From positions 116,139,589 through 116,203,588 of the forward strand of contig NC_092374.1 of the NCBI RefSeq assembly GCF_030028105.1: a stretch of 64,000 nt of DNA, in the 5' to 3' direction. This DNA is from Mobula birostris. Taxonomy: Eukaryota. Position numbers and translations under genes: made by a program. Position 1 is the first letter of the stretch. The number at the start of each line of letters is the position of its first letter. Shown here in pieces: positions 1-64,000 of the stretch. The notes below the pieces were generated by a model. The model was given only the letters and a program-made list of their open reading frames with translations. It made no database searches and was not told the DNA's origin.

Positions 1-897
1 AGTATGTGGGAAGTCAGGGACAGCACAATTGTCCCTGATGCCCACACCTGTGAAAGGTGCATCCAGCTGCAGCTCCTGACAAACCGAGTTGGGAACTGGA
101 GCTGGATGAACTTCGGATCATTCGTGAGGCAGAAGCAGAAATAGACAAGAGTTTCAGGGAGACAGTCACCCCTAAAAGTCAGGAGACTGGTAGCTGGGTG
201 ACCGTCAGGAGAGGAAGGGTAATAGGCAGAAAGAGCAGAGCACCCCTGTGGCCGTTCCCAGCAACAATAAGTACACTGTTTTGGATACTATAGGTGGGGA
301 CAACCTACCAGGGACAAGTTGCAGTGGTCGCGTCTCTGGCACCAAGACTGAACCCTCAGCTCAGAAAGGAAGGAGGGAAAAGAGGAGAGCAGTAGTGATA
401 AGGGATTCGATAGTTAGGGGGGGGCAGATAAGAGGTTCTGTGGGAGAGATCGAGAATCCCGGATGGTCTGTTGCCTCCCTGGTGCCAGGGTCCACGATAT
501 CTCAGATTGAGTTCCTGGTATTCTCAGGAGGGAGGGTGAGCAGCCAGATGTCGTGGTCCATGTAGGGACCAATGACATGGATAGGAAGAAGGAGGAGGTC
601 CTGCAAAGAGAGTTTAGGGAGTTAGGTGCAAAGTTGAAGGACAGGACCTCCAGGGTTGCAGTCTCAGGATTGCTACCCGTGCCACGTGCTAGTGAGGCTA
701 GAAATAGGAAGATGATGCAGCTAAGTACGTGGCTAAGGAGATGGTGCAGGAGGGAGGGCTTCATGTTTCTAGACGATTGGGCTTTTTTCCAGGGAAGATG
801 GAACCTGTTCCGATGGGACGGTCTGCACCTAAACTGGAGGGGGACTAGCATCCTTGGGGGTAGATTTGCTAGTGCTGCTCTGGGGGGTTTAAACTAG
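1..897 (+). pseudogene. CR1 ORF1 (N-terminal Cys motif/coiled coil + SGNH/GDSL esterase domain), frameshifted
   Basis: Pieces in ORFs 57-293, 248-565 and 553-897: ELELDELRIIREAEAEID, RDSIVRG, VHVGTND, DGLHLN. Confidence 0.9.
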
Positions 898-941
898 ATT
901 TGCAGGGGGAGGGGAACCAGAGTGTTTGAGCAGATAGTGAG

Positions 942-3811
942 GTGGAGGAGGATAAAGGTCATGCGAGGACTGCATGTATAGACAGAAATCAAAGGATTAT
1001 ACATGATAGAAATGTTCTCAGGTGCACCTATTTCAATGCAAGGAGTATTGCAGGTAAGGAAGATAGGCTTAGGGTGTGGATTGGCATGTGGGATTACGAC
1101 ATTATTGCTATTAGTGAGACTTGCTTGCAGGGGGGGCAGGACTGGCAGCTTAATGTTCTGGGGTTCCGTTGTTTCATACGTGATCGAGGGGGAGGGATGA
1201 AAGGGGGAGGAGTGGCATTACTAGTCAGGGAGAATATCACAGCTGTGCGTAGACGGGACAGCCTGGAGGGCTTGTCTACAGAGACCATATGGGTGGAGCT
1301 GAGGAAAGGGAAAGGTGTGACCACACTAATCGGGTTGTATTATAGACCGCCCAATAGTCAGAGAGAATTGGAGGAGCAAATCTGTAGAGAGATAGCAGAC
1401 CGATATAAGAAACATAAAATTGTAATAGTAGGGGATTTTAACTTTCCACATATTGACTGGAACTCCCACACTGTGAAAGGGCTAGATGGCTTGGAGTTTG
1501 TCAAATGTGTTTAGAAAAGTTTTCTAAATCAATATATAGAGGTATCTACGAGAGAGGATGCAATATTTGATCTCCTATTAGGGAACCAGAGAGGTCATGT
1601 GACAGAAGTATGTGTAGGTGACCATTTTGGGTCCAGTGACCATAATGTCATTAGTTTCAAGTTAATTATGGATAAGGATAGATCTGGTCCTCGAATTGAG
1701 GTTCTAAATTGGAGAAGGGCCAATTTTGTGGAAATGAGACAGGATCTAGGAAGAGTGGATTAGGATAAATTGTTTTCTGGCAAGGATTTGTTCAGTAAGT
1801 GGAAGGCATTCAAAGGCAAAATTCTGAGAGTGCAGAGTTTGCATGTTCCTGCCAGGATTAAAGGCAAAGTAAACAGGCATAGGGAACCTTGGCTTTCAAG
1901 GGATATTAGCAGTCTGGTTAAGAAAAAGAGAGAGGTGTATCGCAAGTATAGGCAACAAGGAACAAATGAGGTACTTGAAGAGTATAGAAAATGTAAGAAA
2001 ATACTAAAGAAGGAAATCAGGAAGGCAAAAAGAAGACATAACGTTGCTTTGGCAGATAATGTAAGGGTAAACCCGAAGGGTTTCTACAAGTATGTTAAGA
2101 GTAAAAGGATAGTAAGGGACAGAATTGGTCCCCTAGAAGATCAGAGTGGCCGTCTATGTGTGGAACCTCATGAGATGGGGGAGATCTTAAACAGTTTTTT
2201 TGCATCAGTATTTACTCAGGAAACTGGCATAGCATAATTGGAAGGAAGGGAAACAAGCAGTAGTGTTATGGAACATACAGAGATTAAACAGGAGAAGGTG
2301 CTTGCTGCCTTACAGTGAATAAAGGTAGATAAATCCCCTGGGCCTGACATGATATTTCCTCGGACTTTGAGAGAGACTAGTGTAGAAATTGCAGAGGCCC
2401 TGGCAGAAATATTTAAAATGTCCTTAGCCACGAGTGTGGTGCCGGAGGATTGGAAGGTAGCTCATGTTGTTCCGTTGTTTAAAAAAGGCTCCAAATGTAA
2501 ACCAGGTAATTACAGGCTGGTGAGCCTGACATCAATAGTAGGTAAATTATTGGAAGCTGTTCTGAGAGATCAGATATACAAGTATTTGGACAGCTAAGGG
2601 CTGATTAAGGATAGTCAGCATGGCTTTGTGCGTGGTAGATCGTGTTTAACAAATCTTGTGGAGTTTTTCGAGGAGGTTACCAAGAAAGTAGATGAAGGAA
2701 AGGCTGTGGATACATGGCCTTTAGTACGGCATTTGAAAAGGTCCCACATGGGAGGTTAGTTCAGAAGGTTCAGACACTAGGCATCCATGGAGAGGTTGTA
2801 AACTGGATTTGAAATTGGTGTGTGGGAGAAGACAGAGCGTGATAGTGGATGATTGCTTCTCAGACTGGAGGCCTGTGACTAGTGGTGTGCCTCAGGGATA
2901 TGTGTTGGGACCATTGTTGTTTGTTGTCTATATCAATGATCTAGATGATAATGTGGTAAATTGGATCAGCAAGTTTCGTGATGACACTAAGATTGGAAGC
3001 ATTGTGGACAGTGAGGAAGGCTTTCAAGGCTTGCAGAGGGATCTGGACCAACTGGAAAAATGGGCCAGAAAATGGCAGATGGAATTTAATGCAGACAAGT
3101 GTGAGGTGTTGCATTTTGGAAGGACAAATTAAGGTAGGCCATACACAGTAAATGGTAGGGCACTGTGGAGTGCAGAGGAACAAAGGGATCTGGGAGTTCA
3201 GATACATAATTCCCTGAAACTGGCGTCACAGGTGGACAGGGTTGTAAAGAAGGCTTTTGGCATCCTGGCATTCATAAATCAAAGTACTGAGTATAGGAGT
3301 TGGGATGTTATGGGGAGACTGTATAAGATATTGATGAGGCCAAATTTGGAGTATTGTGCGCAGTTCTGGTCACCTACGTAACTATAGGATGGATATCAGT
3401 AAGATTGAAAGAGTGCAGAGAAGATTTACTAGGACGTTGCCAGGTCTTCAGGAGTTGAGTTACAGGGAAAGATTGAACAGGTTAGGACTTCGTTCCTTGG
3501 AGCATAGAAGAATGAGGGGGAATTTGATAGAAGTTTACAAAATTATGAGGGGTATAGACAGAGTAAATGTGAGTAGGCTCTTTCCACTTAGATTAGGAGA
3601 GATAAATATGAGAGAACATGGCTTTAGGGTGAAAGGGGAAAGGTTCTGGGGGAACATTAGGGGGAACTTCTTCACTCAGAGAGTGGTGGGAGTGTGGAAT
3701 GAGCTGCCACTTGATGTGGTTAATGTGGGCTCACTCTTAAGTTTTAAGAATAAATTGGATAGATACATGGATGGGAGAGGTCTGGAGGGTTATGGACTGG
3801 GTGTGGAATAA
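942..3811 (+). pseudogene. CR1 ORF2 (endonuclease-reverse transcriptase) with multiple stops and frameshifts
   Basis: ORF fragments 942-1514, 1770-2237, 2349-2597, 2809-3132 and 3356-3811 carry the EN and RT motifs in the expected order. Confidence 0.95.
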
Positions 3812-4223
3812 AGTCTCTGCACAGACTAGAAGGGCTGAATAGCCTGTTTTCTGTGCTGTACTGTTCTATGGTTCTATGGGAATAAAGGGATCCTATTCTG
3901 GCTGGCTGCTGGTTACTACTGGAGATTCACAGGGGTCGGAGTTGGGACCGCTGCTTTTTACCATGTATGTCAATCACTTGGACTATGGTATTAATGGATT
4001 TGTGGCTAAATTTGCTGCTGATACAATGATAGGTGGTGGAGTGGGTAGTGTTGAGGAAACAGAGAGACTGCAACGAGATTTAGATAGTTTAGGAGAATGG
4101 GCAAAGAAGTGGCAAATGGAAAATAATGTTGGAAAGTGTATGGTCATGCACTTTGGTGGAAGAAATAAATGGGCAGACTATTATTTAGATGGGGAGAGAA
4201 CTCAAAATGAGGAGATGCAAAGG

Positions 4224-4259
4224 GTCCTGACGAAGGGTCTCGGCCTGAAACGTCGACTG
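4224..4259 (+). ncRNA. Minimal type-I hammerhead ribozyme motif (Penelope-like-element type, palindromic helix III)
   Basis: gtc + CTGACGA (4227-4233) + stem II gggt-ctcg-gcct + GAAA (4247-4250) + CGTC (putative GUC cleavage site) + gac pairing with the upstream gtc. Confidence 0.75.
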
Positions 4260-4317
4260 TACCTCTTCCTAGAGATGCTGCCTGGCCTGCTGCATTCACC
4301 AGCAACTTTGATGTGAA
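4225..4317 (+). mobile_element. 93-bp Penelope-terminus-derived insertion carrying a minimal hammerhead ribozyme motif
   Basis: 10-bp TSD atgcaaaggg (4215-4224 / 4318-4327) inside the CR1 frame; contains CTGACGA-stem-GAAA-CGTC-GACTG. Confidence 0.85.
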
Positions 4318-5042
4318 ATGCAAAGGGACTTGGGAGTCTGTGTGCAGGATACCCTAAAGGTTAACCTCCAGGTTGAGTCAGTGATGAAGAAGGTGAATGC
4401 AATTTTGACATTCTTTTCTAGAGGTATAGAATATAAGAGCAAGGATGTGATGTTGAGGCTCTATAAGGCACTCATGAGACCACATTTGGAGTATTGTGTG
4501 CAGTTTTGGGCTCCTTATCTTAGAAAGGATATACTGACATTGGAGAGGGTTCAGAGGAGAGTCACGAGAATGATTCCAGGAATGAAAGGGTTACTGTATG
4601 AGGAACATCTGGCAGGTCTTTGCTGTATTCCCTGGAGTTCAGGAGAATGAGGGGGGATCTCATAGAAACATTCCGAATGTTAAAATGCCTGATCAGATTA
4701 GATATGGCAAAGTTATTTCCCATGGTAGGGGAATCTAAGATGAGAGGGCATGATTTCAGAATTGAAGGACGTCCATATAGAACAGAGATGCTGACTTTAG
4801 TCAGAGGGTGGTATATCTGTGGAATTTGTTGCCACGAGCCATGAGCGGCTGTGGAGGCCAAGTCATTGGGTGCACTTAAGGCAGAGATAGGTAGGTTCTT
4901 CACTAGCCAGGGCATTAAAGGGGTATGCGGTGAAAGCAGGGGAGTGGGGATGACTGGAAGAATTGGATCAGCCCATGATTGAATGGCGGAGCAGACTTGA
5001 TGGGCTGAATGGCCTACTTCTGCTCCTATACCTTATGGTCTT

Positions 5043-5225
5043 AACTTCAAGTTTAATTTAAGTGAGGCACGCATATACTGTACCATGTGGTAGTGTAATG
5101 ACGTATGCAATTAACACATTTTTACATATAGCATATAACTAATTATTTAACCAAACAAGAATGCTCTATCAAACAACATATTCAGAGGATTACTCAAACA
5201 TAACTGAAATATTAAATACATAACA
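5043..5225 (-). repeat. 3' LTR (truncated at the CR1 junction)
   Basis: Aligns by eye to ~7323-7505; immediately preceded on the minus strand by a polypurine tract. Confidence 0.88.
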
Positions 5226-5562
5226 CTCCTCCCTGCTTAACTATAAACTCCAACTCAATAGAGAATGTATTTCAACTCTAGAAACAGTATACTATAAAAT
5301 ACAATTACCATATAAAGATATACATGGCATAGTAAATTTTTAATGATCCCATTCAGGGCTAAAGATTCAATTGCTGTGGAAGATTTCTTACTCTTGTGGG
5401 ATAACATCTTTCCTGACGAGGAGGATCACTCTGCTAGGCAGGTGCGACTAGTCGCTGTGACACAGTCTCTGGTTTCAGAGCCTCCTCCTTCGTGATTGTA
5501 GGAGTTGTCTCTGAGATGGCAGGAAGAGGTTCTGACAGCTCTGGACACTTTTCTTCTCCTTT

Positions 5563-6186
5563 CCTCTCTCTGGATCTACTTTTCTCCCTTTCTTTTACAC
5601 AATTCTCTTTCTTGTTCACATTCTTTCTCTCCATCTCTTCTGTGCTCTTTCTTCTAGTTTGTGCATCTTGATTTTGGGAAGGTCCATTTAGTTCACTGGA
5701 ATATTCTTTTGTTAATGCTTCTATTGGTCTCTTTAGAATTTGATCTCTCCTCTTGGTTTCCTCATCCACAACATCATCTGACAGGTTCTCTGTTTTCATA
5801 TCTCCATTGACTCCTTTCTTGCCTTCTGTTTTTCCATCTGGGCTTTGGTCTTTGCATCTACTTTTACAAGCAGCTTTTTGTCTCCCACTTGAAGTTCATG
5901 CAATAACCTTAACGCACAGAGAATAGATTCTGGTTCTATATACTCACAAACGCCGAATGCTTGAAACTTTCCTGAAGGTCCTTGAATGTTGTTCCAGCTG
6001 AACACCAAGCTGCATTTCGCAATCAGCTGCCTGATAAACATACCAGAAGCTCTCTCAGATACATTGTCTATGAAAATGTAGTCAGATCACTGATTTCATC
6101 ACTTTCATGCTTTCTCTGAGCAGCATGGTCCTTCTTTGGTCCGATATGCTTTCAACTAGAGGCACAGAGGTTGGCACCAACACTGT
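5563..6186 (-). pseudogene. RBM25: Processed (intronless) RBM25 retrocopy fragment: pre-RRM segment, RRM, linker, part of RE/RS-rich region; frameshifted
   Basis: Translates to TVLVPTSVPLV.KHIGPKKDH...NVSERASGMFIRQLIAKCSLVFSW..QGPSGKFQAFGVCEY.EPES.L.ALRLLHELQVGDKKLLVKVDAKTKAQ...DEETKRRDQ.LK..IE.L.KEYSSELN.PSQ...EREKSRSRER; recognised from memory as vertebrate RBM25 (QGASGKLQAFGFCEYKEPESTLRALRLLHDLQIGEKKLLVKVDAKTKAQ; DEETKRRDQMIKGAIEVLIREYSSELNAPSQ). Confidence 0.93.
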
Positions 6187-6224
6187 TTGCCCTCTATCGG
6201 CTGATGGTTTATGGTGTTCGGCAT

Positions 6225-7020
6225 GAAGATAGTAGTGGCATCATCCAGTAGCTTTCTTAATTGGCTTGTAGTTGGCTTTGTGGCAGGAAATGTGGCATGC
6301 AAGTGGTAGATGGATCTCCGATCAAATTGTAATTGTTTCAGCCAATCAATCACAACACCAGACTACTGGGCCTTCTGTTTTTACCACATACAAGCTTAAT
6401 GTGGCTTGTTGGTTGTTATATTTCACAGTTACAGATGTCATTCTCACATGAGTTAGCTTTTTTCCAGAATAAGTTCTTAGTTGGATATCTGCAAGCTTCA
6501 GTTTGGTATCTTTGAAATGCCTTCTAAACTTATTTTGTGGAACGACTGAAACATCTGAGCCAGTGTCCAGTTCCAGTTTAATTATTTGCCGCTCACTTCT
6601 GTCATAAGCCATGTTGCTTGTCTATTATTACTTTTCATATTGTAAATCTCAAGGCTAGTCAGTTCTGTCACTCACATCATTATCAGATTTTTCATCAACA
6701 TCATGCAGATTAGTACTGTTTTTGAAACTGTAACTTGACTTATTATCTTCTCCTCTCTGTGCAGTCCATTTTTTTTGTCTGCTTAATGTGCTCATTGTAT
6801 GCGTCCTACTTTGTTGCATTTTCTGCCAGTTCCACCTTTAAACCTGCAATGGTCTGATGCATGTGAGCCCACACCACAATGGTAACACAATTTGTTTGGT
6901 CAGGCTGGTTTCTGTTTAGGTGTTACTATTTTATTCACGGTCACTTTCATTCCTGACTGTAACTTAATTCTGTCTCTGTCTGTTGTTTCCGTTGATACTG
7001 CGATCTCCGCTGCTCACATT
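6225..7020 (-). pseudogene. Gypsy gag C-terminus (zinc knuckles) and retropepsin protease remnant
   Basis: CYHCGVGSHASDHC knuckle at ~6845-6890; KLELDTGSDVSVV...LRTYSG in ORF 6346-6612; DWLKQLQFD linker. Confidence 0.85.
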
Positions 7021-7254
7021 TATGAAACCTGAATTCTTCCATTTACAGCCTTTTTATTTAAACTCAATTGTGTCTTCCCTTTTGAAGAACATATGCTGGC
7101 TTCTTTTGTTTTAAACTTGACCATCTCTTCATGTGCTGTGCTGTTTCTTTCACACTCCGCCATTTACTCGACATTCCTCTGCGTTCTTTTTAGTATGACA
7201 GTTTCACTGCGCTTGAAATGTCTCGGGTTCACTTTTAAAATACTTTGTCACCAA

Positions 7255-7505
7255 TATCATGTTTTCTAACCTCAAACATTGAATTAATTCAAATGAAGTT
7301 GGGAATCTGACAATACGGGTGTAACTTTAAGTTTACTTTAAGTGAGGCACGCACGTATCATGTGATAGCGTGATGAAACATGCAATTAATGTAATTCTAC
7401 ATAGAACTTGTAATAAATTAGTTAAACAAACAAGAATGCTTAATCAAACAACATACAGCATTTACAGGATTATTCAAATAAAACTAATATATTAAATACA
7501 CAACA
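7255..7505 (-). repeat. 5' LTR followed by primer-binding site
   Basis: Starts TGTTG on minus; followed by TGGTGAC; direct repeat of 5043-5225. Confidence 0.85.
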
Positions 7506-7717
7506 CACACAATACTCTAAATATAGTTTATCCACTGTTTTTTACATCTGTGACATGGCTTCCCAACTTTGAACTCAGTGTTATGGCCAATGAAGACAAG
7601 CATGTCATAGGCTTTTATCACCTTCCTGTCTGTGATGTCACCGTGATGGTTACTTTCACGAATTCCTACTTTTATACACGCCAGGTTAAGATTTTACAAT
7701 CTCTTCATCTTTTTCAG

Positions 7718-8085
7718 ACCATAAGACCATAAGATATAGAAGAATTAGGCCATTTGGCCTATTGAGTCTGCTCTGCCATTTCATCAAGTCTGATCCAATT
7801 TTCCTCTCAGCCCCAATCTCCTGCCTTCTCCCTATATCCCTTCATGGCCTGACCAATTAAGAATCTATCAACCTAAATATACATAAAGACTTGGCCTCCA
7901 CAGCTGCCTGTGGTAATGAATTCCACAGATACAACACTCCTTGTCTAAAGAAATTACTCCTCAGCTCTGTTCTAAAAGGTCACCCCTCTATTCTCAGGCT
8001 GGGTCATCTGGTCTTAGACTCTCCCACCACAGGAAACATCCTCTCCACGTCCACTCTATCAAGGCCTTTCACCATTCAATAGGTA
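7718..8085 (-). mobile_element. CR1 3'-end fragment
   Basis: accataagaccataaga tail plus reverse complement of the RT C-terminus (FPVVGESKTR...). Confidence 0.85.
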
Positions 8086-8864
8086 GTCTTTCACTATTCA
8101 CCATTTATGAAGGCCTTTCACCATTCTTGCCAATTTTACATATTTTACCCTATCACATTTTATCAATTCATTGTTATCCATTGCTGAACAATATTTTCCC
8201 ATTCCTCAGCTTTACTGTTCCGGTTACCAAATTATAAGCTTCTCCCTATAATAATACTATACTTTATAAGACCTGTTGGATAGCTTTAGACCACCTTTTC
8301 CAAGGGGCTTTGACTCATGAAAGGAATATATGTTCATCTCAGATTATGAGTAATCTATTTAAATATTTATAATCCATTTAAATTGTTTATCTGCCGACAT
8401 AATTTTCAAAGCCATGTTTTGAAATAATGTGGACAACTTGCCCGTACATACACAGTTTGCTTTACTAATTTCAGATATAACTTGTCAATATAAAATTCTA
8501 TTAATTTATGATCACTTTCTCCCAGAGCATCCATTATTATGAGGTTATTAATTAATCATGCTTTAAGCTCTGAAGTCCCAGAAACAAAGATCATGAAAAT
8601 GTCATGGACTGTTAGAAAAATTAATTAAAAATGCTGATGGATTATTAGCTTTTAGAGCATAAAAGGATACAAATCGTGCTATCATTTTACTAAACTCTGG
8701 TTAGAACAAAGCTCAGTTACTGTAAGCAGTTTGAGACACTTTCAATTACAGAAGGTACATTAGCTTCAGAGGGATTACACTGTAAATTGACTGAAATACT
8801 TCCTGGATCTCATGGATTAAACTAGAAACAACATTTACACAAAGTAGGATTATATTTCCTAAAA

Positions 8865-9242
8865 TCATTCATTTGTTCATGTGCCATGTATGACGTGGGT
8901 CATCATGATCTTTCCATGACCATGATTATTTTTGTCAAATTTTTCTACAGAAGTGGTTTACCATTGCCTTCTTCTGGGCAGCGTCTTTGCAGGATAGGTG
9001 ACGCCAGCCATTATCAGTACTCTTCAGAGACTGTCTGCCTGGCATCAATGGTCGCATAACCAGGACTTGTGAAATGCACCAGCTAGCTGCTCATACGACC
9101 ATCCATCACTGCTCCCGAGGTTTCACATAACTCAGATTGGGGGGCTAAGCTGGTGCTACACCTTGCCCAAGGGTGACCTTCAGACTAGCGGAGGGAAGGA
9201 GTAACTTACACCTCCTTTGCTAGAGACGTATCTCCATCTTGA
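8865..9242 (-). mobile_element. Non-autonomous RTE/BovB-related short element (copy 1)
   Basis: Second copy at ~19955-20280; minus strand contains GAAGGCAATGGTAAACCACTT, resembling the Bov-A/BovB segment; no tRNA head seen. Confidence 0.7.
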
Positions 9243-11597
9243 TACCAATTTGCTAGAATAGAGAAGCTAAATTATAATGCTGATAGAGTAAAATAATTTT
9301 TGTGAATTGGAGAGTCTAAAGAGAAGTAAATCTTTCTGGAGTGGTTAGAATGATTGTTATGCTTTGTGTTGTTCAGCATAATAGAAATCTCTTCTGATTT
9401 TATCATTGATATAGAAGCCTTAGGGAATAGGTCAGTACTCTTTAAAATGAAGGTCTGCAGGATATTTGAGAACAAAGACTACAGCACAAGAGTACATCTG
9501 GATGAAAGTGCAGTTTTTATCAGTCCTTACTTTTAAATCTGAGAACTAGTTTCCCAAGGGCATTAGATCATGGATTGAAGGTATGTGTATGTGGAGTAAG
9601 TTCATAGGTCAACCATGATCTTATGGAATGCCTGGCCTGAATCTCGGTCAGTTCAGGACTTCTCAACAACTAATTAGCAGTGTGGCTATATGTTTAGTCA
9701 TGGACGTAAAGTCATGAAATACAGAAACAGACCCTTTGATTACCATGTCCAAACCTACCATCTTCAAGGCCATTTTACTGTGTAGGTTATGTGTATCCTG
9801 GAGTCTATTATAGCCACCTGCTGACGGTCTCTTTTTATGGTGGGCTTGATGTGTTGAAACCTTCTTCCTTTTATGTATTACATCACCAGGATGTTGGTGA
9901 ATGTGGAAGCTCTATTTTTCTCCTCTGCAGATTCCTTCCCTTCCATGGCAGTCAGAGTGTGTGTTGCTGCCTTGAGCAAGCATGGTTTTGAGGGCTAACG
10001 CTACCCGAGGTTGTTGCACCAGAATTAAACTTCTGGTTCTAAAGGACCATTCAGAAGCAATATTTGAAAAAGGAAATTTAAGTCCAGCCTTGTCATGACA
10101 TCAGTGCATTTTAATTTATTTAACAAACTAAAAGGTAGTTTCATTAACTTGTGCCTTGTTGAATGTTTAGACAGAATGGTCTCATGATTGGCAAGTAAAG
10201 TGAATGAAATGAAAAAATATAAATAAAAATAATAATAAACAATGAAAGTTAGAGAGGTTTCCTGTTATTCTGACAAGCTGAAATCTAAGCAGATTGCAGT
10301 GTACATAAAGTTTTCTGAAATTTGTCATTTTAGTTCTTATTCTTATTATTATAGATTGTCCTATCTGTAATAACTGATAGGACATAATATAATTTGTGGT
10401 ATTCTGACTCTAAAACTGGATCATGCTTGTATTTATAGTAAGGCGTGATTTCATTTTGAGTTTGTATCTTAAAGCAAGATTTTGATGAATGATGTTTGCC
10501 ACCTGATTGTGTCTGTGTCGTAATCAGATTGTGTTAAACTGCTACAGGATCCTGTAATGTGATGGATTGTCTCTGCTTTTTCTTTGCATTTTGCACATGT
10601 ATCATCTTGAATTGTTTGGCCTTTTATTACGTATTTTTGATCATTTTTGTGTTAACTACCTGGTCCTGTATTGCCGCAAGGAACCCTTCTGTTTCTGGAA
10701 AGAGGTCTCTAACTTTGAGCCAGGCATTTTATGCATCCTTGTCAACATCTAGTCTGCTCAAGATCATGGGGATGTTTTCCATGGAGGATCATGCTCTTCC
10801 ATTGATTGTCTTTTTCTTCAATGATGATAATGTCTTCATTTTTCTGGGTTGTACTGTCATTTAAGTTTAGTGGTGTCTTATTGGAATTGCATATGCTTGC
10901 ATGTTTTCATTGATGAAAGTACATCCTTAGAAGTTTTATCTCACTGTCATGTAGATTTTTCATGCTTGTAATTCCTTTTCCCCCTTCTGTCCTAGGTAGT
11001 GTTAATCTAAGCGCACACAAAGGTACATAAAGTTTTCTGAAGTTTGTCATGTTAGTTCTTACTTTGCATTGTAAATTTTCCAGATCGGTTTTGGACCAAG
11101 ATATTACACCAAAAGAATACATTAATATAAGTATAGCAAAGGTATTTATTGCCTTTGATATATTTTTACTGTTCAGCTCTGTTTGGCAGATGTTCTTCAG
11201 CCTTGAAGTAAATTCTGTCAGAAGTTTTTCCTTTATCGCACTGTGATCTATTTTCTTTCCTTGTTGATATCGCAATTAATATGTTTCATATTCATCCATC
11301 ACTTGTCTTGTATCCTGCTGCTCTGTTTTGTATTCTATTAGCTCTATTGCACCTTTCTTTATGTTTAATGTTCTGCACTTATCCAGTCCAAAGTCCATGT
11401 TTATATCTTTCAAAAATAGTTCCACTATTTGAATTAATTACTTTAGCTTGACTAATGACGCAGTGTATAATTTCAAATCATCTGTGTATAAAAGATGTGT
11501 TAAGGTGTTGCTCATTGCATTTTTTCTGATTTGATACCCAATTTTTGTCCAATTCGGTAAATTAGAGGACGGGTTTAAAGCTAGACAGAACCACAGA

Positions 11598-11735
11598 CAA
11601 GAGAAAATCTGCAGGTGCTGGAAATCCAAGCAACACCCACAAAATGCTGAAGGTACTCAGCAGGCCAGGCAGCATCTATGGAAAAGAGTACAGTCAACAT
11701 TTCAGGTCGAGACCCTTCATCAGGGTTCATCAGAA
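11598..11735 (-). mobile_element. Penelope-terminus short repeat with decayed hammerhead motif
   Basis: Minus strand CTGATGA-agggtctcgacct-GAAA-tgtt-gactg...agatgctgcctggcctgctg, homologous to 4225-4317; inserted in the R4 RT. Confidence 0.85.
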
Positions 11736-12387
11736 TGACAGCAGACTTAGAGAGTAGTCTTGGAAAATGTGTCTTGGTTTATTTTGATAGTGGTGGTTGT
11801 TCTTTATTGGCTATAAATCGATAGGGTGAATACAATATGCCAATGCTTCATCAGATGTTGCAGTAGTTTCACAAGTATTGGTTGTAGTTTATAAATATTA
11901 AGAAATTCTATTAACCATGAGTGTGGGACAGAGTCAAATGCCTTTTGGTAATCAATATAGCAACATGACAGATTTTTGCTTTTCTGCCAGGCTTGATTTA
12001 GAATTACAGAATCTATTATCAGTTGTTCTTTATATCCTTTCATACCCTTACGGCATCCTTTCTGCTCTTCTATAAGTATATTGTGGTTATCTAAGTGAGT
12101 GGTGATCAGTTGCCAGATACATGATGTGACAATTTTATATATAGTTTGCAAACAATTAATAGGATGATATTTTGATGGATCCTTTGTGATTTCCCCTTCA
12201 GGTAAAAGATATATTTTACCTTCTGTCAAAAATTCAGGCACTTTTTCAGTATTTTTAAGGAAGTTGTAGATTAATAGGTAGGGATGAAAGCAAGTTAATT
12301 TTTACAGCAATAATTATGAATATTATCACTTCCAATACTTTTCCAGTTGTGGGTATTTTTCTTATAACCTCTCTCAGCATATCCATT

Positions 12388-12690
12388 ATTTTTATAGGCA
12401 TCCATTAGTCTCATGAGACCATGGATTTGTGCCTTGGATGGTTTCCAGGCCTGGGCAAGGTTGCATGGAAGACCAGCAGTTGCCCATGCTGCAAGTCTCC
12501 CCTCTCCACGCCACCAATATTGTCCAAGGGAAGGGCATTAGGACCCATACAGCTTGGCACCGGTGTCGTCGCAGAGCAATGTGTGGTTAAGTGCCTTGCT
12601 CAAGGACACACACGCTGTCTCAGCCAAGGCTCGAACTAGCGACCTTCAAATCACTAGACAAACGCCTTAACAACTTGGCCACGCACCAAC
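12388..12690 (-). mobile_element. tRNA-derived SINE with RTE-type 3' tail
   Basis: A-box TGGCCAAGTTG and B-box GTTCGAGCC on minus; 8-bp TSD tatccatt (12380-12387 / 12691-12698); tail matches the RTE end at ~34495-34536. Confidence 0.88.
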
Positions 12691-12849
12691 TATCCATTGT
12701 AACTTCAGGTATTTGCTTTTCTTCAGTCGTGTGTGTACATACTTTTTCCTCCCTAATCCAGCTTGATTCTTGATAGTGTGCCACCCTTTTTGACCAGATA
12801 TTAGAGCAAAAGTTCATTATCTCTGTACTTGTTGGTATTATTATTATTA

Positions 12850-13745
12850 TCATTGAGATATAGCGCAGAATAGGCTCTTCCAACCCTTCGAGCCACGCAA
12901 CCCAGCAACCCCCCAATTTACAACCCCACAATTTACAATGACCAATTTTTTAAATATATTATGAGGACACTCAGTCCTCGTTTATTGTCATTTAGAAATG
13001 CATGCATTAAGAAACGGTACAATGTTCCTCCAGTGTGATATCACAGAAACACAAGACAGACCAAGACTAAAACTGACAAAAACCACATAATTATAACATA
13101 TAGTTACAACAGTGCAAAGCAATACCGTAATTTGATAAGAACAGACCATGGGCACAGTGAAAAAAGTCTTAAAGTCCTGATAGCCCATCATCTCACGCAG
13201 ACGGTTGAAGGGAGAAACTCTCCTCGCTATGAGCTTCCAGCGCTGCAAACTTACTGATGCAGCATCCTGGAAGCACTGACCATAGTCCGACTCTGAGTCC
13301 ATCCAAAAATTTCGAGCCTCTGACCAGCCCTCTGACTCCGAGCACCATCTCTGCCGAGCACTTCGACCCCGACCCCGGCCACCAAACAACAGGCAAAGCT
13401 GAGGATTCAAGGCCTTCCCCTCCGGAGATTCTGGATCACACAGTAGCAGCGACAGCGAAGCAGGCATTTCAGAAGTTTCACCAGATGTTCCTCCGTGCTC
13501 TCACATCTGCGTCCATCAAATGAAAATTGTGCACTGGAGAGGCTATCAACCAGTGTATTTTGGGCTGTGCACATGAACCTATCAACCAGTATATTTTGGG
13601 CTGTGGGAGGAAACCAGAGCACCTGGAGGAAATCCACACAGTCATGGGGAGAACATACAAACTCCTTCCAGGAACCGGTGGGATTTGAACCCAGGTTGCC
13701 TGTACTGAAAAGTGCTGTGCCAACACCTACACTTCCGTGCTACTG
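12850..13745 (-). mobile_element. V-SINE (HE1-like), split by the 12955-13545 insertion
   Basis: tRNA-like head with GGTTCAAATCC; V-domain gagtttgtatgttctcccc...ggtttcctcccaca; LINE-like tail at 12850-12950. Confidence 0.8.
12955..13545 (-). mobile_element. Non-autonomous LINE-derived short element (Rex1/L2-type 3' end)
   Basis: Minus-strand 3' end ...aaatgacaataaacgagga with T-rich body; interrupts a V-SINE. Confidence 0.6.
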
Positions 13746-13784
13746 CCTTGGCACCTCTTACATCTCATTGATCAGGAAGAAGGA

Positions 13785-14056
13785 CACTGGTTTCTCACCT
13801 CAGCTGAAAGATAGCACCTTTGGTAATGAACCAGCATTCAGTGTTATTCAGAAGAAATACAGGAAAATCGTTACAAGTCTGTATCTCACAGACAGCTTTA
13901 CTGGAACAAACTGCTATTTATGGGAGTTTGCTAAGCCTGGATTGACTGCTGTCCTTTGTTTATCACAGCAGTTTTAACACATTAAGAGTTATTCATCGGC
14001 TGTAATATTCTTTGGGCTCTCTTGAGCTCTGAAAAGGGCCACATAAATGTAGGTCC
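13785..14056 (+). mobile_element. Ancient Deu-SINE (SacSINE1/AmnSINE-like) remnant
   Basis: ctgctatttatgggagtttgct...attgactgctg...ttcatcggctgtaa...ctttggg...gaaaagggccacataaatgtaggtc resembles the Deu-SINE 3' part as recalled. Confidence 0.6.
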
Positions 14057-14774
14057 TGTTCTCGATGCTGACATGTCAGCATATACTCCGGTTCTGAAAT
14101 GGGACCTGACCCTATAAAGTTATGGAATTAGAAGTGGGAGTTCAAACGACTGGACCCAGTTAACATTAATGAAGTTATTCATTGTGCTTGAAGCATGTCA
14201 GATGAATAACTACAAATCTTTGCAAATGTGGAGAAGTTAAATGATGTCCCTCGGTACACTAATGCACATGTCAGCAGTTTCCTAGCCTGACTTAGAACAT
14301 TGTCTGACCATGCCTTAAAGCAGACGTTAATCCTCTATTCCGGAAAGACATGCTGGAATGTTTATCAAGCTACTGTGGATGAAAATATTATGCTCAGTAC
14401 ACATTTCCTGAATAATAGTCACTTAAGTGCTTTAGCAGTTGTCTTGCAAAACCTCAAGCAACTCACTGTGATAGTATCACAATACATTTGTGAAAATAAA
14501 TCAAATTTTAAAATTACCAATCACAATCCCAAATTGGCTCTTGCACTGTCATTAACTTCAGCAGTTTCTTCTCCAGTGTAAACCATGATAATTAAAGGGA
14601 AAGTAAAGAACAAGCTGGTGTTTTGGTTGAGCACCATCATCTGAATACTTTGTCAGTCCATATAAAGTTTCCTATCCAAAATATCAACTGTCTTTTTCCC
14701 TCTACACATGCTGCCTTACTCTCTGACTTCCTCCAACAGTTTGGCTTTTGCTCCAGATCCTAGCAACAGCACAC

Positions 14775-16240
14775 GGAACATAGAACAGTACTGGAGAGGA
14801 ACACGCCCTTTGGTCCACAATCTTTTGCCAAACTAATTAATCCAAAGTCCTTCCCTCTATATAGTACCCAGAACCTTTCATTTCCTGTAGATTTCTGTGC
14901 CTATCTAAGAGCCTCTTGAACAACTTTTACAATTTTGCCAACACAGTGCATTCCAAGTGCTCACAACTCTTGGTGTAAAAGAATTGCTCTGCACATACCT
15001 TTTGAACTTATTCCCTCTCACCTTAATTACGTGCCTTCTGGGGCCTGACACTGAACTGAGCCTGAGGCCTGCTCTGGCTGCTCTGGGGACTTACTGTCAT
15101 TCTGAATGTTCTATGCTTCCTTTAATTGTTTGCACAATATCTTTCTTTCTCTGCACATTGGGTATTTGACGGCCTTCTTTTATGAACTCTTTAGGTTTCT
15201 TTGTTTTGTGGCTGTCTGTAAGGAGACAAATCTCAAGGTTGTACAATGTATACATTCTTTGATAATAAGTATACATTGAATTGAACTTTATATTTGGCCA
15301 GGTTAAGACGTATCTGCCATTTCTATGCTCTCATTACAAGTAAACTATTGTATATTCCATTGTATCTTTTATGTCTTCTGTGTTATCTAAAACACCACCA
15401 AACTCCATATCATCTGCAAGCTTACTAACTCACCCACCTACATTTTCATCCAGGTCATTTATATGCATTACAAACAGCAGTCACAGATCTTCAGACAAAC
15501 TAAGTCCCATCAATCACTCCTTTCAGTCTTCTATAGGCATGCTAACTTTGAGACCAAGTAGCCAAGTCACTACGGAACCCATGTATGTTAATCTTCTAGA
15601 TGAAGCTCCCATGAGGGACTTTGTCAAACACTTTACTAAAATCCATGTACTCTTATCTTCATCACCTCCTTAAAAAGGTAATGAAGTTAGTAATATATGG
15701 CTTCACCACTCAACGACATACTGCCTGTCCCTAATTAGACTATGGTTTTCCAAATATCTATAATTTCTATCTTTTAAAATCCTCTCCAGTAACTTCCTTA
15801 GCAATGACGTAAAACTCAAAGATCTATAGTTTTTTAGGATTATCCCTATTTCCCTTCTTGAATAAAGAAATAACATTAGCTACTCACCAGTTCTCTGGGA
15901 CCTTGCCTATGTCTAGAGAGCCTCAACAATCTAATCTCTTGCCTTTCTCAGCAACCTGAACTCTAACTCATTAGGCGCTGGGGATCTAGCCATCTTAATG
16001 TTCTTTAACAGACTCAGCACTACCTTCTTCTTTATCTTGAAATGCCCAAGCAAATTAGCACACTCCACACTAATCTTCCTATCTTCCATGTCCTCTCTTT
16101 TAAAAAAATACTGATGCAAAATACTCATTTAAGACCTCACCTACATCTGCCACCTCCAAGAATATATTCTCTCCTTATGTGATCCTACCCGCTCTGTAGT
16201 TTTCCACTTGTTCTTGAGGTATATATAGAATACTTTGGGA
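14775..16240 (-). mobile_element. Old fragmented CR1 LINE pieces (with a short Rex1-tail element at ~15045-15290)
   Basis: gaacatagaac tail at ~14776; reverse-complement RT motifs (MDFSKVFDKVPHG, SKLADD). Confidence 0.75.
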
Positions 16241-16244
16241 TTAA

Positions 16245-16700
16245 TAGCAGCATCCATCATCAGGGCTCCTTAACACCCAGGACATCTAGAAGAAAATACA
16301 GGAACCTCAGGACTCACACAACCAGGTTCAGGAACAGTTACTACCCCACAGCCATCAGGCTCTTGAACAAAAGGGGATAACTACACTCAACTTCATTTGC
16401 TCCATCATTGAAATTTTCTGACAACCAATAGACTCACTTGCAAGGACTCTTCATCTCATGTCCTTGATATTACTTATTTATTTGTTTATTATTATTCTTT
16501 CTTTCTTTTTGTATTTGCACAGTTTGTTGTCTTTTGCACACCAGTTGAACACCCAGCTTGGTGTGGTCTTTCATCGATTCTGTTATGGTTGTTATTCTCT
16601 GTATTTATTGAGTATGCCTACAAAAAGTAAATATCAGGGTTGTATGTGGTAACATACATGTACTTCGTTAATTAAATTTACTTTCAACTTTGAACTTTGA
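16245..16700 (+). mobile_element. Rex1/Babar LINE 3' fragment
   Basis: gcagcatccatcatcaggg...accaggttcaggaacagttactacccc...; T-rich 3' UTR; (actttga)n tail. Confidence 0.8.
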
Positions 16701-17741
16701 TTCTCTTTAATGCTACTTACCAAGGACTTTCATTACCCCTCCTGACTTCCCTAATTCCCTTGTTTCTTGTACCTTTCTAATTAAAGAGGCAAACTCCTTC
16801 TAATAAAATATGGTGTTGCATTTAATGCTGTCTTTTCCAGCAAATAGGGATCTGCTGCAGTTTGACCTAATTAAACATGATTATTTGATACTGAATTTTG
16901 TTTGAAATTAAATTCTGATTCTTTCCAAAAGCTAATAGTCTGGAGGATATTATCATTGATATAAGAGCCATGGGGAATACCATTACACCTTCGAAATGGA
17001 ACTTAAAGGTCTGTGGGAGAGTTGACAACAAAAGCCCGAGATTCCATTTGGATGAAAATGTAGTTTAGCATTTCTGAATTAGTGAATTTTTATCATTGTG
17101 CAAGCTTTTACAAATTGAACTTGGTAGATTGATGTATTTGGAAATGAGCACAGGAAATTTTAATTTGAAATGCTGCTCCCTCTTATGATTGCTTGTGATG
17201 TTAAGTGGAATATGCACTGCTTGCAAATCAGTTCATTCAAAATTTTAATTTTAGTTAAAATTTATGTCATCACACAATGTGCGAAAGGGAAAATGTGGCT
17301 GAGTTTCCATTTTTTTGTGATGGTCCTATCTGGGTGGAATTAGATCAAGCTTTGAAGAAGGTCAGAGAATTTTATCAATAAATTACATTTAAACTTACAA
17401 TTATGTTTTTTATGATCATTTGTGAGGTTCAGGATTCAACTTGTCTGGATCAGATATTGACTTTATCGTTTTTAGCTATACATAGACACTGCAACTGTCT
17501 CTCAATAATATATGATTAATCAGCAATTAATGTTTAAAAAGAGATTAGGTTTGTTTGAAATGGTTGACTACCATCAAGTTGAGGATATATTAAATATGTA
17601 TTATAATTTAAAAATTCTGGACAACTAATACCACAGAACAATTTGCATTGGTTAAAAACTGCATCTAAGATCAAATGCTCAGTAAAAAGCTATTTTAATC
17701 AAATATCTTTAAACAAAGTCTTCAAATGTTAGTAAAACTTT

Positions 17742-18390
17742 GTTGAAGAAGATGGCACCAGCAAACATTGCAGCCAATGGCGACGTCCCTCAGACAGTTC
17801 ACGAAACTACTTCTTTTACTTCTTCTTTAAAATATAATACTGCTACTAAGCATGCTTTACATTTTGATGGCATGTTTTTGGTCTGTTTGAGCAACCTAGG
17901 GCTTTACTGTCTTCAAAGGATTTCAGTGAAGTTTAGAGTGGAGTGCACGGCGTGGAGGCCAAGAAACCTGGAGACTGGGCACAATCGATTCCATCTCTCA
18001 CTGATCTCGCTGACTCCAGCATTGAGCAAGATTGAACCCAATGAGAACAAGAGCAGAAGGCTTAGTTTAGTGCCATCTACCTGTATGTCACAGGCCTCTT
18101 TCTCTCACTGCTGCCGCAGTGCCTGCATTTGAACGGCCTCTCTCACCCTCTTGCTCGCTGCTGCTGGGGTCTCGGGTCTAGGGAAAGGTTTAATTTGTGG
18201 ATTAGACTTTGCAGCTTATGTTATATGTGTTTTTGGTTATTCCTTTTTTTTTTATTGCTATTTTGTGTGATCTTGATGTGGATTGGCTCAGCAGCCTGCA
18301 GTCTACAAATGACACATTGATAAGCTGAACTAAACTCAAGGTTGTATACTGCATACATACTTCGATAATAAATGAACTTTGAATCTTTAA
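17742..18390 (+). mobile_element. Bipartite non-autonomous Rex1-type element
   Basis: 5' AAGATGGCAC start; 3' tactgcatacatacttcgataataaatgaactttgaa tail shared with other copies. Confidence 0.65.
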
Positions 18391-18629
18391 TGATTTTATT
18401 CGAGTAATATCAAAACATGACTAAGAAGTGTGCCAAAAAATGTATGCAATATTTGTAAGTAAAGTGATAAGAATTAATTTACGTAGCATTGTTCATATTT
18501 CAGGAAGTGATGTTTACTCACCATTAAACAATTCACTTATGTTCATTTCGTGGTTTACTAGGACCTCTTGCCTTCAGTCCCTTCACAGCCTTGGTCTAAG
18601 CATCTAACAAAGAATTGAATGCTAAAGGT

Positions 18630-19480
18630 GAGGCAAGAGAGATTTTCTTGATACAAAGACATTTGTCCTAGTAAAATTGGGGAACTGGGGATCAAGGAGA
18701 AAATACTCCAATAACTGGCTCCTAGAAGGTGATTGTGGCTGTTAGAAGTTGTTTTTCCCAATACTAATAATCACTGTAGAAATTTCCTCAGGCAGTGCCC
18801 TATGTCTGCAGTTTCATCAATAACTTTCCCTATTATAATGTCAGAAGCAGGAATGTTTGTTGGTGATTGCCCAATATTCAATAGCATTCACATCTTCTCA
18901 GAAAAGTGAAAGAGCCCATTCCTGCATGGAGTTGGACCTAGACAACATTTGGGTTGATATGTAACAAATATGCCAAAAAGTACCAAGTAATGTCAACTTC
19001 CAGCTCAAGAGAATCCAGACTTGACATTTAATTAATGGCATTATCGTCCTTGAGTCTCCAATCATTGATGTTCCAGGGGCCAGTAATGACCAGAAAACGA
19101 ACTGGATTAGCCATATAAAACTGGCTAGAAGACAAGTCAGAAGCTGGATCTCCAACAGGAACAGACTCATACCCTGCCACCCCAAGATACTTCCACCATC
19201 TACTGGGCACAAATCGGAGCAATGATGGAATACTTGCATGGATGGGTGCACAGCTGACAATTCTCATGAAGCAGAAAACCAAGCAGGTCAAAGCTTCCTG
19301 AGAGAACTGCACCTTTTTGACTATTTGAAACATTTATTCCCTCCACCACTGTTCTGCAATGGTGGCACTAAGTATCATGTACAAAAAAAAGCATAATAGT
19401 CACTTGCACAGGTTACTCTTAAATTCCCAATCACTGTCCCCATGAAGGACAAAGACAGCAGTTTCTAGTCAATGATGGTC
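18630..19480 (+). mobile_element. Ancient CR1-group LINE RT remnant
   Basis: Degenerate cctcaggcagtgcccta...ttcatcaataactttccc...atgtttgttggtgattgc (PQGS..FINDLP..MFADDC); related minus-strand pieces at ~19540-19900 and ~60640-61500. Confidence 0.6.
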
Positions 19481-19954
19481 ATGCTCCTGCACTGCTCCAC
19501 AGGATGTTGATGGTGGGGGACTTGTGCTAATAATGTCTATATCACTTCTACGGTACATATGCACTTTGCCTCTTACCAGGCATGCACATCTTCATTTGCT
19601 GAGGAGCTGTTAATTGATTTAAATGTTATGTAAACATTGGAAAATTTTGGCCTGATGATGGAAGGAATGCCTTTGATGAAACAGTTGAAGATGGTTGGGC
19701 CTTGCGCATGACACTTAGGAATTCCTGCAGGAATGTTCTGGTGCTGGTAAGATTAGTCTCCAACAATCACAGCTATGTGCTATGTGGCAGGTATATAACT
19801 CCAATCCACCGGCATTTCATTTTGCTTGAGAACAACTGGCATGAATTTTTCTTGCTCTATGATGCCACGTTTGGTCAAATGCTGACTTAACATCAATACC
19901 AGATACCTCGGCAATGCAGACGTAGCATTCTACTTTATATTATTTTATTTGCAA

Positions 19955-20280
19955 TATCATCATCATCATCGTCATTATGTGCTGTGTCACATGTCATAGG
20001 TGATCATGGTCTTTTGACTATGATTGTTTTCTACAGAAGTGGTTTACCATTGTCTTCTTCTGAGTAGTGTCTTTACAAGATGGAATACTCTTAAGAGGTT
20101 GTCTGCCTGGAGTCAGTAGTCGAGTAACCAGGGCCTGTGATATACACCAGCTGTTCATACGACCACCCACAACCTGCTCCCGTGGCTTCATGTGATCCTC
20201 CTGATTGGGTGGGGGCAGAGGTAAACAGGTGCTATATCTTACATCTCCTTTGGTAGAGATGTGACTTCACCCTGCCACCT
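19955..20280 (-). mobile_element. Non-autonomous RTE/BovB-related short element (copy 2)
   Basis: Aligns to 8865-9242; (cat)n tail at ~19958-19975. Confidence 0.7.
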
Positions 20281-21159
20281 GTATTCACTATATAAACATT
20301 ATTTATAGATATTCAACAACTTTGATATTATTCTGATTATTGAATGCTTTTTATAGCCCTGTAACAGCAATAATTCAACAAATCTGTAAATATATAACAT
20401 TTCTTCAAATCAATCTTAGATCTTTTTATCAGACTTCAGTAATAGATGCAATATAAATGTCCCTCCTTAATATTTAATTGAAGTATTTAATGCATGTGAA
20501 TTTATATAGAAAATGCAGATGGACTTCATTCAGATTTGTAACTCATTCTCAGCTATCACTGGAATCCAGATCTTTCCTCTGTGTTTAGGTCAAGGCTGTA
20601 ATGAGGTTTGGGGCTTAGTGATCCCAGCTAAACCTTTGTAACAGCCAGTTGGTGAACAATATCTGTTGAAGCATATTGTTGACAATACCTTCCATCACTT
20701 TGCTGAATAAGCAACTGATCTTTAGTACTCAAGATGTTTATTCCAATTCAATGTGAAATCCTTTGGGATGTTTCAGAAGTCAATAAAAATTGTGTGTAAA
20801 CAAATAATCCATTAAACACTGAACCCACCTTTGCACTATTTTAGAAAAGTTGAATATGTTGAAAAAATGGCCATGTCTAAATGGCCTAACAGCTTTCAGT
20901 CAACACCACTGAATATGATGTAGCACAAACATGAAGCTCCCTCTTATGGTAAGAATAATGAAGTACAATGAGGTTCTATCCAAATAAGTTTAAATGGTAT
21001 TAAATACTTTGGTTAACCATAGCCTAGTGATATTTCAATAGTATATCCATGCAAAAAAGGAAAGAGATTGTTTTTAATCCCTACAGAAGTTAAGTTCTCT
21101 TACTATAATTTCATTTTTCATCTTTTGCCGATCTTGTCGTTTAATGTGCTGAGGAAATT

Positions 21160-21735
21160 ATCAAGGTGAGCCCGGAGATGAGCGAGTGTTCAGCACCATC
21201 TATCAGCCTCTCATTCACTGTGGCAGGAGGAAGGTGCCTGCATGTGGCGGCCTCTCTCTCCTTCTCGCATGCTGCTCCTGAGGGAAGGTCCTTGTGCTCA
21301 AATGATCTCTCTCCCTCTTTGTCTCTCGATGCTGTCAGAGGACGGTGCTGGAGAAAAACTTAATCAACGCAGTTTGTGGATTGTGGACATTAATTCAGGT
21401 TTTATGATGTGTTCTAGTTCCTGATAGCTTCTTTCCTTTTGTCGCTAGTTTGGGGGACTTTGCACTGGGGCAGCCTGCAGATAATGAACACTGAGCTGAA
21501 CTGAAACATGTTTTTGGATTTTGTTTTTTATACCCTGTGTTTTCCCTCATTTATTTCTTGTTGCCGTTTGCCGGATTTATTTTTTTGCGCCGGGGGGGGA
21601 GGTGTTTAATGTTTTTTTTCTTTGAATGGTTTCCATGGTTCTTTGTTTCGTGAATGTAGGTGGGAAGATGAATTTCAAGTGTTGCATACTGCATACATAC
21701 ATTGATAATAAATGTTCTTTGAATCATTGAATGCT
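21160..21735 (+). mobile_element. Non-autonomous Rex1-tail element
   Basis: Shares gcagcctgcag..., ctgagctgaactgaa and the tactgcatacatac..gataataaatg tail with 17742-18390. Confidence 0.65.
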
Positions 21736-24663
21736 TTGACTTTTAATATGATTATTAGAATAATCTTTAAAATTTGCACATGGTAATATTTTAGATATGA
21801 ATATAATCAAAGTTCTGTCAAATTTGCTGAATGTCTGCAAATAATGTTAGCACCAGTAAGTTATAAAATGGAGTGATTTGTCTGCCATCTCCTGTAGTCC
21901 CCAAAGTATGTCGTTACACACAATCTATATACACGGCGGCCAGTTTATTAGGTACAGGAGGTACTGTCTGAAGTGGACACTGAGTGTACATGTGGTATTT
22001 TTCAGGATGACTTAGGGCCATGGTTAATTCCTCAGCATAATGGTATTTTTGGAATTCTGCCATTCAAAAAGAAATTATGGATTTGTTCTGCAACAAAATA
22101 TGCTAATGAGGAAAGGGATGCATCTTGGTACTATCTCAAGCAAAACTTTTCCAACTGTCTTGTGCAGCAATGCAGAAAAGATTAATGCTGCTGATGCTTC
22201 ATATACTCCCTGGGAAGCGCCTGTAGCAAACAACAAATAAAACACTTGTCACCTTTATTGGCACTGTAGAGATACCAATCAGCAATTGCAAGGTGCAAGT
22301 AACCTGAAATTTTAAAGAAAATGACAAATATAAATGAGCAATCTGCTGCAGCTGTTTACAAAACAAGTTAACAAACCGAATCATTCAAAGTTCTTTTTCT
22401 TTTGAAACCGATCCAGCTTTCCCACTGAGGAAGAGGAGAAAAAAAAAACGCTACAAATACTGAAAATCTGGAATAAAAGCAAGAAGTGGGCGATATTCAG
22501 CACATGAAGCAGGATTGGCCCTTAGCATAGGGAACCTGTCACCTGCCTGTGATTATCTAAAATACTTAGAGCAGATTTAGGTGTAGGGTCCCCCTACAAT
22601 GGCTTCTCCCTTTTCTGGACGCACAGTTTTTCTTACTTTCCATTCTGTGAGCGTCTGAGTGAAACCATGTGAAAAATCAATTGAAAAGCTTGAGGCTGCC
22701 ATGCAGATCAGCCATGCAGAACATTTTGACCTGTGCAACACCCCAACACTTCCAAAGTCACTTTCCCACTTTAGATTCAAAGGTCTGTCTCCACTGAGCA
22801 TGAAGTGTCAAACTGCAGCCAAGCAAAACAGACACTGTACAGATAATACTGGTGTTATTAATAATATTGTTCTACACGCAGCATTGGAGAGGCCATTTTT
22901 ATGCAGCTCCCATACTATGCATTGTAGTTGTAGGATCCATGACCAGAAATATGAAGGCAGATAATAAAATAGCCACAGCAGGCCTCTTAATCATTTCCAT
23001 TCCCAAAAATGTCCACAGAATGTTTCAGTAGAAGAAAATTAGCCCCATCAGGTCCACATAAATACCTTCTAAATGGATGTTCAATCATCAGACTAAAGGC
23101 ATGGCAAACATTTTTGTGAATGTATGCCCAAATTGCTGATAATCCGCTTAAAAAAAACTCCTACATGCCATGGATTTTTAAATTATCATTAATTAATGGT
23201 CTAGTAACAATAATTGTTGACATTTTAAAGGAAAAGGATGAAACCTGTTGCTTATTTATGCATTCATTTTTTTTACTATTAAAGAAACAGATTGACGTAC
23301 TTTGTAAATGAAGGATGCTAGAAACTGTTCAAAAATTATTAATATTAATCTTTTAAAAAGACAATTGAAAACTACCATCATTTCCAAATACTACAGTTAT
23401 TGCAACCACTTACTATCCAAAAACTGAAGAGATCTGCAAGGATTTCAAAATGTATCATTTAACGTCAGTGAGCTTTCAATTCTCTAGCTGGCACAAAGCC
23501 ACATGAAACGTTTCCTAAGAAAAGATCTCTCTGCTCTCGGATAGTAAAAGATCATTCACTGATTCATTTGGCAGTAAAGATAATCATTATGTATCTTTTT
23601 ATTATGGGTGGGGTTTAAGGAACTCAGGGGCTGCATTACATGCCATGTGCCAACAAAATTTTTGCATGTGTGCCAGCTGGGCACGGATGCCTTAGGCTAA
23701 CCACCCCTGGTAAACTTATTGATCTGTATTGAATTTTTTGTTATGTTCCTTTTATGAAACAGAAACAACTTGCATTGACTAATCAGGGAGACAGTTACCA
23801 GCAACCACAAGGTGGCAATAACGAAGGAACAAAATCCTCCTTAAATAATAAGCAATGAGCCATCAAATAATTTGCAATCCATATCACTCCAAACATTTCT
23901 ATACCACATCCAGTTTCTCCATTTTGTTATGAGGTTAGAATAGGAAATAAGACTAGTAGCACACAAATTTCTATATTTATCAATGCTCAGCACTAATTAC
24001 TTTTTATTTTCAAAAGCATAACAATATTTTTTATTTGTGCTTTCTTTGAGAACCATTGAGATAACCTTCCTGAGACTATTGTTTGAGGAAATCCAATCTC
24101 CCTGCAGGAAGCTTCCTCTAGAGCTTGTAGAAATCTTAATTATAAGTACAGGGACCAGGCAGGGGAATAGACAAGGATTCACTGTAATTCTATTAATTGT
24201 TAGAAGTTGTGAGTGGCCATTTGGACAACTCTTGCTCCTAGCTTTTAAGTTCTTACAACAAGATTATTTTTTTCTAACTACAGCCCTTCCTCGGTTACAA
24301 AGACCCAACCTATGGACACCTTTATGTGTGAATGAGCATTTGTGAGAGCAGCAGGATGGATGGGGTTAGGTGGCCACTCTTCCTGTGCCTGTTTGTTCTC
24401 CTTTCATGCTGATTCTGTAATCCTCTCTGACTCACTGCTTTAGTTTATTTCCAAACAATCAACAGCTTGGGCTATGAACAATTCTTGGAGATGGAATCCT
24501 GTCATATCAAGGGACTGTGTGAGCTCCACCAATGTAAAATTAATGAATACATTAACTCCGTCTAAATTGAGTTTCACTGTATAGAGCATTAGGTCATGGA
24601 AGAGGATGAGTTCATCAGTTTTTCTGTACAGACTCAAAAGAAAAATGGGCATGGTATAACATA

Positions 24664-25194
24664 CACTCAGTGGCCACTTTATTAGGTACAAGAGTAGATC
24701 CTGGTGTGGTCCTCTACTGCTGTTGTGCACCAACTTCAAGGTTTCAAGGTTTGACATCCTGTGCATTCAAAGATGCTCTGCTGCACACTACTATTTTAAA
24801 AACATGGTTATTTGAGTCACCTGCCTGTCTGCTTGAACCAGTCTGGCCGTTCTCCTCTAACCTCTCTCATGATCAAGGAATTTTTGCCACTCACTGGATG
24901 CTTTTTGTTTTTCACACCATCCTCTGAAAACTGCCGAGACTGTTGTGAGTGAAAACCGCTCAAGATCACCAATATCTGAGATACTCAAACCACACTGTCT
25001 GATACCAACAATCATTCCATGGTCAAAGTCACTTAGATCAAATTTCTTCCCCATTCTAATGTTTGGTCTGAACAACAATTGAACTTCTGGACCATGTCTG
25101 TATGCTTTTATGCACTGGGTTGCTGCCACATGATCGCCTGATTAGATATTTGCATTGATGTGACAGGTGTACCTAATAAAGTTGCCACTCAGTG
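24664..25194 (-). mobile_element. Tc1/mariner non-autonomous element with HTH remnant
   Basis: TIRs CACTCAGTGGCCACTTTATTAGGTACA / TGTACCTAATAAAGTTGCCACTCAGTG; preceded by TA; MGKKFDLSDFDHGMIVG..GLSIS HTH in ORF 24857-25129. Confidence 0.88.
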
Positions 25195-25389
25195 AACACA
25201 TTGTCTGTAACTACCTATTTTAGAGACTGCAGGTGATTGCAAACAAATCACTCTATTTTACAACTGTTAATATTGCCAATATTATTTGCAGACATTCACC
25301 ACATTTGATGGAACTTTGATTAATTTCAAATTTAAGTTTTTAGTATCAAAATAGATATTTGTATTAATTGGCAGGTGTACTAATAAAGT

Positions 25390-26595
25390 CAGGGGTCCCC
25401 AACCTTTTTGTCACTGTGGACTGATTTAATATTGACAATATTCTTGCAGACTGGCCGACCCGGGGGGTGAGGAGTGGGGGGTAAGGTTGCCAAAGGACAA
25501 GAGTAGCAGTCAAATACATTGTGTTTATCCAGAAAAAGACTACAATGACAATGAAGCCTTGCGCGGGCAACAGCGCGCATGAGCGTCATTACCTGTTGTT
25601 TTTTTCTGCAAATCCTTTTTGGCGATTCTGCTCGGGCGGGGGTGGGGGGGGGTGTTAATCACGGCCAGAATATAGGTGATAAGTGGCTAATACACTCAAT
25701 TTTGTTTCTAAAAAGGTTTATCTAATGAATTTAATATTGAATACACAGTGCATATTTTCCTTGCATGAATATAGTGATAAGTCAATTATCAGGGGAGCTT
25801 GAAGTAAGTGTTGAACGAACTTCCAGTACAAGTGGCAGAAGCAGGTTCGATATTATCATTTAAAGAAAAATAGGATAGGTATATCGACAGGAAAGGAATG
25901 GACTGTTAAGGGCTGAGTGCAGGTCAGTGGGACTAGGTGAGAGTAGTGTTCAGCATGGACTAGAAGGGCAGAGATTGCCTGTTTCCGTGCTGTAATTGTT
26001 ATATGGTTATATAAGTCAATAGCATCATAACATTTTAAGTAACGTTTGGATATTAAACGCACAGCACATATTTTCCCCGTATGAACATATAAAATCATTG
26101 CAACACACCAATATCGCTGAATCAGTGGGAGCCCTGGGCTTGTTTTCCTGCAGCAAGACGGCCCCATCGAGGGGTGACGGGAGACAGCGATACTTGAAGG
26201 GGGTTCCTTTCGTCCAGTCTATTCTGCAATTTAGTTTTCGTTGCATTCATTGCAGAAAACTCAGCTTCGCAGAAAAATGTTGGAAATGGAAGCAACGTTT
26301 TCAGTGCTTTCATGGCTATCTCAGGATATGTAGCCTTGACTATGATCCAGAATGCCAAAAGAGGTGTTATGTCAAACATACTTTTCAGCCCGTCGTCATT
26401 TGCAAGCTCGAGGAGTTGATTTCCTTCCCGTGCTGACACGGATGACGCGCAGGTAATAACCTCGCGTGCGTTCAAGCTCAACAGTGGGCGTGACAGGGAA
26501 TGAGGAAAGGTGCAGCTGACTCATATCGCCAAATCATATCGTTTCCTCGCGGCCCGGTAGCACCTGCTTTGCGGCCCGATGGTTGGGGACCGCTG
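25390..26595 (-). mobile_element. hAT (Charlie-like) internally deleted transposon
   Basis: TIRs CAGGGGTCCCCAACC / GGTTGGGGACCGCTG; 8-bp TSD aataaagt (25382-25389 / 26596-26603); hATC dimerisation domain in ORF 26122-26481 (FW...YPEIA.KALK.LLPFPT..CE..FS). Confidence 0.93.
25787..26010 (+). mobile_element. Short CR1 3' end inserted in the hAT element
   Basis: ggactagaagggcagagattgcctgtttccgtgctgtaattgttatatggttat tail; 10-bp TSD ataagtcaat (25777-25786 / 26011-26020). Confidence 0.88.
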
Positions 26596-26964
26596 AATAA
26601 AGTGGCCACTTGTTCAAAACCAGAAACACCTAGTATAATAAAAGTCTACTAAATTTTAAATACCAGCTTCCATTGCCCAATACCTACCTATAGAAGTGTG
26701 TATCACTCATCACTTACATGCAGCAACGTTCTCTTCTATTGCTTTGCCACCTTCCTACATGATGAAACCATTTACAGTAGCTAATTAACATATCCATGAC
26801 TTTGGCATGTGGAAAGAAATGAGAGAACTCCACTTGGTTATAGGAAGGATGTAGAACCTCCAAGCAGACAGCACCTCAGGTTGGAACTGAACCCAGATCT
26901 ATGGAGATATGAGACAGTAATAATAACTGCAGCACAACCATCCTATCGGCTGTGCCAAAAATCC

Positions 26965-27565
26965 TGACGAGAGAATTCCAGTAAATGAGAATAAACCACA
27001 ATCAGATAGATGAAAGTTGTTGTTTTGCAGCAGCAGTACAAAGTAAGATACAAAGAATTACTCCAAGTTACAATAAAAAAATATATAAACAATGCAAATG
27101 AGGGTAACGAGGTGGTGCTCATGGACTGCTCAGAAGTCTGAAGCCAGAGGGGAAGAAGCTTCACCTAAGCTTTAGATGCACAAAACATTGGGGAGTGTGC
27201 ATTTTCAGACACCTATACCTCATCCCTGATGGCAGTAATGAGAATAGGGCATGCCCGGATGGCAAAGGTATTTAACGATGGATGCCACCTTCTTGAGGTA
27301 CTGCCTTTGGAAGATGTCTTTTATAGTGGACAGTTATGTGCCTGTGCTGGAACTGATAGCATCTACAACTCTCTGAAGCCTCTTGCAATCCTGTGCATTG
27401 GAGTCTCCACACTAGGCAGTGAAGGAACCAGGCAGAATGTTTTCCACAGAATATCTGCAGAAGTTTCCTAGAGTCCTTGGTGATATTCCCGATCTCCTCA
27501 AGCTCCTATAGCTGCTGGTGTGCCTTCTTCATGATTGCATCAATTTGTTGGGCCCAGGATAGATC
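26965..27565 (-). mobile_element. Rex1/Babar LINE fragment, decayed
   Basis: Reverse complement of the ILPGSFTA.CG / KVASI.K region and T-rich 3' UTR; adjacent V-SINE remnant at ~26775-26943. Confidence 0.65.
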
Positions 27566-28329
27566 CTCTGAGATGTTCCATCCTCAGTAGAAAATTCCAC
27601 AAAAATGTTGTGGATCAGGTTCTGAAACATCGGCTCTTTATTCCTCTCTACAGATGGTGCCTTACCTGCTGCGAACCTCCAGCACTTTATGTCCTCCTTG
27701 GATTTCCAGCATCTGCAGAATCCTTTGTGCTTATGAGTAATAACTGTGATTGCGCAGTTCACTGACATGATTGCAGCCCCTGTCGTCCCAATGCAGTCCA
27801 AAACTTTTCTCAGTGCAAGTATTGTCTCAATAGAATCCTGTCTCAGTACAACTTCTATCTGTTAAACCATGCTGAAACCATTATCACATGTATGCAAGCA
27901 ATTCCTGTAAGTCTTAATTTCTCAGTGTTTATTAGAACAAAGCTCAGGTATAAGAGTTCCAGCAATTTCTTTGGAAACAAAACTAACACGGCTGCCCACA
28001 ATCATCGACTCCTTACTAAGGTTCTGTTTCTCACCATCACTGCCTACACTCAGAATCTTTTGAAGCATGATCCTCTCAAGATATGATAGAATGGGAAAAA
28101 TGTTTTTCAACAAATGTCACAAATTGTAGAGCATTAACTCAGTTTTCCAGCCCAGATAAGGCAGTCCGTCACTCATCCTGCAGTTAATCCTGCAGTTATC
28201 AGCACAGTGCTGGCTTGAAGTTCTTAAAGCCAGATTTTCACACTTAAGCATATCTTGCGTTTGCAGAGTAGCAGGAGTTGTAGTGAGACTCATTCTGACA
28301 AGGATAACAATGTGTTAATAACAATATGG

Positions 28330-28790
28330 AAGTCAGTAGATCAGCTGGTTGAGTGGTGTCATAATGACAACCTTGCACTCAACATTAGCCAAACCAAGGG
28401 ACTGATTGTATAGTTGAGGACAGGGAAGTTGGGAACAAGCGGTGGTCCTCGTTGAGAATTGAGAATGGAAAGGATGAGCATCTCCATGTTCCTGGGTATC
28501 AACATTTAGGAGGATCTAACTTGGACCCAACACATCAATGCAATCATAAAGAAGGCACACTAGTGGCTCTACTTCATTGTGAGTTTGGGGAGGTTAGATA
28601 TGTTATCGGAGGCTCTAGAACTTTTATTTTTAAGCTGTACAGTGGACAGCATTCTGACCCAGTGCATCACCACCTGGTATAGAGGCTCCAGTGCATAGGA
28701 TCGTAAGAGACAACAGAGGGTTATAGTCTCAGTCAGTTCCATCATGGGCACAGCCACTCCTTCCCCTCACCATCAGTAACATCATCAGGA
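28330..28790 (+). mobile_element. Rex1/Babar RT fragment
   Basis: LVEWCHNDNLALNISQTK..., FLGINI, S.LTQCITTWY motifs. Confidence 0.8.
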
Positions 28791-28794
28791 ATCA

Positions 28795-29700
28795 GTTTTT
28801 TAGAGGATACAAAGATAGATGGAGGGGTGAGTCGTGTTGAGGAAGCACAGAGTCTGCAGAAAGACTTGAATAGTTTGGGACAATGGGGCAAATGAATACA
28901 CCATAGGGAAGTGTATAGTCATGCACTTTTGTAGAAGGAATAAAGATGTAGATTTATTTTCTAAATGGGGAGAAAATTCAGAAATCAAAGGTGCAAAAGG
29001 ACCTGGGAATCCTAGTGCACAATTTCCTAAAGGTTGAGTCCGAAGTAGAAAGGAAAAGGCAATGTCAGCATTCATTTTGAGAGGACTAGAATATAAAAGC
29101 AAGGATGTAATGCTGAGGTTTTATACGGCATTAGTCAGAATACACTTGGAGTAATGTAAGCAGTTTTGGATCCCATATTTAAGAAAGGATGTGCGGTCAT
29201 TGGAGGAAGATCCAGGGGATGTTTATAAAAATTATCCCAGGGATCAAAGAGTTAACATGCAAGGAGCATTTGATATGTATGGGTCCACACTCACTGGAGT
29301 TTAGAAGGATTTGAGAAGTCTCACTGAAACCTCCTCATATTGAAAGACCTGTATTGACTGTAAATGGAGAGGGTGTTTCCCGGCAGTGAGAGTGTCTTGG
29401 ACCAGAGGGCACCGCGCCAGAATAAAAGGATATCGCTTTAGAAATGAGATGAAGAAGTCTTTCTTCAGCCAGAGTATGATGAATCTGTAGAATTTATTGT
29501 CACAGATGGCTTTGGAGGCCAAATCAATGTGTATATTTAAAGTGAAGTTAATAGGTTCTTGATTAGTAAGGGTGTCAAAGGTCATGAGGCAGAAGGCAAG
29601 CGAATGGAGTTAAGAGGGACACATAAATCAGCCATGATCAAACAGTGGAGCAGAGCCAATGAGACCAATGACCTAATCAGTCCTGTGTCTTATGGTCTTA
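28795..29700 (+). mobile_element. CR1 3' fragment
   Basis: EDTKIDGGV..., GKCIVMHF, RGLEYKSKDVMLR; tail cttatggtctta. Confidence 0.85.
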
Positions 29701-30139
29701 TTATCACTGATGTATGTTCTGAAATGTTGTTGTTTTGTGGCAACAGTAGGCATACTGTGCAAGGACATAAAAATCTATATGTCACAAAAATAAATAAATA
29801 GCCCAAAACAAGGAATTAATGAGGTAGTGCTCATGGGTTTATGGACCTTTCAGAAATCTTTAAGAAACTGTTCCTAAATGTATTGCAATCTTTGTCAAGG
29901 CATCAGAGAACGTCAAATACAGACTATGGAAGTTCTGCCATCCTTTGCTCATGTAGAATACATGCCTTCTTTATTAGTTCCACAAACGGTCACAGACCGG
30001 CTGTAGCCATGGGTCGGGAAATTTTTCACAGTGAGTCTTGCTGGACAGGTGAAAGAATAGATTGTTGTATGTGAAGAAATTGGGCCTTGTAATCAATAAC
30101 ACTTTGAAGAGTAAGGGGGAGTTCAGCTGAAATTCAAAG

Positions 30140-30978
30140 ATTCAAAGTACATTTATTGACAAAGAATGTAAATTATACAACCTTGAGATTTGTTTTCTTC
30201 CAGGCAGCCGCAAAGCAAGAAATTTGAAAGAACCCAATTTAAAATAAAATGAAGACCAATCCCAAATACGCACAGAGAAAGAGAGAAAGATACAAATCAT
30301 GCAAACAGTAAAAGAGAGCAACAACAACAGCATTCTGAACCAAATTGAGTCCTTAGATCCAAATCCCCAAAGCAGCCCAGAATAGGCCCAAAGCCTTGGT
30401 ATTCAATTCATCATATTAGTGGAGCAAATTGCTGCAAAGTTCACAGACTCAGAGTACGACAGCCATGGACATTCTCACAGCCTTGGTGTCGCAGAGATAG
30501 GAGCCCCCAGTCTATTTGGGCTGGTGTTTCAATTGTCCAAACAGTGAATTGTGCCTCATATTAGGACAGGGGCTCTGCCATGGTGAATTGCTCCAGACCT
30601 AGAACAAGCCGCCCAGTAATTCGCTTCGGGCCCAGATTTTGCTGCCGCATAAGCTGTTCTTGACTTCTCCAAATCTGCTCAGAGCTTAGAGTGGCCCACC
30701 CTCACGCTCAGGTTAGTTGAATAGGCATCGGAACTTCTCTGCTCAGCTTCTCCTCTCCGAATCATTCATTCCAACCAGCATGGCTCCAATTCCAAATGCG
30801 TTCATTTTACAGGGCACCAGTAGGGCATATCTCTTGAATTTGCTTTGCCTTCATTGCTTGCGGTGATAGCTTACCACAATTTACTTCAAAAAAAGTAATG
30901 TTTTTTAATAGAATTTCTTTCCTTTCGAACTACCAGTAATCTTTCGCACGGCTTCAGTAGTGCCATCTTAAACTGGAA
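30140..30978 (-). mobile_element. Bipartite non-autonomous Rex1-type element
   Basis: Minus-strand start ttccagtttAAGATGGCAC; minus-strand end aataaatgtactttgaatctttgaa. Confidence 0.65.
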
Positions 30979-31048
30979 TGTTCAAGATTCTGACTGGTTT
31001 CAGTAGACTGAGTGTAAAGAGGATGGTCCTCCTGGTTAGATTCTAGAT

Positions 31049-31128
31049 CAAGGGTTCCCAACTTTTTGTATGCAATGGACCCCTATCATTAGCCAAGGGG
31101 TCTCTAGACCCTAGGTTGAGAACCCCTG
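31049..31128. mobile_element. 80-bp hAT MITE inside an old CR1 3' fragment
   Basis: TIRs CAAGGGTTCCCAAC / GTTGAGAACCCCTG; imperfect 8-bp TSD ttctagat / atctaggt (Charlie-type target). Confidence 0.75.
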
Positions 31129-31304
31129 ATCTAGGTCAAGGGTCAGATTCTCAGGATACAACTAAGAAATTTAGGACTAAAATTAAGAGAAATTGTTAAT
31201 CACTCAAAGGGTGGTGGACTTGCTGATTGCCTGATTGTCTACCACAAAGGACTATGGTAGCCATGTTGCTGAATATAATTAGGAGACAGAAAGCTGCACA
31301 GCAG

Positions 31305-31620
31305 GATGGAATAGTGGCACAGAAGATAGTGCTGCTACATCACACCTCCAGCAAATTTGGCTCAAATAACATTCAGTGCCGTTTATAAATCATTTACATA
31401 TTCTCCCAGCAACCACTTGGGTTCCTTCTGACTGCTCCAGTTTGGTCCCAAATCCCACTGGTTGTGAGTTTAATTGGCCACTGTAAATCACCCCTCGTGT
31501 AGCAGAGTCAGAATAGTTTTAAATTAATGTGTAAGGGAGGATAGGTTACAAAGAAATAAGAGGGAATGGATTGATGGGACTGTTCTGGGAGCTGGCTAAC
31601 ATTGAATGGCCTCCTATTAT
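31305..31620 (+). mobile_element. V-SINE remnant
   Basis: tagtggcacag..gatagtgctgct head; degenerate V-domain; gagtttaattggccactgtaaat; gaatggcctcct tail. Confidence 0.65.
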
Positions 31621-32617
31621 TATGAAAAATACGAGAATATGAAACATGAGAACAGATGGATAGCTGGCACTAAAAACAGGAAGTGGCATGGGTAAAGGGC
31701 AGGAATATGTTTTGAGGCAGCGGACCAGTCAGGATCAGATTGAATGGCAGAGAAGGCCTGACGTACTCACCAGCCTGGTGTTATATCGTCATATTTACCA
31801 GCATCCCAGGCATCATGGTTTCCATATGCTTGGATGAGGTTTGCATGCCCAGGTAGGCAAAGCATATAAAAACACACACACGAAAACCTCTCTGGGCTGG
31901 AAATTCAAAATGCAAAATATTACTAATACACAGCAATGGAAAGAAAATGGAGTTATCGCTTCAGTTCCGCTTAATGATGTTTAATAGTAAATGTCTCTGT
32001 TTCTCAAGCTACTTTGCTGCCTAAGTTGATATGTATTTCTGACACTTTCTGCTTTTTTGGTGAGGTGAAGAGCATGCTACTGGTGAACCTCCGTAGCACA
32101 TGGGCAAATATACAGATCTCCGGGAATACAGAGGCTCACAGCGTGGCAACTGGCCCGTTGGCCCAACTCCTCCATGTTGACTGTTTTGCCCATCAAGCTA
32201 GTCTGATCTGCCCATTTGTGACCCATAAGTTCTGTGGCAAATTGATAGGATTTGTCTTTTTCAGACAAAGCTTTTCAAACAACGTGTAACGAAAAACTTA
32301 CTTTAAAATATCAGGATAGGGAATTAAATAAAATAGGTTATTTGGTGTACAGGAAGAAATAGGGAAAATGGTACACAAAAATGATTAATGATGAGATCAC
32401 CTCACAGACAAGAGATGATATAATGTGAAGCAAGCAGCCCGTGAAGGCTTTATGGGTAGAATTATGAAGAAGATTTAAGATTGTAGAGGGAGTTGTTTAG
32501 GCATCCTGCAGCAGCTGTGAAATATTACAATGCATAAATGTAAAAATTAGACAAGACTCTGGTAAAGGTATGGAAGTGTTAATGAGGGATACTAGCTTTC
32601 ACTGAGATTAAGAGAAA

Positions 32618-32802
32618 GTTCCTCCCCGTGCACTGGGTGGCTACCTTACTGGTTCTTTTGCACTTGTCCGTTTCTCGAGGCCGAGTCGTTAGCTTGACGC
32701 GCAGCCCAGTGTGGATGGAAGTGTACAAGGAGCTGGCCAGGTTCGAACCTGGAACCTCTCGCCTCGAAGCCAGGTGCGAATGCCACTACACCACCAGCCA
32801 GC
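32618..32802 (-). mobile_element. Short tRNA-derived SINE
   Basis: Minus strand gctggctggTGGTGTAGTGG (A box)...GGTTCGAACC (B box) followed by a non-tRNA body; no clean cloverleaf or terminator. Confidence 0.7.
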
Positions 32803-33049
32803 ACAGATCAGAGGAAACCAGCTGACAAATGCCAAAACAGCTAGAGAATTCTTTTAAGGAATTTAGAAGAACAATCCCTGTAATGTATGCCAGAGTCAAC
32901 AACAGGGCAGATCATTTTAGAATTAATGATGAGTAATTACTTAGATTATGTTAATAACCTAATAGTGTTTGAACATTTATTTAATTGTAATCATAATATC
33001 AGAAAGGGAAAGATGAGAAAGAGCTGACGCTACTCTAGATTCTGTGTAC

Positions 33050-34540
33050 TTAGACCCCTCCAAAGGGTATATCCCAAGTCTCAGTGTGGCTTCAGGTCAG
33101 AACACTCCACAATCGACATGATCTTCTCCCTTCGATAGCTACAAGAGAAATGCAGAGAGCAAAGACAACCACTCTATGTCACTTTCATTGACCCTACGAA
33201 GACCTTCGACCTTGTGAGCAGAGATGGCCTGTTCAAAATCCTCGACAGGATTGGTTGTCCCCCGAGGCTCCTCAGGATAGTTCAGTCATTCCGCACAGAC
33301 ATGAAGGGCGTCATTCAGTTTGACAGCTCTTCTTCGGAGGCCTTCAACGTCTGCAGCGGTGTGAAGCAGGGCTGTGTGCTTGCCCCCACCCTGTTTGGCA
33401 TCTTCTTCACAGTCATGCTGAAGCACGCCTTTGGAACATCAACTGATGGTGTCTACCTCCACACCAGATCGGGCGAGAGGCTGTTCAGTCTGTCCCGGCT
33501 GAGGGTAAAAACCAAGACTCGTGAAGTACTCATCAGGGACATATTGTTTGCAGATGATGCGGCACTGGCAACACACTCTGAAGAGCAACTGCAACGCCTC
33601 ATGGACAGCTTCTCAAGAGCCTGCCAGGACGTCAGCTTGACCATCAGGCTGAAGAAAATCAACGTGTTGGGCCAAGACATTGAGCACCCCCCTGCCACTA
33701 TCATCAACAACTACTAGCTGGAGGTAGTTCACGAGTTTACATTCCTTGGCTCCACCATCACGGACAGCCTCTCCCTAGACCCCGAGATCAATAGACAGAT
33801 CAGACCAGCAGCCTCAACATTCACCAGGCTGACAAAGAGAGTCTGGGAGAACAGAAAGCTGACGACGCACACCAAAGTTGCAGTCTACAGGGCTTGCGTC
33901 CTCAGCACACTGCTTTACGGCAGCAAGACCTGGTGCCTCTACTGCAGACAAGAGCGACGTCTCAACGCCTTCCACCTTCGCAGCCTGAGATGCATCCTGG
34001 ACATAACGAGGACTGAGCTAGTCACCAACAATGAGGTTCTGGTCTGTGCCCAGATACCCAGCCTCTTCACCCTGCTCCAACAACGCCGTCTCCGCTGGCT
34101 GGGCCACATACACCGCATGTTAGATGGGAGGATCCCGAAAGACCTGCTGTACGGGGAATTGGCCTCCGGCAAGGGAGCACAAGGGTGGCCCCATCTTTGT
34201 TTCAAAGACGTTTGCAAGAGAGACATGAAGTCACTGAAAATGAATATCGAGAGGTGGGAGGACATCGCAAGCGATCGCTCTCACTGGAGGCTGGAAATAC
34301 GCAGAGGTCTAAAAAGAGGAGAAGAGAAGCTGAGGCTTGCTGCTGAAGAAAAGCGCACTCATCGGAAAAACAGCACCAAGACAACACTGGAGGACAGTGC
34401 CTCCAAGTGCAGTCGCTGCAGCCGAGACTGTCACTCCCGTTTGGGCCTCTACAGTCACAACAGACGCTGCTCTAACACAGACTGAAGCTAGACTTTCCAG
34501 GCGCAGATCCATGGTCTTGCAGGACTAACAGGTGCCACCA
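33050..34540 (+). mobile_element. 5'-truncated RTE-clade LINE (RT + C-terminal C2H2-like finger), few disruptions
   Basis: SQCGFR, TIDMIFSLR, GVKQGCVLAPTLFGIFF, LFADDAAL, RLRWLGH, PKDLLYGEL, CSRCSRDCHSRLGLYSHNRRC. Confidence 0.95.
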
Positions 34541-34544
34541 GACC

Positions 34545-35490
34545 TTCCAGCTCTACTCACTTTATACCTATGAATGCGTCGTGAAGAACAACTCTAATGC
34601 CATATTTAAGTTTGCTGATGACATCACTGCTATTGGCCGAATCAAAGATGGTGATAAATCGGCATATAGGAAGGAAACTGAAATTCTGGTTGAGTGGTGT
34701 CACAACAATCTCTCACTCAACACCAGCAAAACCAAGGAGCTAAATAATCACTACATGTGGAAGAAGCCGGAGGTCCATGACCAAGTCACTATTAGGGGAT
34801 CGGAGGTGGAGAGGGTCTGTAACTTCAAATTCCTGGGCGTTCTCACATCAGAGAATCTGTTCTGGTACCAGCACGTAAGTGCCATTACAAAGAAGGCATG
34901 ACAGCACCTCTACTTCTACAACACTCCTACTTCTTAGAAGTTTGCACAGATTCTGCATGTCACTTTAACAAACTTCCATAGATGCACAGTTGAGGGCACC
35001 CAGGCTGGTTGCATCACAGACTGGTATGGAGATACAGGAATGGAAAAGTTTACAAAAAGTGGTAGAAACAGCTCAGTCCATCACAGTCAAAACCATCCCC
35101 CATTGCTGAGCAAATTTACAAGGGCTGCTGCTGCAGGAAATCATCATCCAGCCATGCTCTCTTCTCATTACTGTCATCAGGCAGGAGGTACAGCAGCTAA
35201 AGGACACACACCACTAGGTTCAGGAACAATTATTACCATACAACCATCAGGATTCTGAACCAGCACGGTTAACTCACTCACCTCAATGCTGAACTGACTC
35301 ACTGTCAAGGACTCTACAACTCAGTATTCTGTTATTATTTGTACAATTTGTGTTCTTTACATATTGGTTCTTTGTCAGTCTCAAAATTCTTTTGTATTTC
35401 TTTATATTCCCGTAAATGCCGCAAGAAAATGAATCTCAAAGCAGTAAATGGTGACATATATACTATGATAATAAATTTACTTTGAACTGT
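34545..35490 (+). mobile_element. Rex1/Babar LINE 3' part
   Basis: KFADDITAIGRI, WCHNNLSLNTSKTKEL, VERVCNFKFLGV; tail ataaatttactttgaac. Confidence 0.9.
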
Positions 35491-35737
35491 GAGATTTAGG
35501 TAAAACTAATCTCCTAGAGATGAAATGCGAACAGTCATAGTGAGAGTGAAAATGTGTACACATAAAGTAGAAAGATCCATTGGAAGTGTGACCGTTTTAT
35601 GTTATGGCATTGCAGGCCAAAGCTTCTTTCTCCAAAAAAAAGTTGCCATAGATAAAGTGATAAGATAGATAAAATAAAATGTAAATGAAAAGGCAAGAAA
35701 CAGTGAAGATTTTAATTAAAAGTTAAAAGTTTGCACG

Positions 35738-35850
35738 TGCAAGAAATCTGAGATAAAATAGAAATATCTGGCAGGACTCAGTAGGTCAGGTAGGTCCATG
35801 GAAGGGAGAAATAGAGTTAATGTTTCAGGTCAATACCCTTTCATCAGCGC
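35738..35850 (-). mobile_element. Penelope-terminus short repeat with hammerhead-like core (older variant)
   Basis: Minus strand CTGATGA-aagggtattgacct-GAAA-catt-aactct...ccatggacctacctgacctactgagtcctgccag. Confidence 0.65.
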
Positions 35851-36329
35851 AAATATTGTGATTGTGAGATTGAAAAAGGGCAACAAAACACCATGAGGTA
35901 CAAAAAATTGTGTGTGTAATATATATATGATGTAAATTCAATTGCATACTACGTGCATTAGGAAAAGAAAGGTGGCCAGGGCCAGCTATCTCTTGAAAAT
36001 TAATCACAGTGATATTGTCAATGAAGGTAAGGAAATAGCAGACATATTTAATAACTATTTTACATCAGTACTTGGTAACTTAAGGCTACTGCCCTTTTCC
36101 TTGATATAGATTTGGGAGATGGTATTAGATCAGCCTGGGTCAATAAATGCAGTGGCTTTGCAGGTAGTAAGAATTACAGGTTATGCAAAGATGGTGGAGG
36201 GAATTATTATGATGGTAGTGAGAAGTTAATCGAGGAACAGTTGTTTTTTGAGAATTGTTGGGATTTTAATAGGCAAAAGGAGATTATTCTATCCTAATAC
36301 AGCTCCAGAATTCAGGTCTTTTATTTATA

Positions 36330-36880
36330 TTTATACCAATATTGGGTACAGTTCTGGTCACCGAATTATAGGAAAGATATCAACAAAATAGAGAGAGTAC
36401 AGAAGAGATTCACCAGAATGTTGCCTGGGTTTCAGCACCTAAGTTACAGAGAAAGGTTGAACAAGTTAGGTCTTTATTCTTTTGTGCGTAAAAGGTTGAG
36501 GGGGGACTTGATAGAGATGTTTAAAATTATGAAGGGGATAAAGTTGACGTGGATAGGCTTTTTCCATTGAGAGTAGGGGAGATTCAAACAAGACATGAGT
36601 TGAAAGTTAAGGGGCAAAAGTTTAGGGGTAACACGAGGGGGATCTTCTTTACTCAGAGAGTAGTAGCTGTGTGGAATGAGCTTCCAGTAAAGTGGTACAG
36701 GCAGGTTCAATTTTGTCGTTTAAAAAAAATTGGACAGCTATATGGACAGGAAAAGAATGGAGGGTTATGGGCTGAGTGCAGGTAGATAGGACTAGGTGAG
36801 AGTAAGTGTTCGGCATGGACTAGAAGGGCCGAGATGGCCTGTTTCTGTGCTGTAATTGCTATATAGTTATATATGGCCAT
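36330..36880 (+). mobile_element. CR1 3' fragment (same subfamily as 52700-54047)
   Basis: NYRKDINKIERVQ, FPLRVGEIQTRH; (atatggtt)-like tail. Confidence 0.9.
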
Positions 36881-37280
36881 ATGGTAATAAAGCTGTAATG
36901 AGGTCTGAAGTGGAAGGTATCTGATCAATCTCAGGAAAATCATTGAACAGATAGAAAATATTTCTTCATAGACATTGATAATGTCTTTCATTACTTTGCC
37001 AATAATTGGAAGCAGGCTGATCGGGTGGCAGCTAGGCAAATTGGATTGCCTTGTTTTATTGCAAGCAAGATGCAGATGGACAATGGAAGAGCAGAATAAA
37101 AAGTAAAACAGTGAACATTTCAAATCAATGGACATTCATCATCACTGTCAAAATATTAACTCTGTCTTTCTCACCACAGATGAATCAAGCAGTTCCTGTT
37201 TTTATTACAATCTCACAGCATCTACAATTTTTTGTTGTCCAACTAAGCAACCTGGATGTCCTCATAGAGAGGAAAACGTA

Positions 37281-38813
37281 CAATGCTTATAACTCCCTTG
37301 GAAGTTTTCATGTTTTATTGTCTTACAACATTGAACCACAGTGAATGTAATTCGGCTTTTTTTGACACTAATCAACTAAAAAAGACTATTTTGTGTCAAA
37401 GTGAAAACAGGTCTGTACAAAGTAATCTAAATATAGAACAAAATAATTGATGGCACAAGTATTCATCCTCCTTTATTATGACACAGCAAATTATCACTAG
37501 TGCAGCCAATTGGTTTTAGAAGTCACATAATTAGTTAAATGGATATCTCCCGTGTGCAGTCAAGGTGTTTCAATAGATTGTAGTATAAATACACTTGTAT
37601 CTGGAAGTTCCAACTGCTGGTGAGTCAGTATTCGAGCAAAAGTTGCACCATGAAGACAAAAGAACACTCCAAGCAACTCTGTGAAAAGGTTCTCGAAAAT
37701 CACAAGTCATTGAACATCCCTTGGAGTCCAGTTAAGTCAATCGTCAAGAAATGGAAAGAATATGGCACAACTATAAATCTGCCTAGAGCAGGCTGTCCTC
37801 AAAAACTGAGTGACCGTGCAGGAAGGGGACTAGTGAGGGAAGCCACCAAGAGACCTATGACAACTCTGGAGGAGCTACAAGCTTCAGTGGCTGATATGGG
37901 CAAGACTGCACATATAAAAACTGCTGCCGGGATGCTTCACCAGTCACAGCTTTATGGGAGAGTGGTAAAGAGAAAGCCACAGCTGGGGGAAGATAAAAAC
38001 TCACTTGAAATTTCATCTAGAGTTTGCCAGAAGCACGTGTGAGACACTGAAGTCAGTTGGAACAAGGTTCTATGAGCATTTTGGCCATCAGACTAAATGC
38101 TATGTTTGGCATAAGCCAAATACCACATATCATCAAAAACACACTATCCCTACGGTGAAACATGGCTGTGGTTGCATCACGCTATGGGGTTGCTTCACTA
38201 CAGCAGGCCTTGAAAGGGATGTGAAGGTAGAGGGTAAAATGAATGCAGGTTAAACCTGATGCAGTCTGCAAGAGAACTGTGACTTGGGAGAAAATTTATA
38301 TTCCAGCAAGACAATGACCCAAGCATAAAGCCAAAGCTACACAGGAATGGCTTAAAAAACAACTATGTCCTGCAGTGGCCAAGTCAGAGTCCAGACCTCA
38401 ATCCAATTGAGAATGTGTAGCTGGACTTGAAAAGGGCTGTTCGCTCACAATCCCCATGCAATATGATAGAGCTTGAGCAGTTTTGTAAGTAGAATGGGGG
38501 AAAATTGCAGTGTCCAGATGTGCAAAGCTGATAGAGACCTATCCACACAGACTGAAGTCTGTAATTACTGCCAAAGGTGCATCTACTAAATACTGACTTG
38601 AAGAGGCTGAATACTTATACAATCAATTATTTTGTGTTTTGTATTTGTAATTAATTTAGATCACTTTGTAGAGATCTGTTTTGACTTTGACATGAAAGAA
38701 TCTTTTTCTGTTGATCAGTGTCAAAAAGCCAAACTAAAACCATTGGATTCAAAGTTGTAAAACAATAAAACATGAAAACTTCCAAGGGGAGTGAATACTT
38801 TTGATAGGCAATG
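37281..38813 (+). mobile_element. Tc1 DNA transposon, near full length, decayed transposase
   Basis: Long TIRs (ccttggaagttttcatgttttattg / caataaaacatgaaaacttccaagg); TA at both ends; MKTKEHSKQ, PRAGCPQKLS, PTVKHG, FQQDNDP, WPSQSPDLNPIENV. Confidence 0.95.
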
Positions 38814-38879
38814 TAAGTATGGCAAGTAATCAGGAAAGCACATGGAATATATAATTTTATTGAAGTACAGGGCTCTTCC

Positions 38880-39430
38880 TCCAAGCATACAGAGCATTAA
38901 CGACACTGCAAATGGAGCAGTTGGATTTGGTTTCTATACTTAGGATGAATATGTTTATGTTGGAAGTGGTTCTTTCACCAGGTTACTTCCTGGGATGGAA
39001 GGATTTTTGAATCAGGGATGATTGCACAGACTTGACCTCTTCTCACTTAAATTCAGAATGATGTAAGGTCCTACTGGAAAGTTTGAGATTCTGAGGAGAG
39101 TTGACAGATAGATATTGAAAGACTGCTTCCCCAACACTCCCCATTTCACCATGTGTGACAATCCGTTTTCAAAGTTTGGTTTGCCTTTCAAGACAGAGAA
39201 AACAAGGAATTTCTTCTGCTGGGACTGAAACTTTCTACTCAATTGAGTTGTGGAGAGTGAGTTATTTAATTTCCTCAAAACTAGTATAGAATTTATGTTG
39301 GTAGTGCATTCATGGGTTATGGAAGACAAGGGAGAAAAAGTAGTAGAGATCAAGGTCAGATCATGCATGATTTTACTGAATAGCAAATCAAGTTCAAGAA
39401 GCCAAGGTCTGCTTCTACTCCTGGATATTA
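38880..39430 (+). mobile_element. Old CR1 3' remnant
   Basis: Degenerate gagcagttggatttgg...ttcaccaggttacttcctgggatg...; gatcatgcatgattttactgaatagc 3' UTR. Confidence 0.55.
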
Positions 39431-39489
39431 TGTTTTTGATTTCTGCTTTGAGTAAATATCTCTGTTATAACCATGCTAGAATAGCTTGG

Positions 39490-39965
39490 TTAGAACATAG
39501 AACATAGCACAGGCCCTTTGACCAACAATGTTGTACTGACCCTTTAACCTATTCTAAGATCGATCTAACCCTTCCCACATAATAGCTCCCCCCTTTCTCC
39601 TATCATTCATGTGCCTATCTAAAAGTTTCTTAAATGCCCCTAATGCATCTGCCTCTACCACCACCCTCTGCTTTCTATTGGCAAGCCAATTCTGAATCCA
39701 CACAGCCAAATTTCCCTGGGTTCCACGCCTCCTGACCTTTTGAGTGAGACTACCCTGAGAAATCTTATCAAATGCCTTACTAAAATCCATATACATCACA
39801 TCCGCTGCTTTAGCTTCATCAATATGCTTAGTCACATTCTCAGGTAATTCAAACAAGCTCAAGGGGCATGACCTGCTCCTCACAAAATCATGCTGACTAT
39901 CCCTAATCAGACTATGTTTCTCCAAATGCTCCTAATTCCTGTCTCTGAGAATCCTCTCCAATAAT
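39490..39965 (-). mobile_element. Internally deleted CR1 fragment
   Basis: ORF 39554-39925 joins RT N-part (MDFSKAFDK...RKQRVVVE) directly to the C-terminus (ADALGAFKKLLDRHM); agaacatagaacat tail. Confidence 0.85.
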
Positions 39966-40789
39966 CTGGAGAAGTGTAACTAGTTCTATAGTACAAATAG
40001 ACAGCGCCCAGGCTGGGATATCATGTGGACTGAACTTAATTGGGTGACAACTGTCACACCAGCCTAAAATTAGGACACTCTCAGAACTAAAAGTATTCAA
40101 AAAACATGTTGCTCAGGGCTTGTATAAGCAGTTCGGTAATGATTAAAATATATTTGGCTTTCCCCATTTCTCATTGAGTATATGAGTTGTAATGGGCACC
40201 ACTTTATTATACAAAGCATAATTTCTGTTTTGAACATTTTTACTGCCAAGCAAATAATGCTGAGGAATGCAAAATAAATCTGAGAATACTTAACACTGCA
40301 ATTAGAATTATATGCTTAAATGTCACTGCGGCAAATATTGGCCAATATATAACATCAATTTCTGTGAAATAATTTTCCATATAACTTAATGGTATGTGTT
40401 AAAAGCATCAAATGCAACATCTTGTTAAATAGTCAAAATCAATAATTTTCCTTATGATTTCCCCCTGATTTATTAATGTTGGTGCAATAAAATAAACTCG
40501 AGCAGTGATAAGACTATTACACATAGCCATGTAAAAGTGTGGTAAATTGTCATAGCAACATCAGAAAATATTTCCAAGTGTTAGTTTTGTGTTCATTATA
40601 ATAATCCCCAAAATTCCAGATTCTTACAATGAAAAATATGCATTTATCTCATGTTTTCATCACTTTAGAATATTCTGAGTTGCTCTAAGCTGCTGATTGT
40701 CATATACTTAAAAAAATCATCTGGTTTAATAGTACACTTTACAAATGAAGATATCTCCCTCTCACCCGTCCGATGTTTATGTGACTTGT

Positions 40790-41320
40790 AAACATAGATG
40801 TTGAATTAAACTAAATCTATTCTGCCTGTACATGACCCATATCCCTCCACTGCCCACATTACCCATTAAACAGTTTCTTAAATGCCACTATCATATCTGC
40901 TTTTGTCACTCCCCCCAGCAACCAGTTCCATCTACCACTCTTTAAAAAATATTCCCACATTTCTTTTACATTTTACTCCATTCACCTTAAATCAGGGGTT
41001 TCCAACTTCTTATGCCATGGACCAAGGTATTAAGGAACCCCTGACCTAAATGCATGTCCACTAGTACTTGACATTTCTACCCTGGGAAGAAGGTTCTGAA
41101 TGTCTACTTACGTAGGCCTTTCATAATTTTATAAACTTCTATCAGGGCACTCTTCAGCCTTCAACACTCCAGAGAAAACAACACAAGTTTGTCCAACTTC
41201 TCCTCATTGATCACAATCTCATCTTCTCCTTGACAGCATCCTGATAAATCTCTTCTGCAGCCTTTCCCAAGCCTCCACCTTCTTCCTTGTAATGAGACAA
41301 CCTGAATTACAATACCAAAG
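40790..41320 (-). mobile_element. CR1 3' fragment containing a ~51-bp hAT MITE remnant (40993-41043)
   Basis: Reverse-complement CR1 C-terminus; CAGGGGTTTCC...GGAACCCCTG with imperfect TSD ccttaaat/acctaaat. Confidence 0.7.
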
Positions 41321-43443
41321 GACCAAAAGAATGTGGTTGAACCTCAGGTGCCCTCCCTAACACCACGGCCTCGAGCAGCCATTCATTTTGAAGGACAGTA
41401 AATGTTAGCCGTCCTACTCAAAATCATTTTGTTTGTAAATGAATTAATAGCAAAGATAGAACGTCTTATAAGATTGACAATTTCATTTGGGTATTTTATT
41501 AATAACTATGTAACCAATAAATTATGTAAGGTCATCAACAAATAGCATTTAATTTATGTTTCAATCTGCTTATGTATATATATATATATGTCTGCATGTG
41601 CATGTGTCAATTAGAATAAATATTTTCTGGTTTCACTCCTTTTCAAAAGCAAATTTCCATGGTTTGGGGGGAAAGGGGAATGGAGTCAGGAAGCCTTAAT
41701 GGAAAGAGCAAGTAATTCCATGTACAGCAAAGGACCATCTGTTTTCTCTGCCTTTTATCATGTTTGCAAATGTTGTTTCATTTGGGGGTATTGTTCAATT
41801 CCTATTTTGTTAATAGTAATGAGTTGTAGTAGATTTCAGAAACTTAACAGTGTTCATTTCTTTATTATGCTTAAAAGATAGGAAACTTTAGAAATGTATG
41901 TTAAAAAAAATAGCAATTTGACCTAGACCTCCACCTGATCTATTGGGGTTGGCTTCTATCCACCTTCTGCTCCATTTATTTGAAAAATAGAACAAATGAC
42001 ATTATGAAGTTTACTGGTCTCCATTGTGAAAATACTTTGGGCATAATACTGGTGCATTGACCAATTCATTCGGCTGCCACGCAAACCAGCAGTCCTATGT
42101 CCACCACAGATGATAATTGAAGCTGTTAACTTGCACTCTTCTTTTCCCCAGTTGAGATTGTTGCTTCCAGGATACTCTAGTTTTAATTATGTCAATTTGA
42201 TGACAGAATAGATTTTATTATTCAATTTTGGAAATTCTGATTTTTTTTGTACATATTATCATATTATAAATATTCTACCTAGCACTAACTAGTTGAATTG
42301 TAATTTAGTCTTTTACAGATGTGATTTGTATCATATGTAATAATGGTAAAAACATTTTGCACTGCAGACATGGTTATGTGCTGCTTTGTTTAAGATAGTG
42401 TTTCTACATTCTACTGCTTACAGACTTACTGCTGGGATTAGAGAAATCCACAGCAATATTAGAGGCTAGCCACAAAAGGCCAACACAGGCTGAGGTAGCA
42501 TTTTCAGATATATTGTTTGTATTCAATTTCCAGATAAATAGAATATGGCCGTACTAAAATATACTCCTAAATTCTTTCCATGATCATCAATAAAAGTTAA
42601 TTTCCAAGCCTCCGGTGACTGTTAGAAACATTTTGAGAGATTTTTAGTTTATGGTAATTAAAAGGATCAGAGTACCTTGCCAACCCACTTCAGATTACCA
42701 AAACAAATCTAATTAGCAAATAAAAACTGGTAGCTATAAACATTTTTTTCAGTAATATCTGTTTTTCCCAATTCATTCATAAAATTTCCGTATCTGAAAA
42801 GTATTGCAAAGAAATAAGTAGTTTCCTGTTCATCTTTATTAACTTTTCCCAAAGGGCAGCTACCAAGGATAAACAGCTGCTGAAGTTATAAAAAAAAATT
42901 CTCTGTTCATTTGAAGTTGCTTATTTAAATTACTCTCCTCCCATGTGATTCTGAGCAATGGTCTTAAAGGGACAAACTAATATGACCTGTATTTTCCTTT
43001 CGTGGCAAAATCTGATATTCTGACAGCGCAGTTCAGATCGCCCATTAGAAATAATGCACAATGAATTATTATGATATTGAAAAATCACTCTGTGAATGTA
43101 ATACATGTCAGATGTGCTATTGTGTTATGCAGTGATGAACTGGCATACAGGAGGGCAATTGAAAATCTGGCAGAGTAGTACCACAACAACAACTTCTCAC
43201 TCAATGTCAGCTAAACCAAAGAGCTGATCATTGACTATCGGAGGAAGAAGCCAGAGTTCCATGAAACTGTCCTCAGTGGGAGAACGGATGTGGAGAGTGT
43301 CAATGACTTTAAATTCCTTGGCATTAACATATCAGAATATTGTGTCCTGGGATCCTGTCTTGGGACTAGCACTTAGGTGTCACCACAAAGAAGGTACAAT
43401 AGCACCTCTACTTTCTTAAAAATCTGCGTACATTCGTCGTGTA

Positions 43444-44631
43444 CAGGTGTCTCCTGCTTTTCAAACGTTCGCTTTACAAAACCTCATTGTTATGAAAGAC
43501 CTACATTAGTTCCCTGTTTTCGCTAACAGAAGGTGTTTTCACTGTTACGAAAAAAGGCAGCATGTGCCCCGAGCAGCTGCTCTCCCCCGGATTCGGAACG
43601 GCATTCTAGCCGGCATTGCTTAAACACATGCCCGTGAGCAAAATGAGTTCTAAGGTATCGGAAAAGCCTAAAAGAACTCGTAAGGGTGTTACACTTAGCA
43701 TAAAACTAGACATAATTAAGCATTTCGATCGTGGTGAACCAAGTAAGGACAAAGTGAGTTTGGCTTGTGGAAGCTGACAAAGATGGTGTTGAAGAGGTTT
43801 TGACATCCCATGACCAAGAACTGATAGATGAAGAGCTGATGCAATTGGAAGAGGAAAGGATAACAATCGAAACCGAATACAGTAGCAAACGGACCGAAGG
43901 TGAAGTCGTCCAGGAACTGAACGTGAGGCAACAGCGTGAGATTTTCGCTGCAATGATAAAGTATGACTTTAATTTTGAAAGGGTACGTCAGTTTAGGGCA
44001 TATTTGCAAGATAGGTTGAGTGCTTACAAAGAACTGTATGATAGAAAAATGCGCGAGGCTAAGCAGTCAAGCAAGCCTTCCAGATCAGCCACAGCAGATG
44101 ATGAACCTCGATCTTTGACATTGAGGTGGGCAGTCATAGGAGAAGATGAGCTGCCTTCCCTCATGGAAACAGACGATGATGAGATGACACCCCATTGTCC
44201 CACCACCCGAATCCCCAGGCCGCGGACAGATACCGATTCGCAAAGAATGCAGGGGTGCAGTGGTCGCCGGGAGGCACACAGCACATCTTTAAGAAAAAAG
44301 CCAAAATAAACATGCTAATTAGTTAGGTGCCGCCCGGCACGTAATTGTCGGCCCAGATCAGAGATGACGCAATCAGCAATCGTTGTAGAGAAGTATTTCT
44401 AATTTATATAGGCTGTGCTTTTATCATATCATTCCTGCTTTTACTATATGTTACTGTTATTTTAGGTTTTATGTGTTATTTGGCATGATTCGGTAGGTTA
44501 TTTTTGGGTCTGCGAACGCTCACAAATTTTTCCCATATAAATAAATGGTAATTGATTCTTCGCTTTACGGCATTCCGGCTTCCAAACCATTTCATAGGAA
44601 CGCTCTACCTTCAGATGGTGGGGGAAACCTG
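43444..44631 (+). mobile_element. Tigger/pogo non-autonomous element (copy 1)
   Basis: TA-CAGGTGTCTCC...GGGGAAACCTG-TA; MSSKVSEKPKR..VTLSIKLDIIK start fused to the C-terminal VEEVLTSHDQELIDEELMQLEEE. Confidence 0.9.
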
Positions 44632-45104
44632 TAATTGAAAATGTACGAACTTCTATAGATGCACAGAAGAGATCATCTTACCTGGTTGCATCATGGCCTG
44701 GTATTGAATCACAAATGCTCAAGAATGGAAAAGGCTACAGGAAGTGAAGAACACATCTCAGTCCATCATAAACAATGCCTTCCCCACCACTGAGTACATC
44801 ATCATGGAGCACTGCCACAAAAAAAGCAGCATTCACCATCAAAGACCACTACCATCCAAGCCATGGGTTTCAGGCCACTAGGTTCAAGTAAAGTTATTAT
44901 CCTACAACCATCAGCCTCCTGAACTGGCATGGATAACTTCATTCACCACTTGAACATAGACACAACAACAGTACAGCCCTTTTGGCTTATGATACTCTAC
45001 TGATCTTTAAATCTACTTCAAGATCTAACCCTTTCCACCCACATGGCTCCCTGTGTTTCTTTTATTCATGTGCCAATCTAAGATTCTCTTAAATTTCTCT
45101 AATG

Positions 45105-46768
45105 TAGTGGTCACCAACCTTTTCAAGCCCAAGATCCCCTACCTTAACCTTAGTGAAAGGCAAGATCTACCTACTAAATTGTTTAGAGAAAAAAACAGCT
45201 CAGATTGTACTTCCAATTTGAGGCCTTTTATTTCGGCTAAATGTATTTGAATTACACAAAATACTTCTGTCAAACTTTCAAATTAATTCAAACAAGAAAA
45301 CACTGTAACTAGCATATCAATAGCTGTCTTTCTTTAAGAATATTACAATACTTCACACCTTTAATTCTAAGTTTCATTATTTAATTTTATTTCAACACAA
45401 AAAATAAATGAATAAAAATTGACTGTTGCACTCAGTGTGATGACTGGGGCTGAATACTTCCCACTAGTTCCCTGAAATTTGACTCATAACTACAGACAGC
45501 CAGTCTGAGACAGTCTGTGAGGTGTCTGTCAGTAAGAAAGCTCCTGTACTTAGATTTAATAATTTTCATCTGTGAACATGCAATTTCACATAGATAAGTT
45601 GACCCAAAGTAGACACTGACTTTTTAATGCTATAAAACCAATGCGCATACTGCGCATTGCTGGGGCCCCATCAGTAGTAATTGCTACCAGTTCATGAATG
45701 GGGATGTCATTTTCATGGACTTGTTTTTTAAACTCATTGTAAATATCCTCACCTCTTGTTCTCTCCTTTAATTGCAAAACAGTGAGGAAGTCCTCTGTTG
45801 TAAAATCCTGGAAAGCCATTCTGACAAATACAACAAGCTGAGCTGTTTGCATTACATCCAGTGATTCATCAAACTGTAGTGAAAAATATTTACGTCCTCT
45901 GACGGTGACTCTACCCTCCTTGTCACTGTTGCAGGGCCAAGCAGTATATTATGTATTGCGGTTGTGATGTCGTTTTTGTTTTTAAAGTCATTGAAAACAG
46001 TCTCTGTGGTAATGGCCATTGCTTCCTTGAATAAATTGCCATCTGTAAAAGGCTTCTTGTGTTTAGCCAAAAGGTGACTTACACGAAATGATGCTTCAAT
46101 AGCAGCCTTATTTTGAGCAGCATGTTTTGTGAAAAACGACTGCTGGACCTTCAACCCTGATTTCAGCTCCTCAACTTTCCTGGCACGAATTGTGCTCTTT
46201 GGGGGGTAGGTGTCTTTAAATATCTGGTGGTTGGTGTTGTGGTACCGCTCTAGATTCCCTCTTTTAGTCAGTGCTTGTGTTTGGTGGCACAACATACATA
46301 CACACTTGTCTTTCACCAAGGTAAACAGAAATTCCTCTTCCCATTCTGGATGGAATTTGTATGTTTTCGCCTTCTTTCGTTGAGCCTCCGCCATGCTATC
46401 AGGATATCACGAGCGATTGCTATATATTGATGATTGTGACAGTCTGTGCTCTTATCTAATTTAACTGGTCACTTTGATGCAGCACAAGCTACGCTGGAAA
46501 CGCGGTGCATGGCGGGGAGCTACACACATGCGCACTGGGCAGAAAGAACGGAACTAAAACCCCGCAACCCAGAAACAATCTCTCATTACAAACAGCTTTC
46601 AGTAGCGAAAGTATTGCTATATTACCATCATCCTAATAAGTATTACTTATTTTCATAATGCTCACATTACAACAGTATTTGTGTATTTATTTTTGATTTT
46701 TTTCGGATTTATTGGGAAAGTCTCAAAGATCGACCGGTTGATCGCGATCGACGGGTTGGCGACCACTA
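45105..46768 (-). mobile_element. hAT transposon (GTF2IRD2/EPM2AIP1-like transposase), internally deleted
   Basis: TIRs TAGTGGTCACCAACC / GGTTGGCGACCACTA; 8-bp TSD ctctaatg (45097-45104 / 46769-46776); FHPEWEEEFLF..CVCMLC..NLERYH zinc finger, AQLVVFVR, ITTDGAPAM. Confidence 0.95.
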
Positions 46769-47829
46769 CTCTAATGTAACTGTCTCTATCATCAGCTCAC
46801 TCGCCCCCCTCCCCACCCTGGCAGTGAGTTACATGCATTTAACACTAACACCAAAAAAAAATCTACTCCTGATATCATCCCTATACTTTCCTGTAATCAC
46901 CATATAATTATGCCCACTTGTATTAGACATTCCCACCCTGGGAAGAAGTTGCTTGCTGACAACTCAATCCATAACTGTTATCATCTTACTCTGAACTGAT
47001 TCTACAGCCTATACACTCATTTTCAAGGACTCTTTACAACTCATTCTCAGAATTATTTTTGTTTGCAGTTTGTCTTCTTTGCACATTGGTTGTGGTTCTC
47101 AGCCTTTGTTTGTTTATGTATCAATTTCACAAAGTTTCATTGGTATTTTTTTTCCTGTAAATGCTGCAAGAAAATTAATCTCAAGGTACTTCGATAATAA
47201 ATTTACTTTGAACTTTGGTGTCTAATATAAACAATCTAATAGAAACTATAAGGCGACCGTCACTGAGAAAAAGCTGAGTCAGAAAGTATAAAAACACACT
47301 GAACGGAACAATATAATCAGTGATTTTCCAGCTGTAATCAATTTACACATTTGTATGCATTAATTAGGTTTCAGCTGGAGTACTGCCAATTTTCGGGGCG
47401 ACATGTTAGAAGAATATTGCAAAGAACAGAAATTAGTTTGACTTGAATGGTTTGGGATAATAGACATTTCATAAATGAGGAAACATAAATTGGGATTGTT
47501 TGCTTACGGAATGTAAAAAGGGAAATTTAAGGGATGAGTTCAAAATCATTAAGATTTTAGTAAAATTAGACAAAGAGAAGTAGTTTCCATTAACAGGATT
47601 GATCCCCAGATGCACAGATTTACGAAGAATGGCAAATACATATGGAAAAAGAGAAAATGTAGTATTTTTACTTTAAACTGTTGTGACCTGACAGGTAGGT
47701 ACAGCAGCAACGTGTCCAGATAAAACGTATAAGGAAAAATTTAAAGGGCTATGAACTAACAAGATAGTGTCTCCTTGTGTACAGTAAGATTTTATAACTT
47801 CGTAACAATTCTGTTTTCTCTATACTATC

Positions 47830-48770
47830 TTCAAAGTTCAAAATAAATTGCTTATTAAAATATATGTCACTATATACTACCCTGAGATTTTTTTTTACTG
47901 GTATTTACAGTAAAACAAAGAAATACAATAGAGTCAATAAACACACAGAGAAAAGGCTGACAAACAACTAATGTCAAGAACTAATACTAAAAAATACAGT
48001 GCAAATACTAAAAAAAAGGAATAATAAATAAATAAACAAACAAATAATACTGAGAACATGAGTTGTAGAGTCCATGAAAATGAATCCATAGGTTGTAGAA
48101 TCTGTTCAAATTTGAGATGTGTGAAGTTATCACCGCTGGTTTAGGAGCCTGATGGTTAGAGGGTAATAATTGTTCCTGAACCTGGTGGTGTGGGACCTAA
48201 GGTTCCTCAATCTCCTTCCCAATGGCAGCAGTGAGAAGAGAGCATGGTCTGGATGGTGGAGGTCCTTGACGATGGATGCTGTTTTCCAGCGACAGCGCTC
48301 CTTGTAAATTTGCTGAATCGTGGGGAGGGTTTTTCATGTGATGGTCAGGGCTGCATCCACCACTTTCTGTAGGCTTTTCCATTCTTGTGCATTGGTGTTT
48401 CCATACCAGGTGGTAATGCAAACAGCCAGGATACACTCCACTGAGCCTCTATAGAAATTTGTCAACGCTTTAAATGACAAGCTGAATTTATGCAAATTTC
48501 CACTAAAGTAGAGATGCTTCCACGCTTTCCTTTAAATGGCACTTAGGTAGTGGACCAAGGACAAATCCTCTGAAACGATAACACCAAGGAATTTTAAGTT
48601 ACTGTCCCTCACCTTCAATCCGCTAATGAGGACTGGCTCCTTGACCTCTGGTTTCTTCCGCCTGCAGTCATTAATCAGTTCTTTGGTTTGCTGACATTGA
48701 CTGAGAGGTTGTTGTGGCACCATTCAGCCAAATTTTCAATTTCACCCTTATATTCCAATTTGTCGCCACC
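47830..48770 (-). mobile_element. Rex1/Babar LINE 3' part
   Basis: ORFs 48532-48723 (TKELIND, KFLGV.VSEDLS) and 48197-48436; tcaaagttcaaa tail. Confidence 0.88.
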
Positions 48771-49804
48771 AGTGAGACAGTTAAATGCTAGAAACGGTTC
48801 AGAATTGAGAGACATGTTTTTTGAATTACTGTTTACTGAATTATATTATTATTAAAAATATACAATTATTGTCACCATGTCAAATCTGAATTAGATTTTT
48901 TAATATAAGCTGGTGGGTATCTTTGAAGCTGAGTTTGAACAGATCGTTTTCTGTAGCACCCAATGGGAATGCATTGAACATAATTATGAAAAGGTCTCAT
49001 GCTTGTTCATATTATTTAGCCTGAGGCTTCATTTAGTTAAATCAACTCATTTTTCCAATTAATAGGCTCCTTAGTTAATATTCAATGAATAGAAATCACA
49101 GAGCAGTATGCTGAAGCACTCTATTCAAAAAAAATTGTTTTTATCTAATTTAGAATTGTTTTCACGAATTATGTCTTCTTTTTTATCTCTAACTGCAGGT
49201 AAATCCTTTGCATAGCTGAAATTTTATTGTGCATTAAAGTTAGGCAATAAAACAATTCCTGTAAAGAATTCATCTCCTGAGAACATTTTTGCTAACAGCA
49301 GCTAACAGCAATGCCATTGGCTTGAAACTAATATCTGCTGAACAATAGATTCCTGTAACTGATTACGGCCGTGCTTCATTCTGTGCTTATTACCAGCTTG
49401 CATCTCTGGAAAAATGCCAGTATTAGAGCTGCATACATGTGAAGGAAGAACATGGGGACTCAAACCAACATATGTTGATATCCTAATTATTCCACAGCTT
49501 GCAAAAATGATATCTCTAGATTCAAATGCAGTGCAGAAAATACCTATACAATAATGAATCAGAATTAATTCACCAAATACAGAGGTGGTGATTTTAGCAT
49601 TAAACAAAGAAGACTTCGAAAGTCTGGATGGACAAGTATGCTTGAATTCCTTATTGCCTATACGGTATATTTTTGGGTGCAGTTTTAAATATTTTAACTT
49701 ATCTCTTGCAATTGGCCATAGTTTTCTTACTTTCACACAGTAAATCTAGGACAAGGGATATTTTCATGCCATAATCATGTCACGTGGAGATACAGATGCC
49801 AGGT

Positions 49805-50572
49805 TTTCTGGTAAGATGGCGGCATGCTTGGTATTATTTTCTTTTTAAAACCAAAGGTGTTATTTTCTTTTTAATTTTTTTTTACAATCGCGAGGCACTG
49901 CTGGATATTAAGAAGTACAAGTACTGCAAATCTACCCCATCTGTGAGCTGCGTGTTGGCGGAGGAGCTGGACTTGATGCGGACCGTGTTGCTGCTTGCTA
50001 CTGAGAGGCAGCAGACTTAGTGTGTGAAGGTGGTGCACAGTCTAACAGCGAGGGATTGTCTTAGTTGTTTTTCTTGTGAATGCAAGACCCAGTCGGACAT
50101 TGGTAAAATGGAAAACTATTAAGTCCAGTTCACTGGTTTATCGGTATGACTGATGGTGGGGGTGGTGTGTGGCCTCAGTTGTAGTCTGGACTAGGCCTCA
50201 AGCCGCACTCATGGATTTGCAGCCGGCCAGGAGAGAGGCATCAGAATCGGTGCCCAAAGGCAATGTGCCACGTCATCCATGCTGGCATTGGTTCTGCCCT
50301 CCAGGGTTCACTCGGTGGAAGACAAGCTGGATTACGTTAACCTGCAGACTGCTGCAGGATTGCTCTTGCTAACAGCATTCGTGGATTCAAGGACTTGAGA
50401 TATATTATACAAGTGCGACTCTACATTTACTGCCATATTATATGTGCTATATGTGCCTTGCGCTGTATATGTCTGTTGGTATTGTGTTTTGTACCTTGGC
50501 CCTGGAGTAACACCGTTTCGTTTGCCTGTATTCTTGTTGGGTGAATGACAATTAAAATTGAACTTGAACTTA
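49805..50572 (+). mobile_element. Bipartite non-autonomous Rex1-type element
   Basis: 5' AAGATGGCGGC (49813-49823); residual ORF2-start-like SVEDKLDY at ~50310-50336; (ttgaac)n tail. Confidence 0.7.
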
Positions 50573-50724
50573 TAATGGATCTTGGTAAAAACGAACTGGA
50601 AGCAGTTGTGAAAGGTATGACTGACTGTTACTTAATATTTTACTCCATTTTAGCAGACAAAATCAAATTAGTTAATAGTAATTTTGATAATAGTTTGATT
50701 GCAAGTATCATAGTGAAATAACAT

Positions 50725-51018
50725 CAGAGAGTCATTGAAGCAAGACCTTTGGCTCACCAAGTCCACAAAACTGGGTCAACTACCCAATTATCTTCATCAA
50801 TTTTTCCCAGATTCTATCACTCAGGAGCATTTACAGTGGCCATTTAACCTAACAATCCATGTCTTAGGGATGTGGAAAGAAAGTGGAATCTGCCAGAGTC
50901 AAGCATGCAATCAAAGAGAGAATATGAAATCTCCACAAAGACAGCAGCTGAGGTCACATTGAACTGGGGTCTCTGACACTGTAAACCAGGGCCTATATTA
51001 GCTCTGTCACTCTGTCAT
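50725..51018 (-). mobile_element. V-SINE remnant
   Basis: Reverse complement of V-domain and tRNA head (gggatgtggaaagaaa...ctccacaaagacagc...ttgaactggggtc). Confidence 0.65.
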
Positions 51019-52699
51019 CGCAATGGTTGTAATAAGTGCTTTAAGCCCTATAAGATTGAATATTATCTAGTAGATTGGTTGACAAATAAAACAGTACCAA
51101 TCTCTTATTCCATGCAGTGGTAAAGGCTTGAACTTCATGATCCCATTCTGGTTCCTAATTACTGGGAAACCTATCAAGTACTGTGATTTAATTTACACAT
51201 TGTGCATCCAGAGGGATGAGCTGATATTCAAGATTTGAATTTGAATCTGATCACAGTATCTAGGGAATTTAAATTCAGTTAATTAAACAAGGTTGTAGAC
51301 GTACAGTGAGTAATGGTGACCATGGGTATTACCGGATAAACAACTGTATTACATAGCATGATTCCTTTTGCTTAGGGTGGTGGAAGCATTCGAGAAGCAG
51401 ATAGTCATAGTAAAGGTGGGGGGATTTTGGCTGATCATGAAGGTGGAAAGCTGATAGATGGCGGGGTGGAGATTTACCAAATACTTTTTTGGGCATGAAG
51501 GACATATTCTTCCCCCCACAAGCTTAACTCATGGATTATTCTCTTCCCTGCAAGCTTTCCCTGGCAAGTAGAATCTTCATTTTGCTCCGCAACCCAGCTG
51601 CAGCAACACTGGGTTGGCTTTCAGTTTCAGATTTCCAACTCTGTACCACTGGCGTGAATAAAACATTCTTATTTTGTTAGGGAAGGGGTAAAGGTAAAGT
51701 TATTTTCAAAAGCTTCATGACACTTTTAAAGGGGCGGACAACACTCAATAGCTAGCCAACATTCTTCGCTTAACCTATCAATATGGAAAATACAACGTAG
51801 AACAGTACAGGCTCTTTGACACACAATATTATGCTGACCTTTTAACCTACTCTTCCCTCCTACATCATCCTTCACTTTTTTCTTTCATCCAGGCTATCTA
51901 AGAGTCTTGAAAATGTCCCTAATGTATGCAGCTGCCCCTACTGTCACCCCAGGCAGGCTGCTCCATGCACCTTCCACTCTCCATGTAAAACAAAACCTAC
52001 TTCTGAATATCTCCCATATACTCTCCTCTAATCAAATTATCACCTTTCATATTAGCTAATTCCACCCTGGGGAGAAGACTCTGGCTATCCACTTGATCTA
52101 TGACTCCTTATCTTTTACACCTCTTTGAGGCCACCTCTCTTCCTCCTTTGCTGCAAAAAGAAAATCCCTAGATTGCTCAACCTATTCTCACCTTTCCAAT
52201 CCAGGCAGTATTCTGGTAAATCTCCTCTGCACCCTCTTTAAAGCTTCCACTTCCTTTCTATAAATGTGGCAAGCAGAAATGAACACATTATTCCAAATAT
52301 GGTCTGACCAGACTTTTACATAGCTGCAACATTACCTCAAAGCTCTTGAACTCAATCTGCCAACTAATGAAGGCCAACACACCATATGCCTTCTTAACAA
52401 CACTATGAACTTGTGCAGCATCTTTGATAGATCTGTGGAGAAGAACCCGAAGATCCCTCTGTTTCCTCACACTGCTAAGAACACTGCTTTTAACCCTGTA
52501 CTCTGCATTCAAATTCATCCATCCAAAATGAATAACTTTACACTTTCCCAGATTGAACTCCATTTGCCTTTCTCAGCCCAGTTCTGTGTCCAATCAATGC
52601 CCCGTTGTAACTTATGACAACTTCCTACACTATACACAACACCACCAACCTTAATATCCAATCCTCTATCCCTGATTAGTCATACTCTCACTCTAGTCA

Positions 52700-54729
52700 T
52701 ATAACCATATAACTATTACAGCACAGAAACAGGCCATCTCGGCCCTTCTAGTCCGTGCCGAACTCTTACTCTCACCTAGTCCCACCGACCTGCACTCAGC
52801 CCATAACCCTCCATTCCTTTCCTGTCCATATAGCTGTCCAATTTAACTTCAAATGACAACATCGAACCTGCCTCAACCACTTCTGCTGGAAGCTCATTCC
52901 ACACAGCTACCACTCTCTGAGTAAGGATGTTCCCCCTCATGTTACCCCTAAACTTTTGTCCTTTAAATCTCAACTCATGTCCTCTTGTTTGAATCTCCCC
53001 CACTCTCAATGGAAAAAACCTATCCACATCAACTCTAACTATCCCCCTCATAATTTTAAATACCTCTATCAAGTCCCCTCTCAACCTTCTACGTTCCAGA
53101 GAATAAAGACCCAACTTGTTCAACCTCTCTCTGTAACTCAGGTGATGAAACCCAGGTAACATTCTAGTAAATATTCTCTGTACTCTCTCTATTTTGGTGA
53201 CATCTTTCCTATAATTCAGTGCCCAAAACTGTACACAATACAAATTTGGCCTCACCAATGCCTTGTACAATTTCAACATTACATCCCAACTCCTATACTC
53301 AAGTGTCTGATTTATAAAGGCCAGCATACCAAAAGCTTTCTTCACCACCATATCCTCATGAGATTCCACCTTCAGGGAACTATGCACCATTATTCCTAGA
53401 TCCCTCTGTTCTGCTGCATTCTTCAATGCCCTATCATTTACCATGTATGTCCTATTTTGATTAGTCCTACCAAAATGTAGCACCTCACACTTATTAGCAT
53501 TAAACTCCATCTGCCATCTTTCAGCCCACTCTTCTAACTGGCCTAAATCACTCTGCAAGCTTTGAAAACCTACTTCATTATCCACAACTCCACCTATCTT
53601 AGTACCATCTGCATACTTACTCATCCAATTTACCAACCCATCATCCAGATCATTAATGTATATGACAAATAACATTGGTCCCAGTACAGATCCCTGAGGC
53701 ACACCACTGGTCACCAGTCTCCAATCTGACAAACAGTTATCCACCACCACTCTCTGGCATCTCCCATCCAGCCACTGCTGAATCCATTTTACTACTTCAA
53801 TATTAATACCTAACGATTGAACCTTCCTAACCAACCTTCCATGTGGGACCTTGTCAAAGGCCTTACTGAAGTCCATATAGACAACATCCACCGCTTTACC
53901 CTCATCAACTTTCCTAGTAACCTCTTCAAAAAATTCAATAAGATTTGTCAAACATGGTCTTCCACACACAAATCCATGTTGACTGTTCCTAATCAGACCC
54001 TGTCTATCCAGATAATTATATATACCATCTCTAAGAATACTTTCCAAAATGATCTACTTATTATTGGTGAGAATGGCCACAGGGGTGCTCTGCTCATTCT
54101 GTCTATTCCCCTTCCCTCTCCTGACAGTCATCCAGCTACCTATCTCCTGACCCTTAGGGGTGACTATCTCCCCAAAACTCCTGTTTATTTCTGCCTCTGC
54201 CTCCCGAATGATCCAAAGTTCATTCAACTCCAACTCCAGTTCCCTAACTCAGTTTGTCAGGAGCTGTAGCTGGATGCACCTTTCGCAGGTGCAGTCATCA
54301 GGGGCAATTGTGCTCGCCCTGACTTCCCACATCCTGCAAACGGAGCGCTCTAATGCCCTAACTGCTGCCTCCATTACCTACTCTTAAGGTAATTAAATTT
54401 ATTAAAGGAACTTACCCAACCTTACCACACTTGGAGTGAAGCTCTTCCTCAGCCTCTGCTCGCTGAAGCCTCAGGAGCCAAAGCCTTCCTACTCTTTTTC
54501 CCACTACTCCGTTGCCCACTACAACGTCACCCGCTCCGTTAATCTGCTCTCTTTTAAATACTCCCGTTGCCTCACGGTCCGACTTACACGCGCTTGTGCA
54601 GTCGTGCCCCATTCAACTGCCGAAGAAAGTGACCAACTTCCACAAACTGCTCTCTTTTAAATACTGCCTGCCTCATGGTCCGACTTACAGGCGCTTGCGC
54701 AGTCATGCCCCGTTCAACTGCCGAAGAAA
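52700..54729 (-). mobile_element. Younger internally deleted CR1: 5' UTR + ORF1 N-terminus joined to the RT half of ORF2
   Basis: 423-aa open RT frame 52776-54047 (YMDFSKAFDKVPH, GVPQGSVLGP, KYADGTK); ORF1 start MEAAVRALE at ~54374; (atatggtt) tail. Confidence 0.93.
54544..54729 (-). repeat. Two ~85-bp direct repeats (period ~103 bp) in the CR1 5' UTR
   Basis: ctgctctcttttaaatact...ggtccgacttaca.gcgcttg.gcagtc.tgcccc.ttcaactgccgaagaaa at 54544-54628 and 54647-54729. Confidence 0.9.
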
Positions 54730-56467
54730 TCTTCCTCTTGTGCACGTATGTGTAGAATGTCTTGGGGTTTTCCTTAGTGCCACTTGCCATGGCCTTGTTA
54801 TGCCCCTTTCTAACTCTCCAAAGTCCATTCTTCAGCTCCTTCTTGGATACATTGCACCTTTCTAGAGCCCTGTCTGATCCTGGCTTCTTCAACCCTATGT
54901 AAGCTTCCTTCTTCATCTTGACTAGATGTTCCACATCTCTTGTCAACCATTGTTTCTTCATCCTACCATCCTTTCCCTGCTCAATGGGGCAAACCCATCC
55001 AGAACCCCATGCAAGTGCTCCAAAAACAACCTTCACATTTCCATTGTACATTTCTCTTGACTACAGCCATTTGCAATCCATGCTCCCAAGTTCCTACCTA
55101 ATAACACCATAATTTGCCCTCCCCCAGATAAATGCTCCCATCCCTGTCCAAGGCTATGGTAAAATCAGTGAGCGTGGTAACTGTCTCTGAAATGCTCACT
55201 AACTGAGCAATCCATCACCTGATCAGGTTCATTGCCTACTACCAGTTCCAGTCTGGCCTCTTCTCTAGCCAGTCTTCATACGGTGACAGGAATCCTTCCA
55301 AGACAAATTCTGCTCCATTTAAATACCTTGCACTAAGGAGGGTGCCAATCAAGATCAGCAAAGTTGAAGTCACTCATGACAACAATCATGTTATCATTGC
55401 AGCTTTCCAAAAATTGCCTCCTGATCTGCTCCTCAGTGTCTCTGTTACTATTGAGAGGTGGGGAGGGAGGTGGCTATAGAATACTCCCAAGAGTGATTTT
55501 GTTCACTTCCTGTTTCTAACTTCCAATCATACTGACTCAATGGATGATCCCTCTATGATGTGCTCTCTTTCTGCAGCTGTGATACTAACGCTGATTAGCA
55601 TTGCCACTCTCCCACTCTTTTATCTTCTTCACTGTCCCTTTTGAAACATCTAAGGCATGGAAGGAGAACACCAGCCATTCCTGCCCTTGTGACAGCCATG
55701 TCTCTGTAGTGGCCACAGCATCAAAGCTCATCATCTTTGATGCTTCTTACATTAACTGATCCAACTGACTTTGATTATACCCCATCTGCTCCCTATCCTT
55801 CCTCCCCGTCTCTCTACATGCTGTATCTACCTTTAGACCAATTGCCCCATCCTCTGACTTATCACTCTCATTCTCATCACCTGCCAAACTAGTTTAAACC
55901 TTTCCAAGAGCTCTAGCAAACCTGCTAGAGTTCAGCTGTAATTGTGCTGGTCATACCTTCCCCAGAAAGGATCCCAATGAGCTACAAGTCTGAAACCCTG
56001 CCCACTGCACCAGTTCTTCAGCCACACATTCATCTGGCACATCATCCTATTCTTACTCACTGGTGCACAGCACAAGTAGTGTTCTAGAGATTTCCACCCT
56101 TGACTGCCTGCTTTTCAGCTTCCAAACCAGCTACCTATATTCTCTCTTCAGTACCTCACACCTTTTCCTACCTACGTTGTCGGTGGGAGGTAGCTGGTAG
56201 GTCGACATATACCATGACTTCTGGCTGCTCCCCCTCTCCCTTAGGAATACTGTGGACACGACCTAGGATGTCCCTGACCCCGGCGTCTTGCACAATTAAA
56301 TTGACAGATTATTACTTTCATGTCTGCTTTCGAAATTTTACTTTCTAGAACTGAGAGATTGAGAATTCTAGTGCTATGCAAACTAACAAGTATTTCCCTA
56401 TCTTGTAATCTTTAGTTTTCTTTAATTGATTAGCAGTGTTTAAAATTAGAAGTGCCTCTTTTTCACC

Positions 56468-57000
56468 TTAGACAGTTGAAGAAGTTTGGTATGGACCCCC
56501 AAATCCTAAGAACTTTCTCCAGGGGCACAATTGAGAGCATCCTGACTGGCTGCATCACTGCCTAGTATGGGAACTGTACTTCCCTCAATCTCAGGACTCT
56601 GCAGAGAGTGGTACAGACAGCCCAGCTCATCTGTAGTTGTGAACTTCCCACTATTCAGGACATTTACAAAGACAGGTCTGTAAAAAGGGCCTGAAGGATC
56701 ACTGGGGACCCGAGTCACCCCAAGCACAAACTCTTCCGTCTGCTACCATCCCAGAAATGGTACTGCAGCATAAAAGCCAGGACCAACAGGCTCCGGGACA
56801 GCTTTTTCCGCAAGGCCATCAGACTGATTAATTCATGCTACAATTGTATTTCTATGTTACACTGGCTGTCCTGTTGTACATACTATTTATTATAAATTAC
56901 TATAAATTGCACATTGCACATTTAGACAGAGAAGTAACACAAAGATTTTTACTCCTCGTGTATATGAAGGATGTAAGTAATAAAGCCAATTCAATTCAAT
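56468..57000 (+). mobile_element. Rex1/Babar LINE 3' fragment
   Basis: LRQLKKFGMDPQIL, TIESILTGCITA.YGNC; aataaagccaattcaattcaat tail. Confidence 0.9.
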
Positions 57001-57019
57001 ATATTTTATTAACTATCAA

Positions 57020-58478
57020 TGCTGTCCTCATCAGCATCTCCACCATTTCCCACACAACTGCCCGCAGCCCTTCTTCCACCTTTCTTAACAGAATGGAGTT
57101 CCCCTGGTCCTTATCTACTATCCCATGAGCCACCGTACATTTTCTATGCAGATCATTCTCTGTAACGTCCGCCATCTACAACAGGATCCAACCACTAAGC
57201 ACATCTTACCCTCCTCTACCACTCTCTGCTTTCAGTAGGGATCACTCACTAAGGGACCCCCTTGTCCACTCATCCTTCCCCATTGATCTCCCTCTTGGCA
57301 CTTATCCCTTCTATCAGGATGAGTGCTGCATCTGTCCCTACTCCTCCGCCCTCACCACCACTCAGGGCCCCGGACAGCCTTTGCCAGTGAGGCAACACTT
57401 TATTGGGGCCATCTATTGTATTGGAGTGGCCTCCTCTGCATCAAAGAGATGGAAGACAGCTCCTTTGAGAACCTTCATTCCATCTGCCAGAAAAGGCAAG
57501 AATTCTCGTGGTCATCCACTTCAATCCAACCTCCCACTTCCACTTCAACATGTCTCTCCATAGCGTCGTCTACTGTGATGAAGAGGCCACACTCAGGTGG
57601 GAGGAATAATACCTCATATTCCATCCTAGGTAGCCTCCAATCTGATGGCATAAGCATTGATTTTTCTAACTTCCAATAATATCTCCCCTCCTCCCCATTT
57701 TCTCTTTTCCATTCCCCATTCTGATTCTCCTCTCATCCCTTCTCTTCATCTGCCCTACAGATTCTCCTCTTTCCCTTTCTTCCATGGATCTCTGTCCTCT
57801 CCTACCAGATTCCTCCTTTTTCAGACCTTTATCTCCTCCACCTATCAGCTTCCAGCTTCTCACTTCATCCACCCTCCCACCCACACACCTTCCCCCTCAC
57901 CTGGTTTCACCTATCACCTGCCAGCTTGTACTTCTTTCCCCTCTTTCACCTTCTTATTCTGGCTTCTTTCCCCTTCTTTTCTCATCATATAAATATACAA
58001 CGGGGGGGGCGGGAGGGTCTTGAGTTAGAAAGTGCTCTGTAAGAGAAGGATTTGGCTGTCTTGGTAGACTTATCACTAGCAACCTCTGGACAATGCACAG
58101 AAGCAATTAGGAAGGCTAATACATTGTTGGGCTATATAATGCACTCAGTGGAGTTGAAATCCAGAGACGTTCTCCTTAAGCTGTATAATGTGTTCGCGAG
58201 GCCACACCTTGAGTACAATGCACAATTTTAGTATCCATATTTTGTGACGGATACAAAGAGATTTTCAAATCTAAACTTGATAGTTATTTCACAACACTAT
58301 GTGAATAGAAATTTGGCTAGCTTTGTTGGGCCGAATGGCCTGTTCTTGTCAAAAGACTTTCTAATGTACATGAAGAAGAGCCTTGACCTGAAACGTCAAC
58401 TGTTTATTCCTCTCCACAGATGCTGCCTAATTTGCTCGGTTCTTCCAACATTTTGCTGTTGCTCAGGATCTGTAGAAA
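57020..58478 (+). mobile_element. Penelope-like element 3' part (GIY-YIG endonuclease remnant, pyrimidine-rich 3' UTR, terminal hammerhead-like motif), interrupted by CR1
   Basis: VPLVL.Y.P, QQDPTTKHI, PLSAF, SLRDPLV, C.ICPY, AIYCI, HFN, HLIF.LGSLQ.DG.SIDFSNF; terminus tgaaga..GAAACGTCaactg at 58371-58402. Confidence 0.85.
57988..58368 (+). mobile_element. CR1 fragment inserted into the Penelope 3' region
   Basis: EKDLAVLVD, KANTLLGYI, RPHLEY; ttgttgggccgaatggcctgttct 3' end. Confidence 0.8.
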
Positions 58479-58530
58479 CTCTGGTGTATATGATATATTT
58501 CAAGCAGCTTTTATAATATAAAAAGAAACA

Positions 58531-58665
58531 CAGTCCTGAAGAAGGGTCTTGGCTCAAAATGTCGACTACTTGTGTGTTTCCATACATGCTGCCTGACCCG
58601 TTGTGTTCCTCCAGTATTTTGTGTATTGCTTTGGATTTCCAGCATTTGCAGAATTTCTCATGTTT
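58531..58665 (+). mobile_element. Penelope-terminus short repeat with decayed hammerhead motif
   Basis: cagtc-CTGAAGA-agggtcttggctc-AAAA-tgtc-gact...atgctgcctgacc...ccagtattttgtgt...ggatttccagcatttgcag. Confidence 0.8.
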
Positions 58666-59354
58666 ATAATTTAAATTATCTCAGTAAAAAAAATAAATTT
58701 GTCCTGGTGTAAGTTCCATCAGTTGAAGCCATTTGCTCCTTTATTTGGTTTTATTGGGTTAAAAACCTAAAATTTAATAACAGAAACTGATTAAGGTAGC
58801 ATGAATTCAAAGTAATGGTGACTATTAGAGTCATTAAGATTTTCACAAAATGAATAGGAGAAAGGATGGATTAATGAAGGAAGGCTGTGCCTATTGAATT
58901 TATTTAAAATTACAGAAATTCAACTGAATGTCAAATGAAGATGCAATAGTTTCAATTACATATTGCATTGGAAGGCATTGGACAGAGGGTTTTGAAGAAA
59001 GGTTTATATAAAAACCAACAAATAGATGGACTTAAGGGTTGAAGAATTAAAACTGATTAAAAATGATTTAGACAATCCAAACCAGATCCCACTTATGAAT
59101 AGTTGTAAATTAAAAAGGAGAATGATGACTACAGGCACCTAACAATTAACAAGTCATGACAACCGGAGCATTAATTTGTGTATGCAGATTCATTGAAAGA
59201 ATTCTAATGGTATCAGTGAAAATAAGAGCTGAACAATTAGGTAGTATGCTGATTAATACATCTACATAAAGCAACCAACCATTGGAAAGATGAAGAAAAG
59301 AGAAAAGGAACAGGGTGATTGGATAAAGCATTGTGAATTACATCCATATATAGA

Positions 59355-59650
59355 GACACACAGCATGGAAACAACCCTTTCTGCCCAGGGTATTCAGATT
59401 TATCATCAAGCACTCTTCTTCACTAATCCCATTTTTTTCACATCTCACCTTGCTATTTTCTCTCACCCATCCTCGAACCTACCTCACTGTCAATCACACT
59501 GCCAGCAAGCAAGTCTTTGGCAAGTGTAGGAAGTCCATGCAGTCACTGGGAAGAACATGCAAACTCCACATAAACAGCACCTAAGACCAGAATTGAACCC
59601 AGATGGCTGTGGGTTTTGGGGCATCAGTATTGTCTGTGATGCCTCTGCCC
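59355..59650 (-). mobile_element. V-SINE remnant
   Basis: gggaagaacatgcaaactccacataaacagcac...aattgaacccag (reverse complement of V-domain and B box). Confidence 0.7.
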
Positions 59651-61664
59651 GCCCAACATTTTCTACTCTCTGCTTCCTCTCCCCATGCAATACGATGCTC
59701 TGATACAGTCCTGTGCTGTGAGTAGCCCCACGTCACTGAAAAGCACCAACATTGTAGCACCACTTAAGGTGCTAACGTGAAATTGCTGCAGTCATCAAGG
59801 GAATGAATAGTGTTGATCCTGCATATATATTGAGCACAGAAAGTGAGCCTGGCAGATGCTGTGAGCCAAAATTTGATAACACATGGGGGCCCCTGTAATT
59901 TGCATCTCTTCTAATCTGATCTTCTGCATTGTGATTAATAAACAAAGGAGTTAAGTTGCAATTCCATACATCATCTTATGCCAGTAATGACGAAAATGGT
60001 CACTCTGCATGAATCATTAGATTAGTGACCACTGTGACTAATATATGCATTAAGGTAAACATGCACAGAATTGCCTAGTCCAATTTCCCAATGAGTGCTA
60101 TTTGACCAAGTTATGATAGCCAGCATGATCAAATCCCAGAATGACTACTTCTATGGATGATTTGCACATAAAATATGTGTGCAAAAGGTCCACCAGCTCA
60201 GCTCCTGTTATCTTTTGTTTATGACATTCAAATGAATGCTGTGAGCTGGCAATGAAATATTAATTTTTATCACCCTAGTGCATTGGAATAAAATACTGTC
60301 AATGATATTACCTGCTCATTAAGAAGAAGCTAAACCCAGCACATTACAAATATACTTTATAGGAAGACAGAAGATCATCATGAAAATATTGTTAATAATT
60401 CATTACGGAGTCTAATTGTCACCACAGGGGCAGCAGGTTTACCAAATTACCCTGAGTCTCAATGGTGTCTTTCATTTAGAGTTAATTATACTGATGAGAT
60501 TTATAATGATTAATATATGGAGCAAGAAATTATTCAGAACAATGCCCGAGCACCAATTCTTTCTATAATAGTTCTCCTCATTTCTTTGGGACCAGCCTAT
60601 GTGCTGACATAACAAGTGTTTATTTCACATATCTAACAACATTGAGGTGATGATGAGCACCATTTTGAACTGCCACAGCATTTCATCTGAGGATACTCAC
60701 ACAATGTTGTAGGCTACGGATGTCCAGGATTGAGACTCAGTTTTAATGTGGGAATGGCAATATATTTTCAAAGCTGTGGCATGAACTTCCAGAGGTACCA
60801 GCAGGTACAGGCACCTGCTGTCCACATACTAAATGGTGGTAGTGAGTGAACATTTGTGAGGTGCTTTTGGAGTAGACTGGAGATGAAGTGCAGTGTGTAT
60901 TGGAAGTGGAACACACTAAACCACTGTGAGGAAGGAAAATAATTTTTAAGGTAGTTGATTCCGTACCCATCGAGTGGGCTGCTTTGTTCTTAGTGGTGTT
61001 GAAGCTTATTTCGATAGTTGCCGTACTCCATCACATGCCTGCTCTCTGACTTGTAGATGGTGGAAAGGCTCTGGAGTATCAAGGGATGAATCACTCACAG
61101 CAGGACATCAAACCTCTGACCTACTCCTGAAGTTACATGATTAGTACTGCTGGTCCAGCTGAAAATCTTGACAATTCTTATCACTGTCCACTGTACTGGA
61201 ACATGAAATTTAAAACATATGTTTCAAAGTTAAAATATTGATCACTTACCTTGCTTATTTCTAAAAAAGGTAATGATAACAATTTACTAACACCACATGA
61301 TTGCTGCAGGTTATTGTGATGGTAAATCCTAGTTATTGTGATGGTCACTGAATGCCAAGCATAAACAGTTCGATTCTAATGTTGGAGATGGCCTTTGGCC
61401 TGGCACATGTGTGGCATCAATGTTACTTGCCGCTTATTAGCCCACACCTGTATATTTATTAGATCTTGATTCATACAAACAGGGACTGCATCATTTGTTG
61501 CGAAAGTCTGAATGGAATTGCTGAGTATGAAAGTTGGGTATGGAGAAGCAAGTGGTGTTATGCGGCAACAGCCAGGTATGACCCTCTGCCCAGGAAAGTT
61601 AGATTCAGCCTGACCCTGATCTCCATGGGCAAACTAGTAAAAGCACACTATCAGTTTGTTTCTT

Positions 61665-61965
61665 TATTTTTATTTAGTGCTACAGCATGGAGTAGGCCCT
61701 TCTGGTCTTTCGAGCTGTGCTGCACAACCCCAGCAGCCCCTGACAACACTGATTTAACCACAACCTAATCATGGGACAATTTACAATGACTAATTAAAAT
61801 ACCCAGTACATCTCCGAACAGGAGGAGAAAAAGAGGAGCACCCCGGAACAACACATGCATTCCATGAGGGAGGATCTACAGAGACTCCTTACAGAGGATG
61901 CCAGAACTGCAAACTGAACTCCAAGCTGTAATGGTGTTGCACTAACAACTACAGTACTGTGATTC
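61665..61965 (-). mobile_element. V-SINE remnant
   Basis: ggacaatttacaatgactaattaa...gagcaccccgga...gactccttacagag; same layout as 12850-13745. Confidence 0.7.
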
Positions 61966-62078
61966 CATAGCAAGTCATGGATCTCAGTGAGGACCCAGAA
62001 TGTAGCTTGGGTGCTCGTGTTACAATAGCACCTTGCCATGGAAAGTATGGTTAATAAAATCTAATTGTTTTGCCAGTA

Positions 62079-63494
62079 CAGGTGGCCCTCGTTCTCCGAA
62101 AGTTCGCTTTACGACACCTCATTGTTATGAAAGACCTACATTAGTTACCTGTTTTCGCTAACAGAAGGTGTTTTCACTGTACGAAAAAAGGCAGTGTGTG
62201 AAAAAAGGCAGTGTGCGATAAAAAGCAGCGTGCAATAAAAGGCAGCGCGTGCCCGAACAGCCAAGCTCCTCCCCCGGAACTGCATTCTAGCCAGCATTGC
62301 TTAAACACGTGCTTTATCTTGAATTATTTTGAGCATCCGTTAGCAAGATAAGTTCTAAGGTATCGGAAAAGCCTAAAAGAGCTCATAAGGGCGTTACACT
62401 TAGTGTAAAACTAGACATAATTAAGCGTTTCGATTGCGGTGAATGAAGTAAGGACATTGTCCGCTCGTTGAACTTGCCTGTGTCCACCATTCACACTATT
62501 TACACGCAGAGAGAAAGAATTTTGAAAGCTGCCGATGTTACTGTTGGTTCTGCTTGTAGGAAAGTGATCTCCTTAGTAGGCATCTAATAATGGATAAAAT
62601 GGAAAGTCTATTGCTTGAGTGGATTGATGGGTGTACAAAGTGTGGTGTTCCGTTAAGTTTTCTTATACTTAAGGAGAAATCAGTCAGTCTTTTTAATAAG
62701 CTGAAACAGAAAGCAATGGATGATGATGATGAAAGTGGAATTTAAAGGTAGTCATGGGTGGTTTGAACGGTTTCTGAGGCGAAGGCAGCTTCATAGTTTA
62801 AGCAGTGGTCCCCAACCTCCAGGCCGCCGACCGATACCAGGCCGTGAAGAACGCAGTGGTGCAGCAGTAGTCGGGACTCACCCAGCACATCTTTAAGAAA
62901 AAAGCCGAAAGAAACAAGCTAATTAATTAGGTGACGCCCAGCACATAAATGTTGGCCCAGATCAGAGGCGATTGCCGATTGCGTCAGGTGGTTATTCGTA
63001 TAAGCAAGTGTTTAACTGTGACGAAGCTGCAATTTATTGGAGTCTTCCCGATTCCGGTAAGTGAAACTACACTGTACATACATTATTTCTACTTTATATA
63101 GGCTGTGTATTTTTATGTGTTACTTGGTATGATTTGGCAGCTTCATAGCTTAAAGGTTACTGGAGTGAGTGTTTCTGCTGAGAGCACTTGCACTGTGTTT
63201 TTGCCAAGAGCGCTTCTGTGAGATTTTCGCTGCGCTAGACCATGCTGCAGAAAAGTATTTCTACTTTATATAGACTATGTATTTATCGTATCATTCCTGC
63301 TTTTACTATATGTTACTGTTATTTTAGGTTTTATGTGTTATTTGGCATGATTTTGTAGGTTATTTTTTGGGTCTGGAAACGCTCAAAAATTTTTCCCATA
63401 TTAACAAATGGTAATTGCTTATTCACTTTACAACATTCCGGCTTACGGACTGTTTCATAGGAGCGCTCTACCTTCCCATAGCGGGGGAAACCTG
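62079..63494 (+). mobile_element. Tigger/pogo non-autonomous element (copy 2) retaining the CENP-B-type HTH region
   Basis: TA-CAGGTGGCCC...GGGGAAACCTG-TA; VTLSVKLDIIKRFD, LNLPVSTIHTI, MESLLLEWID, FKGSHGWFERF; ends shared with 43444-44631. Confidence 0.92.
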
Positions 63495-64000
63495 TAATAA
63501 GATTGAATGTGAAAATTTTACTGCAAATTAATTTAAATTGTCTACTGTCATTGGTGTCACTTGGAAGAGTCTTACATTTGATAAAAAGAGAATGAAAATC
63601 CTGTTGAAAAATGAGGATAGATGCCAAGACACAAGCACTATAATACTCCACTTTTGGTTAATTCAATTTCAACAGCAGAGCAGCATTTGTCTAAATTTGT
63701 GGAAACAAACTTCTAGTCTATAGCGTACATTCCACGTATAATTTTGATAAGAAAAACTCTGAGGCAAGTGAATTATTGTTGATGCAATTCAGTTTATGCA
63801 TCTCTTTAGTGGAATATGAGTGAAATAAACATTTTAAGTGACTACTTATTCTCTTCCAGATGTAAATATTTTGATTTAAAATAAAACATATGTAAACACA
63901 GGAGACTCTTTCATGAATCAGACAATGCGATGACTTCAACATTTAATTTCATTTATAATTTATCACATGAAGATGGTATTGTTGTATATGAATGGTTTCT

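What the first reader, a model, noticed from the sequence alone, without database searches (positions are those of the whole stretch)
5043..7505. Gypsy LTR retrotransposon whose RT/RNaseH/integrase is replaced by a captured, intronless RBM25 mRNA fragment
Seen, in order on the minus strand: 5' LTR, PBS, Gag zinc knuckle, LDTG protease, ~620 bp encoding the RBM25 pre-RRM segment + RRM + linker + RE/RS-rich piece, Gypsy pol C-terminal tail (CPELSEPLPA...QERCYPTRVRNLPQQLNL), PPT, 3' LTR. The host fragment is in the element's sense orientation and contains no intron. I see no poly(A) or TSD around it. Established: RBM25 is a conserved multi-exon spliceosomal RRM/PWI factor, and LTR elements can capture cellular mRNA by RT template switching, as in retroviral oncogene transduction. 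Inference: the element transduced a spliced host mRNA while keeping all cis signals (LTRs, PBS, PPT), so the chimera may have spread as a non-autonomous family carrying a splicing-factor RRM. This copy is decayed (frameshifts, visibly diverged LTRs).
Basis: partly seen in the sequence, partly recalled or inferred. Interest (0 to 1): 0.85.

Follow-up and report, generated by a model that had tools for sequence, protein, structure and literature searches.

The report
Retrotransposon family carrying captured RBM25 mRNA
This is one old, decayed copy of a jumping gene whose copying enzymes were replaced by a spliced piece of the host splicing-factor gene RBM25; the hybrid then spread to more than 1,100 places in this genome, with the host piece likely riding along as a passenger.

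Summary
Confirmed and extended. The element is a Gypsy LTR retrotransposon whose ~3 kb RT-RNaseH-integrase block is replaced by RBM25 sequence (window 6240-5550). I found the host gene (C1) and the piece joins its exons with no intron; the family-wide capture runs over nine exons. Pol-bearing parent copies exist in the same genome and share 7-nt and 9-nt stretches with the mRNA exactly at the two switch points, the mark of template switching. The chimeric 5' junction occurs 1,125 times (control 2); 40 of 40 exact-match loci fetched carry RBM25. Whole elements have 5-bp target duplications, including this copy, whose 3' LTR is split by 11.4 kb of LINEs. LTR pairs differ by about 0.24, the tree is star-like, and the RBM25 piece decays neutrally (N/S about 1.0-1.15), so no function is shown. 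Four other organisms' runs hold the family; two span this very insertion. The mechanism is published (Tan 2016; maize Bs1, 1-5 copies); the scale is what stands out, and I found no paper on it. This scan noted the same family six times before on other DNA.

The parts
7506..7510 (-). 5-bp target site duplication (GTGTG), left copy; the right copy follows the displaced end of the 3' LTR outside the window
7255..7505 (-). 5' LTR, 251 bp
   Evidence: ends defined from other copies
7243..7253 (-). Primer-binding site, decayed match to the 3' end of tRNA-Ser(GCT)
   Evidence: PBS rows of 49 copies; tRNA-Ser(GCT) genes called in 3 of 3 loci
6790..7240 (-). Broken gag remnant with CCHC knuckle(s) (first at about 6887-6846); about 0.5 kb missing near 7016-7034 relative to 2 of 3 fuller copies compared
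6346..6621 (-). Aspartic protease remnant, LDTG at 6570-6559
   Evidence: weak Pfam PF13975/PF00077 below cut-off
6241..6345 (-). Protease-RT linker shared with pol-bearing parent copies
6234..6240 (-). 5' switch point: 7-nt stretch shared by parent pol linker and RBM25 mRNA, in the reading frame of both
5634..6240 (-). Captured RBM25 exons joined without introns: end of exon '0', 48-nt exon X, exons a, b, c, d (RRM at about 6080-5860); 83% identity to host, four frameshifting deletions
5588..5649 (-). Piece of RBM25 exon f (RE-rich), after deletion of exon e
5550..5581 (-). End of exon f plus start of exon g; 3' switch point with 9-nt shared stretch at 5558-5550
5359..5549 (-). Gypsy pol C-terminal tail, which follows integrase in parent copies
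5226..5238 (-). Polypurine tract
   Evidence: sequence, same in other copies
5042..5225 (-). 3' LTR, first 184 bp; interrupted at 5042 by an 11.4-kb block of LINE sequence; remainder at about G000:C6:116133125-116133191

Best explanation
This is one dead copy of a non-autonomous Gypsy LTR family in which a spliced RBM25 mRNA segment replaces RT, RNase H and integrase, likely made by one double template switch during reverse transcription and likely spread to over 1,100 sites by enzymes borrowed from intact relatives, with the RBM25 piece likely a neutral passenger. Shown: intron loss, replacement of pol, shared switch points with microhomology, copy number floor, 5-bp TSDs, neutral decay in copies. 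Inferred: co-packaging of RBM25 mRNA in the particle, RT jumping onto it at the 7-nt match in the protease-RT linker and back at the 9-nt match near the integrase end, trans-mobilisation, and later deletions in the purine-rich RE region that founded shorter subfamilies, to one of which this copy belongs.
For: Host gene found with introns of 1.8-6 kb between the captured exons. Five junctions are crossed without intron in 29-37 of 40, 29-37 of 37 and 20-24 of 24 copies; no intron end is retained beside the piece in 106 held stretches. Parents diverge from the window at 6235 and 5558 and carry RT, RNase H, integrase in that order. Microhomology of 7 and 9 nt; chance 0.00067 and 0.000095 per random switch. 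Chimeric junction 1,125 matches, control 2; 40 of 40 exact-match loci have RBM25, 0 of 20 parent-junction loci do. 5-bp TSD: 8 of 20 full-ended copies match at 4-5 of 5, control 1.6%. Star-like tree of 89 copies, terminal sum 9.4 versus internal 0.6. N/S 1.15 (1.00-1.31) and 1.03 (0.91-1.21), while host-versus-copies differences are 17-19 synonymous to 5-10 non-synonymous, so the test does see constraint where it exists. Exon-e-bearing copies keep host-like codons (7 of 8 scorable), exon-e-less copies mostly carry derived ones (62 of 74).
Against: No intact autonomous element was found among the parent loci examined; all are decayed. A star-like tree means most counted changes arose after insertion, so selection on the few source elements is weakly tested; the RRM-only interval reaches down to 0.66 in one sample. 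The several 3' structures could in part reflect recombination with parent RNA or a second capture rather than deletion (L153 ends in integrase sequence). TSDs are not recognisable in 12 of 20 copies. The distance-modulo-3 test of frame was uninformative.
Confidence: 0.85

Rival explanations
1. Same origin, but the captured piece helped the element spread: either a Gag-protease-RRM fusion was made by the source elements, or the RBM25 RNA improved stability, export or escape from silencing, or made small RNAs against RBM25.
For: The 5' switch is in frame and one natural copy has 333 stop-free codons from the protease end through the RRM. The segment holding the RRM is kept in most copies while the RE-rich part is lost in several ways. 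Capture-bearing telomeric TEs of Drosophila have higher copy numbers (PMC13534243, passages); LTR-made retrocopies give silencing RNAs in Plutella (PMC9674220, passages).
Against: N/S about 1 overall and in the RRM; widely shared variants are not depleted of non-synonymous changes (12 of 199 synonymous versus 25 of 378 non-synonymous possible transitions). One in three random switches is in frame. Parent-type junctions outnumber chimeric ones 2,395 to 1,125, and capture-free deletion derivatives exist. No chimeric protein among 22 candidates in the protein collection.
Confidence: 0.11
2. A LINE-made RBM25 retrocopy landed in a Gypsy element, pol was then deleted, and the product amplified.
For: CR1-like LINEs are abundant here, including inside this copy's 3' LTR; Helitrons in bats amplified LINE-made retrogenes this way (PMC4224331, section 16).
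Against: The piece is internal coding sequence, ends about 30 nt into exon g with no 3' UTR or poly(A), has no TSD, and both ends lie on sequence shared with pol. Two later deletions would each have to end on those matches.
Confidence: 0.03
3. The copies arose by segmental duplication or are assembly artefacts.
For: 2 of 3,916 copy pairs are under 10% apart, so a few are duplicates.
Against: Copies are dispersed over many contigs with individual TSDs and about 18% mean pairwise distance; contigs of four other organisms' runs hold the family.
Confidence: 0.01

Closest known systems
LTR-mediated retrocopies of animals (Tan et al. 2016, PMC5131818; abstract and passages read)
   Same: Partial spliced mRNA replaces part of the internal ORF, sense orientation, microsimilarity at switch points (median 6 bp), no poly(A) or TSD around the piece, further retroposition as a non-autonomous element.
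   Different: There, 18 insertion sites for nine fly retrocopies and 5 of 7 zebrafish retrocopies; here one capture reached at least 1,125 copies, formed deletion subfamilies and is old and shared between species.
Maize Bs1 (as described in PMC5131818 and PMC13317346, passages)
   Same: LTR element with captured spliced host segments; all copies share switch points.
   Different: Bs1 has 1-5 copies, three donor genes and a translated chimeric gene; here one donor, >1,100 copies, neutral decay.
Pxyfem of Plutella xylostella (PMC9674220, passages)
   Same: Template-switch retrocopy next to gag, multi-copy.
   Different: 11 clustered W-linked copies with a silencing function; here dispersed and no function shown.
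Helitron-amplified retrogenes of Myotis (PMC4224331, abstract and section 16)
   Same: Host mRNA multiplied inside a vertebrate transposon.
   Different: DNA transposon, LINE-made inserts with poly(A) and TSD, 118 copies over four cases.
Mag-lineage Ty3/Gypsy elements (PMC3286476, table 1 and passages)
   Same: tRNA-Ser PBS, 5-bp TSD, short LTRs.
   Different: Clade not tested by an RT tree; this is a resemblance only.

Membership tests
LTR-mediated retrocopy (Tan 2016) | Intronless copy of a multi-exon host mRNA | tested here: met
LTR-mediated retrocopy (Tan 2016) | Flanked on both sides by the same LTR element, whose internal ORF is discontinuous (replaced, not interrupted) | tested here: met
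   about 2.8-3.0 kb of pol lies between the same two points in parents L229, L230, L237
LTR-mediated retrocopy (Tan 2016) | Microsimilarity at switch points | tested here: met
   7 nt and 9 nt
LTR-mediated retrocopy (Tan 2016) | No poly(A), no TSD around the captured piece | tested here: met
LTR-mediated retrocopy (Tan 2016) | Co-transcribed from the LTR | tested here: inconclusive
   no usable RNA run; past transcription is inferred from re-insertion with TSDs
Non-autonomous LTR retrotransposon family | Two LTRs, PBS, PPT, TSD, no RT/IN, many dispersed copies with one structure | tested here: met
Ty3/Gypsy superfamily (parent) | Domain order PR-RT-RH-IN | tested here: met
   Pfam RVT_1, RT_RNaseH, Integrase_H2C2, rve in order on L230; RNase H then integrase on L237 (43 of 238 listed frames scanned)
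Mag lineage | PBS for tRNA-Ser or -Leu and 5-bp TSD | tested here: met
Mag lineage | RT phylogeny groups with Mag | not tested
   no reference RT set fetched; protein search with the window protease found nothing
Functional retrogene / domesticated capture (Bs1-like) | Intact frame under purifying selection | tested here: not met
   N/S about 1; median 2-4 frameshifting indels per copy in the two sets not chosen by protein score
LINE-mediated processed pseudogene | 3' end with poly(A) and own TSD | tested here: not met

The most novel reading that the evidence does not exclude
A vertebrate Gypsy element gained an advantage from a host splicing-factor mRNA: the in-frame Gag-protease-RRM fusion or the RBM25 RNA itself drove the burst to thousands of copies, and may have put the essential host gene under small-RNA attack.
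Probability: 0.11. Interest if true: 0.82.

Novelty: new variant of a known kind. Interest (0 to 1): 0.52.

Why it matters
It shows that one LTR-mediated mRNA capture in a vertebrate can become a whole repeat family of over a thousand copies, two to three orders of magnitude above the cases in the papers I read. The copies are a dated fossil of an old RBM25 transcript, including a 48-nt exon absent from three bony-fish proteins compared, and a shared marker for relationships among cartilaginous fishes. In practice they would inflate or confuse RBM25 gene and retrocopy counts, and a repeat library holding this family would mask coding exons of an essential gene (inference).

Tried and rejected
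PWI family search found other genes, not RBM25; the host gene was found with a gar RBM25 C-terminal stretch. Protein search with the window protease: 0 of 93 candidates. Search for annotated protease-RBM25 chimeras: 4 hits of 22 candidates, all plain RBM25. PDB sequence search gave only generic RRMs. Frame test by motif distance modulo 3: uninformative because of indels. An insert exactly at the X/a junction in L141 looked like a retained intron but does not match the host intron. LTR-pair dating of parent loci: 0 of 20 passed the score filter. Expression: no RNA holder listed, which says nothing either way. No substitution rate was found for dating in years. Literature searches without a report of this family; RBM25 occurs 0 times in the main text of the VGP Phase I preprint (PMC13320880, passages), whose supplements I did not see; Repbase/Dfam could not be searched.

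Full report
Observation. The minus strand of 7505-5042 holds a 5' LTR, PBS, gag remnant with CCHC knuckle, LDTG protease, an RRM-coding stretch, a pol tail, PPT and 3' LTR. The LTRs are 77% alike over 190 columns. The frame 5796-6086 matches RRM_1 weakly and RBM25 strongly: 147 hits among 228 candidates, 120 listed, best 70% identity to a shark RBM25. The window lies at G000:C6 in a 4.0-Gb genome; host exons 89-100% identical in protein to that shark point to a cartilaginous fish.

Host gene. A C-terminal RBM25 stretch located the gene on C1; 190 kb around it gave its exons. The window piece matches, in order and without introns, the last 10 nt of exon '0', a 48-nt in-frame exon X, exons a-d, part of f, and the f/g junction (exon labels are mine). 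Five junctions were scored in three sets of copies and are crossed in 29-37 of 40, 29-37 of 37 and 20-24 of 24. Intron ends gave two hits in 106 held stretches, both far from the captured piece. Exon X is in the shark protein P0001 but absent from P0108, P0115 and P0024; whether it is a cassette exon was not tested.

Family. A DNA search with the piece gave 2,876 first-look candidates (40 scored), a protein search 5,640 (150 scored); these are not copy numbers. A 22-nt pattern across the 5' chimeric junction, up to 2 mismatches, matched 1,125 places (control 2); the parent version matched 2,395 (control 0). All 40 exact-match chimeric loci fetched carry RBM25 and none of 20 parent loci does; hits with mismatches were not checked one by one. 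Only 40 of 64 copies chosen by other criteria pass the pattern, so about 1,800 is a rough estimate, itself from well-preserved copies. Of 30 loci chosen by the pol tail, 19 had over 100 bp of RBM25 within the first fetch and three more after extension.

Parent and switch points. Loci with the same LTR, gag, protease and tail but RT, RNase H and integrase between them exist. They leave the window sequence at 6235 and rejoin at 5558. At the 5' point parent and mRNA share 7 nt, in the reading frame of both; at the 3' point 9 nt. Random switch points give such matches with probability 0.00067 and 0.000095. Nearly all copies begin at the same mRNA position. This is the pattern Tan et al. describe (PMC5131818, abstract and passages).

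Mobility as a unit. In 20 of 100 copies with both outer ends recognisable, 5-bp flanks match at 64% versus 27% for cross pairs, and 8 of 20 match at 4-5 of 5; lengths 4 and 6 show little. The window copy's 3' LTR continues 11.4 kb away beyond a block of LINE sequence and is followed by GTGTG, the same five bases that precede the 5' LTR. The PBS fits tRNA-Ser(GCT); with the 5-bp TSD this resembles the Mag lineage (PMC3286476, table and passages), which I did not test by tree.

History. LTR-pair distance has median 0.235 in the 38 of 100 copies that passed the filter. A tree of 89 of 101 copies (those with at least 80% cover) is star-like; copies average 18% from each other and 13% from the host. 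Longer copies with exon e keep host-like codons at two positions (7 of 8 scorable) and lack a 1-nt deletion found in 46 of 74 exon-e-less copies, so longer forms likely came first and deleted forms later; the window copy is of a deleted type. Twenty runs of nine coded organisms hold words of this stretch; four were laid, all cover the RBM25 part and show the short-subfamily joint, and contigs of organisms B and D span the 5' LTR-flank boundary (8 differences and 7 gap letters in 404; 9 and 13 in 252), so this insertion likely predates their split. Depths there are not copy numbers.

Function. Variants in copies against each column's commonest letter, CpG sites left out, give N/S 1.15 (1.00-1.31) in the 40 junction-chosen and 1.03 (0.91-1.21) in the 37 DNA-chosen copies; RRM only 1.04 and 0.84 (0.66-1.11). 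Host-versus-commonest differences are mostly synonymous (17-19 versus 5-10), as expected if the host gene stayed constrained while the copies froze an older state. Against a pure passenger reading: the 5' switch is in frame, one natural copy has a 333-codon open frame through the RRM, and a star tree gives little power for selection in the source elements.

Novelty. The mechanism and secondary spread are published; Bs1 has 1-5 copies, bat Helitron retrogenes 118 copies over four cases. Eight literature searches showed no report of this family; repeat databases and the VGP preprint's supplements were not seen. The scan's index holds six earlier notes on the same chimera in other DNA and none for this genome; they are unchecked AI notes, read after my own result, and add no independent support. 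Verdict: a real, clean and unusually large case of a known process; function not shown.

Noticed in passing
window 1-5041 and L188 (G000:C6 about 116133192-116144629): The 11.4-kb block inside the 3' LTR holds CR1-like remnants and a much better preserved LINE with frames of 458 and 899 codons and a further frame with an RNase H-like motif (labels from recall, not scanned).
   Followed up: partly
L153 (G000:C26:49761116-49767682): RBM25 piece followed by integrase-end sequence instead of the usual 3' junction: likely a recombinant with parent RNA.
   Followed up: no
L180, L181, L182: Capture-free derivatives that rejoin the pol tail at the same purine-rich point as the chimera, suggesting a switch hotspot.
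   Followed up: partly
G000:C17: 67 of 78 exact matches to a tRNA-Ser(GCT) 3' motif are spread along contig C17; one was confirmed as a tRNA gene.
   Followed up: no
G000:C1:154450900-154450947: 48-nt in-frame RBM25 exon with good splice sites, conserved with a shark protein, absent from three bony-fish proteins.
   Followed up: partly
window 11602-11724, 27638-27719, 57580-58673: Other matches to a parent copy's internal pol stretch; may be further family fragments or a repeat inserted in that parent.
   Followed up: no
G000:C1:154378804-154406559: Two LTR pieces of this family lie 36-64 kb upstream of the first RBM25 coding exon found; probably chance given family size.
   Followed up: no
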